The notes under the pieces: model-generated | The model's input: the letters and a program-made list of their open reading frames with translations, nothing else | Told to the model about the DNA's origin: nothing | The model's database searches: none | From: a bacterium | Lineage (GTDB): Bacteria; UBA8248; JACPRG01; G963555815 | DNA length: 64,000 nt | NCBI GenBank assembly: GCA_963555815.3 | Contig: CAUVWX020000001.1 | Location: forward strand, 32,001 to 96,000 | Reading direction: 5' to 3' | Translations under genes and position numbers: made by a program | Shown here: piece by piece, positions 1-64,000 of the stretch | Position numbering within the stretch: position 1 is the first letter of the stretch | How the letters are laid out: every line of letters begins with the position of its first letter

Positions 1-419
1 TTTGGGGCCTCATCAACAACTGCCTTGGCCTCCTTCAGGCCAAGGCCCGTGAGGGCCCGGACCACCTTGATGACCTTGATCTTCTCCCCCCCTATGGTTT
101 TCAGCGTGACGGTGAACGCCGTCTTTTCCTCTGCCGCAGGTTCCGCCCCGCCCCCTGGCGCGGCCGCCGCCGCCACGGGCATCGCAGCGCTGACACCAAA
201 GTGCTCCTCCAGGGCCTTGACCAAGTCCGCCAGCTCGAGGACCGTCATGCGCTCGATAGTGCGGATTAACTCCTCCTGGGCAGGAGACCCGTCCCCAGCC
301 TTTCGGCTTGCCTTGGCGCCCTCAGAGGGTTCCGCACCCTTCTCCGCCTCTTCTTTCACTGCCTTTGGTGCCTTCTCTTCCTTCTCTTCCTTCTTTTCTT
401 CCTTCACTTCTTCGCTCAT
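1..419 (-). CDS. rplL: 50S ribosomal protein L7/L12, 3' end outside window, with ~43-aa charged N-terminal extension
   Basis: Manual translation: [10 protein letters not shown]...[32 protein letters not shown]...[36 protein letters not shown] upstream; follows rplJ. Confidence 0.97.
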
Positions 420-428
420 CACCCTCTC

Positions 429-989
429 CTAAGGAGCTTTCTCCTGCTCTGGGCCCGTCCCCGATGGGGGCGGGTTTCCCCCCTTATCCCGAATGGCGAC
501 CAGGGTCCAAACCAACTGTGACAGAAGCCCTTGCAACAGCCTCACCAAGCCCCCCATCGGGGCCTGAAGGCCGCCTAACAGTTGAGCCAACAAGACATCC
601 CGTGACGGAAGGGTCGCAACCCGCTCCACTTCCTTGGAACTGATGAACCTTCCCTCAAGGAGCCCGCCAGTGACCTGAAGCCGCTCCCTTCCCCGGGAGA
701 ACTCCCGGAGGGCCTTGGCCGGGGCAACGATATCCCCTTCACAGAGGGCCACCGAGACTGGCCCGGAAAACCCATCCTCTAGGACCTCAAAGGAGGTGTC
801 TTTCAAGGCCCGGCGGGCGAGGGTGTTTTTCACCACCCTGAGCTCAGCCCCCTCCGTCTTCAGAAGACGTCTAAGGGCCGTCATCTCTGCGACGGTCAGG
901 CCTCGGAAATCCAAGAGGATGGCCGTCTTGGTCTGGGCGAAGCGGCTGTGAAGGTCTGCCACCAGCCCCTTTTTCTTCTCAGTCCCCAA
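429..989 (-). CDS. rplJ: 50S ribosomal protein L10
   Basis: DFRGLTVAEMTALRR, VVKNTLARRAL, ATLPSRDVLLAQLLG motifs; synteny. Confidence 0.97.
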   Translation of the reverse strand: MGTEKKKGLVADLHSRFAQTKTAILLDFRGLTVAEMTALRRLLKTEGAELRVVKNTLARRALKDTSFEVLEDGFSGPVSVALCEGDIVAPAKALREFSRGRERLQVTGGLLEGRFISSKEVERVATLPSRDVLLAQLLGGLQAPMGGLVRLLQGLLSQLVWTLVAIRDKGGNPPPSGTGPEQEKAP

Positions 990-1004
990 AGCTCTCTCTT
1001 TCCT

Positions 1005-1709
1005 CTAGCGAAGGTCGCTTGCCACCTGTTGATGGTCCACCCTGACGCCGGGGCCCATCGTCGTAGAGATGGCGATCGTCCGAAGGTATTGCCCCTTGGT
1101 GGACGCTGGCTTCATCCGGATGAGGGCCTCCAAAAGAGCGCTCGCGTTTTCCACCAAAGCCTGCGTGGAAAAACTCGCTTTGCCCAGAGGGGCGTGGACG
1201 ATCCCCGCCTTGTCCACGCGAAATTCCACCTTACCCGCTTTCACTTCCCGCACCATCCGGGCTACATCGAAAGAGACGGTCCCCGATTTGGGATTGGGCA
1301 TCAGGCCGCGGGGCCCCAAGACCTTCCCCAAACGGCCGACGACCCCCATCAGATCCGGCGTCGCCACCGCCGTGTCAAAATCAAGCCATCCTCCCTGAAT
1401 CTTCTCGACCAGATCCTCGGCCCCCACAAAGTCCGCCCCCGCATCTCGGGCCTCCCGCTCTTTCTCTCCCTTGGCGAAGACCAAGACCCGTCTTTCTTTC
1501 CCGATCCCATGGGGGGGAACCAAGCTCCCCCGGATCATCTGGTCAGCGTGACGGGCGTCTACGCCCAGGCGAACGGCTATCTCCACCGTCTCGTCAAATT
1601 TGGCCTTTGGCCCCGAGCAGGCTGTCTCGATGGCCTCCAGCAGAGGGTAGCGGCGGTCCTGGTCAACCTTGGCCGCCGCAGCCCGATAGCGCTTGCCCGC
1701 TTTCGCCAT
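1005..1709 (-). CDS. rplA: 50S ribosomal protein L1
   Basis: [32 protein letters not shown] motifs. Confidence 0.98.
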
Positions 1710-1717
1710 GAGTCCCT

Positions 1718-2143
1718 TCAACCCTCCACTTCGATACCCATGCTGCGGGCCGTCCCCTCGATGATGCGGACCCCTGCCTCAATGTCTTTTGCGTTCAGGT
1801 CGGCCATCTTCGTCTGAGCGATCTGTCGCAGCTGCTCTCGGCTCACCTTACCGACCTTCTCCCGGTTGGGCTCCTTGGACCCCTTGGCAATCCCCACCAC
1901 CTGCTTCAGCAGAACCGCTGCGGGAGGAGACTTGGTGACGAAGATGAAGGAGCGGTCGGAGTAGATGGTCAGGACCACCGGGATAATGGTCCCCTCCTGT
2001 CCCTGGGTCTGAGAGTTAAAGGTCTTACAGAACTCCATGATGTTGACGCCATGCTGGCCCAGGGCCGGTCCCACAGGGGGAGACGGGTTGGCCTGACCAG
2101 CAGGAACCTGAAGCTTCACCGTCGCTAAGACTTCCTTGGCCAT
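1718..2143 (-). CDS. rplK: 50S ribosomal protein L11
   Basis: [30 protein letters not shown]. Confidence 0.98.
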
Positions 2144-2179
2144 CGGTTCCTCTCGACTTCGAATCTTGCTCTTGGGGCG

Positions 2180-2207
2180 AAAAGGGCCTGCCTCTCAGAG
2201 GCAGGCC
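2180..2207 (-). terminator. Intrinsic terminator/attenuator-like hairpin in the nusG-rplK spacer
   Basis: Perfect 10-bp stem GGCCTGCCTC/GAGGCAGGCC, 3-nt loop, followed by CUUUU on the minus strand. Confidence 0.55.
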
Positions 2208-2275
2208 GCAACCACAAAAGGGCTGGGGTCACTCCACCCGTGACGAAGACAGACAGAAAGACTCCCGAAGCAACA

Positions 2276-3289
2276 CTAGATCTTCTCCACCTGCAAAAAC
2301 TCAAGCTCCACCGGTGTAGGCCGCCCAAAGATGGTCACCATGAGTTTCAGCTTTCCCTTTTCCAGGTTTACCTCTTCAATCATGCCCGTGAAGTTGGTAA
2401 AGGGCCCTTCGACGACCCGCACACTCTCGCCCCGCTCAAAGAGGATCTTCGGTTTGGCCGTTGTGTCATGCTGCATCCTCTCCAGGATCTTGTCGACCTC
2501 GGCATTCTCGAGGGGGGTGGGAAGGTTTCCTCCTCCCAAAAAGCCCGTCACCTTTGGCGTATTTTTGATGAGGTACCAGGTGTCGGTGTTCATCCGCATC
2601 TGGATGAGGATGTAGCCAGGGAAATACTTGCGGGCCGAGACCCGGCGCTTGCCCCCCTTGATCTCCACCACATCCTCAGTAGGAACCAGGAGACTTCCCA
2701 CTTGCCCCTGAAGGGGGGGGGTCTCCTTTCGCTCCTCAATGCTGGCTTTCACCTTCCCCTCATAACCGGAATAGGTGTGGATGACATACCACCTCATCCC
2801 CGTCTCTTCTGATTCCTCCTGGGCTTCCTCTTCCCGCTCCTTCGCCGGCGGAACCTCGGGGACATCAGCCTCTACTGGGGCGGCTGTCTCCTCAGACGGA
2901 GCCGCCTCGACCTCCTCAGCCTCGACAGAAGGGGCTGTCTCCTCAGACGGGACCGCCTCGACCTCCTCAGCCTCGGCAGAAGGGGCCGCCTCCGCTGACG
3001 GGGTCACTTCTTCCGCCTCAGCCTCGGCAGAAGGGGCCGCCTCCGCTGACGGGGTCACTTCTTCCGCCTCAGTCTCAGCAGAAGGGACCGCCTCCGCTGA
3101 CGGGGTCACTTCTTCCGCCTCAGTCTCGGCAAAAGGGGCCGCCTCCGCTGACGGGGTCACTTCTTCCGCCTCAGCCTCGGCAGAAGGGGCCGCCTCCGCT
3201 GACGGAGCCGCCTCGACCTCCGCCTTGGAGGAAGGGGTGGGCTCCTCGGAGAGAGGGCCCTTCTCTTCAGCGATCACGTCTGGGGTCAT
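2276..3289 (-). CDS. nusG: Transcription termination/antitermination factor NusG with long acidic repetitive N-terminal extension
   Basis: [36 protein letters not shown] (KOW), [12 protein letters not shown]; start overlaps the secE stop (ATGA). Confidence 0.97.
2866..3217 (-). repeat. Coding tandem repeat, 51-nt/17-aa unit ([17 protein letters not shown]), about 7 copies; boundaries approximate
   Basis: Near-identical units tcagcctcggcagaaggggccgcctccgctgacggggtcacttcttccgcc in tandem. Confidence 0.95.
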
Positions 3290-3486
3290 CTTATGAATTG
3301 TCCGATCAGCCTGGATAAACCAAGGTCCACGAGACCGAGATAAATGGCGATGAAAAAAACAGCCACCAGAACGACGGCGGTCGAGGCGACGGTCTCCTTG
3401 CGGGTGGGCCAGGAGACCTTTCGCACCTCGACCCTCACCTCCCGAAGGAACTCAACCCCTTTTCGATAACCCGCTCCAACTTCCAT
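3286..3486 (-). CDS. secE: Preprotein translocase subunit SecE
   Basis: FLREVRVEVRKVSWPTRKE plus one TM helix; between tRNA-Trp and nusG. Confidence 0.95.
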   Translation of the reverse strand: MEVGAGYRKGVEFLREVRVEVRKVSWPTRKETVASTAVVLVAVFFIAIYLGLVDLGLSRLIGQFIR

Positions 3487-3525
3487 CCGCCGACCCCATT
3501 CGTCGATATAGCCGATATAGGAGAC

Positions 3526-3602
3526 TGGCAGGCCAGGAGGGATTCGAACCCCCAACCCTCGGATTTGGAGTCCGATGCTCTAACCGTTCGAGCTACTGGC
3601 CT
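3526..3602 (-). tRNA. tRNA-Trp (CCA)
   Basis: Cloverleaf, anticodon loop CTCCAAA, GGTTCGAAT T-loop, encoded CCA end. Confidence 0.97.
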
Positions 3603-3686
3603 GAGATCCTCTCCGCGTTGCGTCTCGCGGCAAGCCCTGTTCCCTCAAGTGCAACCTCCTCATCCATCGCACGGGTGAGAGGGCGC

Positions 3687-3836
3687 TCATTTCGTCTCCC
3701 GGTGAAGCGTGTGCTTTCGACAGAACCGGCAGTACTTTTTGAACTCCAGCCGGTCGGGCGTGTTCCTCTTGTTCTTAGTGGTCGAATAATTGCGTCGCTT
3801 GCAATCGTTGCAAGCCAGCGTCACGATGTCTCGCAT
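3687..3836 (-). CDS. rpmG: 50S ribosomal protein L33 (Zn-binding type)
   Basis: Manual translation [49 protein letters not shown] (below ORF-track cutoff). Confidence 0.97.
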
Positions 3837-3872
3837 CTAAAAGACCCTGCCCCTCCATGAGGCTTTCAGTCC

Positions 3873-5066
3873 CTATTCCAGGATTTCGCTGATGACGCCT
3901 GCTCCGACGGTGTGGCCCCCTTCGCGGATGGCGAACCGAAGCTCCTTCTCCATGGCGATCGGCTTGACCAGCTCCACCTCCATACTCACATTGTCCCCAG
4001 GCATCACCATCTCCACGCCCTCTGCCAGCTTCGCCACACCCGTCACGTCCGTCGTTCGAAAATAAAACTGCGGGCGATATCCATTAAAAAAGGGCGTGTG
4101 CCGACCACCCTCCTCCTTCGTTAAAATGTAAGCCTCCGCCTTAAAACGCGTGTGCGGCGTAATCGAACCAGGCACCGCCAACACCTGACCCCGCTCCACC
4201 TCCTCACGCTTCAAACCACGCAACAACACCCCAATGTTGTCCCCCGCCTGACCCTGGTCCAACAACTTCCTGAACATCTCCACACCCGTCGCCACCGTCT
4301 TCTGCGTCAGACGTAATCCCACCACCTCTACCTCATTGCCCACCTTCACCACACCACGCTCCACTCGACCCGTCACCACCGTCCCACGACCAGAAATGCT
4401 GAACACATCCTCCACAGGCATCAAAAAAGGCTTCTCCACATCGCGAACAGGCACAGGAATATAATTGTCCACCGCCTCCATTAAATCCACAATGCACTTG
4501 GCGTCCGCATGACCCGGGTCAGCCGCCTCCAACGCCCGAAGCGCACTCCCGCGAATCACGGGAATGTCGTCCCCAGGAAACTCATACGCCGTCAATAACT
4601 CCCGCACCTCAAGCTCCACCAGGTCCTTCAACTCCTCATCGTCCACCTGGTCCACCTTGTTCAAAAACACCACGATGTGCGGCACACCCACCTGACGAGC
4701 CAACAATACGTGCTCCCGCGTCTGAGGCATCGGACCATCCGCCGCACTCACCACTAAAATCGCACCGTCCATCTGCGCCGTCCCCGTAATCATGTTCTTC
4801 ACGTAGTCCGCATGACCAGGACAGTCCACGTGCGCATAGTGACGAGGACCCGTCTCATACTCCACATGACTTACCGAAATCGTGATCCCGCGCTCCCGCT
4901 CCTCAGGCGCCTTGTTGATCTCGTCATAAGAAACATACTGCGCCTGACCCTGCTTGCTTAAAATCATCGTGATCGCCGCCGTCAGCGTCGTCTTCCCATG
5001 CTGAACGTGACCTATCGTCCCTACATTCACATGAGGCTTCGTCCGCTCAAATCGCGCCTTGCTCAT
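3873..5066 (-). CDS. tuf: Elongation factor Tu
   Basis: [52 protein letters not shown]. Confidence 0.99.
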
Positions 5067-5126
5067 GACCTTACTCCCTAAAACAATTAAAAGGACCTTG
5101 CTCGCCAATTCCCTCTCGTCAATCAC

Positions 5127-5202
5127 TGGAGCCCACGACCGGATTTGAACCGGTGACCCCGTCCTTACCAAGGACGTGCTCTACCGCCTGAGCTACGTGG
5201 GC
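5127..5202 (-). tRNA. tRNA-Thr (GGT)
   Basis: Cloverleaf, anticodon loop TTGGTAA, CCA end; tufB-type tRNA cluster. Confidence 0.97.
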
Positions 5203-5224
5203 CTGGGTCCCCTCAGACTCCGCT

Positions 5225-5302
5225 TGGAGCGGGAAACGGGATTCGAACCCGCGACCCTCGGCTTGGAAGGCCGATGCTCTAGCCAGACTGAGCTATTCCC
5301 GC
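5225..5302 (-). tRNA. tRNA-Gly (TCC)
   Basis: Cloverleaf, anticodon loop CTTCCAA, CCA end. Confidence 0.97.
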
Positions 5303-5319
5303 CTGCGGCCTAAACACTG

Positions 5320-5404
5320 TGGTGGGGAGGGGAGGATTCGAACCTCCGAAGGCTTAGCCGACAGATTTACAGTCTGTTCCCTTTGGCCGCTCGGGAACCT
5401 CCCC
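5320..5404 (-). tRNA. tRNA-Tyr (GTA)
   Basis: Cloverleaf with long variable arm, anticodon loop CTGTAAA, CCA end. Confidence 0.97.
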
Positions 5405-5426
5405 CACTTGAGCCATTTCAATTGGT

Positions 5427-5502
5427 TGGAGCTGGCGAAGGGATTTGAACCCCCGACCTGCTGATTACAAGTCAGCTGCTCTCCCAACTGAGCTACGCCA
5501 GC
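5427..5502 (-). tRNA. tRNA-Thr (TGT)
   Basis: Cloverleaf, anticodon loop CTTGTAA, CCA end. Confidence 0.97.
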
Positions 5503-5519
5503 AATAAGATAAACGTGTA

Positions 5520-5548
5520 ACATTATCAACCTCTTTCCTTCTTGTCAA
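5520..5548 (-). promoter_or_regulatory. sigma70-type promoter for the tRNA-tuf operon, overlapping the rlmB 3' end
   Basis: TTGACA-17nt-TAATGT, 17 nt upstream of tRNA-Thr(TGT). Confidence 0.7.
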
Positions 5549-6314
5549 CACTATATTTTTGACTATATTTCCGTCCTCGGGTCATTTCATAGAGCGCTAT
5601 CCCCAGGGCCACTGACACGTTCAGACTGGAAGGCACATTCAACGTCGGAATCCGGATCAGGTAATCACATCCCTCGCGCACAAGCCTTCGAAGGCCTGTC
5701 CCCTCGCCTCCCACCACGATCGCCAGAGGGTCCTCCAGGGCGATCTCGCCCATGGCCTTTTTCCCTCTCTCATCCAGGCCCAGGACCCAAAACCCCTCCT
5801 CTTTCGCGCCTTCCAGGGCCCTTGTCAGGTTCACCACGCGGCAAAGGGGGACGTGATCCAGGGCGCCGGCCGCCGCCTTCGCCGCAACCGGAGAGGGCGG
5901 CGCCGTCCGCTCCCGGGTGAAAACGACGCCCGATCCCCCAAAGGCCCCCACCGATCTCACCAGGGCCCCCAAGTTCCTCGGGTCCTGGACTCCGTCCAGG
6001 AAGAGCAACAAGGGATGAGGCGCTTTTCTGGCCTCCTGAAGAAGCCTCTGAAGGTCCACCAGGGGCAACGGACCCGCCTGGGCCACCACCCCCTGGTGGT
6101 CCCTGGTTCCCGCCATCTCATCGAGGGTGCGTCGGGGCAAAAATGTGGGGGTTACACCCCGCCCCTTGGCCTCGGCAAGCAGGCTGGCTACCTCCTGATC
6201 CCTCCGGCCCTTAAGCAGCCAGAGCCCCCTCACCTGCCGTCTTCCCGCCCTCAGGATCTCCAGAACGGGATGAAGCCCGTAAAAATGCTGAAACCTCTCC
6301 CCCCTCGCCGTCAG
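5526..6314 (-). CDS. rlmB: 23S rRNA Gm2251 2'-O-methyltransferase (SpoU/TrmH family); start uncertain
   Basis: YGLHPVLE N-terminal motif upstream of the ORF-track start, HQGVVA, LDGVQDPRNLGALVRS, GGEGTG, SLNVSVA; adjacent to cysS. Confidence 0.93.
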   Translation of the reverse strand: MTARGERFQHFYGLHPVLEILRAGRRQVRGLWLLKGRRDQEVASLLAEAKGRGVTPTFLPRRTLDEMAGTRDHQGVVAQAGPLPLVDLQRLLQEARKAPHPLLLFLDGVQDPRNLGALVRSVGAFGGSGVVFTRERTAPPSPVAAKAAAGALDHVPLCRVVNLTRALEGAKEEGFWVLGLDERGKKAMGEIALEDPLAIVVGGEGTGLRRLVREGCDYLIRIPTLNVPSSLNVSVALGIALYEMTRGRKYSQKYSVDKKERG

Positions 6315-6337
6315 TCACGCCTCCCCGTGGCGGCTCT

Positions 6338-7828
6338 TCAGGTTCCGTTTTTCATCTCTGTCGTCCCCGTGGTCTCGGACGGGCGGATGAACTTCCATCG
6401 GGTCCCGTGAGGGCCGTCTTCTATCTGGATGTGAAGGGCGACCAGCTCATCCCGGATGCGGTCCGCCGCGGTCCAGTCTTTCTGCTCGCGTGCCCGCTGT
6501 CGTCCGGCGACGAGATCATCAATCTGGGTGGGGCTCATGTGGGCCTCTTCCTCGTGCCCGCGGAACCAGTCCTCGGGGGAAGACTGCAGGAGCCCCAGGA
6601 CAGCTCCCCTCTTCAGCAAAGACGCCCGGCATTGTTCCAAGAGGGCCCGGCTGATCGGCCGTTTCGCCTCCCGGCACCGGTCTATATGGGTGTTGATCTC
6701 CTTTGCCAGTTCAAAAAATTCCCCAATGGCCCCCGCGGTGTTGAAGTCATTGTCCATGGCCTCCTGGAACCCCGCTTCAAAGGCCAGGAGGGCCTCCTTG
6801 AGCTCGGGATCTTCGGGGCCCTCGTCCCCCACCTGTGCCAACCCCTCCTCCAGTCGAAGGAAACAGTTATAGAGGCGGTCAAGGGCCCTCTCGGTTTCTG
6901 CCATGAGCTCCTCGGAATATTCCAAGGGGCTTCGATAATGGGCGCCGAGAAGGAAGAATCGCACGGTCTCGGCGTGAAACCTGTCCAGGAGGACCTTCAG
7001 GGGAAGAATGTTCCCCCGGGATTTAGACATCTTCTCCCTGTTAAATTTGACAAACCCATTGTGCATCCAATACTTCACGACGGCCTTTCCTGTATAAGCC
7101 TGGGACTGAGCCCGCTCGTTCTCGTGGTGAGGGAAGATGAGATCCTCTCCGCCCCCATGAATATCGAAGGAGGGCCCCAGGTGGCCCATGGACATGGCTG
7201 AGCACTCGATGTGCCATCCAGGCCTGCCCAACCCCCAAGGGCTCTCCCAAGCGGGTTCCCCGCTCTTGGCACTTTTCCAGAGGGCAAAATCCAGGGGGTC
7301 TCGCTTTCGCTCGTCTACCTTCACCCGGGCCCCCACGCGCAGGTCGTCCAGGTTCTCTCGGGAGAGGGCGCCATAATTCGGGAAACTTCTCACCGAAAAG
7401 TAGACATTGCCTTCAGACGCATAGGCATATCCCTTCTCGATGAGGGCCTGAATAACGGTGAGGATTTCATCGATGTGTTCCGTGGCCTTGGGCTCTATAT
7501 CGGGCGCGGGAAGGCCCAGGCGCTTCATGTCCCGGGAGAACTCATCGATATAGCGGTTGGCGATGATCTCGGCCTCCACTCCCTCCTGATGTGCCCGCTC
7601 GATGATCTTGTCGTCCAGGTCGGTAAAGTTTCGGACATAGGTCACTTGGTAGTCGAGCAACCTCAGATACCTTCGGACGACCTCGAATAAGACGGCCCCT
7701 CGCGCATGACCGAGGTGGACGTCGTCATAGACAGTGACCCCACAGACGTACATCCGCACCCGCCCGGGCTCGGAAGGCTCAAAGGGCTCTTTCTGGTGGG
7801 TCAAAGTGTTGTAGACCTTAAGGCCCAT
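6338..7828 (-). CDS. cysS: Cysteine--tRNA ligase
   Basis: YVCGVTVY..HLGH, PGWHIECSAM, DIHGGGEDLIFPHHENE, KMSKS. Confidence 0.98.
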   Translation of the reverse strand: MGLKVYNTLTHQKEPFEPSEPGRVRMYVCGVTVYDDVHLGHARGAVLFEVVRRYLRLLDYQVTYVRNFTDLDDKIIERAHQEGVEAEIIANRYIDEFSRDMKRLGLPAPDIEPKATEHIDEILTVIQALIEKGYAYASEGNVYFSVRSFPNYGALSRENLDDLRVGARVKVDERKRDPLDFALWKSAKSGEPAWESPWGLGRPGWHIECSAMSMGHLGPSFDIHGGGEDLIFPHHENERAQSQAYTGKAVVKYWMHNGFVKFNREKMSKSRGNILPLKVLLDRFHAETVRFFLLGAHYRSPLEYSEELMAETERALDRLYNCFLRLEEGLAQVGDEGPEDPELKEALLAFEAGFQEAMDNDFNTAGAIGEFFELAKEINTHIDRCREAKRPISRALLEQCRASLLKRGAVLGLLQSSPEDWFRGHEEEAHMSPTQIDDLVAGRQRAREQKDWTAADRIRDELVALHIQIEDGPHGTRWKFIRPSETTGTTEMKNGT

Positions 7829-7861
7829 TGGCCCTCTTCTTAGCTGGGGATCTCTCTATCC

Positions 7862-8350
7862 TCAGGCAGTGGCCTCGCCGACCTCCGTGAGGGCACAGAT
7901 GGCTTGCGCCGCTATCCCTTCCTCTCGACCCGCAAAGCCAAGGCCCTCTGTCGTCGTGGCCTTGACGCTGACCAGGAGAGGAGAGACCCCGAGGGCCTTT
8001 GAGATGACCTCACGCATGGACTCCACATACGGCCGAAGCCTCGGGCGCTGGGCCACGACGGTGGCGTCCAGGTTCACCACCCGAAGGTTTGCTCCCCGAA
8101 GAAGCTTCGCCACTTCTTCCAGGAGCGTTACGCTGGAGATGTCCCGGAATCGGGCATCGTTGTCCGGGAATCGAAGCCCGATATCCCCGAGGGCACCTGC
8201 CCCAAGGAGGGCGTCGCAGATGGCGTGCAGGAGGACATCGGCATCGCTATGCCCGGTCAAGCCGCGCTCGAAGGGGATCTCAACCCCCCCGAGCATCAGC
8301 CTTCGGCCCTTGGCCAAGGCGTGGACATCATATCCAATGCCTACCCGCAT
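7862..8350 (-). CDS. ispF: 2-C-methyl-D-erythritol 2,4-cyclodiphosphate synthase
   Basis: GIGYDVH, GHSDADVLLHA, KATTTEGLGF. Confidence 0.97.
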   Translation of the reverse strand: MRVGIGYDVHALAKGRRLMLGGVEIPFERGLTGHSDADVLLHAICDALLGAGALGDIGLRFPDNDARFRDISSVTLLEEVAKLLRGANLRVVNLDATVVAQRPRLRPYVESMREVISKALGVSPLLVSVKATTTEGLGFAGREEGIAAQAICALTEVGEATA

Positions 8351-9039
8351 CAGGATTTCTTGCCTCTCAGCAGGAGACCTGCCAGGGCAAGGTCCATCGG
8401 CGTCGTGATCTTGATATTGTTCGGATCTCCCTCCACCACTCGCACCCGGTAGCCCGCCCGCTCGGCCAGAGAGGAGTCATCCGTCCCGTCATAGCCCTCT
8501 CTCGAGGCCCGGCGAAGGGCCTCTCGAAAAAGGCTTGCTCGGAAGGCCTGAGGGGTTTGCGCGCGCCAGAGGCGATCGCGACGGAGGGTCCGATGGACCC
8601 ACCCCCCTCGGGCACCCGCCTTGACCGTGTCCACCTCGGGGACCGCCGAAAGGGCTGCCCCCGCTTCCTTGGCGGCGGCGATAACCTGCTCAATAAGAGA
8701 AGGGGCCACCAGAGGCCGAGCCCCGTCATGGATAAGAAGAAAATCGAATTTCGGGGGGACCCGCTCCACCCCTCTACGGACCGATTCCCCGCGACTGGCT
8801 CCCCCGGCCAGGACGGCCCGCACCTTCAAGAACCCGTAAGGCTTAATCAACTTTTGGCGACACCAGCGGACTTGCCCCGGGGGAACCACCACGAAGATGG
8901 CCTCAACGGAGGATGCTTCCAGGGCGCGGAGGGTGTGGACCAGGACTGGGGCCCCGCCCAGGGACGCAAACTGCTTGGGGGTTGATCCCCCTAAACGCTC
9001 TCCTGACCCCGCCGCCGGGACGACCGCCGCCACTCTCAT
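8350..9039 (-). CDS. ispD: 2-C-methyl-D-erythritol 4-phosphate cytidylyltransferase
   Basis: AAGSGERLG..PKQF, IHDGARP, AQTPQAF, NIKITTPMD. Confidence 0.97.
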   Translation of the reverse strand: MRVAAVVPAAGSGERLGGSTPKQFASLGGAPVLVHTLRALEASSVEAIFVVVPPGQVRWCRQKLIKPYGFLKVRAVLAGGASRGESVRRGVERVPPKFDFLLIHDGARPLVAPSLIEQVIAAAKEAGAALSAVPEVDTVKAGARGGWVHRTLRRDRLWRAQTPQAFRASLFREALRRASREGYDGTDDSSLAERAGYRVRVVEGDPNNIKITTPMDLALAGLLLRGKKS

Positions 9040-9098
9040 CGTCTTTCGCCACGGTATGACCCTGGCGGGTCAGTGAGACCGCGCGCCCTCCCCCTAGC

Positions 9099-10115
9099 TC
9101 AGGAGGCCGCTGCTCGTTCGAGGTCTTCTTTCAGTCGGGTAAAGATCATCCGCCCGGCGGTGGTCTGCAGGGCACTGGTGACGGTCACTTCCACCTCTCG
9201 CCCGATATCCTTTTTGGCGTTGTCGACCACCACCATGGTGCCGTCTTCGAGGTAGGCCACTCCCTGGCCGTGTTCCTTCCCCTCCTTGAGGACGAAGACG
9301 CTCAGCATCTCGCCCGGCAACACGACGGGCTTCACAGCGTTGGCCAGCTGGTTGATGTTCAGGACCCCCACCCCCTGGAGCTCGGCCACCTTGTTCAGAT
9401 TGAAGTCATTCGTCAGAATCTTAGCGTTCAGGGCCTTGCCAAGGGTAACCAGCTTTCCGTCGACCTCTCGGATCTTGGGAAAATCATGCTGGATGATCCG
9501 GACATTCAGGTCGGGATTCTTTTGGATCTTCTGCAGGATGTCGAGCCCCCGCCGACCTCGGTTACGTCTCAAGGAGTCAGAAGAATCGGCGATGTGCTGG
9601 AGCTCCTTAAGGATGAACTGGGGGATGATGAGGACCCCCTCCAGGAAGCCCGTCTCACAGATGTCGGCAATCCGGCCATCTATGATGACGCTGGTATCAA
9701 GGACCTTGCAGTTCTCGTCGTCAGGTTTTTCCGAAGAGGACTCTCCCTGCGAGAAGGATATCTCGCCTCCCTTTTTCATCCCCAATACCAAGCCGAAATA
9801 GCCGAACAGCCCGTTGACGAAGAGGCGGGCTGCGAGGTCCGCCGTTCCTTCAAAACCTGGCCACGTGCCGATAGAGAAGATGAGAAGATTAGCGATAACA
9901 AGTCCAAGGAGAAGTCCCAATCCCCCGCCAACGATGGAAGACGCCGAGAGGCGAGAGAACGCGGACTCTACGAAAATAACAAGCCCCACCACCAGAACAC
10001 CTGAGCCCGCCCCCCACGCTGCCGCCCAAAGGCTAGTCCCGAGCACATCACCCAGCACATAGCCGACGAGCGCCCCCAGCACGAAGAAAAGGCCACGAAT
10101 CCAAAGATAACTCAC
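9099..10115 (-). CDS. Membrane PIN/TRAM domain protein (YacL-like)
   Basis: N-terminal TM helices, VLDTSVIIDGRI, RGRRGLD, TNDFNLNKVA, C-terminal TRAM; usual position upstream of ispD. Confidence 0.93.
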   Translation of the reverse strand: MSYLWIRGLFFVLGALVGYVLGDVLGTSLWAAAWGAGSGVLVVGLVIFVESAFSRLSASSIVGGGLGLLLGLVIANLLIFSIGTWPGFEGTADLAARLFVNGLFGYFGLVLGMKKGGEISFSQGESSSEKPDDENCKVLDTSVIIDGRIADICETGFLEGVLIIPQFILKELQHIADSSDSLRRNRGRRGLDILQKIQKNPDLNVRIIQHDFPKIREVDGKLVTLGKALNAKILTNDFNLNKVAELQGVGVLNINQLANAVKPVVLPGEMLSVFVLKEGKEHGQGVAYLEDGTMVVVDNAKKDIGREVEVTVTSALQTTAGRMIFTRLKEDLERAAAS

Positions 10116-10309
10116 TGAGACTTTCCTCCCCTTAAAGGAACTTTCTTTTGGCTTTTTTCGAAAAGAGTCGGTCCCTAATTCCGGGCCCCCTTTTCGACGC
10201 CCGTTGAAGAAGCCCTCCCGTCTAGCGTATCCTGCCAACCGTCCCCCTTTCTTCGTACATTCACCTTAATATAAAGCCTTTGAGATCAATGACATTCCTG
10301 CCGAACCCC

Positions 10310-10840
10310 TCAAAGCTCCTCCCGCACGTATTCCCCACTTCGACCTCCACTCTTTCTCATTAAGCGGAGGTCTGTGATCACCATCCCCCGGTCCACGGCC
10401 TTGCACATGTCATAGATCGTCAGGGCTGCCACGCCTACCGCCGTCAAAGCCTCCATCTCAACCCCTGTTGGGCCAACAGAGCGAACCCGGGCGTCGATGT
10501 CTATATAGGCCTCTTCTTGCTCGACCGGTGAGAGAAAGAAATTCAGCTGAACGCCAGCGATTTGGAGGGGGTGACAAAGGGGGATGAGGTCGCCCGTCCG
10601 CTTGGTCGCCATGATTCCGGCCACCCGGGCCACCCCGAGGACATCTCCCTTGGCGGCCGCGTTATCCCGGATCATGGACAGGGTCTCCGGGCGCACAACA
10701 ACCCTTGCCCGTGCTGACGCCTCTCGGATCGTAGGGGGCTTATCCCCGACGTCCACCATCCGGGCCTGACCAGAGGCATCTACATGGGTGAGACCTTTGA
10801 GAACATCCTGTCCTTGAGGTTCCCCCCGACTGATGGTCAA
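10310..10840 (-). CDS. moaC: Cyclic pyranopterin monophosphate synthase
   Basis: LTHVD..GQARMVDV, LIPLCHP, TGVEMEAL, YDMCKAVD, KSGG. Confidence 0.97.
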   Translation of the reverse strand: MTISRGEPQGQDVLKGLTHVDASGQARMVDVGDKPPTIREASARARVVVRPETLSMIRDNAAAKGDVLGVARVAGIMATKRTGDLIPLCHPLQIAGVQLNFFLSPVEQEEAYIDIDARVRSVGPTGVEMEALTAVGVAALTIYDMCKAVDRGMVITDLRLMRKSGGRSGEYVREEL

Positions 10841-10886
10841 CTCCCGATAAAAGCCTATATATTGAAGGCTAAAACTACAAAATTAC

Positions 10887-10915
10887 AATATATATGCAGG
10901 TTTTCGCAGAGTCAA
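10887..10915 (-). promoter_or_regulatory. sigma70-type promoter for moaC
   Basis: TTGACT-17nt-TATATT in an AT-rich spacer. Confidence 0.65.
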
Positions 10916-11005
10916 TAGACGAGTCCTTCCGCGAGACTAACGAGAAGACAGCAAAAACCCACCTATCCCGCCAGAGGGTCTCCAAGGGACCCGCCGCCCC
11001 ATTTT

Positions 11006-12091
11006 CTACCCCTCCTTCGGGGTCCCTTTTCGAAACGCCCCACAATAGTTGAAATAGAGTTGGAGTTGTCTTCGGTAGCGGTGCCAGATCCAGGGGACGT
11101 AGTCCTCCTCTTCAAGAGGGGAGAAACCAAGAGCCTCCAGATAATCCCTGGCCCCTGCGAGGGGGTCCGGCCCGCCTTGGCTGTAAGGTCCACCCGGCAC
11201 CTTGAAGGGGTCGGTGAAGAGGAGAACACCGTCCAGCCGAAGAACCCGGGCCACTTCCCGAAGGGGAGTCCTGGGGTGGACCACATCGACAATGTTGGCG
11301 CTCGCGGCAAGGTCAAGGGCCTCGTCGGCGAAGGGGAGATTAGTGCAGTCGGCCACGATAAGCTCCACATTGTCCACCCGCCCAACGGTGAGGGGTCTCT
11401 GCATAAAAGCGTTCCGGTGGCGCCTGACGAGATGCTGAATGGTGGGCCGGGGGCGGTGGAGGAGGACCGAGCGGCCAAGAAGGATGCTCGCAAAGGAAAG
11501 GTCCACGCCAAAAACCCCCTCAAAGGCCTCCGAAAGGCGGAAGACAAGCCCCCCCGGACCGCAGCCGCTATCCAGGGCGAGGTGCTTTCCCTTGGCATTT
11601 CTCTTCGCCATCTCGGCAAGGACGTCATAGGGGTTTCTGCCATCGAACTCGTCGAGGAACTTTCGAAATGAGGCGGGAAGGGGCGCTTCCGAGAGGATGT
11701 CGGCCACCCGGTCGTAGTGGAGGGTGAGGTTGACATCCATCTTGTCCTCGCGTCGCGCAAGGTCGTAGAGGTCAAAGTGCTGCTCCCGAAGCCACATGAG
11801 AAGATCCTCGGAAAGGCCCCCAAACATTCCCGCTTGGCTGATGATGGAAGGATACCGGGCGGCCAGATACTCTTTGGGCCGGTGAAGAAGGATAAGAACC
11901 CCCCCGATGACGGGATACCATCCCTGGCACTCATCGCACCGGACCCCTCCCTCCACAACCTCGTCCTGGTCTCCCTCGGCGGGCCGAAGGGGGATCTCAC
12001 CCCCGTGAAGAGAGAGGTGGCCGCCACACTTCCCTCGCTGTCTCACACGGGGGGCAGGGCAGACCAGGTATTTTAATTTCTCAATCTGCAT
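11006..12091 (-). CDS. Class I SAM-dependent methyltransferase with N-terminal Trm112-like Cys module
   Basis: LVCP..C, CDECQGWYPVIGGVLIL; ALDSGCGPGG motif I, GVDLS, VADCTNLPF, EVARVLRLDG. Confidence 0.8.
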   Translation of the reverse strand: MQIEKLKYLVCPAPRVRQRGKCGGHLSLHGGEIPLRPAEGDQDEVVEGGVRCDECQGWYPVIGGVLILLHRPKEYLAARYPSIISQAGMFGGLSEDLLMWLREQHFDLYDLARREDKMDVNLTLHYDRVADILSEAPLPASFRKFLDEFDGRNPYDVLAEMAKRNAKGKHLALDSGCGPGGLVFRLSEAFEGVFGVDLSFASILLGRSVLLHRPRPTIQHLVRRHRNAFMQRPLTVGRVDNVELIVADCTNLPFADEALDLAASANIVDVVHPRTPLREVARVLRLDGVLLFTDPFKVPGGPYSQGGPDPLAGARDYLEALGFSPLEEEDYVPWIWHRYRRQLQLYFNYCGAFRKGTPKEG

Positions 12092-12256
12092 GGGCCGTTC
12101 AGTGGTCCTTCGAGATTCATTTTGTTTCGTTCCCATTATGCCATAAGGGGACAAGAAGGGGTCTGACCCCTTGGATCTGGAAACTCAGTTGACCTTTGCC
12201 AATAAGCGACATATGAGGGACATAGAAAATTCTTCCTAGATGACGGATGACGTGGA

Positions 12257-13171
12257 ATGGCCTCAGCGACGATCCTCATCGGCACTTCTGGCTGGTCTTA
12301 TCCCAAAGGCCCCGGCAAGTGGAGAGGAGTTTTTTATCCCAAGGGGGTCCGAGACGAGCTCGATTACTACGCACGCCACTTCAAGACTGTTGAGGTCAAT
12401 TCGACCTTCTACCGTCCTGCGTCACCTCAAACGGCAAAAGGCTGGGCCGAGAGAACACCCCAGGGGTTCCTCTTCGCCGTCAAGGCCTGGCAGAAATTCA
12501 CCCACCCTAAGATGTTCAAGGAGGCGACCGGGAGGGAGGCAGAGATCAGGCGAGGAGATCTTGATCTCTTCAAGCGGGGGATTGACCCGCTGATGGAGGC
12601 GGGAAAGCTCGGCGCCCTGCTTCTGCAATTTCCCCCCTTATTCATCTCCACGGCCGAGGCCCGGGAGGGACTCCGGCGCACCCTGGACTGGTTCAAGGAA
12701 TATCCTGTGGCAGTGGAGCTTCGCCACCGGAGCTGGGGGGAGGCGGCGAACCTCGAAGAGATTCTGGTCTCGAGGGGAGCAATCTGGGCCTTCATCGACG
12801 AGCCTAAATTCAGCAGCTCCATTCGACAGACCCTAAAACCCATCGGCGATCTTCTATACCTTCGCTTCCACGGTCGGAACCGTGAGAAGTGGTGGAAGCA
12901 CGAGACGCCGGAAGAGAGATATGATTATTGTTACTCGGAAGAAGAGCTTTTGCCTTTTGCAGAGGATCTAAAAACCATTCTCGCACGCCCCGACGGGCCA
13001 GAGAAGATTCTGATATTTTTCAACAACCACGCGAGGGCTCAGGCGGTCGCAAACGCCCTCATGCTGAAACACCAGCTCGGCCTGCCTTTGGAGGAAGGCC
13101 TGGAGGAGATTTTTGTCAACGCCTTCCCAAACCTCAGGGGCTTTTTGCCGAAGACAACCCTCTTCGGATAA
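12257..13171 (+). CDS. DUF72 family protein
   Basis: IGTSGWSY, TVEVNSTFY, LLQFPP, VELRHRSW, YLRFHGRN, FFNN. Confidence 0.93.
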   Translation: MASATILIGTSGWSYPKGPGKWRGVFYPKGVRDELDYYARHFKTVEVNSTFYRPASPQTAKGWAERTPQGFLFAVKAWQKFTHPKMFKEATGREAEIRRGDLDLFKRGIDPLMEAGKLGALLLQFPPLFISTAEAREGLRRTLDWFKEYPVAVELRHRSWGEAANLEEILVSRGAIWAFIDEPKFSSSIRQTLKPIGDLLYLRFHGRNREKWWKHETPEERYDYCYSEEELLPFAEDLKTILARPDGPEKILIFFNNHARAQAVANALMLKHQLGLPLEEGLEEIFVNAFPNLRGFLPKTTLFG

Positions 13172-13200
13172 ACAGATCTTTTTTGGCTTGAGATGAAAAA

Positions 13201-13588
13201 GGGGCTGAAGCGGGGTCGATAAGCCGGGTTCTGTACCCCGTTAAAAACGGGGCCGCGGCCATCCCTCTGGGAGTCCGGTTGCCCGGACCCTCTAGCGGCC
13301 TACCCGGGGACATCGGGCGAGCCACCCTCAAACGTCCCCCTATTTGGCCTTGCTCCGGGTGGGGTTTGCCGAGCCGGCCGGTCTCCCGCGCCGCTGGTGA
13401 GCTCTTACCTCACCTTTTCACCCTTACCGGGTCCCGGATTCCCGGGACCTTAGGCGGTGTACTTTCTGTTGCACTTTCCCTGGGGTCGCCCCCGGTGGGC
13501 GTTACCCACCACCCTGCTCTTCGGAGCCCGGACTTTCCTCCCCAGGACCTTCCGGTCTTGAGGCGGCCACGTGACCCCCTTCAGCCCC
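13201..13588 (-). ncRNA. rnpB: RNase P RNA (bacterial type A)
   Basis: GAGGAAAGTCCGGGC, GAAAGTGCAACAGAAA and ACAGAACCCGGCTTAT signatures; P1 helix GGGGCTGAAG/CTTCAGCCCC. Confidence 0.97.
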
Positions 13589-13632
13589 TGTCTGTTCGTA
13601 AAAAACCCGCCGTTGCGAAGGGAACACCCCTG

Positions 13633-13661
13633 AATGTAATCCCTTCTCCGTCAGGTCTCAA
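13633..13661 (-). promoter_or_regulatory. Putative rnpB promoter
   Basis: TTGAGA-17nt-TACATT about 45 nt upstream of the P1 5' strand. Confidence 0.55.
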
Positions 13662-13758
13662 GGGATCTTGCGTGAGCGCTCACTTGTCAAAGACAGAGCT
13701 TCTTCGATGGCCTGGTTGGCAAGGCGGTCGGCCCAGGCGTTTTCGTCTGCATATTAAT

Positions 13759-14694
13759 TTAATGTCTGCGCTTTACAGGTCGAATCTCCCAATGTTCGCT
13801 TAGCACTTTCTTGGTGGTCCGAAAATGCAACTTCGCTACCTTCTTCAACTTATCATCCCCATATTTCTCAACGAATTTTCTCGCAGATATTTCTACCTTC
13901 TCTGATGCTCCCTTCGGCAAGGTCATGTCATACTTCTTTCCCAAACATTTGAGCCGACTCAAGAACTCACTGCGGGCCAAGATCGACGCTGCTGCAACTG
14001 CTACATCCGATTCTGCTTTAGGCTCCTGATATAACTCAATCTTTTTCCCTTTCTCCATGAGCGCTTTTTTAACAAAACTCTTGTCACCAAACTGATCCGT
14101 GAACGCATAGTTACAAGGTACTTTCTCCAAGATATTTTCGATGACCCTAGCATGGCCCCATGCCAAAAGTTTATTAACATTCCTTATATTTTTATACAGG
14201 TCGTTATACCTTTCTGGTCCGATCGCCACGATGTTCCAGGAAACTTGGCCTTTCAGGAAACCCGAGAGCTTATCGATCTCCGTATCAGATACGCTCTTGC
14301 TATCTTTAACCCCAACCGACGATAATAAGTCTACGTCATTCCTGTCCATTTTCACCCCGGCGACGACCAATGGGCCAAAATAGTCACCTTTTCCAGATTC
14401 GTCGGTCCCGATCCACGTCGTCCAGTGCGATCTGTCCCAGTCGAGTTTCTGCTGCCCACCCCTTTTAAACGGATACTCAATACCCAGAATATCCCTTAAA
14501 AATTCCTCAATGTTAGGTCCCTGAATAACAATCTTTCCTTTTTTATAAAAAATGACTGTAACATTCTCCAAACGTGCCGCATAAATCGCATGGTCCTTCT
14601 CAAAAAAATTAAACTCTTTCAATGCAAGCAGATTCTTTATCTCCTTGCCTCGCTCTTTTGTAATAACCTCGGTGTATGTTTCAAATTGACTCAC
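13759..14694 (-). CDS. rnhC: Ribonuclease HIII
   Basis: IGTDESGKGDYFGPLVVAG, GVKDSK, TDQF, KAESDVAVAAASILAR, LPKGAS, VAKLHFRT; TBP-like N-terminus (VIFYKKGKIVIQG); visibly AT-rich relative to flanks. Confidence 0.93.
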   Translation of the reverse strand: MSQFETYTEVITKERGKEIKNLLALKEFNFFEKDHAIYAARLENVTVIFYKKGKIVIQGPNIEEFLRDILGIEYPFKRGGQQKLDWDRSHWTTWIGTDESGKGDYFGPLVVAGVKMDRNDVDLLSSVGVKDSKSVSDTEIDKLSGFLKGQVSWNIVAIGPERYNDLYKNIRNVNKLLAWGHARVIENILEKVPCNYAFTDQFGDKSFVKKALMEKGKKIELYQEPKAESDVAVAAASILARSEFLSRLKCLGKKYDMTLPKGASEKVEISARKFVEKYGDDKLKKVAKLHFRTTKKVLSEHWEIRPVKRRH

Positions 14695-14711
14695 AGCGTA
14701 ATAGCTCCTAA

Positions 14712-15770
14712 TTACGGCGCATGAAAATACTCACACGACTCACGTATCTCCGTGGCGATTCGCCCTATGCGATCTCTCGCAGCAGTCATGTCTGTGACCT
14801 CATGTGCCCCCTTCATGTCCGAATGCTGGTAAAAGTGTCGGCAAAATGGAACTTGTGCCTTTAAACGGCTCAAGTAAGCTTTGTGATCCTTACCTTGCGC
14901 GTAGAAACTCTTGAGGTCTTTTCCCCAAACTCCGCCAAAGTTCCACCCCTGACTCTCAACTTCTGCTTGTGTCGTCAATCTTAGAGAAATGAGGAGCCTG
15001 GTTAGATAGCCCTCAAAGCACTTTGCTAGTGGCATAACTACGTAAGAATACTCTGGCAAAACCAAAGGGACATCTAAAAGTGCAAAAGCCGTCTCGGCGA
15101 GCTTTTGATCATATTCCGAGAGAAAAGTGTATGCCCTTCCTAGAGAGGTTTCACACCTTTCTCTAGCCTGCTGCCAAAGTTCTGGTGTCAACAGTTTCGC
15201 GATCGTGTCAACGCTTTCAGGATCGTGCGATACAAACCGGGCTGCGATATATGAGGCGTTCTGTTGGCCCAGATTTTCGACTTTCGAGCATACTTCATGA
15301 AATAGGGGCTCACTAATACCCTGCACCAACACCGTCCCATTTTGGTAGTACGTCAGCGTAACTGTCGCAGGGCCGTCCGAAATGCGGAAGCGATATTTCA
15401 CAAACTTCGAATCCTCCTCCAAACTTGTCGAGCGGGGGTCCGAATTAAATGCGGTATGGACTGACGTTCGGAGGCCATCGTCGAGAATCTTATAGACATG
15501 GCAAGATGCCTTTCCCATCTCTGAGGTTCGGGCTGCAACCGATGCCCCAATGTGAGACTTCAATTCTTCAGCGAAAGGAGAGTCGTTCGGTTGAAGTTGG
15601 ATACGACTGTTTCGGTGAATAGTAACTGTCACGGTATCTGTTAGATTGCTAACCTGGAGTTTGACATCTCCGTTAGATAGGTCCTCTCGTTTAATCTGAT
15701 ACCCCTGGGGTCCGAACACTTCCTCAGTAAGCAGCCCAACTATCGTTTCAACTGGCAGGCGAAAAATCAT
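14712..15770 (-). CDS. RnlA/LsoA (RNase LS)-like HEPN toxin
   Basis: 352 aa; two TBP-like repeats (VTVTIHRNSRIQLQ; VTLTYYQNGTVLVQG), LPEYSYVVMPLAKCFEGYL helix, HEPN RxxxxH motif RHFYQH; recognised by motif only. Confidence 0.75.
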   Translation of the reverse strand: MIFRLPVETIVGLLTEEVFGPQGYQIKREDLSNGDVKLQVSNLTDTVTVTIHRNSRIQLQPNDSPFAEELKSHIGASVAARTSEMGKASCHVYKILDDGLRTSVHTAFNSDPRSTSLEEDSKFVKYRFRISDGPATVTLTYYQNGTVLVQGISEPLFHEVCSKVENLGQQNASYIAARFVSHDPESVDTIAKLLTPELWQQARERCETSLGRAYTFLSEYDQKLAETAFALLDVPLVLPEYSYVVMPLAKCFEGYLTRLLISLRLTTQAEVESQGWNFGGVWGKDLKSFYAQGKDHKAYLSRLKAQVPFCRHFYQHSDMKGAHEVTDMTAARDRIGRIATEIRESCEYFHAP

Positions 15771-15826
15771 CTATCTGATTTCACTAACCGAATTGTGTTT
15801 CGAGGAAGGATTGAAACGGAGATTTC

Positions 15827-16591
15827 TCACGCCTTCGTGTGTTCCGCCGGGCGGGCGGACTCCACGGCTTTGGGGGTCTCCTCCGGCTCGTAGAGAAAGC
15901 GGTTACAGTAAGGACAGGAGTGGATCTCCTCCCCATGGCGGACCTCATAGGCGAGCTGCGGGGGGAGGCTTCGGTGACACGCGGAGCAGGTCTCTCCATC
16001 CAAGGAGACGACAGCTCTGCCTGTCCGTCCCTTTCGCACCCTTTCATATTCCTCGAGCCATGCAGGGTCGACATCGATGAGAAGCCGCTTTCGGTCTCCC
16101 TGGAGCCAGCTGAGGCGCTCCTGGATCCGCCCGAGCTCTTCCTCCTTGGCTTTCACCTCTGTGGCGCAGTGGACCCCTTTTTTCGCCACCTCGGCCTTCT
16201 TCTCCTTAAGCTCTTCCCCCAAGGTCTCGGCGCGCTCCATCAACTCCAGCACAGAGGTCTCGAGCTTATCGATCCGGCGTCCTTGGCCCTCGATCTCATG
16301 AAGGAGGGCGGTGTACTCCTTGTTCGTCTTCACTTCAAGCTGTCTTCCCCGGCTCTTCACAAGGCGCTCGTGCTCCGCCTCTGACTCGGTCTCCTGAAGA
16401 GCGCGCTTTTTCTCCGCCTCCCTGCGGTTGGTTTCCAGGGCCGACTCCTCGGCCTCGGCCTCCTTCACTGAAGCCCGAAGAACCTCAATGGCCTCGGGGA
16501 TCTCCTGACAGGAGATCTCCTGGGCTGCGACCTCTTCGTCAAGGTCGCAAAGGGTTCTCAAGAGGCGGATCTGAAAGTTCTTTGTCCCCAT
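15827..16591 (-). CDS. C4-type zinc ribbon coiled-coil protein (zf-RING_7/DUF164)
   Basis: Long coiled coil, VKTNKEY, CSACH...CPYCNRFLY. Confidence 0.92.
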   Translation of the reverse strand: MGTKNFQIRLLRTLCDLDEEVAAQEISCQEIPEAIEVLRASVKEAEAEESALETNRREAEKKRALQETESEAEHERLVKSRGRQLEVKTNKEYTALLHEIEGQGRRIDKLETSVLELMERAETLGEELKEKKAEVAKKGVHCATEVKAKEEELGRIQERLSWLQGDRKRLLIDVDPAWLEEYERVRKGRTGRAVVSLDGETCSACHRSLPPQLAYEVRHGEEIHSCPYCNRFLYEPEETPKAVESARPAEHTKA

Positions 16592-16604
16592 CAGATCTTA
16601 AAAG

Positions 16605-16681
16605 TGGGTGGGCCCACCTGGTCTCGAACCAGGGACCAACCGGTTATGAGCCGGTGGCTCTTCCAACTGAGCTATGGGCCC
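16605..16681 (-). tRNA. tRNA with CAT anticodon, most likely Ile2 (lysidine)
   Basis: GGGCCCATAGCTCAG 5' end, anticodon loop CTCATAA, position after rpoD; 3' end reads ACCCA instead of ACCA. Confidence 0.9.
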
Positions 16682-16734
16682 ACCGAGCTCCTCTGCGCCG
16701 TCGAGGAGGGTTCCCCCCCCCCACAACCAACGCT

Positions 16735-18450
16735 CTAGTCGTCCACAAAGCTCTTCAACCGCTTGCTGCGGCTGGGATGGCGAAGCTTTCTCAGAGCCTT
16801 CGCCTCTATCTGGCGGATCCGCTCCCGGGTCACGGAAAAGTCCTGCCCCACCTGCTCCAGGGTGTGCTCGCTATCCATCCCGATGCCAAAACGCTTCCTG
16901 AGGACCTTCTCCTCCCGGGGGGTCAGGGTCTGAAGAACCCGTAGGGTTTGATCCTTAAGGTCCAACTTGATGATGGCGTCCTGGGGGGCGGTGACCGTTT
17001 TGTCCTCGATGAAATCTCCGAGGTGGCTATCCTCCTCCTCCCCGATGGGGGTCTCAAGGGAGATGGGTTCCCTGGCGATTTTCAGTACCCTTCGGACCTT
17101 CTCTACGGAGAGCTCCATTCTCTCGGCAATCTCCTCCGGGGTGGGCTCCCGGCCGATCTCCTGGACCAGGCAGCGGGAGGTCCGGATGAGCTTGTTGATG
17201 GTCTCGATCATATGAACGGGGATTCGGATGGTCCGCGCTTGGTCAGCAATGGCTCGGGTGATGGCTTGTCGGATCCACCAGGTGGCGTAGGTGCTGAACT
17301 TGTAGCCCCGTCTATACTCGAACTTCTCAACGGCCTTCATGAGGCCGATGTTCCCCTCCTGAATAAGGTCGAGGAAGTGCAGACCTCGGTTGAGGTACTT
17401 CTTGGCGATGCTGACGACGAGGCGCAGGTTCGCCTCATCCAGCTCCTTCTTGGCTTGCTTGTTCTTGGTGTGTCCCCGCTCAATCACCCCCAGGGCCTGA
17501 ACCAGGTCTCTCCTGGAGGTCTCGGCTTCCTGCTCGACCTTCTTGATCTGGCGCTTCACGGCCCGGATGCGCCGATCAAAATCCGAGAGAACCGACAAGC
17601 GATACCGACCCTTTCGCTGCCTGCCGTTCTTTTGAAAGTCCCGGATCATGGCCCGAAACTCAGGCTCATCGAGGTCTAACTCTGCCAAGAAGACGTAAAT
17701 CTCCTTTTCATGATCACGGATTTGTTTCACTAGGCTTCGGATCCGTTCGACGATTCGATCGATCTGTCGGCCCGTCAAGTTGATTTCTTGGATGAACTTC
17801 ACAATCCGGGCTCGTTGGCGCTCGGCCCCCTGCGAATGGCCATTCTTTCCAGCGCTGACCCGACGGAACCTCCCGTAGGTGTCCCTGATCTTTGAGATCA
17901 GGGTTAGGACCCGCTGGATTTCTTTCTCTTCTTCCGCGCCGCCCTTCTCATCACCATCGCTATGGCTGGAGATGTCGTAGACCCGAATCTCACGGCGCTT
18001 CAGGAGCGCCCCGAGGCGGATCACCTCCCGCATGGCCACCGGCGTCTGGATGGTCCCATGAAAGACCTCAAGCTGCCCTTCCTCGATCCGCTTGGCAAGT
18101 TTCACCTCCCCTTCCCGGCTGAGGAGAGGAATGGAGCCCATTTCCCGCAGATACATCCGAACCGGGTCATCCGTCTTTCCCAGGTTCGATTCATCCACGG
18201 CCAGCCCCGTGTCGGCTTGCCCCTTCTCAGGCTCCCCGTGTGGAAGACTCGCTTCCTGTTGAGTCTCTTGCTCTTTGTCAATGACATCGATGTCCATCTC
18301 CCCAAAGACCATCATGATGTCATCGATCTGCTCGGGGGAGATGACCTCCGGGGGAAGGATGTCGTTGACCTCTTCGTAGGTCAGGTAGCCCCTTTCCTTC
18401 CCCATGGAGACAAGCTGTTTAATTTCACTCATCCGTTCTTGATTCGACAT
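16735..18450 (-). CDS. rpoD: RNA polymerase sigma factor RpoD
   Basis: [61 protein letters not shown]. Confidence 0.99.
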
Positions 18451-18497
18451 CTTGGCGCCTTCCTCCCTCTCAGGTGCCACGGTGTCTACACTATCCC

Positions 18498-20399
18498 CTA
18501 TAGTCTCAAACTGCCTGGGAGACCTGCCCCATCTGGGGCTCGTTTCGCCAGGTGTGAAGCAAGCGGTTTTTTCTCCTCTAAAAGGGCGAGAACCTCTGCC
18601 TGGGCCCCGCGGTTCTGGGCCTCAAGGATCTTCGCCTGAAGGAGGCGGGATTCCTCCCGCCAATAGTCTCGGCGGACACGGGCGATACAATCGTCCGCCG
18701 CCTGCAGGGCGTTTTCCCAGCTCCCTTCCTGCACCGAGAGGGAACTCACCCAGGTCTGTGAGGCCGGATCCTCAAGGGCCGTCAGCACGGTCGCCACATT
18801 GGGCGCACCGCCAGAGGCCAAATGTCCCAGGACGGCCTCGGCCACTTTCCTAAGGGCTTGATCCCGAAAGGCCGACAGGGGAATCTTCTCTCGGAGGGAC
18901 GCAATCTCCGTCGGCCGAGAGAGCAAAAGATGCACCAGCTCTCGCTCGGCGGGCGGGCTCTCCTCATTTCGAGTCACCACCTCCACGGTGGCCCGAACGG
19001 CCTCTCGGCGCCCCTTTTGTGGCGAAAGGGCGCTGGCGGCCAAGTCAGGGTCGATCCGAAGGCGCTCGCTAAGGAGCCGCAAGTACTCTCGCCGAAGGGC
19101 GGGCCGCTGTCTTGCCAGGATGGGTCCCATCCCCCGCAGGGCAGCGAGGCGCTCCTCGATCGAGGCCGTCGGAGGACAAGATGCTACGCATCGGTCCACG
19201 AGAAAATCGAGGAGGTTTCTTGCCTGGGATATCAAGGTTCGAACGGCCCCTTCCCCCTCGGTTCGAATCAGGGCATCCACGTCCTTTCCCGCAGGAAGCG
19301 TTGCGACCCGAAGCTGAATGCGGCCCCAACCCCCTCGAGCCAGCCAGGCCGCCAGTTGTCCTCCAGCCTTCCAGCCTTCAGGGGAAGCCGTCTGTTGGTA
19401 TTCCTCCAGGACCACCGATCCACCCCGGCGGGCCGCCGTCTCCCCCGCCTCATCCGGGTCAAAGCAAAAGATGAGGGTATCGACGTGGCCCCCCGGCCGA
19501 AGGGCCTTCACCTGCTCCGCTGTCAGGGCTGTCCCCAGGGTGGCCACGACATCTTGGACGCCGTGCTGATGGAGTGCGATAGCGTCGAAATAACCCTCCA
19601 CCACAATGGCTGTGCGGCTCTCGCCGATGGCCTTTTTGGCCTGATAGAGGCCGTAGAGATTTCTCCCCTTCTTAAAAGCCGCTGTTTCCACTGAATTTAA
19701 GTATTTAGGCGCCCGCTCCTCTTCTTTCAAGAGTCTTCCGCCAAAACCAATCACCCGGCCTTCCGCATCCTGAATGGGGAAGATGACACGGTCCCGGAAG
19801 GCATCGTAGTACCCCTCTCCCCCCCCCCGGGGCTTCACCAGGCCTGCGGCCAGGACCCGTTCAAGGGGGATGCCCCGCCCCAAAAGGTATTCGAGGAGAG
19901 CGCGCCACCCCCGAGGGGCATAGCCAATAGAGAAGGTCTCAAGGGTGGCCGCGTCGAGACCCCGTCCCCGGAGATATTCCCTCGCCTCCCGGCCTTCCGC
20001 CGAGCCAAGGCGTTCGCGGAAGAATTTCATGGCCTCCGTGTTGATCCGCAGGAGCTCTCGGACGCCCTCCTTGTCTGGCGGGGGTGAGGTCCGCCTTGAG
20101 TCCCGCCTCGGCAGAGAGACCCCCGCCTTTTGCGCAAGGACCGCCACAGCCTCCGGGAAGGAAAGGTTCTGAAGGAGCATCAGGAATTTAAAGGCATCTC
20201 CCCCCTTCCCACACCCAAAGCAGTGGAAGATCTGCTTGGCCGGGGTCACGACGAAGGAGGGTGTCTTCTCGGCGTGAAAGGGGCAGAGGGCCTTGTAACT
20301 CGTGCCCGCCTTCTTAAGTGGCACGTACTCTGAGATCAGGGAGACGACATCCACCCCATCTCTAACGCGCTCCAGAATTTCATCTGAATAAAGGGCCAA
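18498..20399 (-). CDS. dnaG: DNA primase (TTG start inferred)
   Basis: [16 protein letters not shown] zinc finger, PKYLNS, VVEGYFD, FDPDEAG. Confidence 0.97.
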
Positions 20400-20445
20400 A
20401 GAATGCTCTCTCCCCTTGGGCACGCCGGAAAAGTTAAACGTTTAC

Positions 20446-22805
20446 CTACACCATCTCGACAACGGTCACCCCGGCTCCCCCCGACTCCCGGCCCGCAGTA
20501 TAAAAGGTCTTGACCAGGGGATGTCCCTGAAGGACGTCCGAGATCGCCGCCTTGAGGGTGCCCGTTCCCTTCCCGTGAACGATCCGGATGAAGGGCATGC
20601 CCGAGAGGGCCGCCTCGTCGAGATACTTATCGACATGCGTTAAGGCCTCGTCCACCCGCTCGCCACGGACATGAAGCTCCAATGCGGGGGACTCTCGGCC
20701 TGGCCCAGACCACCCCAGGCCCTGATCTTCGGCCGACTGTCGGCCCGTCCCTTGCGAGGGCCCCTCGAGGGCGGTCAGCCCCTTCTCATGGGCCCAGATG
20801 CGCTTTCCACCCATCTCGATGCACCATTCGCCCTTCGGGTTCGGGCCCTCCAGCACCTTGCCTTGCAACCCCGTCCCCACCTAAGACCACGCGTCCCCCG
20901 ACCCGAATGGGGCCTGAGACCTGTCGCTCACTCTCGGGGATCGCGGCCAGGGCCTCCTCCCCCACTCTCTCCAGGGACCACACCATCTCTCGGGCCTCTC
21001 CCGCTGGAAGGGTTTCCTCCCCTCGTTCGGCCCGACGAGAATAACGGTCGAGCACCCGGAGGTGCTGTCTCGCTTCCCGCATGAATTCCTCGGTCCGCCT
21101 GGAAAACTTTTGGCGCCTCTCGACCAGGTGCTTCGTCTCTTGCGTGAGGGCCTCGCGATCCCGCCCCAGGACCTCCCGGGCCTGTGCAAGCTCCTCCTTC
21201 TCCCGTTGAAGGTCAGTGAGCTTTGCCTCAAGCCGCTGGATCAAGGGCCGAGAACCATCTCCAGACCCCTCCTCCAGGACACGGGCCCGCCCGGTCACCC
21301 GAGATGGCATTCCTAGACGCTCGGCGACGGTGATGGCGTTGCTCGTCCCGGCAACACCCGCAAGGAGGCGATAGGTGGGGCGCAGGGTCTTCTCGTCGAA
21401 TTCAACGGAGGCATTAACGGCGCCTTGGGCTTCATAACCATAGGCCTTGATGGCGTCGTGGTGTGTTGTGACGATGACGTGAACCCCTTTCTCGGCCAGG
21501 GTCTCCAGGACCGCGACCCCCAGGGCAGCCCCCTCAGTGGGGTCCGTTCCCGCCCCCAACTCATCAATGAGGACGAGGGATCGACGGGTGGAGCCCTGAA
21601 GAATCTCCACCTGGTTCTGGAGATGGGCAGAGAAAGTGCTGAGACTCTGTGCGATGCTCTGTTCGTCTCCGATGTCGGCGAAGATCTGATCGAAGAGGGG
21701 AAGGCGACTTCCCTCGAAGGCCGGGATGGGAAAGCCCGACTGGGCCATCAGAGAGAGGAGCCCAAGGGTTTTAAGGGCAATGGTCTTTCCGCCCGTGTTG
21801 GCCCCGGTGATGACGAGCTGTCGCTCATCCTGCCCAAGCTTTAGGCTGAGGGGAACAGTGCCCGTCTGTCCCTTCTGTCTTTCGAGGATAGGATGGCGGG
21901 CGTTCAGGAGACAGAGCCCCCCGTCCTCCTCCAAGAAAGGCTCAGAACAGTCGAAGTCCTCGCTGAAAAGGGCAACCGCCCTCACGGCGTCCAGCCCGGC
22001 CAGCCACCCGACGAGGGCCGCCAAGCGCTCCTTTTCCGAAAAGACCTTCGCCGTCAGGCGGGCAAGGATCCGATAGACCTCCGCCACTTCTGCCGCTCGG
22101 AGCTCGGCCAGGCGGTCATTTCGGCCCTGGATGAGGGTCGGCTCCACGTAGAGGGTGGCGCCGCTCGCCGACTGATCCAGGATGACCCCCTGTAAGACTT
22201 TTTTTAAATCCCTGGCGGACAGGCACGACATAGCGGTCCCGGCGGATAAGGACAAGTGGCTCCTGAAGGAAAGAGGCCCAGTCCCCCATGCGCCCTTCCA
22301 GGGTCTTTCTGATCTCCACCTTGAGGGTCCGGATCTCGAGTCGAACCCGCGCGAGCTCCGGGCTGGCCCTGTCGGCCACCTCGGCATCGGGGCCAATCGC
22401 CTCTTTAATCTCAGCCCGCAATCGAGGGAAGCCTCTCAGGTCTGGAGCTTCGCCCGAAAGAGTGGGGCAAAGATTCTTCCTTTCAACCAGGTGTCGTCGT
22501 GCCGCCTCGCCTCCCTCGATGACCTCCGAAACCTCCAAGCACTCCTTTGGCTCAAGGGGTTCGCCCCCTTCCTTCAGCCGAGGAAGCCAGATTCGAAGGT
22601 CGCAGAATGGCGCCAGGGGAAAGGGGCTTTCTTGGAGGACGCGCCGCATCTCTCCAACGCGGCAAAGCCGCCCCTTGACCGTTGCCTCAACCGGGGAGGG
22701 GTTCAATGTCTCAAGCTCAAGGCGACCCGCCTCAGAACATACATAACCGTAGAGAATCTCTTTGAGGGAATGAAGTTCGAGGGCTTCTTCGGCGCGAGGG
22801 CTCAT
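20446..22805 (-). CDS. mutS2: Endonuclease MutS2, split by two +1 homopolymer frameshifts (22199-22205 and 20875-20878)
   Basis: Three consecutive frames give N-terminus, GVILDQSASGATLYVEP, ITGANTGGKT, DELGAGTDP, KOW and Smr (IVHGKGTG) domains. Confidence 0.92.
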
Positions 22806-23253
22806 GAGGGGATCAGCCCCCGACGACAGAGGAGGGTCCAGGCAAGCCGCAGGATGATGCCGCGGAAGCGGCTGCATCTCAGCTCCCGATGTCCTTACAG
22901 CCGACTGTTTTTCGCAGCGAACTCAAAGCTGAGAACAATCTCCCTTTGGACCGCACTCTTCCACACAGAGAAGGGGTTAGGTTATCGGGAAGTTCCTTCT
23001 GGCTTTGGCTGCGAACTATAGAGGGCGTCAGGGCGACGAAAAACGAGGACATGGCCCTATCACGCCTTCCCAACCTCGGATCAGATATGACCTAGAAGTC
23101 CGGATGGACGAATAGAAAATTTCCCTGCTGTGAAACTCTGAAGTAAGGAGAAAAGGAACTGAAAGGTCAGGTGAATGTCGCGCCCCCCCCCCCATCCTTC
23201 TTTTGTCCTGGTTCCTGACTTTAGACGAAATATATCCCCCCCCTCCTGTTCTG

Positions 23254-23974
23254 TCAAGAATTAGAGCCAGTTGGGCGGCTTTTTTTCTCTAATATGCCAG
23301 ACTTGCCGAATCTTCGCTCTAACTCCGAAAACACGCCCTCAGGCTCTTTTCCAGCCTCTGCGAGGAGGACAAGGGTGTGAAACCAGAGGTCTGCCAGCTC
23401 AGGGATGACCCGGTCCGCTGAGTCCCCTTTTGCGGCCAAGATGACCTCGGAGGCCTCTTCTCCTATTTTTTTCAATAGCTTATCAGAATCCCCCTTGAAG
23501 AGGGATTGGACGTAGGGACTCCGGGTCTTCGCGCCCGCTCTCAAGGGCGTCCTTTCGGGAGAGAATGACATCGAAAATTTCACGAAAGATCGCGGATTTC
23601 CTCCATTCCCCTCGGCCCCCTTCTTCCTCTACCGTCCCGTCCTTTTTGTGAAAAAAGCAGGCCCTTCGGTCCGTATGGCAGGCGGGGCCCTCCTGTTCCA
23701 CCTGAAGGAGGAGGGCGTCGAGGTCGCAATCAAAGTGAAGGGAACGAAGGTGCTGCAGGTGGCCCGAGGTCTCACCTTTTTTCCAGAGCTTTTTCCGCTC
23801 CCGGCTGAAATAGTGAACGAGACCCGTCTCAAGGGTTTGCTTCAGGCTCTCACGATTCATATAAGCCAGCATGAGGACCTGGCCCGTCCGGTCGTCTTGG
23901 GCAATGGCGGGGATCAGACCCTGCTCGTCAAATTTCAGATTGAGATCCACTCCTTCGACCCTCACCGACGACAT
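23254..23974 (-). CDS. hisIE: Bifunctional phosphoribosyl-AMP cyclohydrolase/phosphoribosyl-ATP pyrophosphatase, one +1 frameshift at 23515-23517
   Basis: KGETSGH, DCDLD, ACHT..CF (HisI); [17 protein letters not shown] (HisE); removing one base gives ESYVQSLF. Confidence 0.92.
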
Positions 23975-24071
23975 CCTCCAAACAAAGGACTCTCTCCGCG
24001 GCGCGGTTCACACCGTCGTGACATAACAACAGAAGATAGTCTGCAGGGGATAGAGGGGATTCCATCCCAGT

Positions 24072-24836
24072 CTAGGCAAGGCGGACTGGCACCCCCTTCT
24101 TCCTCAAAACCTCCTTCACGGAGGCAATCGTCCACTCCCCGTAGTGGAAGATGGAAGCCGCAAGCGCGGCGTCGGCCCCGCCTCTCATCAGGCCATCGTA
24201 GATGTGGTCCGGGTGACCTACGCCCCCCGAGGCGATCAGGGGGATGGAGATGGCGTCTGAGATGGTTTGAGTGAGCTCCAGGTCATAGCCATCCTTCGTC
24301 CCGTCTCGGTCCATGCTGGTCAGGAGGATCTCCCCCGCTCCCCGGGACTCAGCCTCCCTGGCCCAGGCAAGGGCGTCCAGCCCCGTGGGCCTTGAACCCC
24401 CGTGGGTGTGCACTTCCCAGCCATCCCCGGCCGCTCGGCGCTTGGCATCAATGGCAACCACGATACATTGGCTCCCAAAGCGGCGGGCCCCTTCATCGAT
24501 GAAGTCGGGGCGATGAACAACCGCCGTGTTGATGGACACCTTGTCGGCCCCGGCGCGAAGGAGCCCATGGATATCCTCCAGAGTCCTCGCCCCGCCTCCC
24601 ACCGTGAGTGGGACAAAGACCCGCTCTGCCGTCCGGGCCACGATGTCCACCAGGGTTGGCCGATCCTCTTTCGATGCGGTGATGTCGAGAAAGGTGATCT
24701 CGTCCGCCCCCTGCTGACCATAGGCCTCGGCAGCCTCGACAGGGTCCCCGGCGTCCCTCAGGTCTAAAAAATGGACCCCTTTGACGACCCTGCCACACTT
24801 GACGTCAAGGCACGGGATGATGCGTTTGGCCAGCAT
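24072..24836 (-). CDS. hisF: Imidazole glycerol phosphate synthase cyclase subunit
   Basis: [38 protein letters not shown]. Confidence 0.98.
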
Positions 24837-25548
24837 ACTCGATCGCCTTGGGAAGCATGATCTTCCCTTCATAGAGGGCACGGCCCAGGACAACGCCCAT
24901 GACGCCGACGGCCTCCAGAGGGAGGAGGGCCTTAATATCTTTCAGGGAGGCGACCCCGCCCGAGGCAATGACCGGAGTCTCGACAGCTCGAGCAAGGTTT
25001 CGCGTCGCCGCGACGTTGGGTCCTGTCATGGCCCCGTCCCGCTCGATGTCAGTGAAGATAACGGCAGCAGGTTTCTCGGCGGCGAAGCGCAGGGCGAGGG
25101 TTTCAGGAAGCATTTCGGTCTCCTCCTCCCACCCTGAGACGGCCACCTTTCCTCCACGCACGTCTACACCGAGGATGATCTTGCCGGGATATTGGCGAAA
25201 GGCCGAGCGGGCAAACTCGGGCTCCCGATAGGCGGCCGTTCCCAGGATGAGGAACGAGGCCCCCGAGTCAAGGACGCGGCGAAGCGAGACCTCGTCGCGC
25301 AGCCCCCCCCCAAATTCGATGGGGAGCTGGACAGCGCCGGCGATGGCCTCGAGTCCCTTCAGGTTGTCTCTCTTTTCCCCGAAGGCCGCGTCGAGGTCGA
25401 TGACGTGGAGGCGTTCAGCCCCCTCATCGGCAAAGCGTTTGGCAGTATCCCTCGGGCTGCCGCTGAAGACGGTCTCTTCCTCCCGCCGGCCCTGATAGAG
25501 CCGAACACATTTTCCGCCCTTGAGGTCAATCGCTGGGATGATGAGCAT
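24805..25548 (-). CDS. hisA: ProFAR isomerase
   Basis: [31 protein letters not shown]. Confidence 0.97.
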
Positions 25549-25578
25549 GCTTAGTCACCGGGGCGGACACAGAACCCC

Positions 25579-26217
25579 TTAATTTTTCGTCGCCCATTTG
25601 ACGAAATTCTCTAAAACCCTCAACCCCAGGGGGCCGCTGCGCTCCGGGTGAAACTGGCACCCAAAGACATTCTCCTTTGCAATGCTGGAGACGAATCTCA
25701 GCCCATAATCCGTCGTCGTGGTAACGAGGTTGTCCCCCTCAGGGACCACGCGATAGGAATGGACGAAGTAAAAGTGGGCCCCGTCCGGGACACCTTCCAA
25801 AGCCGGCGTGACCGTCTCCTTTCGGATCTCGTTCCAACCCATGTGAGGGACCTTAAGGCGAGCCCCCTTGCCATCTCGAAGTCCCTTTTCAAAAGGGACC
25901 ACCTTCCCCTTCAGATGGGCGAGACCCGGCGTCCTCCCAAACTCCTCGCCCTCTTCAAAGAGGATCTGGAGCCCAAGGCAAATCCCCAGATAGGGCTTCC
26001 CAGCACTCAGCGCCGAAAGCACCGCCTCATCCAAGCCGGCCGAACGGAGATTCTTCATGCAATCCCCAAAGGCGCCGACCCCTGGCAGGACAAGAGCGCC
26101 GGCACCCAGCATCTCCTTGGGCGTCCTCGCAATGAGAAGGTCCTTCCCAACCGCCTGAAAAGCGTTCAGGACACTCCGGAGATTTCCCATCCCGTAATCG
26201 ATAACGGCGATCTTCAT
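25579..26217 (-). CDS. hisH: Imidazole glycerol phosphate synthase glutaminase subunit
   Basis: DYGMGNLRSV, PGVG, GICLG, YFVHSY, QFHPE. Confidence 0.97.
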   Translation of the reverse strand: MKIAVIDYGMGNLRSVLNAFQAVGKDLLIARTPKEMLGAGALVLPGVGAFGDCMKNLRSAGLDEAVLSALSAGKPYLGICLGLQILFEEGEEFGRTPGLAHLKGKVVPFEKGLRDGKGARLKVPHMGWNEIRKETVTPALEGVPDGAHFYFVHSYRVVPEGDNLVTTTTDYGLRFVSSIAKENVFGCQFHPERSGPLGLRVLENFVKWATKN

Positions 26218-26807
26218 AACATCCCCTTGGTCGAGGGTACCCCTTCCCGTCGCTCATCGGGACACACAGCCTCTCGAAGGGCTCGCCCCCATCCCTTGAA
26301 AATGGCCTCCACCATGTGGTGGACGTTTTCGCCGTAGGGGACTTCGACGTGAAGATCCACTCCACCCTGGGAACAAAAAGCCTGAAAAAACTCCTCGATG
26401 AGCTGGACGTCAAAAGCTCCCACCCGGGTCGTGGGCGACGTCAGCCGATAGACCAGATGGGGGCGGCCGCCCACGTCGAGGGCCACCTGGGCGAGGGCGT
26501 CCATCATGGGCGAGAGGGCTTGCCCGAAGCGCCGGATGCCCCTCTTGTCCCCAAGGGCCCCCTTCAGGGCTTGTCCCAAACAGATCCCCACGTCCTCGAT
26601 CGTGTGGTGAGCGTCTACGGCAAGGTCCCCCTTAGCCGTGAGTTTTACGTCGAAGGCCCCGTGCTTCGCCATCTGGGAGAGCATATGGTCGAAAAAAGGG
26701 AGCCCCGTTGAGATCTCGTGATCTCCGGTCCCGTCCAGGCCCCATTCGACCTCGATCTCGGTCTCCGTCGTCTTTCTGACGACCTTGCCGACCCTCCCTT
26801 TATTCAT
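26214..26807 (-). CDS. hisB: Imidazoleglycerol-phosphate dehydratase
   Basis: RKTTET, FFDHML, DAHHTIED, NVHHMVEAIFK, PSTKGML. Confidence 0.97.
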   Translation of the reverse strand: MNKGRVGKVVRKTTETEIEVEWGLDGTGDHEISTGLPFFDHMLSQMAKHGAFDVKLTAKGDLAVDAHHTIEDVGICLGQALKGALGDKRGIRRFGQALSPMMDALAQVALDVGGRPHLVYRLTSPTTRVGAFDVQLIEEFFQAFCSQGGVDLHVEVPYGENVHHMVEAIFKGWGRALREAVCPDERREGVPSTKGML

Positions 26808-28138
26808 TTCTTCCTCCTTCTGCCCGGGATGGCGTCGGGGAACCTGGCCTGGACCGACGCCTTGTGGCCCCCCAGGCCCTCCAACGCCGCCAGGGTGCAT
26901 GCCCCGTCGGCGACACGGGCGAGGGCGGGACGACTGAACTCCACAACGCTCGTCCGCTTCACGAAATCGTAGACCCCCAGGGGGGAGCCAAACCGGGCCG
27001 TCCCCCCGGTGGGAAGGATGTGGTTCGGGCCAGCGAGATAATCGCCCACGGCCACCGGAGTGAAAGAGCCCAGAAAGATGGCCCCCGCGTTGGAAAAACT
27101 GTCTATGTAGCGACGCGCTCCCCGAATGGCAAGGGAAAGGTGCTCGGGGCAGAGCTCGGCCACAACCTCAGCTGCCCGCTCGAGGTTCGGAACCTCCACC
27201 ACCCACCCACTCCTGCGCCAGGCCTCAGCCGCCATCTCCCGGCGCTCGAGAGTGGGAAGGGTCCGGCGGACTTCCTTCAGGACCGCTTCCGCCACACCCC
27301 TCTCCACAGCGACGAGGGCCACCCAAGCATCTGGGTCGTGCTCGGCCTGGGCAAGGAGGTCTGCCGCCACCCATTGAGGGCGGGCCGAGCCATCGGCAAC
27401 CACCAGGAGTTCGCTCGGGCCAGCCAGCCCATCGATATCCACATCACCGTAGACCAGGCGCTTGGCAGCGACCACGTAGGCATTGCCGGGACCCACGATC
27501 TTGTCTACCGCCCTGAGGGTCTTTGTCCCGTAGGCCATGGCGCCGATGGCCTGGGCGCCCCCAATGCGGTAGGCCTCTTTGACCCCCGCCAGGTTGGCAG
27601 CCACAAGGACCTGGGGGCTGATCTTTCCGTCGGGCCCGGGCGGGGTGCATAGGACGATTTCCTGGACCCCGGCGAGCCGGGCCGGAATCCCCGCCATCAA
27701 GACGGTCGAAGGATAGGCCGCCCGGCCTCCCGGGACGTAGATCCCAACCCGCCTCAGGGGCCGAACCCACTGGCCCAGACGTTCCCCCTGGCGGCTCTTC
27801 GCCCAAATGGCCTCTCCTCGAGAGGAGGAGGTCTTCTGTGAACGGTGAAAGGTTTCTATCCGCTCGGCCGCCATTTTGAGGGCGCGAAGCTCCCCTGGCT
27901 GAAGGGCTTTTAGGGCCCCCTCTCGCTCGCGGCGGGAGACCCGAATGCGAGCGGAGGAAAGGCGGACTCCGTCCAGGCGCTCTGTCCAGCGCAGCACGGC
28001 CCTATCCCCGTCTTCTCTAACGGTCGATAGAATGTCCCTCGCCCGCTTCATCGCCTGGGCTTGGCCTCGCTGCCACTTTCGACGATGGCGACCGAGGTTT
28101 TCTCGCCAGCCAGGCCGGGATGCATCGAGGCGTTTCAT
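26804..28138 (-). CDS. hisD: Histidinol dehydrogenase
   Basis: YVPGGRAAYPS, GPGNAYV, AGPSE, AQAEHD, PEHL, GPNHILPT. Confidence 0.97.
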   Translation of the reverse strand: MKRLDASRPGWRENLGRHRRKWQRGQAQAMKRARDILSTVREDGDRAVLRWTERLDGVRLSSARIRVSRREREGALKALQPGELRALKMAAERIETFHRSQKTSSSRGEAIWAKSRQGERLGQWVRPLRRVGIYVPGGRAAYPSTVLMAGIPARLAGVQEIVLCTPPGPDGKISPQVLVAANLAGVKEAYRIGGAQAIGAMAYGTKTLRAVDKIVGPGNAYVVAAKRLVYGDVDIDGLAGPSELLVVADGSARPQWVAADLLAQAEHDPDAWVALVAVERGVAEAVLKEVRRTLPTLERREMAAEAWRRSGWVVEVPNLERAAEVVAELCPEHLSLAIRGARRYIDSFSNAGAIFLGSFTPVAVGDYLAGPNHILPTGGTARFGSPLGVYDFVKRTSVVEFSRPALARVADGACTLAALEGLGGHKASVQARFPDAIPGRRRKK

Positions 28139-28205
28139 CTTTTCCCCTGACTCGAGAATTTCTGTTCCAAACGACAAAGAGTAAAAATTTCGAGAAACCG
28201 GAGCG

Positions 28206-28886
28206 TCAGACCGTTAGGTGTTTTTTCAGCCGCATCACCAGGGCCCGAATTTGCACGTATCGCGTCTTCTGGCTCGCCCGGTTCACAATGAGTCGCGCCG
28301 ACGCCCCCAAAACCTCTCGAACCTCCACAAGGCCATTTTCCCGAAGTGTCCTGCCCGTGTCCACGAGGTCCACGACGGCGTCGGCCAGACCCAGGCTCGG
28401 CGCGAGCTCCACGGCCCCCGAGAGCCGGACCACATCGACGGGAACCCCTGCCCCGCCGAAGAAGTTCTCCGTAATGCGTGGAAATTTCGTCGCCACGCGA
28501 AGCCAGGCCCTCCCCACCAGTCGGGACCATTCGGCCTCCTCCTTCGGCGCCGCCAGCACCAGGCGACAAAGACCAAAGCGAAGGTCTAGGGGCTCATACA
28601 CACTCTTTGCCTGTTCGAGGAGGACGTCTTTCCCCACCACCCCGAGGTCCGCGGCACCGTGCTCCACATAGGTGGGGACATCCACGTCCCGGACTCGGAT
28701 AATTCGAAGGCTTTCGGACCCGGACCGGGAAGTAGCCTCATAGACCAGGACCCGCTCTTCCTCCCACCTGTTGGCAGACACCAGACCCGTCCGGCGAAGG
28801 AGATCCCAGGCGGGCTCAAAAAGCCGCCCGCGGGGGAGGGCCAGGGTCAGAGGTGGATCCTTCGACAGGGTCTTTTTTCGTTTCAT
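28206..28886 (-). CDS. hisG: ATP phosphoribosyltransferase, short form (HisZ-dependent)
   Basis: DVPTYVEHGAADLGVVGKD, ATKFP, GAVELAP, DLVDTGRTLRENGL; no C-terminal regulatory domain. Confidence 0.95.
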   Translation of the reverse strand: MKRKKTLSKDPPLTLALPRGRLFEPAWDLLRRTGLVSANRWEEERVLVYEATSRSGSESLRIIRVRDVDVPTYVEHGAADLGVVGKDVLLEQAKSVYEPLDLRFGLCRLVLAAPKEEAEWSRLVGRAWLRVATKFPRITENFFGGAGVPVDVVRLSGAVELAPSLGLADAVVDLVDTGRTLRENGLVEVREVLGASARLIVNRASQKTRYVQIRALVMRLKKHLTV

Positions 28887-30136
28887 CGAAGACGCTCGAT
28901 CTCAGCCCCAAGGGCCGAAAGTTTCTTTTCCATTCGCTCGTATCCTCGGTCCAGATGATAAACCCGATTGATCGTCGTTTCTTCCCTCGCAGCAAGCCCG
29001 GCCAGAACGAGACACGCACTGGCCCGAAGATCAGTGGCCATGACCTCTGCCCCGCAAAGCTTGGAGACACCCCGGACTACGGCCACATTTCCCTGGATTG
29101 AGATATCGGCCCCCATCCGCCGAAGCTCTGCCGCGTGCAGAAACCGGTTCTCAAAGACGGTCTCCGTGATGACCGAGGTCCCTTCGGCCAGGACCATCAG
29201 GGCCATCATCTGGGCCTGAACGTCCGTCGGAAATCCTGGGTAGGGGGCCGTCCGAAGTTCCATTGGGCAGATCGGGCGCTTCCCCTGCACCCTGAGAAAA
29301 TCCTCCCCTTCGCTCACCTTCGTCCCCGCCGCCCGAAGCCTCTCCGTCACGGCACTCAGGTGGGCCGGGCAGACCCCCCTCAGCGTCACGTCCCCACCCG
29401 TGATGGCCCCCGCCACCAGGTAGGTGGCGGCCTCGATCCGGTCGGGGATGATCCGCTCCTGAAAAGGGCCGAGCTCCTTTTTGCCCTCGACCTCGATGGC
29501 GTCCGTCCCGGCCCCTGAGACCCGGGCCCCCATGGAGTTCAGGACATCCGCCAGCTGGACCACCTCGGGCTCCCGAGCGGCGTTGTGGATGCGCGTCTTC
29601 CCGCGCGCCAGAGAAGCCGCCATCATCAGATTCTCCGTCCCCGTCACTGTCATGGGGTCCAGGAAGATATCGGCCCCACGAAGACCGTTGGCAGTGGCGT
29701 AAACATAGCCCTGACGAAGAGAGACGGACACCCCCAAGGCTCTAAGACCCTCCAGGTGGAGGTTGATCGGACGGGCCCCGATGGCACAACCTCCCGGCAG
29801 GGAAACCACCGCCCGGCCCGAGCGGGCCAAAAGAGGGCCCAGGACCAGCACCGACGCACGCATGGTGCGAACCAGGTCATAGGAGGCCTGTTGACCCGTC
29901 AGATCTGCCGCTTCCACTGCCGCCACGCGCCCTTCGGCCTGTTCGATCCTAACCCCGAACCTCCCGAGGAGGTGACAGAAGGTTTGTACATCTTGAACGT
30001 CCGGGAGGTTTTCAAGCCGGCAGGGTTCTCTTGTCAGCAGGGTCGCGGCGAGAAGCGGCAAGGCGGCATTCTTGGCGCCGCCGATCGTGACCTCCCCTTG
30101 AAGCCCCTTGCCCCCCCGGATCCGGATTCGGTCCAC
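28883..30136 (-). CDS. murA: UDP-N-acetylglucosamine 1-carboxyvinyltransferase
   Basis: [38 protein letters not shown]. Confidence 0.98.
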
Positions 30137-30145
30137 CTTCCCTCC

Positions 30146-31051
30146 TCAGCGCCGCCGGGCCGCCAGAACCCGGTCCCGGCCTTCAAGGTCAAGGGCGGCC
30201 TCTACTCTATCGTAATCCCCAAGGGAGCCGAGTGCCGCCTGGAGATCTGGACTCTGATCCGCCCCCACCTCCATGAGGAGCCAGCCCCCTGGCTTGAGAA
30301 CCCTCGGCGAGGCAAGGGCGATGGCCCGGTGGGGCCACTGACCGTTCGGTTGGACGAGGAGGGCGATCCGGGGCTCATAGGCGGCAACCTCAGGGGGAAG
30401 ATTCCCCCATTCTCCCTCCAAAATATAAGGCGGGTTGGAGACGACGGCGTCAAAAGTTCCAGTCTCTTGAAAGGGAGAGAGCCAGTCCGCAGCCAGGAAT
30501 TGGACTCGGTCTCCCAGGCTCAGGCGGCGGGCGTTCTCAGCGGCGACGGCCAGGGCGGGAAGACTCACATCCGTTGCTATCACCCGAAGGTCGGGCCGCT
30601 CGGCCAAGAGGGCGAGGGCCACATTTCCTGAGCCGGTCCCCAGATCCAGAACCCTGGGGGACCCTCCTGAAGAACGCCCCTTTTGCACAGGGGGAAGACG
30701 CCTCAGGGCCTCTTCGACCAGGGTCTCGGTCTCGGGGCGGGGGACGAGAACGTCGGGCGTCACGCGAAGGTCAAGGGACCAGAACTCCCGACAGCCCGTG
30801 ATATAGGCCAGGGGCTCTCGCGATTCACGCCGACGAAGGTGCTCCTCAAAGCGGGCTTGGACGGCTTCCTGAAGGGATTCGAGGAGATGCGTCAGAAGCT
30901 CGGCCTGACCGACGCCCCTCGCCTCGGCCAGAAGCACCTCGGCCTCGAGACGGGCGCAAGAGATCCCTGCTCGCTCGAGGCGTTTTTCCGCCTCGGCGAG
31001 GTATTCGGCACCGCTCCTGGTCGGACGCTTGGCTGTAAGGGGACGGATCAG
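30146..31051 (-). CDS. prmC: Release factor glutamine methyltransferase (start uncertain, possibly CTG)
   Basis: [31 protein letters not shown]. Confidence 0.95.
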
Positions 31052-32145
31052 GCGGATCTCCCGGCCGTCTCGAATTCGGCCAGGCGGTCGGCCTCGTGGG
31101 CGGCGATGAGGGGCTCGATAACCTCTTCGAGACCTCCCTCGAGAACCGCCTCCAGCTTGTAGAGGGTCAAATTGATGCGGTGGTCGGAGACGCGGCCCTG
31201 GGGAAAGTTGTAGGTTCGGATCCGGCCGCTTCGGTCTCCCGACCCCACCTGGGACCGCCTCTCGCGAGCCCGTTTCTCTTCCTGCTCTTGCTTGGCGGCG
31301 TCGTAGAGACGGGCCCTGAGAACCTTTAGGGCCTTGGCCCGATTCTTGTGCTGGGATTTTTCGTCCTGACACGTAACCACCATCCCCGTCGAAAGATGGG
31401 TAATTCGCACTGCCGAGTCTGTCGTGTTCACGCTCTGGCCACCAGGGCCTGAGGACCGAAAGACATCGATCCGAAGGTCCTGGGGGTCGATCCGAAGGTC
31501 CACCTCCTCGGCCTGAGGAAGAATGGCCACCGTCACTGCCGAGGTATGGATCCGGCCTCCGGTTTCGGTCTCAGGCACTCGCTGGACCCGATGGGTCCCG
31601 CTCTCATGCTTGAGTAAGCTATAGACCTTTTTCCCCTCGACCGAAGCGATGACCTCCTTATAGCCGCCAAGGCCTGTTGGATGCTGGCTCATGATCTCGA
31701 CCCGCCATCCTCGACGCTCAGCAAATTTAAGGTACATCCGAAAGAGCTCGGCCGCAAAGAGAGAGGCTTCCTCTCCTCCTGTCCCCGCCCGGATCTCCAG
31801 GATGACGTTTCGCTCGTCGTTGGGGTCCTTGGAGAGCATGAGGTGCTTCAGGCGCGCCTCCGTTTCCCCCCGGCCCCCCTCCAGACGTTCCAGCTCTTCT
31901 CGAGCGAGCTCCCGCAGCTCCGCCTCCTCGGCCTCGGCCATAACCTCTTGTCCCTGGCAAATCTGCTCCTCAAGGGTCAAGAGGTGACGGTAGAGGTTCA
32001 CCACCTCCTCCAACTCCGCCCGCTCCTTGGCCAGGGTCCGGAAGGTCTCCCGGTCGGCGATGACCTCCGGGTCGCTGAGGCGCCCGTTGAGAACCTCAAA
32101 GCGGTCCCCCAGGGCGGCCAGCTTGTCAAGGAGATGAGGGTGCAT
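31048..32145 (-). CDS. prfA: Peptide chain release factor 1
   Basis: GGQ motif (SGPGGQSVN), PET specificity tripeptide, IRTYNFPQ. Confidence 0.98.
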
Positions 32146-32353
32146 TGCGGGATGAGGCCTGGCGGTATCTACGCTTATAGCGGTCCACCCGGCCTGCCGT
32201 GTCCACCAGTTTTTGGCGGCCGGTGAAGAAGGGGTGACAATTGGAGCAGATCTCCACCCGGATCTCTTTCTTAGTCGAGCGGGTTTGGATCACGTTCCCG
32301 CAGGCACAGGTGACGGTGCAGTCTACATATTCGGGATGAATGTCCGCTTTCAT
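32126..32353 (-). CDS. rpmE: 50S ribosomal protein L31 (Zn-binding type)
   Basis: [23 protein letters not shown]. Confidence 0.97.
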
Positions 32354-32408
32354 GGAGATCTCCTTTGCCAACTTTTCATTATAACTCAATATGGCCCCCT
32401 AAGAGGCT

Positions 32409-33737
32409 CTAAGCATTCATCGAATCCAGAAACTCTTTGTTCGTCTTCGTCTCCATGACCTTCTCCAGGAGAAGTTCCATGGCCTCCACGACCCCCATGG
32501 GCTGGAGGACCTTGCGAAGGAGCCACACGCGGTTCAATTCCTTCTCCGAAAGAAGGAGCTCCTCCTTGCGCGTGCCAGATCGATGAATATCGATGGAGGG
32601 GAAGACACGCCGGTCGGTGATACGGCGGTCCAGATTCACCTCCATGTTGCCCGTTCCCTTGAACTCCTCAAAGATGACGTCGTCCATCCGGCTCCCTGTC
32701 TCGATAAGGGCGGTGGCCATGATGGTGAGGCTACCCCCCTCTTCGATGTTTCGGGCGGCGCCAAAGAAGCGTTTTGGCCGCTGCAGGGCGTTGCTGTCGA
32801 CACCGCCCGAGAGGATCTTGCCGCTCGGAGGGACAATGGTGTTATAGCCTCGGGCGAGCCGGGTGATGCTATCGAGGAGGATGACCACATCCCTCTTGTG
32901 CTCCACGAGGCGCTTGGCCTTTTCGATGACGATCTCCGCCACCTGGACATGGCGCTGAGCGGGCTCATCGAAGGTGGAACTGACAACTTCCCCCTTCACC
33001 GAGCGCAACATGTCCGTCACCTCCTCGGGCCGCTCATCAATGAGAAGGACGATCAGGATGACCTCGGGGTGATTCTCCGTGATGCTGTTGGCGATGGCCT
33101 GAAGCAGCATCGTCTTTCCGGTCCTCGGCGCCGCCACGATGAGCCCCCGCTGGCCCTTTCCGATGGGTGTCAGGAGGTCCATCACCCGCATCGAGGCGTT
33201 GTTCTCCCCTTTCACCTCCAGACGGAGGCGCTCGTCGGGATAGAGGGGGGTGAGGTTGTCGAAGAGGATCTTGTTCTTGGCGTTCTCGGGGTCCTCAAAG
33301 TTGATGGCCTCGACCTTCAAAAGTGCGAAATATCGCTCCCCTTCTTTCGGGGGGCGGATCTGGCCTGAGACGGTGTCGCCAGTGTGCATGTCGAAGCGCC
33401 GGATCTGAGAGGGGGAGACGTAGACGTCATCAGAGCCTGGCAGGTAGTTGTCTCTTGGGCCACGGAGAAAGCCAAAGCCGTCCGGCAGGATCTCCAGGAC
33501 CCCCTCCCCAAGGATGTGCCCGTCTTTCCCACTCTGGGCCTCGAGGATCTTGAAAATGAGTTCCTGCTTTCTCAGCCCACTAATGCCATCTACGTTCAGA
33601 CTGCGGGCGAACTGGGTGAGGTCCGAGATGGTTTTTTCCTTCAGCTCGGCCAGATTCAATTTTGTCTCCTCTTTGGGGTGATCACCCTGGGTGGGCTCCT
33701 CAGGTCGTCCAGAGGAGTCCTCTGCGGGTTCACCCAA
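32409..33737 (-). CDS. rho: Transcription termination factor Rho (start uncertain)
   Basis: [55 protein letters not shown]. Confidence 0.98.
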
Positions 33738-34012
33738 CGGCAGGGGCTCAGAGTGAGAAGGGGTTAAACGCGCGATGGTTGGGGTCCACCTCTGCCATTA
33801 ATAGGAAGGATAGTTCAAGGACTGGATAAGCGGATAAGACCTCTAGAGATTCACCGCCGGGGTGAGAGATCTTCTACGGGTTCCTTAATGGAGGAGAACG
33901 ACGGTGTCTGTAAATTTTCCCACAATTTATCCTGAGATCCGATGGGAACTACGAACAGCGTCAGAGGCTAGGAACCAAACTGTCAGCGCTGCAGACCTAC
34001 TAACCAAGAGGG

Positions 34013-34041
34013 AATATAAATAAACCCTAGCCTCCTGTCAA
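34013..34041 (-). promoter_or_regulatory. sigma70-type promoter for rho
   Basis: TTGACA-17nt-TATATT, -35 within the coaE 3' end. Confidence 0.75.
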
Positions 34042-34653
34042 CCTTTTTTTCCGTGCCTTCTCCAAGAGGCCCGCCCAAATGGCTTCCACCTGCCTTTCGG
34101 TCGCCTCCAAGGAGTCCCGGTTATTAATGACATGATCAGCGAAGCTCGCCTTCTGAGCGGTTGACAGCTGGGCCGAAAGCCGGGCCCTCGCCTCCGACGG
34201 GGAAAGACCCTTCTGTCGAACAAGGCGACCAATCTGGGTCTCCTCGTCCACGTCCACCACCACGACCACATCCATTCGATCCACCCCCCCCGCCTCGATC
34301 AAGAGGGCGGCATCCAAGACCGCCACCCCCTTCGGGTTTCGTGCCTCCAAGTCCCGAAAGAGCCGCTCCTCTTCTGCCCAGATTTGGGGGTGGACAATGG
34401 CGTTCAGGTGGACCCTAGCTTCCGCGTCGGAAAAGATGATCCGTCCCAGGGCCGGCCGGTCCAGAGTTCCATCCGGTCGCAGGACCTTCGCGCCAAACTC
34501 CTTTGCGATGGCCTCCAGGGCGGGACGTCCCGGCTGGACCACGAGCCGAGCCAGCTCGTCGGCATCGATGACGTGGGCCCCCCGGCTTTGAAACATACGG
34601 GCGATGGTGCTCTTTCCGCTTCCAGGCCCCCCCGTCAGGCCTACCCGCAGCAT
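34027..34653 (-). CDS. coaE: Dephospho-CoA kinase
   Basis: GLTGGPGSGKST, IDAD, LDRPALG, IVHP. Confidence 0.95.
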   Translation of the reverse strand: MLRVGLTGGPGSGKSTIARMFQSRGAHVIDADELARLVVQPGRPALEAIAKEFGAKVLRPDGTLDRPALGRIIFSDAEARVHLNAIVHPQIWAEEERLFRDLEARNPKGVAVLDAALLIEAGGVDRMDVVVVVDVDEETQIGRLVRQKGLSPSEARARLSAQLSTAQKASFADHVINNRDSLEATERQVEAIWAGLLEKARKKRLTGG

Positions 34654-34691
34654 TGGCCCTCGTTTGCGCTCCGGCGGCAAAGGGGAGCTCC

Positions 34692-34970
34692 TTACTTGAG
34701 ACCCCGGCGGACCATCTCCTCTTCATAATGCTTTCTGTAGAGGACCTCCCATTCAGGACTGCCCGCAGGGATTTTTCGTTTATAGGATTGAATTGTTCGG
34801 AAGACTTCTTCATCAATGCCTTCATCGATCCGCAACTCGTCCGTCATGGCACGGACCATGTGGAGCCTGACATCGTTTGTGGGGCGAAGGAACGCGATCC
34901 CCTCATCCCCCTCGAGGGACTCCACTAGGAGTTTGGAGAGGTGGTTGATCTTCTCCCGACCGATTCGCAT
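34692..34970 (-). CDS. DUF507 family protein
   Basis: MRIGREKINHLS, IPAGSPEWEVLYRKHYEEE; paired with the next gene. Confidence 0.75.
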   Translation of the reverse strand: MRIGREKINHLSKLLVESLEGDEGIAFLRPTNDVRLHMVRAMTDELRIDEGIDEEVFRTIQSYKRKIPAGSPEWEVLYRKHYEEEMVRRGLK

Positions 34971-34980
34971 TGTCCTCGTC

Positions 34981-35262
34981 TCAAAGGATAAGGTTGCGTT
35001 GCCGTACGAGGCGGTTTTTAATAAGGTTGAATAGGCTTGAGTAGTCGACGTTGCGCCGGTCCATCTCCTGCTCGTACCCGGCCAGGATCTCCTTCACTTC
35101 CTCATTCAGGCGGTCCTCCACCCTGAGATCCTCCTCGATGATCCCCGCCAGCCTGGCCCGAAGGTCCTCCTCTGACCCTTGAATCTCAATGTACTTGTAT
35201 CGAAGGAGTCCTTGAGCGATGGCCGTCACAATCCGCTCGATCATCTCCTTTCGAAGTCGCAT
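34981..35262 (-). CDS. DUF507 family protein
   Basis: MRLRKEMIE, EDRLNEEVKEIL, VDYSSLFNLIKNRL. Confidence 0.75.
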   Translation of the reverse strand: MRLRKEMIERIVTAIAQGLLRYKYIEIQGSEEDLRARLAGIIEEDLRVEDRLNEEVKEILAGYEQEMDRRNVDYSSLFNLIKNRLVRQRNLIL

Positions 35263-35402
35263 GGCCGAAGGATTCCCCCCTATGAACTACCCCCCTCGGG
35301 GCCTGCCGCCCAAGTCGGAAACTGTCTCTTATCAATGATATCTTCCGCTATATTGCGCTTTTTCAACCCCTTTGCCAACGCGCCCGGGCCTTCGCCCCCC
35401 CT

Positions 35403-36500
35403 TCATCTTTTGGCCTGACCCTTTCGGCGCCGGGGAAAATATCTCATGAGGGTGGCCCGAAGTTCCTTCACGACCTCCTTGCGAAGGGTTTCCGGTTCCA
35501 TCACCAAGGCCTCATCCCCCCATCCGAGGGCCCAGGTCTTAGCCGTCTCAAAGTCCTTGGCGATGTACTCCACACGAAGGGTCTTCGGCCCATCCTGGCT
35601 CTCCTCCACGCGAAGTCCCTGAGGCGCGCCCCTCTCGGCCCACGTCCTGACCCGCTCCGCCGCCTCCCCAGTGAGCTGGGCCCTTACGCGCAGGCCCTCG
35701 CCTGGAGCCACAGGGCCTAAGGTCAAAATGGGCTCAAAGTCCAGGTCAAGTGGAAGTTGGAATACATCCTCCGTCAGGCGCAGCTCTCGAATCTCCTTCA
35801 GGGGGAACAGATGGATCTTCCCGCGACGGTGCTCATGGGCCATCAGGAAGGTTTCTCCCTGGGAGAACCAGACGCCGTAAGGGTCCACGCGATGCCAGGC
35901 AGCGCGAGAAAGCCCAGGCGCATGGTAAAGGATCTCCACACACCGGCGCCCCTCGGCCGCCTCTTCCAAGCGCTCCATAACTTGGCGGTGAGCGCTCACC
36001 TCCTTCAGGGAGGCCAGATAGGGCGTAAAATCTTCGTCAATGAGGTCGAGAAAGGCCCGAATGGGTTTTGGGACGAGACCCTCTACCTTTTCCAGGAGAG
36101 ACCGGAAGGTGGTGCCGAAAGGCGTCTTTTGAAAGGCGGAAAACTCCCCCCGGGCATAATAGAGGGCCATCAGCTCTGAGGGGAGGAAGGGAGAGGGCGC
36201 AACGCGGCGAAAACCAGGGCTGAAGCGCCAGCGGGTACCCCCCTCGCGGACCTTGAGCAGGGGAAATCTCGCCCCGGCCAGGTCTTCTAAGTCCCGTCGA
36301 AGGGTGCTCTCGCTCCAGCGCCGGCCGGCCCCATCTTCTCCGGCCTCCTCGGGCGGCGGAAGGACCTCGGCGAGGTCCTGCAGGTCTGGGGCCGCCCCCG
36401 TCTCCAGCAGCTGAATAATCTGCCACTGACGTTGGAACTGGTGGCAACGCGACAAGGTTTCAACCTCCCCCTCTGCCAGACCCTTCTTTGGCGCCAGCAC
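35403..36500 (-). CDS. HTH-WYL-WCX transcriptional regulator
   Basis: HTH STLRRDLEDL, WYL-type EILYH..VDPYGVWF..FLMAH, C-terminal WALGWGDEALVMEPETLR. Confidence 0.85.
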   Translation of the reverse strand: MLAPKKGLAEGEVETLSRCHQFQRQWQIIQLLETGAAPDLQDLAEVLPPPEEAGEDGAGRRWSESTLRRDLEDLAGARFPLLKVREGGTRWRFSPGFRRVAPSPFLPSELMALYYARGEFSAFQKTPFGTTFRSLLEKVEGLVPKPIRAFLDLIDEDFTPYLASLKEVSAHRQVMERLEEAAEGRRCVEILYHAPGLSRAAWHRVDPYGVWFSQGETFLMAHEHRRGKIHLFPLKEIRELRLTEDVFQLPLDLDFEPILTLGPVAPGEGLRVRAQLTGEAAERVRTWAERGAPQGLRVEESQDGPKTLRVEYIAKDFETAKTWALGWGDEALVMEPETLRKEVVKELRATLMRYFPRRRKGQAKR

Positions 36501-37341
36501 GTTGTAGGGCCTGAAGATATTCCATGGGCACCTTCACTCTGCCCATGAAAACCTGATCTTTGCCCGCCCCGTGGCAGTCCGACCCCCCCGTCGGCAGGAG
36601 CCCCTTTTGGGCTGCCAGCTCCTTGTAGTGACGGGCAGCGGCCGGCGGGTGACCCGAGTGATAGACCTCGATGGCCTGAAGGCCCGCGCTGATGAGTGAC
36701 GAGATGAGGTGATCTTTGTGCCTCCGTCCCGGATGGGCCAAGGCCGGAACCCCTCCAGCTTTCCGGATGAGGCGGATGCCCTCGTCAGGCGAGATGGCGT
36801 CCACGCGCTCATAGGCAGGTCGACCCATCCCCAGATATCTCTGAAAGGCCTCATCCCGAGAGGTCACGTGTCCCGCCTCCACCAAAAAGCGGGCTACGTG
36901 CAGCCGACCGACAGAGCCCTCAGGATAACGCGCAAAGAAGGCCTCAAGATCTACCTTCACTCCCAGGTCATTCAGCCGACGGAACATGCGGGACACGCGC
37001 TCTCGGCGTGTCGCCTCGATCCCAGAGAGGGTGTCCAGGAGCCCGACGTTCTCCACGTCAACCCCATAACCCAGGATATGGACATCGCCTCTTTCGGCTG
37101 TCGTGCTGAGCTCGACGGCAGAGATGATGGTGAGGCCGAGGGCCCGGGCCCGGGAGCGGGCCGGCGCAATCCCCCGGACGGTATCGTGGTCTGCAATGGC
37201 AAGACCCGAGAATCCCAGAGAGGCCGCCCTCTCCACAACGGCCTCCGGCCTCTCGGTCCCATCGGAGCAGTCGGAATGGACGTGGAGGTCGGCGAACGGC
37301 TCGCCGGGGGCGATCACCTCATGGACATAGGAAGCTTTCAC
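36460..37341 (-). CDS. PHP domain phosphoesterase (TrpH/YciV-like); start approximate
   Basis: DLHVHSDCSDG, IADHD, VHILGY, LAHP, GGSDCHG. Confidence 0.92.
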   Translation of the reverse strand: MKASYVHEVIAPGEPFADLHVHSDCSDGTERPEAVVERAASLGFSGLAIADHDTVRGIAPARSRARALGLTIISAVELSTTAERGDVHILGYGVDVENVGLLDTLSGIEATRRERVSRMFRRLNDLGVKVDLEAFFARYPEGSVGRLHVARFLVEAGHVTSRDEAFQRYLGMGRPAYERVDAISPDEGIRLIRKAGGVPALAHPGRRHKDHLISSLISAGLQAIEVYHSGHPPAAARHYKELAAQKGLLPTGGSDCHGAGKDQVFMGRVKVPMEYLQALQRAGAKEGSGRGGG

Positions 37342-37503
37342 TGGGATACGGGCGGCCTGGAATTCTAACACAGGAGGCACCAACCGCCGCCTGGGGTCGG
37401 GGCCGCCCCTCGGAAGATGAACGAGAAGCCGTCGCAGGCCCCAGGATGCTTGAAGCCCCTGGGAAAGACCGCCCGGTCTCTTCCTAGGGGTGCTCAAAAA
37501 ATT

Positions 37504-37578
37504 TGGAGCGGGCGATGGGAATCGAACCCACGACGTTCAGCTTGGGAAGCTGACATTCTACCTCTGAATTACGCCCGC
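37504..37578 (-). tRNA. tRNA-Gly (CCC)
   Basis: Cloverleaf, anticodon loop TTCCCAA, CCA end. Confidence 0.96.
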
Positions 37579-37623
37579 CCAGATTCCCCCCTCATCCTTC
37601 TTAGACATGGATTTCTCATTTGG

Positions 37624-37652
37624 TGTATACCCAAGGGCCCACCCAAGGTCAA
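37624..37652 (-). promoter_or_regulatory. Putative promoter for tRNA-Gly
   Basis: TTGACC-17nt-TATACA. Confidence 0.5.
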
Positions 37653-37673
37653 GGGGTTTGAAAAGAAAGGCGC

Positions 37674-38114
37674 TCAAGATCTTTGGGGGGCCTCGCCCAC
37701 CTGGACGTGGCACTCCTCCACCCACTCGGCACCCCCCTCTCCATACTCCTTTTTCCAGATGGGGACGATCTGCTTGATCCGGTCAATCGCGTACTTACAA
37801 GCCTCAAAGGCCTCGGCGCGATGGGGAGACGCCACTGCAATCACGACGGCATTGTCACCGATCTGAAGCCGGCCCACCCGGTGGACGATGGCGACGGCGT
37901 CGAGACCCCAGTTCTTCTTGATCTCGTCGCCAATCTGGCGGAGCTTCTTCTCCGCCATCCCCTTATAGGCAAAGTACTCGAGCTCGATGACCTTCTGTCC
38001 CCGGGAGTGGTCCCGAACGACGCCAACGAAGTTGACAATGGCCCCCTGGCCAGGCCCCAGAACGGCCTTGTTCACCTGTTCCGTCGTAATGGGCTTATCC
38101 GAGATCTCAAACAT
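37674..38114 (-). CDS. moaE: Molybdopterin synthase catalytic subunit
   Basis: GAIVNFVGVVRD, HRVGRL, SPHRAEAF, PIWKKE. Confidence 0.96.
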   Translation of the reverse strand: MFEISDKPITTEQVNKAVLGPGQGAIVNFVGVVRDHSRGQKVIELEYFAYKGMAEKKLRQIGDEIKKNWGLDAVAIVHRVGRLQIGDNAVVIAVASPHRAEAFEACKYAIDRIKQIVPIWKKEYGEGGAEWVEECHVQVGEAPQRS

Positions 38115-38418
38115 GAGGGGCCTTCCCTTCGGGGAAGGACCGCATCCGGTTCTCACTGGGGCGGTCCCCTCTCCAGCCGCCCGAGATGGGAGGGATAAGG
38201 GCGATCTCGTCTCCCGGCTTCAGAACGGTGCCGGGATCTACAAACTCCTGGTTGACGGCCACAGTCAAGGCGGAGAGGCGCTCGCCAAGCCGGGGATGGT
38301 CCTCGGCCAGGGATGCAAGGAGAGACTGGACAGAGGCCCCTTCCGGCACCTCGACCTCCAGCCGCTCTCCTCCGATGGCATCCTTTGCCCAGGCAAAGGC
38401 GAGAACCTCAACCTCCAC
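38107..38418 (-). CDS. moaD: Molybdopterin synthase sulfur carrier; reads 22 aa beyond the GG motif
   Basis: VAVNQEF, LKPGDEIALIPPISGG. Confidence 0.93.
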   Translation of the reverse strand: MEVEVLAFAWAKDAIGGERLEVEVPEGASVQSLLASLAEDHPRLGERLSALTVAVNQEFVDPGTVLKPGDEIALIPPISGGWRGDRPSENRMRSFPEGKAPHV

Positions 38419-38569
38419 GATCTACTCCTACTCAAAAGAAGGAATTTAGTCTCCAACTGAAGAAAAAGATCGTTCTCATCCTATAGAGACACACGCTCAC
38501 CTGTCAAGGCGACCAGAGCCGCTGGAACAAGGCAGAATCCGCCCTGGCGGGCTTTTAGCCGCTTTCGGA

Positions 38570-39460
38570 TCAAACGCAGAGGGTCCACCCTGGGCTCTGG
38601 TAGCGTTTCAAAAGGTCTTGGGCCAAGCGCTCCTCCTCTTCCGTGAGAAGACCCGGAACAAGCGCGACTCCCAGGCCCTCCTCAAAGCCCGCCTTGAGGG
38701 CAAGGGCGGCTTCGGAATACGAAACCTCACGCCCTGTCACCCCCCGCAGGCTCGTCATCCTTTGGGAGAGGTCTTGGGCCAGCTCCTTGCGGGATTCAGG
38801 GCTCCTGGTCTTGAAGAGAAGGGAGAGGGTCTCAATATCGAGGTCTAGGAGGATGGAACCGTGTTGGAGGACAGCCCCGCCGCCCCGGCGCTGTGCGCTT
38901 CCGACGATCTTCTTCCCTCGCCCGGAGCTCGAGCCCCCTTGAGTCACGACAACCTCAAAGGCCGAGGCCACGAGAAAGCAGGCCCCCTTGCCATCTTGAC
39001 GAGGGAGCGGAGCCCCTGGAGGCGAAAGTTCTGCCGGAACCCCAAGGCGCTGAAGACAACGGACAAGGCCCCGGCTGATCAGGGCATAATCCGCGAGGAT
39101 GGAGTTTTTGTGCAAAGTTGCCACAGAGACACCCCGTTCTTCCTCTCTCCGCGCGCTTCTCAGGCCCTCCCCGACCTCGTCGGGAAAGACAACGGAATAG
39201 GTGAGTTCCCCGTCGTGGAGGACAGCCCGGCCGCCTGTGGGACGCCGGACGAGAGGGATTTTCAACTCCTCCAGTGCGGCGAGGTCGATGTCCCGCGAGA
39301 CTTTTTGGCCACGGCCCAGGGAGAGGGTCGGGGTCTCCCAGGCGAAGGCCCGGACGGTAGGAAGGGTCGTTCCCCTCTGGCACCCCCGCCAGAGGACCTC
39401 GTCGAGGGCCATATTAAAAGCCCCGTCGCCAGGGCCTGTGTCCAGAAACCGCCAGTTCAT
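38570..39460 (-). CDS. Lipoate-protein ligase/octanoyltransferase (LplA/LipM family)
   Basis: NMALDE, VRRPTGGRAVLH, KKIVGSAQ, LQHGSI; next to gcv genes. Confidence 0.92.
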   Translation of the reverse strand: MNWRFLDTGPGDGAFNMALDEVLWRGCQRGTTLPTVRAFAWETPTLSLGRGQKVSRDIDLAALEELKIPLVRRPTGGRAVLHDGELTYSVVFPDEVGEGLRSARREEERGVSVATLHKNSILADYALISRGLVRCLQRLGVPAELSPPGAPLPRQDGKGACFLVASAFEVVVTQGGSSSGRGKKIVGSAQRRGGGAVLQHGSILLDLDIETLSLLFKTRSPESRKELAQDLSQRMTSLRGVTGREVSYSEAALALKAGFEEGLGVALVPGLLTEEEERLAQDLLKRYQSPGWTLCV

Positions 39461-39570
39461 AGGCTTAGGGCGAAGACTCGATGACGAGAACCACTATGTT
39501 GCCCACATGAGACAAGATAGCGCCCGCCAAATCGTCCATCAAGGTGCAAAAGATTGAGTGAGAAGAATGA

Positions 39571-41091
39571 TTAGGGCGGAGAGTCTTCCTGCCAGCGAAG
39601 GACGGGCTCTCTTGCGGCCTTGACTTCATCCAGGCGGGAGGTCTTCGGGAAATGAGGGGCTGACTGGATAAGCCCGGGTGCCCGCTCCGCCTCATCTGCG
39701 ATGGCGAGCATGGCTTCGATGAATTCGTCCAGCGTCTCCCGGCTCTCCGTCTCCGTCGGCTCAATCATCATGGCCCCCTTCACGATGAGAGGAAAGTAGA
39801 TGGTCGGGGGATGGAAGCCGTAGTCCATGAGCCGCTTGGCGATGTCGCTGGTTCGCACCCCGTGCGCCTGCTGGTGCTTATCGGAAAGCACACACTCGTG
39901 CATGCAGGTCCGGTCGTACGTTAGGTAATAGCGCCCTTTGAGGCGAGCACAAAGATAGTTGGCGTTCAGGACGGCCATCTGGCTTGCCCGCTTTAGCCCG
40001 TCCCGGCCCATCGAGCAGATGTAGCTATACGCGCGGACCAGGATGCCAAAGTTCCCGTAAAAACTTCGGACCTTCCCGATGGAGTGAGGGATGTCATAGT
40101 TGAAGTGATAGCGCTCCCCCCGCTTCTCAATAACCGGAACAGGGAGATAGGGCTCCAAGATCTTTTTTACCCCAACGGGCCCGGCCCCCGGACCTCCCCC
40201 CCCGTGGGGGGTGGAGAAGGTCTTGTGGAGGTTGAGCTGGACGACGTCCATCCCCATGTCTCCCATCCGGGCAATCCCCATGAGGGCGTTCATATTGGCC
40301 CCGTCGCAGTACACAAAGCCCCCTCGGTCGTGAACGATTTGACAGATGGCTTTGATATCCTCCTCAAAAAGCCCGAGGGTGTTGGGGTTCGTCAGCATGA
40401 GGGCGGCCGTCTCATCGTCCATGGTCGTCTCCAGGGCCCTCAGGTTCATCAGGCCCCGCTCGTCGGATTTGATCTCAACCACCTCGTAGCCACAAAGCGT
40501 TGAGCTGGCGGGATTGGTGCCGTGGGCCGAATCCGGCAGGAGGACTTTTCTTCGAGGGTTTCCTTGATCGGTGAGGTGGGCGCGGATGAGCATCATCCCG
40601 GTCAGCTCCCCCTGGGCGCCGGCCGTTGGCTGAAGGACCATGCGGTCCATCCCAGTGATCTCCCGAAGGGCGAGGTCGAGCTCCCAGAGGAGGGCGAGGG
40701 CCCCCTGGCAGGCCTCCTCCTCCTGGTAGGGGTGAAGTCTTGCGAAGCCCGCCATCGCCGCCACGTCCTCATTCACCTTGGGGTTGTACTTCATCGTGCA
40801 GGAGCCAAGCGGATAAAAGCCGTGGTCCACTGAATAGTTCCAGCCGGCAAGGCGCGTGTAGTGGCGAACCAGGTCCACCTCGCTCACCTCAGGAAAACCC
40901 GGGATCTCTTCCCGGCAAAGTGTTGGAGGCAGGACCTCTGAGAGCTCCGCCAGCCCGTCCGGGGAGGAAGAGAGGGAATAGGCCTGCCGGCCCGGAGAGC
41001 TTCGTTCGAAGATGAGGGGTTCGTTGAGGATGAGACCGGAGGCCCCCACCCGGTCGGGGCGACCCCTGGCAGGAGAGGCCGGATCTTTCAC
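39571..41091 (-). CDS. gcvPB: Glycine dehydrogenase (decarboxylating) subunit 2
   Basis: [44 protein letters not shown]. Confidence 0.97.
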
Positions 41092-42479
41092 CGAGTGCTC
41101 CCTTCCGCAGCCGGCTCTCGAAGGGATTTTAAGCCCCTCAAGGCCCCAACCAGGACGTCCACCGCCTCAGGCGGGTTCTCCTCGGTGACGCAGAAGAGGA
41201 GATGGGAGGTCCCGGGGTCTTTTTGGAACTCGGGATACCAGCGGCCCAGATCAAGACCACCCAGAATCCCGGCCTGCCGTAGACGTGCAGTGACCTCGGC
41301 GGCGGGGAAGGGAACCTTGACGACAAATTCATTGAAAGTAGGAGCGGAGAAGGGGATTTCAAAGCCCGGCAGTTCCTGGATGAGTTTTTTGGCCCGCTCG
41401 GCCCCCAGGGCATTCTGGACGGCCAGCTCTCTCAAGCCCTGCCGTCCTAAGGCCGAGAGATAGACCGCCGCTCGAAGGGCGCAAAGTCCCTCATTGGTGC
41501 AGATATTAGAGGTCGCCTTTGCCCGGCGGATGTGCTGCTCTCGGGTCGCAGCGGTTAAGACATAACCCCGGCGCCCCTCGGTGTCCACGGTCTGGCCGAC
41601 CAGGCGGCCCGGCATCTGGCGGACATAGGCCTCGCGGGTGGCAAAGAGGCCGAGGAAAGGGCCCCCGAAGCTCATGGGGATCCCAAAGCTCTGTCCCTCA
41701 CCGGCCACGATGTCGGCCCCGAGGTCACCCGAGGCCTTCAGAAGCCCAAGAGAGATACCCTCCGTCACGACATGGACGAAGAGGGCCCCTTTGTCGTGGG
41801 CCGCCTGAACGAGGGGGGCAAGATCTTCCACCACCCCGAAGAAATTGGGACTCTGGACGAGGAGGGCGGCTGTCTCCTCGTTGAGCGCCCCAGAGAGGTC
41901 CTCCACCCGACCGTCTTCATCCCATCCCACCTCCATTGTCTCGCCGCCCGTGTGGCGAAGGTAGGTGTCCACCACCTGACGGTATTCAGGATGGAGGCCC
42001 TTTGCCATCACCACGCGGTGTCGCCCGGTGAGGCGCATCGCCATGAGGCAGGCCTCCGCCGTGGCCGAGGCCCCCTCGTAGAGAGAGGCGTTGGCGACGT
42101 CCATCCCCGTAAGCTGGCAAAGGAGAGTCTGATACTCATAGATGGCCTGAAGGGTCCCCTGGCTGATCTCAGCCTGATAGGGGGTGTAGGAAGTGGAGAA
42201 TTCCGGCTTAGAGGCAAGATGGTTCACAACGCTGGGGATATAGTGGGAGTAAACGCCCGCTCCCAGGAAGAAGCTGTGGGAGGCGGAGTGGGCGTTATTT
42301 TTGGCCAAGGCCCCCAGGTGAGAGAGGGTCTCGGCCTCAGAGAAGCCTTGAGGCAGGTTGAGCTCGCGGCCCAGGCGGACCGAGGCTGGGATAGAGGCAA
42401 AGAGGCTTTCGACGTCGGGTGCCCCAATGACGGCCAGCATGGCCGCCACGTCTGCCTCGGTGTGAGGGATAAAGCGCAC
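41088..42479 (-). CDS. gcvPA: Glycine dehydrogenase (decarboxylating) subunit 1
   Basis: [36 protein letters not shown]. Confidence 0.97.
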
Positions 42480-42869
42480 TTACCCCTCTTCCTCTTTGAC
42501 GTAGGCGCTGTAGGCATCGGCAGAAAGGAGGCCATCCAGCTCGCTGGGGTCTGACATCTCAACTTCAATCATCCAGCCATCTTCATAAGGCTTGGCGTTG
42601 ACGACCTCAGGCCCCTCTCCAAGGTCAGAGTTGACCTTAGAGACCTTGCCCGAAACCGGAGCAAAGAGTTCAGAGACCGTCTTGACGGACTCCACATTCC
42701 CAAAAGAGGTGTGGGCCTTCACCTCTGCCCCCACCTCGGGAAGGTCTACGAACATTATGTCCCCGAGCTGCGACTGGGCGTGATCCGAGATCCCAACCGT
42801 CACCTGGCTCCCGTTCGCGCGAGCCCACGTGTGCTCTTTTGCGTACTTCAACTCTTCGGGAAATTTCAT
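42480..42869 (-). CDS. gcvH: Glycine cleavage system H protein
   Basis: GISDHAQSQLGD, VESVK lipoyl lysine, PYEDGW. Confidence 0.97.
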   Translation of the reverse strand: MKFPEELKYAKEHTWARANGSQVTVGISDHAQSQLGDIMFVDLPEVGAEVKAHTSFGNVESVKTVSELFAPVSGKVSKVNSDLGEGPEVVNAKPYEDGWMIEVEMSDPSELDGLLSADAYSAYVKEEEG

Positions 42870-43255
42870 CGTCGCTCTACGCTCCTCCTGGCTGTTTTAT
42901 CCCTGGACCTGCCTGAGAGAAAAAGAAACTCCTGATCTTATAGATATCCATTTAGATGCCCATCGTCCACATCTACCGCCATCTATCGCCGAGAACCTGA
43001 ACACCAAAATGCCAGAGAGCCCTGGCCCCTGCAAGACGGAATTGAAAGGCGAGGGTTGATCCCATACTCACTCATTGAACGCTTCAGCCTGGGGGGGCAA
43101 ATGCGTGCGAAAACCCGATGACTGGCAGAGCCGACTTGACGGCGAGTGTACCACAATATGGGTCTCTTCAATGGGGGAAATCGAGCGTGATCGTCACCCC
43201 CCCTTTTTTGCCCATATGCGCTTTACAGCGTCGTTTCGCCCAGCCTGACGTCTGC

Positions 43256-43284
43256 TTGACTGCGCCCCCAGGACTCCCTAGAAT
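43256..43284 (+). promoter_or_regulatory. sigma70-type promoter for mqnE-mqnA-mqnC
   Basis: TTGACT-17nt-TAGAAT, 36 nt before the ATG. Confidence 0.7.
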
Positions 43285-43320
43285 TCGACCCATTGATTAA
43301 CTCACAAATTCGAGGCTCCC

Positions 43321-44427
43321 ATGCCGCCCATCACCGACGCCCCGCCACGATTGAGAGACCACCGACTCCTCTCCGTCTGGGAGAAAGTCCAGGCGGACGA
43401 GCGGCTCTCAAGGGATGAAGGACTTCTGCTGTTCCAGACCGAGGACCTTCTGGGTCTCGGGCAGATGGCCAATTTCGTCAAGCGGCGGCGCGTCGGGGAC
43501 TGGGTCTTTTTCGTTATCAACCGTTACATCAACCCCACCAATGTCTGCGTGCTCTCCTGTAAGTTCTGCGACTTTGCCAAAAAGAAGGGCGACGCCGGTG
43601 CCTTCGAGCACAGCGTCGAGGAAATACTGGGGATGATCAAGGACGGAGTCCGGGAGGTCCACATCGTGGGCGGCCACCACCCGGACTGGCCTTTCGAGTA
43701 TTACGAGGGCCTCATCCAGACCATCCACGACCACCACCCCCAGGCCCAGATCAAGGCCTTCACTGCCGTCGAGATCGACTACTTCTATCGGCGGTGGAAG
43801 ATACCACCGGAGGACGCGTTGACCCGCCTCAAGGCGGCCGGGCTTCACTCGATGCCCGGAGGGGGCGCCGAGATCTTCTCCAAGCGGATCCAGAAGGCCC
43901 TCGACTACACGGGCAAGGCGGGCGCCGAACGCTGGTGCGAGATCCACGGCATTGCCCATCGCCTGGGCCTGCGGACCAACGCCACCATGCTCTACGGCCA
44001 CATCGAGACCCCGGCTGAGCGCGTGGACCACCTTCTTCGCCTCCGGGCCCAGCAGGATGAGAGCGGCGGTTTCCTGACTTTCATCCCGCTCTCCTACCAG
44101 GTGGGAAACACAAAGCTGGTTCCCCGCCAGACCCCACCGACGGATGACCTCCGCACCGTCGCGGCCTCGCGCCTCCTTCTCGACAACTTTCCCCACGTTG
44201 AGGCCTACTGGGTAATGATTGGCGAGGCGACGGCCTCGGTGGCCCTCCACTTCGGCGCCGACGACGTCAACGGCACGTTGGAAGACGAGAGGATCGCCCA
44301 CGCGGCAGGGGCGGAAAGCCCTGCGGGCCTTGTGCGGGAACAGCTCTTGCGGATGATTCGCGACGCCGGGAAAACCCCCGTCGAGCGCGATGCGCTCTAC
44401 AACGTCGTCAAGATTTGGAACCCGTAA
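43321..44427 (+). CDS. mqnE: Aminofutalosine synthase (radical SAM)
   Basis: NPTNVCVLSCKFC, PGGGAEIF, TNATMLYGHIET, AYWVM. Confidence 0.9.
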   Translation: MPPITDAPPRLRDHRLLSVWEKVQADERLSRDEGLLLFQTEDLLGLGQMANFVKRRRVGDWVFFVINRYINPTNVCVLSCKFCDFAKKKGDAGAFEHSVEEILGMIKDGVREVHIVGGHHPDWPFEYYEGLIQTIHDHHPQAQIKAFTAVEIDYFYRRWKIPPEDALTRLKAAGLHSMPGGGAEIFSKRIQKALDYTGKAGAERWCEIHGIAHRLGLRTNATMLYGHIETPAERVDHLLRLRAQQDESGGFLTFIPLSYQVGNTKLVPRQTPPTDDLRTVAASRLLLDNFPHVEAYWVMIGEATASVALHFGADDVNGTLEDERIAHAAGAESPAGLVREQLLRMIRDAGKTPVERDALYNVVKIWNP

Positions 44428-44430
44428 CCC

Positions 44431-45177
44431 ATGCTCAAGATTGGGCACGTCCCGTACCTCAACTGTGAGCCGTTTTTCGCCTTCCTGTCAGGGTTCGAAC
44501 TCTCCCGGTTGAACCCCCGGATGCTCGGGCGTGCGGTGGCCGAGGGCACCGTTGACGCAGGTCCGCTCTCGCTGGTGGATTTCCTGAGATCGGATCTGGA
44601 ACTAACGCCACTCCCTTTTGGCATCGCCACCCGGGGCGCGGCCGGGAGCGTTTTACTCTTCTCACACCGACCACTTTCTGAGCTCGGCGGCGCGGTGCTC
44701 GGCGTCACCCCTGAGACCTGCACGTCCGTTGAGCTCCTCAGGATTCTCCTCACCCTAAAATATGAAGCCGTCCCTCGCGCATGGGTCGGGCTCGATGAGC
44801 CCTGCGATGCGGTGCTCTTCATCGGCGACCAGGCGATCCGGACGCTCAAGTCCCGCCCCCAGTTCCCCCACGTCATGGACCTCGCAAGCGAGTGGGTCTC
44901 GTGGACGGGGCTTCCCTGCGTCTTCGCCCGCTGGGCGGTGCGAGCCTCGGTTCCTGAGACGGAACAGATCGCCCTTCGGGACGCCCTCAGCGAGGCGCTG
45001 GACCGAGGCCTCGCGACACTTCCCCAGATCGCTCAAACCCGCCGCGACACAGGATTCAGCGAAGCTGAGGTGGTGAACTACCTGAAGGGGTTCACATATC
45101 GACTGGGGGACGAAGCGGAAAAAGCCATCGCCGAGTTCAGCCGACTCCTGAGCCTGGTGGAGGAACGGCGGTGCTGA
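44431..45177 (+). CDS. mqnA: Chorismate dehydratase
   Basis: IGHVPYLNCEP, IGDQA, WTGLPCVFARW. Confidence 0.88.
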   Translation: MLKIGHVPYLNCEPFFAFLSGFELSRLNPRMLGRAVAEGTVDAGPLSLVDFLRSDLELTPLPFGIATRGAAGSVLLFSHRPLSELGGAVLGVTPETCTSVELLRILLTLKYEAVPRAWVGLDEPCDAVLFIGDQAIRTLKSRPQFPHVMDLASEWVSWTGLPCVFARWAVRASVPETEQIALRDALSEALDRGLATLPQIAQTRRDTGFSEAEVVNYLKGFTYRLGDEAEKAIAEFSRLLSLVEERRC

Positions 45178-46244
45178 GCGAGATCCAGGCCAAGGTGAAC
45201 GCCGGCGAGCGGATTGCGCGCACGGAGGGGCTCTGGCTCCTCAGAGAGGCCCCTCTCTTGGAGCTCGGGGCCCTAGCACAGGAGATGCGTTTCAGACTCA
45301 TCCCCGAGCCGCGCATTACGTTTGTCATCGACAGCAATCCTAACTACACCAACGTCTGCATCACCGACTGCCAGTTCTGTGCCTTCTACCGAAAGCCCGG
45401 CCACCCGGAGGCCTACACGCTCACGGTGGAGGAGGTGCTCAAAAAGGTCGAGTTCGCCGCCGAGCGAGGCGCGACGACCGTCCTCTTGCAGGGCGGCCAC
45501 AATCCGGAACTCCCCCTGGAATACTATCTGGCGCTGGTCCGGGAGACCCGCCGCCGTTTTCCCCAGGTCACGCCCCACTTCTTCACCGCCTCGGAGATCC
45601 AGACCATCAGTCAAGTGGCCAAGCTCGGCGTGAGAGAGGTCCTGTCCTGTCTGAAGGAGGCGGGCCAGTACTCCCTGCCCGGCGGCGGCGCCGAGGTGCT
45701 CTCAGAAAAGGCGCGAAAGCGGATCGAGCCCAAGAAGGGCGGGCCGCAAGCCTGGCTCGAGGTCCACCGGGAGGCCCACCGACTCGGCTTCAAGTCCACC
45801 GCCACGATGATGTACGGTCACGTGGAGGGACCCGATGACATCCTCGATCACCTGGACGCCATCCGCGATCTCCAGGACGAGCAGGCGGGCTTCACCGCCT
45901 TCGTCCCCTGGTCTTTCAAGCCGGAAAACACGCTTTTGCGGAAATGGATCAAGCACTACGTCGGGCCGAATCAGTATCTCCGCATGCTGGCGGTGTCACG
46001 TCTCTACTTGGACAACTTCCCCCATATTCAGGCCTCCTGGTTCTCCGAAGGCAAGCGCGCCGGGCAGCTGGCGCTCCATTTTGGGGCGGACGACTTCGGC
46101 GGCACCCTCTTCGAGGAGAACGTGCACGCCGCCGCTGAGTTTGTGAACAAGACGACAGTGGACGAGGTTTGTAGCCTGATTCACGATGCCGGCTTCACCC
46201 CTGTCCAGCGCACGACCCTCTATGAGATCCTGAAGGTCTACTAA
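45171..46244 (+). CDS. mqnC: Cyclic dehypoxanthine futalosine synthase (radical SAM)
   Basis: NYTNVCITDCQFCAF, LQGGHNP, ATMMYGHVE, QASW, EENV. Confidence 0.9.
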   Translation: MLSEIQAKVNAGERIARTEGLWLLREAPLLELGALAQEMRFRLIPEPRITFVIDSNPNYTNVCITDCQFCAFYRKPGHPEAYTLTVEEVLKKVEFAAERGATTVLLQGGHNPELPLEYYLALVRETRRRFPQVTPHFFTASEIQTISQVAKLGVREVLSCLKEAGQYSLPGGGAEVLSEKARKRIEPKKGGPQAWLEVHREAHRLGFKSTATMMYGHVEGPDDILDHLDAIRDLQDEQAGFTAFVPWSFKPENTLLRKWIKHYVGPNQYLRMLAVSRLYLDNFPHIQASWFSEGKRAGQLALHFGADDFGGTLFEENVHAAAEFVNKTTVDEVCSLIHDAGFTPVQRTTLYEILKVY

Positions 46245-46245
46245 C

Positions 46246-47073
46246 TTAGACCGGATCCAGCGGCGGGATTTCGGGGGCGAAACCTTTTGCCTGAGCAGAC
46301 GAGAAGAGCCGCTCCAGGGCTTGCCGCCCCTCGGCCCCCAGCGTCACGGTGTAGTTGTTGACGTACATGAGGACGAAGCGCCGGCAGGTCTCCTTGTCGA
46401 TACCACGGCCGAACTGCATGGCGTACTCAAGGGCCTCATCCTCGTGGGAGTGGGCATACCCGATGGAACGACGGAGCGCCTCCGACAGCGTGGCCCCCAC
46501 GGTCTCCCCTAGATCACGCCGCACCACGTTAATCCCCAGAGGCAGCGGGAGGCGGGTTTCCCGTCCCCACTTCTTACCGAGGTCCAACACCTTGTGGAGA
46601 CCCATCGCCTGATAGGTAATCTGCCCTTCGTGGATGAGAAGCCCCAGCTCGGCCCGTCCCTCCAGGACCGTCTGTGGGATCTGATCGAAGGTCACCTCGA
46701 TAAACGGGGGGTCTCCGCAGTAGAGCCGGAGCAGGAGCGCCGCCGTGGTGTACCTGCCGGGGACGGCCACCGATCGGCCTGGAATCTCCCGCGGGTCCAT
46801 TGGCTCTCGAGCCACCAGGATCGGCCCGTACCCCTTCCCCATGGAGGCGCCGGGATCCATCACCCGGTACCGATCGGCCACCACGGCATAGGTGGCCGCG
46901 GAGATCGCAGTGACCTCGAGCTCCGCTGCGCGGGCCCGCCGGTTGAGGGACTCAATATCCTCAAGGACGTAGCGAATCTCGCACCCTTCCACCTGCACCT
47001 TCCCCGCGGTGAGGGCGTAAAACATAAAGGCGTCGTCGGGGTCCGGGCTGTGTCCGATCCGAATGATGGTCAT
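46246..47073 (-). CDS. mqnD: 1,4-dihydroxy-6-naphthoate synthase
   Basis: GHSPDPDDAFMF, DIESLN, GYGP, LIHEGQ, LPLPLG, MYVN. Confidence 0.93.
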   Translation of the reverse strand: MTIIRIGHSPDPDDAFMFYALTAGKVQVEGCEIRYVLEDIESLNRRARAAELEVTAISAATYAVVADRYRVMDPGASMGKGYGPILVAREPMDPREIPGRSVAVPGRYTTAALLLRLYCGDPPFIEVTFDQIPQTVLEGRAELGLLIHEGQITYQAMGLHKVLDLGKKWGRETRLPLPLGINVVRRDLGETVGATLSEALRRSIGYAHSHEDEALEYAMQFGRGIDKETCRRFVLMYVNNYTVTLGAEGRQALERLFSSAQAKGFAPEIPPLDPV

Positions 47074-47258
47074 CCGATGTCTCCACAAAGACTGCGATCT
47101 GAGAGAGGATTTCTAAAACCGCGCAGCGGTCTTGGCGCGAAAAGGTTACCACGAGGCCATGGCGAACGACATGGTCCACCTTTTACGAGCCTCGTGGGGA
47201 CGGGCGCCGAGGCCGAGACTAGAGGGCGCCCGTATCTTGAAAAAGAGGCACAACCGTT

Positions 47259-47547
47259 TTGAAGATCACCGCCGTCCGCCTAACACCTTTTGAGGCGCCC
47301 ATCTCGGGGGGGGCACGTCCGGACCTACGCAGAGGTAGAGCTGGAGGGCGTCCTCCTCCTGAGAGGAATCCGGGTGATTGAGAGGGAGAACGGGGGATGG
47401 TTTCTCGGCTACCCTTCTCAAAAGACGCGAGGTGGGCAACAGGACATGGTCGTGCCTATGGATAGAGACCTCAAGGCCTCCATCCGAGAGGCCGTGCTCT
47501 CGGCCTACCACCAGGTTTGCCAAGAACCGCCCGGGCAAAAACCTTAG
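47259..47547 (+). CDS. spoVG: SpoVG family nucleic-acid-binding protein, +1 frameshift in G8 run at 47306-47313
   Basis: MKITAVRL N-terminus in one frame; LRGIRVIERENGGWFLGYPS..IREAVLSAY in the next. Confidence 0.8.
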
Positions 47548-48401
47548 AGGAGACCCCTCAGGATGAGGGTGGCCCCCACTAAGGTGAAGAGGAGAAAGAG
47601 GACAACCCGGATGGTCCCAGGGTTGAGGTGGCGGTTGATGAGGGGGGCGATCTGGCCTCCCAAGAGGACCGCCGGGACGCACATGGCGGCGATGTTCCAC
47701 GGGACCTGAAAGTCGGCGATCCCCGTTCCGGTGACATAAAGCCTCGTTGCAACAGCCGCCGTCACCGTCCCCATCACAATCGGGACAGCCGTCGCCACAG
47801 CCACCCGAGGCGGCATCTTTTGCCCGACCACAAAATAGGTGGTCTTGAACTCCCCCACCCCAATCCCCACAAGACCCACGAAGAGGCCCCCAAGGGCTGA
47901 GATGAAGACCCCCAACGGGGTCCGCCTGAAGGCATAAACGTAGAGGCGGCCCTGAGAATCCGAAAGTCGTCTGACATAGGGCGAGGACTCGGGATCGAAC
48001 TGGGCCTCAGTCTTTAGGTGCGCAGAGAACATCAAGGCGGCCAGCGTGAGCAGGGTTAAACCCAGAACGAAGAGGAGGATCCCCTCAGGAATTCGATGGG
48101 CAAAGAGAGAGATGAGGACCGAAACGGGGACGCTCACCGCCAGGACGAAGCCCATGATGGGAAAGTCGATGACCTTCTGTCGCAAGTATCCCCAAGTGGC
48201 GCTCCCGAACCCAAAAACCTCAATGATGAGGCTGAGGAAGATAGCTTCCACCGGATGGATCACCTTCCCGCTAATCAGGGGAAGAACTAAGATGAAAAAT
48301 GGGGTGAACAACACGGCTCCCTCCACACTGGAGATTCAGGCCAGCAGTCAGAAGCCGATAGCGATGGGAAACATGTACCAGAACTCAAACCAATATTCCA
48401 C
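47544..48401 (-). CDS. TSUP (TauE/SafE) family transporter with two in-frame TGA codons (candidate selenocysteines)
   Basis: Multiple TM helices, GLFVGLVGIGVGE, PPRVAVAT, LLGGQIAP; SD AAGGGGGTGA before GTG 48401; TGA at codons 18 and 22. Confidence 0.85.
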
Positions 48402-48478
48402 TAAGTCTCACCCCCTTTCTGTTTGAATCTTTTAGATCAGAACCCGGGCTCCATCAGGACTCTTCGTCTAGAGGAAGC

Positions 48479-48931
48479 TCACCGGTAGAGTCTACCATCC
48501 TCGGTGACGATCCATCCGCCGATTTCTCCCCGGGGCTGGCCCCTCGGCTGGTGGGTGAAGTGGAGGAGCCCGCCTTTTTCATTCCAGCGATATTCCCCAC
48601 GGACCCTGAGCCAGTCCCCTCCGCTCAGCGGGACGGCAGTGGAGACGGCAATGTTGTGCAGGACGAGGAGCGTGTGCCCCGAGGGAAGACGAAGGATGAA
48701 GCGCTGATGGGGAGCGCCTTCCCTGTCCTCAGAGAGGATCCGTAGGACCTGCCCCTCGGCCGTGAGGAAGACACCAGAGAGCTTTCGACTGAAGGCCTCC
48801 TCGGCTTGAAGTCTCGCCCTCTGGCCCCAGGCCACAGGAGGAGAAAGGGAGAAAATGCCTCCTCCCCCAAGAGGCCACAAGGCGAGGAGAAGGACAAGAG
48901 TGCTCTTTTTCGATAAAGACCGAGGGTTCAC
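48479..48931 (-). CDS. DUF3465 family exported protein
   Basis: Signal-like N-terminus; G.PHQRFILRL, HNI, GEYRWNEKGGLLHFTH, GGWI. Confidence 0.8.
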   Translation of the reverse strand: MNPRSLSKKSTLVLLLALWPLGGGGIFSLSPPVAWGQRARLQAEEAFSRKLSGVFLTAEGQVLRILSEDREGAPHQRFILRLPSGHTLLVLHNIAVSTAVPLSGGDWLRVRGEYRWNEKGGLLHFTHQPRGQPRGEIGGWIVTEDGRLYR

Positions 48932-49836
48932 CGCCCAACCTCACACAGAGAGATATCTTTCTTTCGCTCTGCGATAATCTCAAAGGATTTTCCGTCTGAC
49001 TGGACAATGATCGTGCCGTCCCGGCCCGTCCAGCAGACGACCGCCCCTTCTTCCTCAAGAGAGTCGAGGATCTCTGAGGAGGGAGGCCCCACGGGATCCC
49101 CCGGCCCGTTGGTGATGATGGCCATTTTGGGCATGACCGCCCGAAGGAACTCACCGTCAAAATCCCCGCTGAATCCATGGTGACTCACCTTCAGAACGTC
49201 GCTCTCCAGATCCCTTCCCAGACCCTTGAGGAGCGCCTGTTTTCTCCCCCTCCCGATGTCGCCTGTGAAGAGGAAACGGACGGCGCCATAAGTCGCTCGG
49301 ATGACCAAGGAGTCCTCATTGAGGTCACCCCAAAGGGGATCTGCCGGGGAGAGGACCTCAAGCCTGAGTCCTGCCGGATGGTCCCAGATCTCCCCACTTC
49401 GGACGACCTTCGCGCGGCTCCTCACCTGCCTCACCTCTCTGCGCGCCTCTTCAGTGTCTCCGTCCGCCCCATTCTCCCACACCTCATCGGCTGGAAATAA
49501 GCGGAGAGTCTTCGCTATCCCTCCAAGATGATCGCGATGGGGGTGAGTGGCAATGGCGAGGGACAACCTCTTTACCCCAACCTTCATCAGATAGGCCCGG
49601 ACTTCTTGCCAGCGCTCCGGATGGCAGCCATCGAGGAGCACAGGCCGGCCCTGAGCGGGCTCAAGGAGGATGCAGTCGCCTCGCCCCACGTCCAGGAAGT
49701 GGACACGAAGGGGGACGTGCCCCGCACCCACCAGCGGGAGGGCCAGCAGGGCTAACGCGAGGCGAAGAGACAAAAAGGGGGAGGGTCGTGTTTGGATTCG
49801 AGGCCAGAGGAACCTTCGAAAAGGTCCCTGTTGCAT
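48928..49836 (-). CDS. ComEC/Rec2-type metallo-beta-lactamase fold hydrolase, exported
   Basis: FLDVGRGD, THPHRDH, NEDSLV, LFTGD, LKVSHHG. Confidence 0.88.
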   Translation of the reverse strand: MQQGPFRRFLWPRIQTRPSPFLSLRLALALLALPLVGAGHVPLRVHFLDVGRGDCILLEPAQGRPVLLDGCHPERWQEVRAYLMKVGVKRLSLAIATHPHRDHLGGIAKTLRLFPADEVWENGADGDTEEARREVRQVRSRAKVVRSGEIWDHPAGLRLEVLSPADPLWGDLNEDSLVIRATYGAVRFLFTGDIGRGRKQALLKGLGRDLESDVLKVSHHGFSGDFDGEFLRAVMPKMAIITNGPGDPVGPPSSEILDSLEEEGAVVCWTGRDGTIIVQSDGKSFEIIAERKKDISLCEVGR

Positions 49837-49840
49837 CTCG

Positions 49841-51304
49841 TCAATCCGATTCGATTTTGCCGACCCGCGCGGCTGGCTTGAACCCCTGAGCCTCGGCCTC
49901 TTCTCGAGAAGAGAAAAAGACCCACTTCCCGCTCTCCAAAGAGAGGGACCCATCCACTGGCCGGTAGCGGCGGCTCTTCAGGTGGCCCACATAGGCCGGC
50001 TGGAGGTCCGTATCACAATAGACGCACCGCAACCGAGGGGAAGCGTCTCCTGTGGGTTTCCCCTTTCGCGAGGGTCGGGCCTCCTCCAGGACCCAGAACT
50101 CAGGGACGGCGTACGAGCTCTCGTGGACGGAGATACACCGGTCGTTCTCGCATCGAACGCCGATGGGGCTGCGGTAGATCGGGGGCCCGTCTCCTGCGCC
50201 CGGAGAAACCGCGCGGCTTTTAGCCGCTATCGCCTTCGGCTCGGGATGGGCTCCCAGGAGGAGGGAGAGCAGGGCCATTCGAACGGGGACTCCCCGGGCG
50301 GCCTGTTCGAAGTAGCGGCTCCTCGGGTCGGAGTCAATCTCACGAGAGAGCTCGTCCACCCGCGGAAGGGGGTGAAGAACCAGGGTCTCCTTGAAGGGTT
50401 TCCCTTGCAGGAAGGCCTTGTCCACGATGGGATAGTCCTGCCCGGGGGTGGCCCCCTCCCCGGTTGCTTTCGCGTCATGAGGGGCTTCGAAACGCTCCTT
50501 CTGTGCGCGAGTCACGTAGAGGGCATCTATGCGGGAGGCGATCTCGGGGATGCTCTCCTCCACCTCTGTAAAGAGAGAGAGCTGGTGAGGGCGGCTAGGG
50601 GTCAGGACCACCACGTCGGAACCTGAGAGGGCCGAGCGGACATCTCCGCCCCGACGAGCCTGACCAAATCGGGAGACCTCGGGGCGACACCCATAGTCCA
50701 CCTGGAGTTTTTGCTTCACATCGTCGGGGAGCCCCAATCCCTTCCCCGGCAGACAGAGGATGTTGGCCCCAAAGCGGGCCAGGGCGTAGGCGAGGGAATG
50801 GATGGTCCGGCCATGGAGGAGGTCACCACAAAGGGCAACGTTCAGGCCAGCCAGCTGACCCTTGTCCCGTCTCAAGGTGTAGAGGTCGCAAAGTGTCTGG
50901 GTGGGATGCTCGTGACCGCCGTCTCCCCCGTTAATCACAGGGGCGTCGGAGAAGTCTGCCATCAGCCGGGCAGAGCCTTCCCATGGATGCCGAACGACGA
51001 CGACGTCGGCGTAGTGGCCGACGACGCGCGCCGTGTCGGCCAGGCTCTCCCCCTTGGCAAGAGAGGTGGTCCTCATCTCCGCCACACTGATGATCTTTCC
51101 CCCCAGGCGGCAGATGGCCGCCTCGAAGGACAGACGCGTCCGCGTGCTGGGCTCGAAGAAGAGTGTGGCCAGGATGGCGCCGGGACACCGGTGGGCTTGG
51201 TCCCGGATCCCCTCCTCCATCTCCGTGGCGACGGTGAGGACGGTCTCGATCTCAGCGTTGGTGAGATCGTCTATCCGGATGAGGTCTCGACTTTGAAGGC
51301 TCAT
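49841..51304 (-). CDS. pyrB: Aspartate carbamoyltransferase catalytic chain fused to a PyrI-type Zn domain and a further C-terminal module
   Basis: FFEPSTRTRLSF, KGESLAD, HPTQTL, HPLPR; C-terminal CENDRC..CVYC. Confidence 0.93.
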   Translation of the reverse strand: MSLQSRDLIRIDDLTNAEIETVLTVATEMEEGIRDQAHRCPGAILATLFFEPSTRTRLSFEAAICRLGGKIISVAEMRTTSLAKGESLADTARVVGHYADVVVVRHPWEGSARLMADFSDAPVINGGDGGHEHPTQTLCDLYTLRRDKGQLAGLNVALCGDLLHGRTIHSLAYALARFGANILCLPGKGLGLPDDVKQKLQVDYGCRPEVSRFGQARRGGDVRSALSGSDVVVLTPSRPHQLSLFTEVEESIPEIASRIDALYVTRAQKERFEAPHDAKATGEGATPGQDYPIVDKAFLQGKPFKETLVLHPLPRVDELSREIDSDPRSRYFEQAARGVPVRMALLSLLLGAHPEPKAIAAKSRAVSPGAGDGPPIYRSPIGVRCENDRCISVHESSYAVPEFWVLEEARPSRKGKPTGDASPRLRCVYCDTDLQPAYVGHLKSRRYRPVDGSLSLESGKWVFFSSREEAEAQGFKPAARVGKIESD

Positions 51305-51336
51305 TGTCCCACTTCTTGATTCACCCACTGCCGCTC

Positions 51337-51400
51337 AAAAAAAACCCCTCACCGCTTATTGCGCGAGGGAATTTCCCCTTCCGGTGGCCTCTCGGGAGCC
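51337..51400 (-). promoter_or_regulatory. PyrR-binding-like loop plus intrinsic terminator (attenuator) upstream of pyrB
   Basis: GGCUCCCGAGAGGCC resembles the PyrR loop UCCNGNGAGGY; followed by CCCUCGCGC/GCGGUGAGGG stem and U8. Confidence 0.65.
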
Positions 51401-51455
51401 GCGATCCCTCAGCCCATCCAAGCGTTCAGCGCGCGCCCTTTAGGACTGCCCGGTC

Positions 51456-51716
51456 TCAACCCTCCTTGCGCCGCTCCTTGAGGACACGATACTCCACCTT
51501 TCTTCCCTTTGGCGATGATTCCAAGGGAAGCGAGGTGACCTCCAAAAGGAGGTATCGCCCCCACGTCTCTACGGTGACCTTGTCTCCCAGCCGAAGATCT
51601 TTGCCCGCCTTGGCCAAGTGGCCATTCACCCGAATGGCCCCCGCCTCGCAAAACTCTCTCGCCAAGCTTCGCCGCTTAACGAGCCCCGCCGCCTTCAGAT
51701 AGGCGTCCAGGCGCAT
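51456..51716 (-). CDS. S4 domain RNA-binding protein (Hsp15/YabO-like)
   Basis: MRLDAYLKAAGLVKRRSLAREFCEAGAIRVNG. Confidence 0.9.
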   Translation of the reverse strand: MRLDAYLKAAGLVKRRSLAREFCEAGAIRVNGHLAKAGKDLRLGDKVTVETWGRYLLLEVTSLPLESSPKGRKVEYRVLKERRKEG

Positions 51717-51723
51717 GCGGGCC

Positions 51724-52695
51724 TCACATGGACACCTCGATGTAGGCCTTCTTCTTCAGTTCTTCCAGCCAGCGCTCGTAGCGTGCGTTGAGTTTTTCCG
51801 TGTAGACATGGCCTCGAATCCTATCAGTCACCTGCTCGAGGGGAGGGGCTTCTTGCGCGGTCTTCTCGGTCAGTTTGATGATGTGATAGCCTGCGGATGT
51901 CCGCACCAGGGGCCCGATCTCACCCTGCTGCAGTGAGAAAAGGACTGCCTCGATGTCTGGGAGAATCTCCCCGCGTTGGATCAGGCCAAGATCACCTCCC
52001 TGAGCCCCTGAGTCGTCCTCAGAGTGAAGCCGGGCGAGCCCTTCGAAATCCTCTCCAGATTTGGCTCGCTCAAGGAGCACTTCGGCTCGAGCCTGAGCCT
52101 CAAGATCCTCGACCCCGTCCCCATTTCGCAGGGCCGCCACCAGGATGTGACTTGCCCGAAGCTGCTCAGGGGGCAGGAAATCGGCAACATTGGCTTGGTA
52201 GTAGTCTTCAATCTCCTCCGACGAGACCTCGATCCGGGACTGGACCTCGAAATTGATCACCCTCCGGATCATGATCTCCTCCGTGATCCTTTGGCGATAG
52301 TCCTCCAGGGTAATCCCCTCACGCGCCAGGAGGGCTTCCAGGGTTTCCTGGGTCAAGTGGTTTTCCTCCTTCACATCCTCAACGGCCAGCTCAATGTCGC
52401 GCCCCGTCACTTCCATGTTGAGGTCTTGAGCCCGTTGGAGTTGAAGGGAGCGAATGATGAGCTGGTCGAGGGATCTTCGTTGGACAGCCTCCATCTCCCC
52501 CTCAAGTTCTTCGCCCTGAAACTTTCCCTGAAGGCCGAGAAGCTCATCGCTGGCGACTTCCTGGACGTCGCTGAGGGTGATGATCTCCCTGTTGACGACC
52601 GCCACAATCCGGTCGATGACGATGGCATTTGCATGTCCACCCAGAGCGAGCACCAGGAGAGCAACCGGCCAAACTTTCAGGCGGGACCGCCCCAT
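51724..52695 (-). CDS. surA: SurA-type peptidyl-prolyl isomerase/chaperone
   Basis: Signal peptide, IDRIVAVVNREIIT, ASHILV, GGDLG, GYHIIKL; downstream of mfd. Confidence 0.85.
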   Translation of the reverse strand: MGRSRLKVWPVALLVLALGGHANAIVIDRIVAVVNREIITLSDVQEVASDELLGLQGKFQGEELEGEMEAVQRRSLDQLIIRSLQLQRAQDLNMEVTGRDIELAVEDVKEENHLTQETLEALLAREGITLEDYRQRITEEIMIRRVINFEVQSRIEVSSEEIEDYYQANVADFLPPEQLRASHILVAALRNGDGVEDLEAQARAEVLLERAKSGEDFEGLARLHSEDDSGAQGGDLGLIQRGEILPDIEAVLFSLQQGEIGPLVRTSAGYHIIKLTEKTAQEAPPLEQVTDRIRGHVYTEKLNARYERWLEELKKKAYIEVSM

Positions 52696-52727
52696 CACAA
52701 ACCTCCTCACCATGACCCCAAGCTCCA

Positions 52728-52782
52728 CTTCAGGTTCCCACGTTAACACAACCTTCAGGTTCCCACGTTAACACAACCTTCA
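52728..52782. repeat. Perfect 25-nt tandem duplication (2.2 copies) across the mfd stop
   Basis: CTTCAGGTTCCCACGTTAACACAAC twice, then CTTCA. Confidence 0.95.
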
Positions 52783-55700
52783 AAGGCAATCAACGCCCCC
52801 TTCAGCGTTGAAAAGCGGTCCTCTGGGGTCTCGCCGACGGGGAGCCGAAAGGTCCGCTCATCAACGAACTGAAGACCGGGAAAGGCCAGGAACTCACGGG
52901 TGAGATTATACTCCCCTGGAGCCGCCACGAAGGTGACCTGTCCCCCCTCCAACTTCACACGCTCGACGCGGCAGCGGGAGGCCAAGATCCTGATCTCGGC
53001 AACCTGGAAGAGGGTGTGCGCCTCGGGCGGAAGCGGCCCGAAACGGTCGGCCAGGGCACGCCTGAGCTCCTCCAGCTCTCCTGTAGTCCGGGTTCGAGTC
53101 ACCTCCCGGTAGAGCTCAAGACGCTGGTTTGTAAAGGGCACATACGCTTCCGGCAGGCTCCCCACCAGCCCCAGGGTCAGCTCCGGTTCCCCTCGGGGCT
53201 CGGCCGACACCCCCCTCAGTTCCTGGGTGGCCTCTTCCATCAACTGGCAATAGAGGTCAAAGCCGACGGCGGCGATATGGCCGGACTGCTCAGGGCCTAT
53301 AATGTTCCCCGCGCCCCGGATCTCTAGGTCCCGGGCGGCCAGGCGAAAGCCCGAGCCGAGGTCTCCCAGCTCCTCTAGGGCCTTCAGGCGCCTTCGGGCC
53401 GACTGGGTTATCACCCGGCCTGGCGGGATGAGGAAGTAGGCGTAGGCCTGCTGGCTCCCCCGGCCCACTCGGCCCCGGAGCTGATAGAGCTGGGCGAGAC
53501 CGTAGCGGTCCGCCCGGTTGACGAGAATGGTGTTGGCATTCGGGATGTCCAGACCATTTTCAATGATGGTGGTGCAGAGGAGGACGCGGTGCTCTCCCGA
53601 TACAAACCGCATCATCGCCTCCTCGAGCTGCCGCTCCCGCATCTTGCCGTGGGCAATGCCCAGTGAGAGGCCAGGGACAAGCCGGCGAAGGTAGCGGGCC
53701 ACGACCTCGATATTCTCCACCCAGGGGTGGACAAAGAATATCTGCCCCCCCCGGTGCATCTCTCGGGTGAGGGCCTCCCGAATAACGCGATCACTAAAGG
53801 GGGTCACGTAGGTGCGAATGGCCAAGCGGTCGGCGGGAGGGGTATCGATGACGCTGAGGTCTCGAATCCCAAGGAGGCCCATGTGAAGGGTGCGGGGGAT
53901 GGGAGTCGCCGTGAGGGTGAGAACGTCCGCCGTCTTTCTAAAGAGTTTCAGCTTCTCCTTGTGAGTGACCCCAAACCGCTGCTCCTCGTCAACAACGATG
54001 AGTCCCAAGTCTCGAAATCGGACATCGGCTTGAAGGAGACGGTGGGTCCCGATGACGATATCGACGGAGCCTACCTCGAGACCCTTTAGGACGCCGGCCT
54101 GCTCGCTTGGGGAGCGAAAACGCGAGAGGAGCTCGACCGTGACGGGATAGGCCGAGAAACGCTCCTGGAGGGTCTGAAGGTGCTGTTGGGCAAGGACGGT
54201 CGTAGGCACTAGGATGGCCACCTGCTTCTTGTCCAATACCACCTTGAAGGCTGCGCGCATGGCCACTTCGGTCTTCCCATAACCCACGTCCCCGCAGATC
54301 AGACGATCCATGGGGCGGGGGCGCTCCAAATCTTCCACGACATCCAGGATGGCCTGACGCTGGTCGGGGGTCTCCTCGTAAGGGAAGGCGGCGGCGAACT
54401 CCTGACTCCAGTGGTCGTCGGGGGAAAAGGCAAAACCCGGGGTCACCTGGCGCTCTGCCGTCAAGCGCAAAAGGCCCTGAGCCATGGACTTGACCGAGGC
54501 CTTGACCCGACCTTTCAACCGCTGCCAGGCCATCCCCCCAAGCCGGTCCATCCGGGGCCTGCCCTGCCCCGCCCCGAGATATTTCTGGACCAAGTGCAAA
54601 TGATCCATGGGGACATAGAGTTTGTCCCCGCCGGCGTAATCCACCCGCAAAAACTCCCCCTCTCGTCCTCCCAGACCGAAGCCCTCCACCCCTTGGTAGA
54701 GACCGATTCCATACTCCCGGTGGACCAGATAGTCCCCTGGGGTGAGATCTCGGAAGGCGGCTTCAAAGGCCTGTCTCTTAGGCGCCGACCGAGGCCGACT
54801 ACGAACAGGGGTATAGAAGACCTCCTCCTCTCGCAGAAAGACTCGTCGAAGGGAAGGGAGGATAAACCCTTCCGAGAGGCGACCCACCCGGATGTCGAGG
54901 CCAGCCTCTTCAGCTCCGTCCAGGAGGGATTCCCTCCCCTCTTCCGTCACCTCTGCCCCCAAATCGTTTTCCTTCAAGATCTGCTGAAACCTGATCGCCT
55001 GGGTCTGATGGGCTGCGACAAGGCTCACTCGAAAGCCCTCTGCCAGCCAAGCCTGAAGTTGCCGGATGAAGTCCGGGACGTGTCCCTGAAAGGCTCCCGT
55101 GGCTTGAGAGAGGACGCGGATGAGCTGAAACCCCCTCTCCTTCTCGGCCGTCACGCCAAGGGCATGAAGCTCAAAAAGGGGCGCCCCAGGCCGGGCTCGA
55201 CGAGAGAGGGTCTCGAGGACGCGCCCGGGAGGAAGGGAATACTCGTCCAGAGAAAAAGGCAACGGTTCCACCGACGGAGAGTGGGCCGTCTCCTTGAGGG
55301 CGTCCCATCTCACGGCCTCCGCTTCGGCAAACTCATGAGGCTCATCCAGGATCGCAATGGCCTCCCCAGGTAAGCCTTCGAGGGGCATTTCCAGATCGTC
55401 GAAAAAGAGAGGCGAAAAATTCTCGACGCCGGGGAAGTGGCCCTCTTCGATGAGACGGTCGGCCAGATACTTGCCCCGGTCGCTCTCCCCGCGCTGGTTG
55501 GCCCACTGCCTCAACCGATCGGCACCTCGAAGGCGAGCGGCTTGCCCCAGGAGGAATTCCCGGGCCGGGAGGATGTCCACCCGTCCCGCCTGACCGACGG
55601 ACCGCTGGTCGGAGACGTTGAAATGACGGAGGGATTCGACCCCCTCCTCGTCAAATTCCACCCGAACGGGAAGGGCCGCCTGAGGGCAAAAGATGTCCAC

Positions 55701-56264
55701 GATGCCCCCCCGAACGGCGTACTCCCCCTTCTCCTCCACCAGGGGGACTCGCTCATAGCCCCCTTCTGAAAGGCGTCGCAGGAGTTCATCCCGGTCCAGG
55801 GCCTCCCCCGGAATAAGGGTCAGCGCCTCTGCGAGAAATCTCTTGGCCGGGATGACCCGCTGCGCCAGCGCGGCAAGAGAGGCCACGGTCACGGCCGCCT
55901 CCCCTTTTGCCCAGGCCGCCAGGGCCGAAAGCCGCTGCCCGACCACCTCCGGGCTCGGAGAGAGGGGTTCAAGAGGCGAGAGTTCCCATGAAGGGAAGGC
56001 GTGGACACAAAAAGTGTCGCCCGGCGGCTCTTCCCCAGCCAAGTTCGCCTCGCGAGTCCCGGCAAAGAAGAGGAGGTCCTGGTAGAGGCTGTGACAGGCG
56101 GCGTCAGAGGGGGTGACCACCAGGAGGGGACACCGGAGATCCTGCAGGAGGGCCATCAGATAACAGGCCCGTGCCGGCCCGGAGAGGCCCACTACACGAA
56201 CGCGCTTCGCCCGGTCCGAGATCTGCGTCCAGTTCCATCGGGTGCAAAGGGCGGGTTCAGCCAA
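52755..56264 (-). CDS. mfd: Transcription-repair coupling factor
   Basis: UvrB-like N-terminus, CGDVGYGKTEV, DEEQRFGV, TATPIPRTL, QLRGRVGR, DLEIRGAG. Confidence 0.98.
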   Translation of the reverse strand: MAEPALCTRWNWTQISDRAKRVRVVGLSGPARACYLMALLQDLRCPLLVVTPSDAACHSLYQDLLFFAGTREANLAGEEPPGDTFCVHAFPSWELSPLEPLSPSPEVVGQRLSALAAWAKGEAAVTVASLAALAQRVIPAKRFLAEALTLIPGEALDRDELLRRLSEGGYERVPLVEEKGEYAVRGGIVDIFCPQAALPVRVEFDEEGVESLRHFNVSDQRSVGQAGRVDILPAREFLLGQAARLRGADRLRQWANQRGESDRGKYLADRLIEEGHFPGVENFSPLFFDDLEMPLEGLPGEAIAILDEPHEFAEAEAVRWDALKETAHSPSVEPLPFSLDEYSLPPGRVLETLSRRARPGAPLFELHALGVTAEKERGFQLIRVLSQATGAFQGHVPDFIRQLQAWLAEGFRVSLVAAHQTQAIRFQQILKENDLGAEVTEEGRESLLDGAEEAGLDIRVGRLSEGFILPSLRRVFLREEEVFYTPVRSRPRSAPKRQAFEAAFRDLTPGDYLVHREYGIGLYQGVEGFGLGGREGEFLRVDYAGGDKLYVPMDHLHLVQKYLGAGQGRPRMDRLGGMAWQRLKGRVKASVKSMAQGLLRLTAERQVTPGFAFSPDDHWSQEFAAAFPYEETPDQRQAILDVVEDLERPRPMDRLICGDVGYGKTEVAMRAAFKVVLDKKQVAILVPTTVLAQQHLQTLQERFSAYPVTVELLSRFRSPSEQAGVLKGLEVGSVDIVIGTHRLLQADVRFRDLGLIVVDEEQRFGVTHKEKLKLFRKTADVLTLTATPIPRTLHMGLLGIRDLSVIDTPPADRLAIRTYVTPFSDRVIREALTREMHRGGQIFFVHPWVENIEVVARYLRRLVPGLSLGIAHGKMRERQLEEAMMRFVSGEHRVLLCTTIIENGLDIPNANTILVNRADRYGLAQLYQLRGRVGRGSQQAYAYFLIPPGRVITQSARRRLKALEELGDLGSGFRLAARDLEIRGAGNIIGPEQSGHIAAVGFDLYCQLMEEATQELRGVSAEPRGEPELTLGLVGSLPEAYVPFTNQRLELYREVTRTRTTGELEELRRALADRFGPLPPEAHTLFQVAEIRILASRCRVERVKLEGGQVTFVAAPGEYNLTREFLAFPGLQFVDERTFRLPVGETPEDRFSTLKGALIAFEGCVNVGT

Positions 56265-56269
56265 GGCGC

Positions 56270-57145
56270 TTAAGCCCCATGGGCGGCTTCTTTCAGGGCT
56301 GCTTCCATCCGCGGGCGAACCAGCTCCACCGGAAGTTCAGAGCCGGTCCAGATCCGAAAGTTCTCGGCTCCTTGATAGATCAACATCCCAAGTCCGCCGA
56401 GCGTCCTGGCCCCTCGTTCCCCCGCCAATCTCAGAAGAGAGGTCTCCAAGGGATTGTACACAAGGTCCATCACGACTTGAGTCGGACGGATGTGCTGGGG
56501 GGAAAGGGGCAGTGCGTCATCGCCGCCTTTCAAATGCGCCAGGCCGAGGGAGGTCGTGTTGACGATGAGATCTGCCTCCTTGGCCGCCTGAGCTACCTCC
56601 GGGCCTCTCAGGGAAACCGCCTGGACCTTCACACCTGGAGAGAGTTCTTCCACCTGAGCGGCGAGGGCCTGTGCCCGGGCAAGGGTCCGGTTGGCAATGG
56701 TGAGGGATAGGACCCGCTCTTGGGAGAGCTGCGAGGCCACCGCCCGGGCCGCCCCGCCCGCCCCCAAGAGCAGGACCCGGCGGTCACGGGGGTCAAGTCG
56801 CCCTTCTTCCCGAAGAGAGCGGAGAAAGCCGATCCCATCCGTATTGTGACCCAGAAGCCGGTCTCCATCTCGGTGGACCAGGTTGACGGCCCCCACTCGC
56901 TGCGCTTCCTCACTGAGTCCATCCAGGAGGGGGGCGATGGTCTCCTTGTGCGGGATGGTGACGCAGACGCCGTGGACCCCAGGGGTGCGAATTTCCTGAA
57001 CGGCGGCGGGAAGGTCCTGGGGGCGGACCTCGTAGAGTTGGAAGCGGAAGGAGAGATGGAGATGTTCGATGGCCGTCTCGTACATGAGAGGCGAGAGGGA
57101 ATGCGCGAGAGGATAGCCAAAGATCCCGAGGGTCAGGGGAGACAT
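56270..57145 (-). CDS. aroE: Shikimate dehydrogenase
   Basis: HSLSP, VTIPHK, NTDGIGF, GAGGAARA, NRT, DLVYNP. Confidence 0.96.
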   Translation of the reverse strand: MSPLTLGIFGYPLAHSLSPLMYETAIEHLHLSFRFQLYEVRPQDLPAAVQEIRTPGVHGVCVTIPHKETIAPLLDGLSEEAQRVGAVNLVHRDGDRLLGHNTDGIGFLRSLREEGRLDPRDRRVLLLGAGGAARAVASQLSQERVLSLTIANRTLARAQALAAQVEELSPGVKVQAVSLRGPEVAQAAKEADLIVNTTSLGLAHLKGGDDALPLSPQHIRPTQVVMDLVYNPLETSLLRLAGERGARTLGGLGMLIYQGAENFRIWTGSELPVELVRPRMEAALKEAAHGA

Positions 57146-57152
57146 AAAAGGG

Positions 57153-58052
57153 CTAGGGGAGGTCTTTTTTGCTGACGAGGAAATCGCGGACGATGTTACT
57201 GTCGGTCTGGGGAAGCTTGATGGCGAGGCCGTTGAGCTCCACACGGGTTCCAGCCGTATTGCCGACGGTAAGGGCAAACTCCTCTCGCCCTTTCCAGTTC
57301 CGGCTGAGACCTTTAGGAAGGAGGACCTCATCTTGCTCCACACCATCTACAACTACCCTAAGCCATGTGTCCTCTATGGCAGTGACCGTGAGGGTAAGTT
57401 GGCTCTCCCCGACCGAAACCTCAAGGCGTGCCTCCGAAGCCCCATTCTCTGACTCCCCGGCGGCCGAGGCGCTCAGAGAATCCTGGACCACAGACGCCGA
57501 TTCCTCTTCAGGCGCCACCGGTGACACGGTCCCCTCTAAGGGGGCTCGAGGCCCGCTGCCTTCCTTATCCTCAACGGCTGGCCCTTTCACCTCTCCAGGA
57601 GCAGTGGCCTCCTGTCTCGGGGAGGCGATGATGGCCCCCATCATCTTTTGCCAACCACCCGTTATGAAGAGGGAGAGCACGCCTGCGGCCAAAAGGAACC
57701 AGAGGCCCAGGACAACTTTGCGCCGACGGGGACTCGGTGGAGCCACGGTCCGGTCGCTCCACTCCGGAAGGGCAATCCCCGTCGCTCGATGTCCTGAGCT
57801 TGACTCGTAACGGTGAAGGACTTGTGAAACATCGAGGCCCACCTCGGCGGCATAGGACCGAAGGAAACCCCGAAGAATGGGCTCTGAGGGAAGGCCGACG
57901 AAATGACCCTCTTCCATGGCCTCGAGGGATTTAACTTTAATCTTGGTGATGGCCGAGAGAAGCTCCAGGCTGATGCCGCTTCCCTCCCTATGGCGGCGAA
58001 GATACGCCCCCAGGCCCTCGTCGAACTTTCCCTTTTCGGGGAGATCGCTCAT
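57153..58052 (-). CDS. rodZ: RodZ-like protein (HTH, TM, DUF4115)
   Basis: LGAYLRRHRE..GFLRSYA, one TM, WLRVVVDG..VGNTAG..LNG. Confidence 0.85.
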   Translation of the reverse strand: MSDLPEKGKFDEGLGAYLRRHREGSGISLELLSAITKIKVKSLEAMEEGHFVGLPSEPILRGFLRSYAAEVGLDVSQVLHRYESSSGHRATGIALPEWSDRTVAPPSPRRRKVVLGLWFLLAAGVLSLFITGGWQKMMGAIIASPRQEATAPGEVKGPAVEDKEGSGPRAPLEGTVSPVAPEEESASVVQDSLSASAAGESENGASEARLEVSVGESQLTLTVTAIEDTWLRVVVDGVEQDEVLLPKGLSRNWKGREEFALTVGNTAGTRVELNGLAIKLPQTDSNIVRDFLVSKKDLP

Positions 58053-58279
58053 CCAGGCCCCCCCCACTTCCCGAAATGAACGCCGAAATCTATCGCCCAC
58101 GCGCAGTCTCTCTACAAATAGACTGCTAAATCGAAGCAATATAGCATAGTCTCTCTACTATGCTCTACAAAAAATAGTGAAAAGTCCCTTCGTTATGGCC
58201 CCCCCGAGGGAGGGGGAGAATATCCCTTTTACCCTCCAGGGAGTTCGTGGGATGACGGGGAGAAAGGAGGTTCTACACC

Positions 58280-59311
58280 GTGGGCATTGAGATCCTCGTC
58301 CTGCGAGGAGGAGGTCTCGGGGACACCCTCCTTTCCATCCCGGCTGTATCGGCCCTGCGGCGAAAGTGTGTGCCCTGCCAGATCACGTGGGCGGGAAATC
58401 CGAGCTATCTCCTTACAATCCCCCTCGGTCTTCAGGTGGAAGGCCTGCGCTCGATAGAGGGCCCCGATTTCGCCCTCCTTCACGCCGAGGACATGACTGG
58501 AGCCGAACTCCTCGCCCGCTTTGGAAGACGCAACCCTTTCGACCTCATCGTGGCCTGGTCCTCCGGGCAGGGGACCTTTAAAAGGAACCTTCGCACTCTC
58601 GGGAAGCAGGTCCTTCTGGCATCCCCACACCCTCCCCAAGAGGGCCCTCCCCTCCACTCGTCCGACCATTTCCTGAAGACCCTGGCCTCCCTCGATGTCC
58701 CCCAGGGGGACATCGTCCTTAAGCTCTTGCCAAGCGAAGCGGATTTCGAGGAGGCATCCAGACAGCTAAAAGACATGGGGATCGACGGGCGTTCAGACTA
58801 CCTTGTCATTCATCCAGGAGGTGGGGGGCAAAGGAAGTGCTGGCCTCTCCAACGATTTATCTCCCTCGCTCAGGGGTTTTCTCCTGAGACCCCTCTTCTT
58901 TGGATCCTAGGCCCCGCTGAGGCAAAAACCCTTCAAAGAAGACTTTTGGATTCCTTGGGCACAGAGGCGAGGCTCATGATTGAGCCCCCTCTCCCTTGCC
59001 TGGCGGCCATTCTGGCTCGGTCCCGATGCTACGTGGGGAACGACTCCGGAGTCACCCACCTGGCAGCGGGGGTTGGGGCACCCGTCGTCGCCCTCTTTGG
59101 CCCAACGGACCCCCGCATCTGGGGGCCTCGAGGAAAATGGACTCTCACCCTGAGACGGGCAGAGGGCTGTCGCGCTTGCGCTGGATTAACAGACCAGAGA
59201 GATCACACCTGCCTGGAGGCGCTCTCGGTCGATGAGATCAGGGCGGCCGTCAAGAAGCAGGGTGAGGGTTCTTTAGCGGGTGAAGGGCGAAGGCCCGTCA
59301 GGAAAATCTGA
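58280..59311 (+). CDS. Glycosyltransferase family 9 (heptosyltransferase-like)
   Basis: GGLGD, IHPGGG..KCWP, VGNDSGVTHLAA, LFGPTDP. Confidence 0.9.
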   Translation: MGIEILVLRGGGLGDTLLSIPAVSALRRKCVPCQITWAGNPSYLLTIPLGLQVEGLRSIEGPDFALLHAEDMTGAELLARFGRRNPFDLIVAWSSGQGTFKRNLRTLGKQVLLASPHPPQEGPPLHSSDHFLKTLASLDVPQGDIVLKLLPSEADFEEASRQLKDMGIDGRSDYLVIHPGGGGQRKCWPLQRFISLAQGFSPETPLLWILGPAEAKTLQRRLLDSLGTEARLMIEPPLPCLAAILARSRCYVGNDSGVTHLAAGVGAPVVALFGPTDPRIWGPRGKWTLTLRRAEGCRACAGLTDQRDHTCLEALSVDEIRAAVKKQGEGSLAGEGRRPVRKI

Positions 59312-59343
59312 ATCTCCCGGGGCCTCCGGCAACACAAACTCCT

Positions 59344-60216
59344 CTACTTCCCGTGAGACGACCGCAGCGGCCGGGGGGCCTGAACCAGATAGGCCACCTC
59401 GGCGCCGTAGAGAACGAGAATCCAGGTGAAATACAGCCAGAGGAGGAAAATGGGGATGATTCCCAAAGAGCCGTAGAGCTGGGTCAGGGTGGAAAAGTGA
59501 TTCACATAGCTGTCGAAACCGAATTTGGCCCCTTCCCAAAGCGTCCCCGCCACCAGGGCGCCGGAGAGGGCACTCATCCAGCGAATCCCCCCTCTCGGCA
59601 GAAAACGGTAGAGGACAAAGAAGGCCGCCCAAGTGATGAAGAGGGGGCGGATGAGGGCATCTCTTTGGTAGGCCCAAGCCAGATAGGGAACCGGCTCCAC
59701 CCTCGAACTGAAATAGAGAAACACCGCAATAAGAATGGGGACCAGTGTGAGGGCAACCCAGAAGATGAAAAACCGAGCAAAAAAGGGACGGCTCTTCGGG
59801 ATCTGCCAGATCCGCAAAAAAACCTTCTCCAGCATCGTGAGCAAGGAAAAGGCCATGAAGATCAGGAAGACGAATCCGAAGAAACTCAAAGTCCCAGCGT
59901 TTTCTGAAAAGGTCTGGATATAGTTGTAGATGAGGTCTCCAGAGCCCGGCAGGAAGTGGGCAAAGAGCAGCGAGCGCACCTGCTCTCCTGCGGCGGCCGA
60001 AGCGGAGAAGACGCTGAAGATCGAGAAGGAGAGGACCGTGATGGGGACCAGGGCGAAGAGCGTGGTGAAGGCGAGGGCTGCAGCCCAAGAAGGGCACTGA
60101 TCGGCAAAAAATTTCTTGATAGACCGGGCGAAGACCCCCACCGCGAAGCGGCCCGCCCCTCGGATCCCTCGCGCTCCGTGTCCCTGGGCTATTGGAAGGT
60201 CTTCCTCAGGCCCCAA
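59344..60216 (-). CDS. YihY/virulence factor BrkB family membrane protein
   Basis: AAALAFTTLFALVP, YGSLGIIPIFLLWLYFTWILVLYGAE. Confidence 0.9.
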   Translation of the reverse strand: MGPEEDLPIAQGHGARGIRGAGRFAVGVFARSIKKFFADQCPSWAAALAFTTLFALVPITVLSFSIFSVFSASAAAGEQVRSLLFAHFLPGSGDLIYNYIQTFSENAGTLSFFGFVFLIFMAFSLLTMLEKVFLRIWQIPKSRPFFARFFIFWVALTLVPILIAVFLYFSSRVEPVPYLAWAYQRDALIRPLFITWAAFFVLYRFLPRGGIRWMSALSGALVAGTLWEGAKFGFDSYVNHFSTLTQLYGSLGIIPIFLLWLYFTWILVLYGAEVAYLVQAPRPLRSSHGK

Positions 60217-60283
60217 TGGGGAACGAAGCCTCCCTTTTTTCTACGAAGTGGAAAGCGCGCGTCTTTCCGCTGGCCATACCCGC

Positions 60284-60991
60284 CTAGAGGCCGTAGTGCC
60301 AGGGATAGCCCTGGGCAGCCCAATAACTGCTCGGGTGCTCTTCTAGGAAGGCGAGCGCGATGAGCCCCTTGACATTCTTATAGCCGATGTGGGTTGGGCA
60401 GATGAGGCGAAGGGGGCCTCCGTGCTCGGGGCTCAGCGGTTCATCATTCAGTTCGTAGACGAGGAGGGTCTGGGGATGGCGGGCCGACTGGAGATCTAGG
60501 GAATCCCAGTAGTCGTCGGCCGCGACAAAGGCGACGTATTTGGCCTCTGGACGAACGCCGACCAGGTCAAGGAAATGGCTGAGGGGTACCCCCTTCCACT
60601 TGGCGATGGCGGACCATCCTTCCACGCAGATGATCTCCGTGATCTGGGTCCGGGAGGGCATCTGTTTAAAATCTTCCAGCCGAAAGGGTTTTGGATTCTC
60701 CACTTTACCGCTCAGGCGCATAAACCAAGTGTCTGGGGGCATTCTGGGCGTGATGCCATGATAGTTGTTCTTGAAGTCGGGACGGGTGATGTCGGCCTCG
60801 GTGAACTCCGGGGCGAGACGATTCTTGCCGAACACCAATTGGCCCAGTTGGTCATTTTTCTTCGCGAACCACTCGAAGAACTTCTGTGCCAACCTGCTAT
60901 CGTTCGTTGCCCGGGTCACCTTGGCGCACCCTGCCAGCAAGAGCACGCTCGAGACCTTGAGGAAGTTCCGGCGCCTTATCTCTTTCATCAT
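60284..60991 (-). CDS. Sulfite-oxidase-family molybdopterin oxidoreductase (MsrP/YedY-like), Tat lipoprotein
   Basis: RRRNFLK..LLAGC signal, CVEGWS, HGGPLRL, GYKNVK. Confidence 0.85.
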   Translation of the reverse strand: MMKEIRRRNFLKVSSVLLLAGCAKVTRATNDSRLAQKFFEWFAKKNDQLGQLVFGKNRLAPEFTEADITRPDFKNNYHGITPRMPPDTWFMRLSGKVENPKPFRLEDFKQMPSRTQITEIICVEGWSAIAKWKGVPLSHFLDLVGVRPEAKYVAFVAADDYWDSLDLQSARHPQTLLVYELNDEPLSPEHGGPLRLICPTHIGYKNVKGLIALAFLEEHPSSYWAAQGYPWHYGL

Positions 60992-61117
60992 CTAACCCCC
61001 CCTCGAATCCCCAGGCCGGACGGCCAAGGGAAAAGGACAGGTTCTGGGAGCATTCCGTGCAACTCGCCTTCTTGGGCCCTGTTTATCAGTCCAGGTACGA
61101 ATCATTACTTTAATTTC

Positions 61118-61146
61118 ATTATAGAACGCACACCTCTACCTGGCAA
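61118..61146 (-). promoter_or_regulatory. sigma70-type promoter for the molybdoenzyme gene
   Basis: TTGCCA-17nt-TATAAT. Confidence 0.7.
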
Positions 61147-61308
61147 CCTTTCCCCGGCTTAATCTCGCCAGCGGGCCGACAAACCAAGGGATCTCCTGAG
61201 ATTTCAGAAGCTTTCCCAAAGCATCCCAATAAGTTTTTAGTCCTTCGAAGGGATCCTGCGATCCCTGTAATGCGTCTCTCGACATTTGGGACGCTGAACT
61301 CATGAAGA

Positions 61309-61833
61309 TTAGGGATTCGGGGGGGGGGGATTGTGGGGACTCACGGCCTCTTTTTCGGCCCTCGCGTGGACCTTCCGCTCCTGGGCCACCAGCAGGTCCC
61401 TCACTTCCTCCATGAACTGGTTGACATCCTTGAAGGAGCGATAGACGGACGCGAAGCGGACGTAGGCTACGCCGTCCAGCTCATGGAGCTTCTGCATCAC
61501 CTTTTCCCCGATAATCTGGCTCTGAACCTCTTTTTCGCCGAGATCGAGGATGGCGCGTTCGATGCGGTCCACCAGGGCCTCCTGCTCCTCAGCGCTAACA
61601 GGGCGCTTCTCGAGGGCCTTCTGGATGCCCGCCGCGATCTTCATTCGGTTAAAGGACTCGCGTCTTCCCTCTTTCTTCACCACCAGGGGAAGGGTGTCTT
61701 CCACGCGCTCATAAGTGGTGAAGCGTCTGCTGCACTTCTCACACTGTCGGCGGCGGCGAACGGCGTTGCCGTCTTTGGCCAGTCGGGAGTCAATCACCCT
61801 CGTATCAGACAGTCCGCAAGCAGGACACTTCAC
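61309..61833 (-). CDS. nrdR: Transcriptional repressor NrdR
   Basis: KCPAC..VIDSR..RRRRQC..RFTTYE, ATP cone, AYVRFASVY. Confidence 0.97.
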
Positions 61834-63116
61834 GAGGAGCCCTCCCCTCTGTTCGCGGCGCTGCCAGACACCAAGAGTTGACCCGCGTAAAGGGGAAAAC
61901 GCTGACAGAGTTCCTTGACCTCCCCGCGGATCTTCTCGGGGTCCTCGCCCCCAAGGACCTGGGCGATCCAGCGCCCGATCTCACCCATCTCCGTTTCCCC
62001 CATGCCTCTGGTCGTCACAGCCGGAGTCCCGATTCTGATTCCACTTGACACCATAGGGGGCCTGGGATCGAAGGGGACGGCGTTCTTGTTGACCGTGATG
62101 CCCGCCCTCTCGAGGCGATCCTCAGCCTCACGTCCGGTGAGGGGGTCTCCCCGCAGATCAATGAGCATCAGGTGATTGTCCGTCCCTCCAGAGATCAGCT
62201 TGAGGCCCGAATCCATGAGGCCCTTGGCCAGGGCCTTGGCGTTCGACACAATCTGCCGTTGATAGACCTGAAACTCCTCAGACTGAGCCTCCTTAAAGCC
62301 GACCGCCTTGGCCGCAATGATGTGCATGAGGGGTCCCCCCTGAAGCATGGGGAAGATCTTTTTATTGAGCCTCTTCCAAATCTCTTCGTCATTGCAGAGG
62401 AGAAAGCCTCCTCGGGGACCTCGGAGGGTCTTGTGGGTGGTCGCCGCCACGATGTCGGAAAAGGGGACCGGGTTGGGATGGAGTCCGGCGGCAACGAGCC
62501 CCGCAATATGGGCCATATCCACAAAGAGCCTGGCCCCGACCCCATCAGCTATCTCTCGAAACCTCTTGAAGTCGATGATGCGAGGATAGGCGCTGGCGCC
62601 CACCACGATGAGCTTTGGCCGGTGGGCCTGGGCCAATTCCTCCACCTGGTCAAAGTCGATCTCCTCCCGCTCGCGGTCCACCCCGTAGGGAATCACCTGA
62701 AAGAACTGGCCGGAAAAGTTGACGGGGCTTCCGTGGGAGAGGTGACCGCCGTGGGATAGATTCATCCCCAGGATCGTGTCCCCGGGCTTCAGAAACGTGA
62801 AATAGGCGGCCATCACCGCCTGAGTGCCCGAGTGAGGCTGGACATTGGAGTAGGCAGCGCCGAAGAGAGCCTCAACCCTCTCTCGGGCCAGGCGTTCCGC
62901 CTGATCCACATGCTCGCAGCCCCCGTAGTAGCGACGACCAGGAAGCCCCTCGGCGTACTTATTGGTCAGGATAGAACCCTGAGCCTCTAAGACCGCCGCG
63001 CTCACCGCATTCTCTGAGGCGATGAGCTCCAGGGTTTCTTCCTGCCGCTTGAGCTCCAGATCCAGAACCTCTGCGATCGCGGGGTCAACTTCCCTTAAGG
63101 GTGCCAGTCGCATCAC
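61830..63116 (-). CDS. glyA: Serine hydroxymethyltransferase
   Basis: [31 protein letters not shown]. Confidence 0.98.
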
Positions 63117-63574
63117 GAGGAGAGGATCTCCTCTTCAAGCTGGGCGATTTTATCAAGGCGCCGTTCATGGCGGCCGCCTTCGAACTTCACGTCTAGCCAT
63201 GTGGCCACGATCTCGCGGGCAACGCCCTCCCCCACAACACGTCCCCCCAAGACGAGGAGGTTCGCGTTGGCATGGGCCTTGGCCTGTCGGGCCGTATAGA
63301 CGTCATGGCAGAGGGCTCCCCGGACGCCTCGGAATTTATTCGCCACAATGCTCATCCCGATGCCCGTCCCGCAGACCAGGATGCCATGCTGAAAGCGGCC
63401 CTCGGACATCGCCTGGGCCACCTGCATTGCGTAGTCAGGGTAATCAACCGGGTTTTCATTCAAAGGGCCAAAATCCTCAAAACATTCCTCCCGCTCAAGG
63501 AGAAAAACCTTGAGGCACTCCTTCAGCTCAAACCCGGCATGGTCAGAGGCGAGGGCGAGCGTCCGAGAGTCCAT
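63113..63574 (-). CDS. rpiB: Ribose 5-phosphate isomerase B
   Basis: SDHAG, DYPD, CGTGIG, FEGGRH. Confidence 0.96.
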
Positions 63575-63760
63575 CCCTATTTTCCTATTCTGACGTGAAA
63601 AGGAGGAAACCCCTTCGGAGTTCCAACATAGGGTATCCTACTTTTACCTGATCCACAACCAATAGTAGAAGTTATCCTTACAACTGTTACTTTGTCCCTT
63701 GACGGGCACCGAGGCGTCACCCTACACTCCTTTGAAGGTGACTCATGTAATATGAAGATT

Positions 63761-64000
63761 ATGGGAAAGGTCTTGGATCGCCCGGTTATCGAGGCGACTA
63801 TATTCGACACCCACTTTGGGTGGTGTGGAGTGGCCGCGAGCAAGGCGGGCGTTAGACACGTCCTTCTTCCCCTTCCAGACCGTCGAGCTGTCCTTTTCGC
63901 CCTCAAACGCCTTGGGATCCCCGCCACTAAAGGGGCCAAGGGCGCCTCTTCATCTCTCCTGAAAGCGGTCTCTACCGTCCGGGCCTACTTCCAAGGTGAT
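63761..64000 (+). CDS. ogt: Probable methylated-DNA--protein-cysteine methyltransferase, N-terminal part only
   Basis: Manual translation ...IFDTHFGWCGVAASKAGVRHVLLP...VRAYFQG; catalytic PCHR motif would lie outside the window. Confidence 0.6.
   Translation, partial: MGKVLDRPVIEATIFDTHFGWCGVAASKAGVRHVLLPLPDRRAVLFALKRLGIPATKGAKGASSSLLKAVSTVRAYFQGD

Follow-up and report, generated by a model that had tools for sequence, protein, structure and literature searches.

Organization of the locus

The window, a 64,000-nucleotide stretch of the genome under study (G000), carries on its minus strand a foreign, AT-rich segment of 2,125 bp (13749..15873), which takes the place of 603 bp of the corresponding locus in a genus-mate, G001. 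Gene 1 (14712..15770, minus strand) encodes a 352-aa protein that profile, model and Foldseek comparisons predict to be an RnlA/LsoA-like endoribonuclease with a TBP-TBP-HEPN arrangement, while gene 2 (13759..14694, minus strand) starts with GTG and encodes a 311-aa RNase HIII comprising a TBP-like N-domain and a catalytic domain, with D98, E99, D200 and E228 as its acidic residues. The 17-nt gap between them contains a Shine-Dalgarno-like AGGAG (14705..14709, minus strand; identified from the sequence) 10 nt ahead of the GTG, and the co-orientation, spacing and AGGAG reported in an earlier annotation made from the letters alone (the sequence-only reading) were thus borne out. No Shine-Dalgarno sequence was found in the 60 nt upstream of gene 1. 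Free space at the locus is 56 bp ahead of gene 1, 17 bp within the pair and 176 bp ahead of the RNase P RNA gene.

The left flank is formed by a zinc-ribbon/coiled-coil gene (15827..16591, minus strand; Pfam PF02591 and PF24481), which is 88% identical to its G001 counterpart over residues 1-239 and whose last 14 codons lie inside the replaced segment. A tRNA gene detected with Rfam (16609..16681, minus strand) separates it from rpoD. The DNA immediately 3′ of gene 2 is a 3′ remnant of the host RNase HI gene, rnhA, a feature overlooked by the sequence-only reading; the remnant (13658..13748, minus strand) retains the last 29 codons and the stop, and the first catalytic motifs are gone. A promoter-like site, TTGAGA-17-TACATT (13633..13661, minus strand; 9 of 12 positions match the consensus), overlaps with the stop codon of rnhA and lies upstream of the RNase P RNA gene (rnpB; 13203..13582, minus strand; Rfam RF00010, 304 bits), which makes up the right flank. 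This site is one of three found, against 1.7 expected, and is therefore a weak signal; it may be the reason for the retention of the remnant.

Contigs from three public runs, belonging to three studies, cover positions 13399-16653 unbroken and without gaps, with 0, 17 and 18 substitutions, although one of the three may be the window's own source. Because these contigs cross both junctions, an assembly chimera or artefact was ruled out.

Gene 1 is predicted to be an RnlA/LsoA-type HEPN protein and gene 2 is an RNase HIII

The predicted model of the gene 1 product (pLDDT 92.7) displays two helix/strand repeats followed by a helical C-domain. When the model was searched with Foldseek, the top 10 matches were all RnlA or LsoA (E values of 2e-9, obtained for RnlA, to 1e-3; TM up to 0.66), and a gene 1 family profile matched LsoA at 1.2e-10 over residues 14-337 and RnlA at 4.3e-7. 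The Pfam families PF19034 (E 1e-5, 26.3 bits) and PF15935 (E 2.6e-5, 24.8 bits) both fell just below the cut-off of 27; PF19034 was matched by all 52 of 52 gene 1 homologues at E ≤ 0.01. A phmmer search with gene 1 alone found no solved structure.

The catalytic residues of RnlA, R255, E258, R318 and H323 (PMC8266594), correspond to K250, E253, R311 and H316 of gene 1, so that three are identical and one is a conservative Arg-to-Lys replacement, the Lys being invariant in the subfamily. K250-x-x-E253 maps to 15012..15023 and the HEPN Rx4H motif (RHFYQH, residues 311-316) to 14823..14840, both on the minus strand, and R311 and H316 are invariant across 52 aligned homologues. We conclude that the gene 1 product, as modelled, folds as RnlA and LsoA do (TBP-TBP-HEPN) and preserves the catalytic positions, in agreement with the RnlA/LsoA likeness, the two TBP-like repeats and the RxxxxH motif proposed from the sequence.

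Gene 2 scored 235.1 bits with TIGR00716 (rnhC), against a cut-off of 161.2, and its N-domain scored 28.2 with DUF3378, against a cut-off of 27; it also matched Pfam RNase_HII, and solved RNases HIII at E 1e-30. D98, E99, D200 and E228 align with those of the solved enzymes and are invariant in 89 of 89 cassette sequences. Gene 2 is thus, as first annotated, an RNase HIII with intact acidic motifs and a TBP-like N-domain. Between strains, gene 1 differs by 6 non-synonymous and 4 synonymous changes, and gene 2 by 7 and 4, respectively; these small numbers show no sign of purifying selection on either gene. Gene 1 is intact in the strains covered, each of its four catalytic positions being present.

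A foreign cassette replaced the host RNase HI gene in place

The GC content of the cassette is 0.463, compared to a genome mean of 0.598, a value as low being found in 1 of 4,150 sampled 2,125-bp genome windows, and the GC3 of its genes is 0.49-0.50, compared to 0.75 in the flanking genes. Gene 1 was found in none of 50 phylum relatives, and an RNase HIII scoring over the cut-off in none of 60 relatives. The AT-richness and horizontal acquisition put forward by the sequence-only reading were therefore confirmed.

Alignment to the G001 locus (L033) by blastn gave 92.7% identity up to 15874 and 94.6% identity from 13748, with nothing in between. The 603 bp lost relative to G001 comprise the end of the zinc-ribbon gene and rnhA codons 1-191; the G001 protein encoded there is an RVT_3/RNase_H protein, that is, a type-1 RNase H. 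At the amino-acid level the remnant is 89.7% identical to the G001 RNase HI over residues 192-220 of the latter, and it is the sole significant match to that protein in the genome. Comparison of coordinates placed a type-1 RNase H directly after the zinc-ribbon gene in all 39 relatives having that gene (40 searched), and 49 of 50 phylum relatives possess such an enzyme. No other type-1 RNase H was matched in G000 (95.7% complete, 2 contigs), whose RNase H set consists of HII and HIII, without HI. These results show that the 2,125-bp cassette replaced the host rnhA in place, leaving its last 29 codons; full documentation of this event is limited to a single species. A short peptide resemblance in the zinc-ribbon tail, considered as a 5′ rnhA remnant, was rejected, because 422 of 1,000 shuffles scored as high.

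The sequence-only reading took the RNase HIII for a partner of the toxin. It is indeed a recurring partner (see below), but it also stands where the host RNase HI was deleted, and its retention therefore need not reflect a defence role. The enzyme likely doubles as a housekeeping substitute and a predicted toxin partner, in which case the toxin would be locked in.

Neither a target duplication nor terminal repeats nor a mobility gene was found at the cassette, and insertion by a transposon or integrase was accordingly ruled out. Insertion at a tRNA site was also dismissed, since in the blastn comparison with G001 the tRNA does not coincide with a junction. Gene 1 had no match in plasmids or phages, a three-gene-type homologue none in plasmids, and no close homologue was found in viral contigs; carriage of close homologues by phages or plasmids was rejected after these searches. 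The closest homologues of gene 1 and gene 2 (46% and 62% identity) each lie on a 1,504,650-bp contig, and the identical contig size suggests that they travel together. Trees were built with FastTree from de-duplicated sequences, leaving out those shorter than 250 aa or cut by a contig end, and rooted at the midpoint or on a distant outgroup; they served as leads only, and neither a donor nor an order of events is claimed from them.

The pair recurs, is sometimes fused and usually has a third gene

In a neighbourhood survey, 36 of the 38 informative genome loci had an RNase HIII with the HEPN gene, either directly downstream (27 loci) or fused to it (9 loci), and so did 65 of the 72 informative metagenome loci; these tallies come from a motif scan catching 61 of 134 known clusters and from loci that are not independent. 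The nine remaining informative loci (2 of 38 and 7 of 72, respectively) have the HEPN gene without RNase HIII. Fusions account for 23 of 134 protein clusters. The pairing of an RnlA-like gene with rnhC, anticipated by the sequence-only reading, is thus a recurring one. Of 40 other host genomes, 31 still have a type-1 RNase H, and in those hosts the RNase HIII is therefore a part of the system and not a substitute. Homologues of gene 1 are patchily distributed across distant bacterial phyla and archaea. The near homologues P0009 and P0021 carry N-terminal RNase HI-like domains, which were also seen in locus L073, where the pair lies directly behind an intact rnhA. In L069/L160 the pair stands head to head with an rnhA, and in L126 a diverged copy occupies the same slot as in the window, after the rpoD-tRNA-zinc-ribbon genes.

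The relatives usually consist of three genes, the third encoding a TPR protein with a cold-shock/OB domain. Among loci with enough room, this gene occurs at 28 of 33 from genomes and at 49 of 54 from metagenomes; the other 5 of the 33 genome loci are two-gene forms without TPR, to which most of the window's closest relatives of known context belong. The earlier view of a two-gene module was therefore correct as to the pair and incomplete as to the usual form. The TPR-cold-shock gene is absent from the window locus and from the rest of the genome, in which the best match, at 5e-12, was to generic TPRs, compared to 1e-94 or better for true members. Gene 1 may consequently be an orphan toxin. DUF7017 was found in 25 of 26 third-gene proteins, and S1CSD-TOTE-2, weakly, in 15 of 26. 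The name TOTE stands for TPR, OB, TBP and Effector, and such systems often have RNase H domains, according to the available part of bioRxiv 2025.09.15.676423. Gene 1 has two TBP domains and gene 2 has one; none of the Pfam models labelled TOTE matched either gene. Judged by these domains, the parent three-gene system likely belongs to the TOTE class, and that class has probably already been predicted in print; TOTE conflict systems are attributed to Aravind, Iyer and Burroughs 2022 (known here through the same preprint and the Pfam model names).

PADLOC has no model for gene 1 or gene 2. Of 124 neighbouring proteins, it matched 17, spread over 11 of the 40 loci, a proportion that does not exceed the 2 of 16 obtained with housekeeping controls. 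Some cassette loci adjoin R-M or DISARM genes. The defence-island context is weak, the PADLOC rate being not enriched over this small control.

Proposed role of the cassette and alternative explanations

We consider that there is somewhat better than an even chance that the foreign cassette that replaced rnhA is a two-gene form of a widespread, likely TOTE-class HEPN-RNase HIII-(TPR/cold-shock) module, likely anti-phage, and that its RNase HIII likely both clears RNA:DNA hybrids for the cell and acts as the predicted partner of the toxin. The cassette would probably be transcribed from the upstream rpoD-tRNA-zinc-ribbon transcript. RnlA forms resting and active dimers (PMC8266594), and the gene 1 product might likewise adopt an inactive resting dimer, as is possible for RnlA of E. 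coli, without a need for RnlB. A build-up of RNA:DNA hybrids, in the form of R-loops or of primers for phage replication, would draw both proteins to these sites through their TBP domains; RNase LS-type HEPNs are predicted to act on RNA in such hybrids (PMC3710099). RNase HIII would then stimulate gene 1 as RNase HI does for E. coli RnlA, with whose second TBP domain RNase HI associates (PMC5308261). Direct binding of RnlA and RNase HI went undetected in vitro even for the E. coli proteins according to PMC5308261, whose Discussion states that how RNase HI activates RnlA is unexplained. The HEPN domains would switch to the active dimer, RNA would be cut and the infected cell would stall. For the most part, RNases HI and HIII exclude each other and are redundant (PMC1950709); loss of the cassette in a cell lacking rnhA would leave RNase HII alone, and the toxin gene would thus ride on a needed enzyme.

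The sequence-only reading had also offered RNase HIII as an antitoxin. In that case it would bind and inhibit the HEPN protein, standing in for RnlB, and the pair would be a toxin-antitoxin addiction module. The spaces of 56, 17 and 176 bp leave no room for a 120-aa RnlB product, in keeping with its statement that no small antitoxin ORF lies between or beside the genes. PF15933, which scores a real RnlB at 87 bits, had no match in G000 or 40 host genomes, in a search whose controls were also silent; a real RnlB used as query against this genome returned nothing convincing (best E 0.21), and phmmer found no RnlB in the cassette loci. These negative results speak for the antitoxin, as do the gene order and ribosome-binding sites, which favour more gene 2 product, and the finding that RNase HI aids RnlB in repressing E. 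coli RnlA (PMC5308261). However, a search with gene 2 alone led to a Bacillus plasmid operon, rnhC-TPR-rnlA-rnlB, which encodes both RNase HIII and RnlB; the fusions suit a co-acting enzyme better than a labile antitoxin, the catalytic residues of RNase HIII are invariant, and nine informative loci have the HEPN gene without it. We therefore regard an antitoxin role as quite improbable.

A plain in-place displacement, in which only RNase HIII matters and the HEPN gene is a silent or inactive passenger that has lost its TPR-cold-shock partner and will decay, would account for the missing third gene, for a Shine-Dalgarno sequence ahead of gene 2 and not gene 1, and for polymorphisms showing no constraint; moreover, the closest RNases HIII include many Melainabacteria- or Gastranaerophilales-named proteins, whose gene context is not visible. 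It is nevertheless unlikely, considering that gene 1 is intact with its four catalytic positions kept in the strains covered, that TPR-less forms recur and include most of the nearest relatives of known context, and that the nearest homologues of both genes lie on contigs of the same size. Less probable again, and in our opinion very improbable, is a non-defensive clean-up of hybrids, with RNase HIII nicking R-loop RNA and the HEPN protein degrading the freed RNA. Such a role would fit TBP domains of the hybrid-binding kind in both proteins, the location of several loci among housekeeping genes or adjoining rnhA, and the lack of defence-context enrichment over the small control, but the patchy distribution over distant phyla and archaea, with none in 50 relatives, is that expected of conflict genes, the homologues with a characterised function, RnlA and LsoA, act as toxins against phages (PMC3710099, PMC8266594), and R-M or DISARM genes lie beside some loci.

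Returning to the reading of a toxin pair that replaced rnhA, we tentatively extend it to a possibility of limited probability: the TPR-less branch may have RNase HI loci as its niche, landing on or beside rnhA, removing it and supplying RNase HIII, so that the host then depends on a toxin-bearing cassette, the window being a recent complete case. L126, L073 and L069/L160, described above, are the other loci on which this reading draws. If true, this would provide a route for the RNase HI-to-HIII switch of lineages, in which a defence-borne RNase HIII becomes housekeeping, and the RNase H dependence of E. coli RnlA would be a relic of a built-in hybrid-sensing partner.

Comparison with known systems

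The titles and abstract openings searched held no description of a module of an RnlA-type HEPN with RNase HIII, although supplements or subscription papers may already list it. A literature search for "HEPN" and "RNase HIII" returned PMC3710099 alone, the available part of which brings up RNase HIII solely to compare its TBP domain; PMC13092281 and PMC12988326 mention neither RNase H nor RnlA. The existence of a sizeable subfamily with an RNase HIII of its own, encoded alongside or fused, shows that the tie to RNase H is intrinsic to the family. The two-gene form in the window is the smallest natural system for testing hybrid-triggered HEPN activation. The locus also suggests that taking over the site of a core gene is a way for a conflict gene to ensure its own retention.

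Gene 1 shares with RnlA of E. coli RnlA-RnlB and LsoA of plasmid LsoA-LsoB, HEPN type II toxin-antitoxin systems active against T4, its TBP-TBP-HEPN fold, size, Rx4H motif, E258 position and link to an RNase H. It differs in its low identity (12-14% in structural alignments), the Lys at the R255 position and the absence of RnlB; furthermore, the host RNase HI acts on RnlA in trans, whereas the window family has a type-2 RNase H in the same operon or fused. In the RNase LS HEPN fusions described in the available part of PMC3710099, the N-terminus is an RNase H(I)/viroplasmin domain or a TBP domain, and the RNase H is of type 1; P0009 and P0021 resemble them in their RNase HI-like domains, whereas here the partner is RNase HIII, downstream or C-terminal; Pfam matched no N-terminal type-1 RNase H or viroplasmin domain in gene 1. 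Like the TOTE systems in the portion of bioRxiv 2025.09.15.676423 available, relatives of the window pair combine an effector and an RNase H domain with TBP domains and a gene for a TPR-cold-shock protein. The cassette in the window has the TBP domains and the effector (HEPN, with RNase HIII), but it lacks the TPR-OB gene and sits in a core operon in the place of rnhA.

Finally, as under the exclusion of RNases HI and HIII (PMC1950709), this genome ends with HII and HIII and no HI. The locus, with its junctions, remnant and a genus-mate in the ancestral state, is a recent snapshot of the switch inferred by comparative genomics; unlike that general pattern, the switch here is recent and in place, it has left a remnant of rnhA, and a toxin gene arrives alongside.

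Replacement of rnhA by a foreign gene pair

The sequence-only reading had proposed two co-oriented genes 17 nt apart, more AT-rich than their surroundings. Re-inspection placed the minus-strand open reading frames at the same positions, gene 1 (352 aa) at 14712-15770 and gene 2 (311 aa) at 13759-14694, with AGGAG preceding gene 2, and the GC content of the segment was 0.463 against 0.598 for the genome, a value equally low in 1 of 4,150 sampled stretches of the same length. The arrangement is genuine and present in several strains: the public sequencing runs X2, X4 and X5 (three studies, one possibly the window's own source) each provide a single contig across 13399-16653, differing from the window by 0, 17 and 18 substitutions, respectively, with zero gaps, and contigs of run X9 span the right junction.

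The gene order at the locus is dnaG, rpoD, tRNA, zinc-ribbon gene, cassette (13749..15873, minus strand) and RNase P RNA. In the genus-mate G001 the same slot encodes an RNase HI of 220 aa, and coordinates showed a type-1 RNase H directly behind the zinc-ribbon gene in 39 of the 39 relatives having that gene; the exception among the 40 searched, G012, lacks both. Alignment with G001 revealed 93-95% identity up to 15874, resuming from 13748, with 2,125 foreign bases in between in place of 603. Of rnhA, the final 29 codons remain at 13658-13748 (minus strand; 89.7% amino-acid identity to the G001 RNase HI), and nothing else in the genome (95.7% complete, 2 contigs) matches that protein significantly. 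PF00075 and PF13456 gave zero matches there; a type-1 RNase H match was found in 49 of 50 phylum relatives. The tail may have been kept because of a weak promoter-like site for rnpB that overlaps the former rnhA stop codon. Neither a target duplication nor terminal repeats were found at the cassette.

Since a gene 1 homologue was found in 0 of 50 phylum relatives and an RNase HIII above the cut-off in 0 of 60 relatives, both genes are considered foreign, in agreement with the horizontal acquisition proposed earlier. RNases HI and HIII have been described, in the relevant portion of PMC1950709, as largely mutually exclusive and similar in substrate preference, suggesting that gene 2 now performs the job of RNase HI in this genome, which retains one additional RNase HII-family gene.

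G001 also shares the order of the flanking genes (rpoD, methyltransferase, DUF72, moaC, PIN-TRAM, ispD, ispF and cysS; 88-98% identical), a comparison concerning the window's rpoD region 18007-18480 and 11006-12154. The methyltransferase carries an N-terminal zinc-finger-like stretch, and the DUF72 gene of G001 is apparently frameshifted near codon 161.

Identity of the two proteins

Pfam matches of gene 1 to the RnlA DBD (E = 1e-5) and RnlA_toxin (E = 2.6e-5) were both slightly under the cut-off. Searched without filtering, 1.84 billion representatives gave 134 clusters, and a profile built from 45 unfused clusters matched the solved structures of LsoA (E = 1.2e-10) and RnlA (E = 4.3e-7). In the predicted model (pLDDT 92.7), two helix/strand repeats precede a helical C-domain, and the top ten Foldseek matches were all RnlA or LsoA, bearing out the RnlA/LsoA likeness first noticed by eye. 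The sections of PMC8266594 on RnlA describe a TBP1-TBP2-HEPN architecture with one resting and one active dimer, and an activity requiring R255, E258, R318 and H323. The equivalents in gene 1, K250, E253, R311 and H316, are invariant across 52 aligned homologues, most of which stem from a motif scan that selects for the first two.

Gene 2 scored 235 bits against TIGR00716 (cut-off, 161), begins with a DUF3378 TBP-like domain (Pfam) and can be aligned with solved RNases HIII. The residues D98, E99, D200 and E228 are shared by every one of the 89 cassette RNase HIII sequences. Its assignment as an RNase HIII with intact acidic motifs and a TBP-like N-domain is thus upheld. In a poorly rooted tree, a large RNase HIII group (P0137-P0254), with several members named from Melainabacteria/Gastranaerophilales, was the sister of the window's enzyme, nested among cassette-borne RNases HIII; it is possibly an older domestication.

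Recurrence of the pair and contacts with rnhA

One genome per species was scanned for a DNA motif, yielding 46 loci, of which 6 were non-homologues and 2 ended at the gene. RNase HIII accompanied the HEPN gene in 36 of the 38 informative loci (27 immediately downstream, 9 fused); going by record titles, the hosts include Bacteroidota, Chloroflexota, Spirochaetia, Planctomycetales, deltaproteobacteria and methanogenic archaea. Metagenomes contributed at least 118 loci; among the matches listed, once 3 non-homologues and 43 loci of insufficient length are set aside, 65 of 72 had RNase HIII. A C-terminal RNase HIII catalytic domain is fused in 23 of the 134 clusters. The pair therefore recurs elsewhere. 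The motif recovers 61 of 134 clusters, the loci include duplicates and related ones are not independent, so the counts are descriptive of one subfamily and do not amount to a statistical test. Type-1 RNase H is still present in 31 of 40 other host genomes (pooled matches), indicating that elsewhere RNase HIII belongs to the system and does not act as a substitute.

Searching plasmids with gene 2 uncovered a Bacillus plasmid operon, rnhC-TPR-rnlA-rnlB (L218:5710-9469; NZ_CP152438.1), in which the RNase HIII and TPR/cold-shock genes, in another order, join a canonical RnlA-family toxin and RnlB-family antitoxin pair. For the RNase HIII gene of a Methanomethylovorans plasmid (L219:5719-6690; NC_019972.1), neither an RnlA-like nor a TPR neighbour was detected. 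At L123:3742-5231 and L128, an RnlA-like gene with neither RNase HIII nor TPR lies directly behind type I restriction-modification-like subunit genes (by eye) and is followed by a small ORF. Cassettes at L094:3-4283, L068, L074, L083, L089, L097 and L098 adjoin DISARM (DrmA, DrmB), PD-Lambda-3 B, PDC-M16A, DNA methyltransferase or HEC-06-like genes.

Three loci touch rnhA. L126 (Ga0105082_1000789) reproduces the window's slot, with rpoD, tRNA, zinc-ribbon gene, RnlA-like gene and RNase HIII in order; its pair (L126:1164-3309) is far diverged from the window's (gene 2, 45% identical), and as the contig stops 6 bases past RNase HIII, rnhA loss and TPR absence lie beyond its reach. At L073 (3671-6280), an intact rnhA precedes a HEPN protein, in which a degenerate RNase HI domain takes the place of the first TBP domain, and then RNase HIII. 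L069 (2104-3412) and L160 are a single Terriglobia locus seen twice, where a small RnlA-like gene, encoding roughly a single TBP domain and HEPN, stands head to head with rnhA beside a zinc-ribbon gene, with no RNase HIII or TPR gene at the locus. Three such contacts among more than 100 loci are suggestive; that a TPR-less branch makes itself indispensable by replacing RNase HI is an idea we hold as rather doubtful. L073 has three RNase H domains in a row, and the domain replacement in its HEPN protein characterizes a clade (L073, P0009, P0018, P0021 and P0034).

Possible mechanism and alternatives

In E. coli, RnlA is stimulated by RNase HI, with which its second TBP domain associates; the authors call the mechanism not understood, and the pertinent pages of the same paper report that no direct binding was observed in vitro (PMC5308261). 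RNase LS-type HEPNs were proposed, in a passage of PMC3710099, to act on RNA in RNA:DNA hybrids, based on RNase H and TBP fusions. By analogy, we find it somewhat probable that the encoded RNase HIII is a built-in version of the RNase HI partner of RnlA, that both proteins would be drawn to RNA:DNA hybrids accumulating in phage-infected cells, turning the resting HEPN dimer on, and that in this genome RNase HIII would serve the host as well, so that the cassette is retained.

Several results count against a defensive role. No PADLOC model matches the cassette genes, and the matches among neighbours (17 of 124 proteins at 11 of 40 loci, restriction-modification and DISARM genes included) are no more frequent than around 16 housekeeping controls (2 matches). 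That the pair is a non-defensive clean-up nuclease seems very improbable to us. Likewise, no ribosome-binding site was found in the sequence for gene 1, and strain changes in the cassette genes are not predominantly synonymous; gene 1 would then perhaps be a passenger toxin, which we judge unlikely. A role of RNase HIII as the antitoxin we regard as distinctly improbable. The built-in partner reading is the likeliest of the four.

Relationship to TOTE systems

In 28 of 33 genome loci with room and, among the matches listed, in 49 of 54 metagenome loci with room, RNase HIII is followed by a gene for a protein of ~430 aa. This protein, whose profile was built from 26 of the genome loci, contains TPRs; DUF7017 is matched in 25 of 26, and the C-terminus matches a cold-shock domain in 6 of 26 and, weakly, S1CSD-TOTE-2 in 15 of 26 (E ≤ 0.05). 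Judged by gene content, the usual predicted system is one of three genes. Extra ORFs beside the system at L076:2154-2915 and L060:7543-8610 match the TBP part of the family profile weakly and may encode free-standing TBP proteins like those of TOTE.

The component families are already known, and the parent class, TOTE, has probably been predicted already. A literature search, with the 2022 TOTE review and most supplements outside it, returned neither a described module of RnlA-type HEPN and RNase HIII nor an account of such a module replacing rnhA. As outlined in part of bioRxiv 2025.09.15.676423, citing the 2022 review, TOTE systems combine TPR, OB, TBP and effector, and RNase H domains are frequently present. 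Given this outline and the TPR/cold-shock third gene, we file the three-gene form as TOTE-like. By contrast, a profile search found no TPR-cold-shock gene in the window's locus or anywhere in its genome, leaving the cassette short of the TPR-OB part of TOTE. In rough trees, its proteins group with other forms that have no TPR gene or whose sequence stops ahead of it, and the cassette is filed as a derivative of the TOTE-like three-gene form.

Follow-up and report, generated by a model that had tools for sequence, protein, structure and literature searches.

Two in-frame UGA codons in a TauE/SafE transporter gene are very likely read as selenocysteine

The question raised by this locus is whether a TauE/SafE (TSUP) gene, located on the reverse strand of the window (the whole stretch of 64,000 nucleotides that was analysed), is interrupted by two stop codons or encodes a membrane selenoprotein. 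The ORF caller places the start of the gene at GTG 48326, in the loop of the first of two hairpins considered below. The initial annotation regarded this start as too late and extended the frame to GTG 48401, preceded by a strong Shine-Dalgarno sequence, through two TGA codons spaced i/i+4. Each of these elements was found where it had been placed. The frame runs from GTG 48401 to TAA 47546-47544 and comprises 285 codons, the 18th and 22nd of which are TGA; its translation consists of (M)EYWFEFWYMFPIAIGF, TGA, LLA, TGA and ISSVEGAVLFTPFF. Full-length orthologues harboring Cys begin at the same position as GTG 48401 and the N-terminal part upstream from GTG 48326 is conserved. With the TGA codons read through, TauE (PF01925) was the sole Pfam match (97.3 bits for a cut-off of 32.6, residues 20-278), and no NCBIfam family was matched at E values up to 0.01. 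The sequence GGGGGTGA is likewise present upstream from the gene in L024, L025, L055, L056, and L075. The main features are as follows.

47544..48401, reverse strand: complete TauE/SafE (TSUP, PF01925) coding sequence, 285 residues, GTG start, TAA stop, two internal TGA codons.
48408..48417, reverse strand: Shine-Dalgarno-like sequence AAGGGGGTGA, 6 nt 5' of GTG 48401.
48348..48350, reverse strand: TGA codon 18, inferred Sec18; TGA in 15/15 loci, Cys in class orthologues.
48336..48338, reverse strand: TGA codon 22, inferred Sec22; TGA in 15/15 loci, within the internal loop of the first predicted SECIS.

The TGA codons are not an assembly error. Contigs from runs X1 and X5, which belong to two studies, displayed no difference from the window between positions 47500 and 48500, and either of them may be its source. 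A contig from run X11 spans both codons, again with no difference, and no difference was listed in either codon for the diverged contigs of X12 and X15; X17 yielded no contig. Thus, the search for sense codons in other data, as proposed in the initial annotation, returned assemblies carrying the same TGA codons. Upstream from the gene are a ComEC-like gene and a DUF3465 gene, together with what are presumably mfd, surA, and pyrB, and a convergent SpoVG-like gene is located on the other side. The stop codon of the latter overlaps that of TauE. The SpoVG-like gene follows four genes (43321-47088 in the window) that we take to resemble the futalosine menaquinone pathway (mqnE, mqnA, mqnC, and mqnD).

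In two clades, every locus with a visible 5' part of the gene (15 in total) has TGA at both codons; neither TAA nor TAG occurs there. Clade A comprises the window, G001 (96% identity), G002 (68%), and the metagenome loci L055, L056, and L075, with both TGA codons in six out of six; the relatives are labelled Nitrospinota and are 68-96% identical. Clade B (about 35% identity) belongs to the Acidobacteriota according to the NCBI names of cluster members. Loci L077, L078, and L080 of this clade (35-36% identity) have the same two TGA codons and a third one following CPC at codon 141. Two matches were obtained in 401 genomes sampled from the phylum reached through G127, one of them being G834 with three TGA codons. 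In the order of G834, the gene was found in 6 of 76 genomes, all from a single family (6/15); selB was present in the six genomes and tRNA-Sec in five.

L077 1401-2288, L169, and L171-L177: TauE forms of Acidobacteriota with three TGA codons, in which the cytoplasmic H-x3-CPC-U motif has a hairpin of its own; represented by 2-3 pieces in public protein sets.

Public databases mostly carry these genes as N-truncated or split fragments. Of 143 short proteins examined in relation to clade B, 62 were middle fragments; all but one of these (61/62) start 1-2 residues before FTP, and 44 stop at xCPC or HCLC. The entries P0012, P0015, and P0137 are predicted to derive from genes with both TGA codons. 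Fragment P0410 has Gly after CPC, and entry P0367 has Trp at positions 18 and 22 and after HCPC.

According to the initial annotation, homologues devoid of Cys or TGA at the two positions would refute the proposal; instead, both columns were occupied by TGA or Cys in homologues. When 1.84 billion representatives were searched with a profile, 150 rows were returned, many of them full-length with CxxxC at exactly positions 18 and 22. In an alignment of 118 rows, which excludes short and very long rows and counts the query as Cys, column 18 was occupied by A64/C27/S16 and column 22 by M40/N22/C16/T15. Among the 117 homologues, Cys was present at column 18 in 26, at column 22 in 15, and at both in 15. 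The CxxxC rows include proteins named from a Halobaculum sp. and from a Deinococcus metagenome-assembled genome; WP_435066144.1 is one of the CxxxC homologues. Orthologues at the class level (43-50% identity) harbor F-C-x-C-L-x-A-T, with Cys at positions 16 and 18 and Thr at position 22. Since these are the nearest orthologues, Cys or Sec is not indispensable at position 22.

The initial annotation stated that none of selA, selB, selC, and selD lies in the window, which is right, and held that a genome lacking the Sec machinery would refute the proposal. All four genes were found elsewhere in the host genome (2.08 Mb, 95.7% complete): selA (E value of 1e-148), selB, which adjoins selA, the tRNA-Sec gene (selC), and selD, which has one internal TGA. 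The nine GTDB genomes with both TGA codons all have selB, and eight have tRNA-Sec, which is absent only from G917; both genes are present in G001 and G002. Of 51 genomes from the phylum of the window, 48 contained selB, and most class relatives have the Cys form. Thus, the use of Sec alone does not predict the Sec form of TauE. A second match to the tRNA-Sec model above the cut-off (50.4 bits) was observed at C1:678548-678636, a position at which ARAGORN lists no tRNA. TGA is the commonest stop codon of the host, ending 501 of 948 long coding ORFs, which does not correspond to genetic codes 4 or 25 and agrees with the earlier claim that TGA is not reassigned throughout the genome. TGA also terminates the TauE gene itself in L077 and L177.

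The region 5' of the TGA codons was conserved in the manner expected of translated sequence. For codons 2-17, comparison of the window with L025 revealed 12 identical codons, 3 silent changes, and 1 replacement, and silent changes outnumbered replacements in 6 of 7 pairs. This pattern of substitution indicates that the segment 5' of the TGA codons is under purifying selection. Immediately 3' of the TGA codons, the proportion of identical codons at sites encoding the same residue in clade A was 0.89 (codons 23-35) versus 0.46 (codons 36-283); for the window and L025, it was 12/14 versus 70/158 (p=0.003). In contrast, the same measure was 0.43 and 0.45, respectively, in 37 Cys forms. Between clades A and B the values were 0.60 and 0.39, the pairwise comparisons being non-significant (p 0.33 and 0.11). 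Codon 29 was GCC in 9/9 TGA forms versus 8/37 Cys forms. These codon comparisons indicate that silent sites just 3' of the TGA codons are constrained only in the TGA forms.

The sequence following each TGA codon was predicted to fold into a hairpin, as claimed in the initial annotation: CUCCA-GUG-UGGAG after the first codon, with the loop starting at +20 (19-nt spacer), and GAGC-CGUGUU-GUUC after the second, with the loop starting at +21 (20-nt spacer).

48315..48342, reverse strand: predicted SECIS 1, lower stem GGC/GCC (+6-8 with +31-33), upper stem UCUCCA/UGGAGG, loop GUG at +20.
48299..48326, reverse strand: predicted SECIS 2, stem GUGG-GGGAGC / GUUC-CCCCAU, loop CGUGUU at +21 from UGA22.

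The bacterial SECIS model, as given in an excerpt of a 2026 review, has a G as the first or second loop nucleotide, at a distance of 16-37 nt from the UGA, and a folding energy of at most -7.5 kcal/mol (PMC13188914). We narrowed the test to a loop start at +17 to +26 and at least 4 contiguous pairs. Both TGA codons of the window passed (-10.1 kcal/mol for UGA18 and -10.0 kcal/mol for UGA22), as did 12/12 controls from the same genome, 79/300 TGA stops, and 84/300 Cys codons. UGA22 of L077, L078, and L080 failed; when forced, SECIS 2 of the Acidobacteriota forms reached only -4.8 to -9.2 kcal/mol. Folding as a check on the initial annotation therefore succeeded for both codons of the window but did not discriminate on its own, since Cys-form TauE genes passed in 26/37 cases at codon 18 and 22/37 at codon 22, and we rejected the presence of a hairpin as proof of Sec on these grounds. 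The rate in the Cys forms (L027-L052, codons 18-36) is far above the background of about 27% and could be a relic of ancestral Sec or an effect of the peptide sequence.

The lower stem of the UGA18 hairpin (GGC/GCC) encloses the second UGA and is common to both clades. Its three pairs are the same in all 12 distinct rows, even at two silent third positions, although codon 20 specifies Leu in one clade (A) and Thr in the other (B). The loop G is at +20 in clade A and at about +24 in clade B. Downstream from the third TGA of clade B is a stem of 7 bp (94% paired); a single change affects both of its sides, and shuffles yielded as much. Covariation above shuffles was detected neither in the lower stem of SECIS 1 nor in the third SECIS, nor was any detected in the RNAalifold consensus, and there was no compensatory change. 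The predicted hairpins fit the bacterial SECIS model and, backed by the conservation of silent sites, support Sec insertion without proving it.

We conclude that the two TGA codons are very likely read as Sec because the pair is conserved, Cys occupies the same columns in homologues, the Sec machinery is present, and silent sites are constrained. In all likelihood, the complex of SelB and tRNA(Sec) would decode UGA18 by means of hairpin 1. SECIS 1 and SECIS 2 cannot coexist because the latter reuses the 3' arm of the former. A sequential model is probable: the ribosome, four codons further on, would melt hairpin 1, and the freed 3' arm would then form hairpin 2 for UGA22.

The alternative that the TGA codons are true stops, the gene being a pseudogene or producing a truncated protein from GTG 48326 or a later start, has some support from broken copies in relatives. 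G003 has only a fragment of TauE flanked by insertion sequences, the 5' part of the gene not being found in this genome, and the gene is frameshifted in G919. Among Cys-form orthologues, those of G048 (L103), G011, and G029 are defective (TGA in place of the Trp8 codon, splitting of the gene, and a TAG codon). The host genome itself contains a short, apparently decayed TauE-like N-terminal fragment (C1:935957-936094, reverse strand), in which the Gly-rich loop is preceded, at a distance of a few residues, by an in-frame TGA. In addition, the RNA-library contigs X14 and X20, which may be DNA, cover only positions 47515-47731 and 47916-48143 and do not span the TGA region. Against true stops, the same two codons are TGA in every one of the 15 loci, in two phyla and exactly at the Cys columns; the 17 upstream codons are conserved with mostly silent change and a conserved Shine-Dalgarno sequence; and a truncated product would be devoid of half of the first re-entrant pair. 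The check for decay that the initial annotation had proposed came out in favor of Sec, as did its other refuting checks, codons 2-17 being under purifying selection, and we consider true stops to be very improbable despite the broken copies in G003 and G919. Reading of TGA as Trp or Cys by a changed code or by leaky readthrough is equally improbable, since TGA ends most long ORFs of the host (501/948) and the TauE gene itself in L077 and L177, the commonest residues at the two columns are A/C/S and M/N/C/T rather than Trp, the only tRNA with a TCA anticodon found in the genome is tRNA-Sec, readthrough of two or three successive leaky stops would produce little protein, and the Trp residues of P0367 have their simplest source in a gene caller using TGA as a Trp codon.

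Three further observations were made on TauE copies. In G003, two inverted 1405-bp copies of an insertion sequence enclose the middle of the gene (L131 7214-10737). Genomes G004 to G006 returned only weak matches to the gene. The host also harbors an ordinary intact TauE at C1:997703-998440.

In phylogenetic trees, the two TGA clades were separate and located among Cys-rich branches bearing Glu27. A single clade of all TGA forms was rejected (AU test, p=0.002, for a quick tree and a group chosen after the tree had been seen). Sec therefore either arose twice or was ancestral and repeatedly replaced by Cys. In the orders of G301 and G327, 1 of 95 and 6 of 16 genomes, respectively, had matches, and those inspected were devoid of Cys at positions 18 and 22.

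AlphaFold predicted ten helices with a pLDDT of 96 from 118 rows: a helix formed by residues 10-24, a loop (25-28), a helix (29-44), three long helices, a loop with a β-hairpin, and a repeat of this arrangement. The internal repeat was also detected by hhalign of the two halves (probability 92, 99 columns). The best structural match was BacA (Z 15.5, rmsd 3.7, 243 aligned residues), the next row having a Z score of 8.2. Foldseek returned BacA with an E value of 0.024 and a TM score of 0.54, and no match with an E value below 0.001. No solved TauE relative was found by sequence, and the ESM Atlas returned TauE clusters only. The loop charges agree with the topology of BacA and place the β-hairpin loop in the cytoplasm. 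The triple-Sec form has the same predicted fold, with CPCU in a low-confidence loop.

48330..48374, reverse strand: predicted helix 10-24 (first half-helix) carrying both Sec codons and followed by an S-V-E-G loop, from AlphaFold DSSP; its re-entrant role is deduced from the BacA match.
48321..48323, reverse strand: Glu27, subfamily-specific acid in the first loop.
48219..48221, reverse strand: Glu61, family-conserved intramembrane acid, Glu in 90/118 rows.
47850..47852, reverse strand: Glu184, conserved acid after the second G-x-G-x-G loop, Glu in 105/118 rows.
47919..48014, reverse strand: predicted cytoplasmic loop and β-hairpin (residues 130-161), assigned from the charge pattern; Acidobacteriota forms have H-x3-CPC-TGA here, the window protein has no Cys here.

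The re-entrant loops of BacA meet in the middle of the membrane at the active site, where Glu17 and Glu21 are within 7 Å of Ser27, according to an excerpt of the corresponding study (PMC5852022). By analogy, the protein likely adopts a BacA-like inverted-repeat fold in which helix 10-24 would be an outward re-entrant half-helix, with U18 and U22 near Glu27, Glu61, and Glu184. The initial annotation located both TGA codons in the first transmembrane helix; their position in a helix held, but that of a full transmembrane helix did not, residues 10-24 being predicted to form a re-entrant half-helix. U18 and U22 are predicted to lie on the face of this half-helix directed toward the loop, in a register deduced from helix positions and not confirmed by sequence. 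Mapping of individual residues onto BacA by profile comparison was rejected (hhalign probability of 17).

Concerning function, a TauE/SafE transporter in which Sec18 and Sec22 occupy the predicted pocket and bind a soft metal or metalloid ion is the reading that we favor, with chances that we place slightly below even. Provided that both residues are Sec, the chances are about even that a thiophilic ion (for example Hg, Cu(I), Cd, or As(III)) would be held by two selenolates together with carboxylates; in members with a cytoplasmic His/Cys/Sec cluster, this cluster would then pass the ion on. A soft cation or metalloid is favored because the pocket would combine selenolates with carboxylates (Glu27) and because Cys clusters occur in the cytoplasmic loop. 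Glu27 was present in 13/15 CxxxC rows versus 10/81 non-Cys rows, and a Cys pair in the cytoplasmic loop in 6/15 versus 1/81, both comparisons involving related rows and hence counts that are not independent. Clade B has H-x3-CPC-U in this loop, and the window protein has no cytoplasmic Cys cluster. An excerpt of the 2026 review links most Sec-containing transporter subunits to resistance against metals or metalloids (PMC13188914). Neither a conserved gene neighborhood nor metal-resistance genes were found in the loci examined. Beside Cys-form genes (L058 6196-7866, L062 6043-8289, and L067 5910-8156) are what we take to be two UGSC-type-like ORFs and xanthine-dehydrogenase-like molybdoproteins.

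The same double selenoprotein might instead transport a sulfur or selenium oxyanion or a polysulfide (sulfite, thiosulfate, selenite), the Sec pair contacting or transiently binding the substrate, as the initial annotation had suggested in proposing that the pair binds or relays S/Se species. This could make the protein a selenium uptake route; the three Cys residues of YeeE/TsuA provide a parallel for such contact or binding. Excerpts of published work provide several arguments in this direction: TSUP proteins are predicted to carry sulfur compounds, TauE being a sulfite exporter (PMC5840216); YeeE/SoxT transporters need three Cys residues (PMC11582611); opposed helix N-termini and Gly-rich loops suit an anion, as in BacA (PMC5852022); and, in the part of the review concerned, no specific high-affinity selenium transporter is known (PMC13188914). 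The hosts are also Sec users with many selenoproteins. However, the presence of Glu27 at a position occupied by Gly in most family members disfavors a bare anion, and none of the loci examined contained linked sel, sox, tusA, or rhodanese genes. The CxxxC forms also include a Halobaculum sp., and haloarchaea are not known to have Sec. An S/Se substrate is thus one candidate only, and a rather unlikely one, since the evidence from Glu27 and from the Cys/Sec clusters of the cytoplasmic loop leans slightly toward a soft metal or metalloid.

Improbable, too, is a membrane redox relay or enzyme, in which a Sec18-Sec22 diselenide would send electrons across the membrane to thioredoxin-fold selenoproteins, in the manner of the CcdA/DsbD family. 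The i/i+4 spacing permits a bridge, the third Sec of the cytoplasmic CPCU could be the inner partner, the BacA fold already hosts an enzyme, and the host genome encodes many candidate selenoproteins with thioredoxin or glutaredoxin folds. However, orthologues with C-x-C and Thr, and members with Ala/Met or Ala/Asn, keep the scaffold together with Glu61 and Glu184, as expected of positions determining substrate specificity, and the TGA loci have no neighbor with a thioredoxin fold. Returning to the carrier that we favor, we propose more tentatively that this TSUP subfamily is a selenol-lined carrier of metal, metalloid, or selenium species, with two Sec residues in the pocket and a third one in the cytoplasm in Acidobacteriota, specified by two overlapping SECIS that would refold, the second UGA being nested in the first; it is possibly the missing specific selenium importer of bacteria rich in selenoproteins. 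TSUP proteins are widespread. The Sec or Cys residues at columns 18 and 22 probably indicate positions that determine specificity.

A new selenoprotein subfamily in a known transporter family, relying on known Sec decoding in an unusual overlapping arrangement, is well supported. Table 1 of the 2026 review lists 119 selenoprotein families and contains neither TauE nor a UxxxU motif (PMC13188914). The terms TauE, TSUP, and sulfite exporter are absent from the text of this review, from the deep-Sep main text and 4 supplements, and from the BSepDB main text and 1 supplement (about 4 million characters); TauE and sulfite exporter are absent from the main text of the Haft and Gwadz preprint. A membrane transporter with two or three Sec residues is thus absent from the 119-family inventory of 2026. 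The gene resembles TSUP/TauE-SafE proteins (PF01925, TC 2.A.102) by its Pfam match, two internal repeats, Gly-rich loops, and length of about 285 residues, and differs from them by two or three in-frame UGA codons at Cys columns, by Glu27, and by a long cytoplasmic β-hairpin loop. Like this protein, the YeeE/YedE thiosulfate transporter selenoprotein (PF04143, GUxSG) and TsuA/SoxT are membrane transporters in which Cys or Sec is thought to contact the substrate, but they belong to another family (no PF04143 match here), with one Sec in the listed form and nine transmembrane helices. Sec is interpreted as a metal or organometal contact in the membrane transporters SaoP (NF040733), SO_0444 Cu/Zn efflux (NF033936, UxC), and a putative mercuric transport selenoprotein (PF02411), which are unrelated families with one Sec each; SaoP is part of a selenoprotein operon, whereas the window gene stands alone. 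Double decoding has precedents in ORFs with two close Sec codons, namely TsoB (NF045694, UxxxxU), Prx-like proteins, and FmdB (UxxU) (PMC13188914), but UxxxU spacing is absent from the table of the review, the folds are different, and there is no model match here. None of the listed families of Sec transporters (YeeE, SaoP, SO_0444, MerT-like, TsoB) was matched. BacA/UppP (PDB 5oon) shares the fold, ten helices with two broken helix pairs, and an i/i+4 pair (Glu17/Glu21) before the first loop, but is only 10% identical; its EFLPVSS and PGxSRSG motifs are absent here, and the host genome has its own BacA. Two UGA codons 12 nt apart with overlapping hairpins offer a compact test of SelB on closely spaced codons.

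The host genome was also scanned for other TGA-containing ORFs. Sixteen ORFs from a motif scan were tested by read-through, and 11 matched known families across the TGA: Prx/TlpA/redoxin, CMD (2), HMA, DsbA, ArsC, Grx (2), and rhodanese. The other five were discarded, two reading into NAD synthetase or pth-rpsF and three having no family. A scan based on a codon model was set aside, as it produced 296 noisy candidates. The 11 further selenoprotein candidates (L185-L195) are located as follows.

First six: C2:497800-498648, C1:613032-613667, C1:1027917-1028234, C1:572555-573151, C1:993961-994653, C1:521635-522390.
Last five: C2:609939-610295, C1:627831-628415, C2:589279-590511, C1:582374-582640, C1:712743-713279.

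They comprise a Prx-like protein, two CMD/AhpD proteins, a stand-alone HMA domain (CxxU), a redoxin, a DsbA-like protein, ArsC, TlpA, a glutaredoxin fused to a thioredoxin-reductase-like domain (UxxC), a Grx-like protein, and a rhodanese (CxU). Every one of them has a G-loop hairpin at +18 to +26. A short ORF at C1:832495-832665 (L196), which had no Pfam match, contains CPC-TGA followed by an 8-bp hairpin with the loop GGC at +21 (-13.4 kcal/mol) and may encode a small selenoprotein. The CPC-U motif is common to this ORF and to the loop of the Acidobacteriota TauE.
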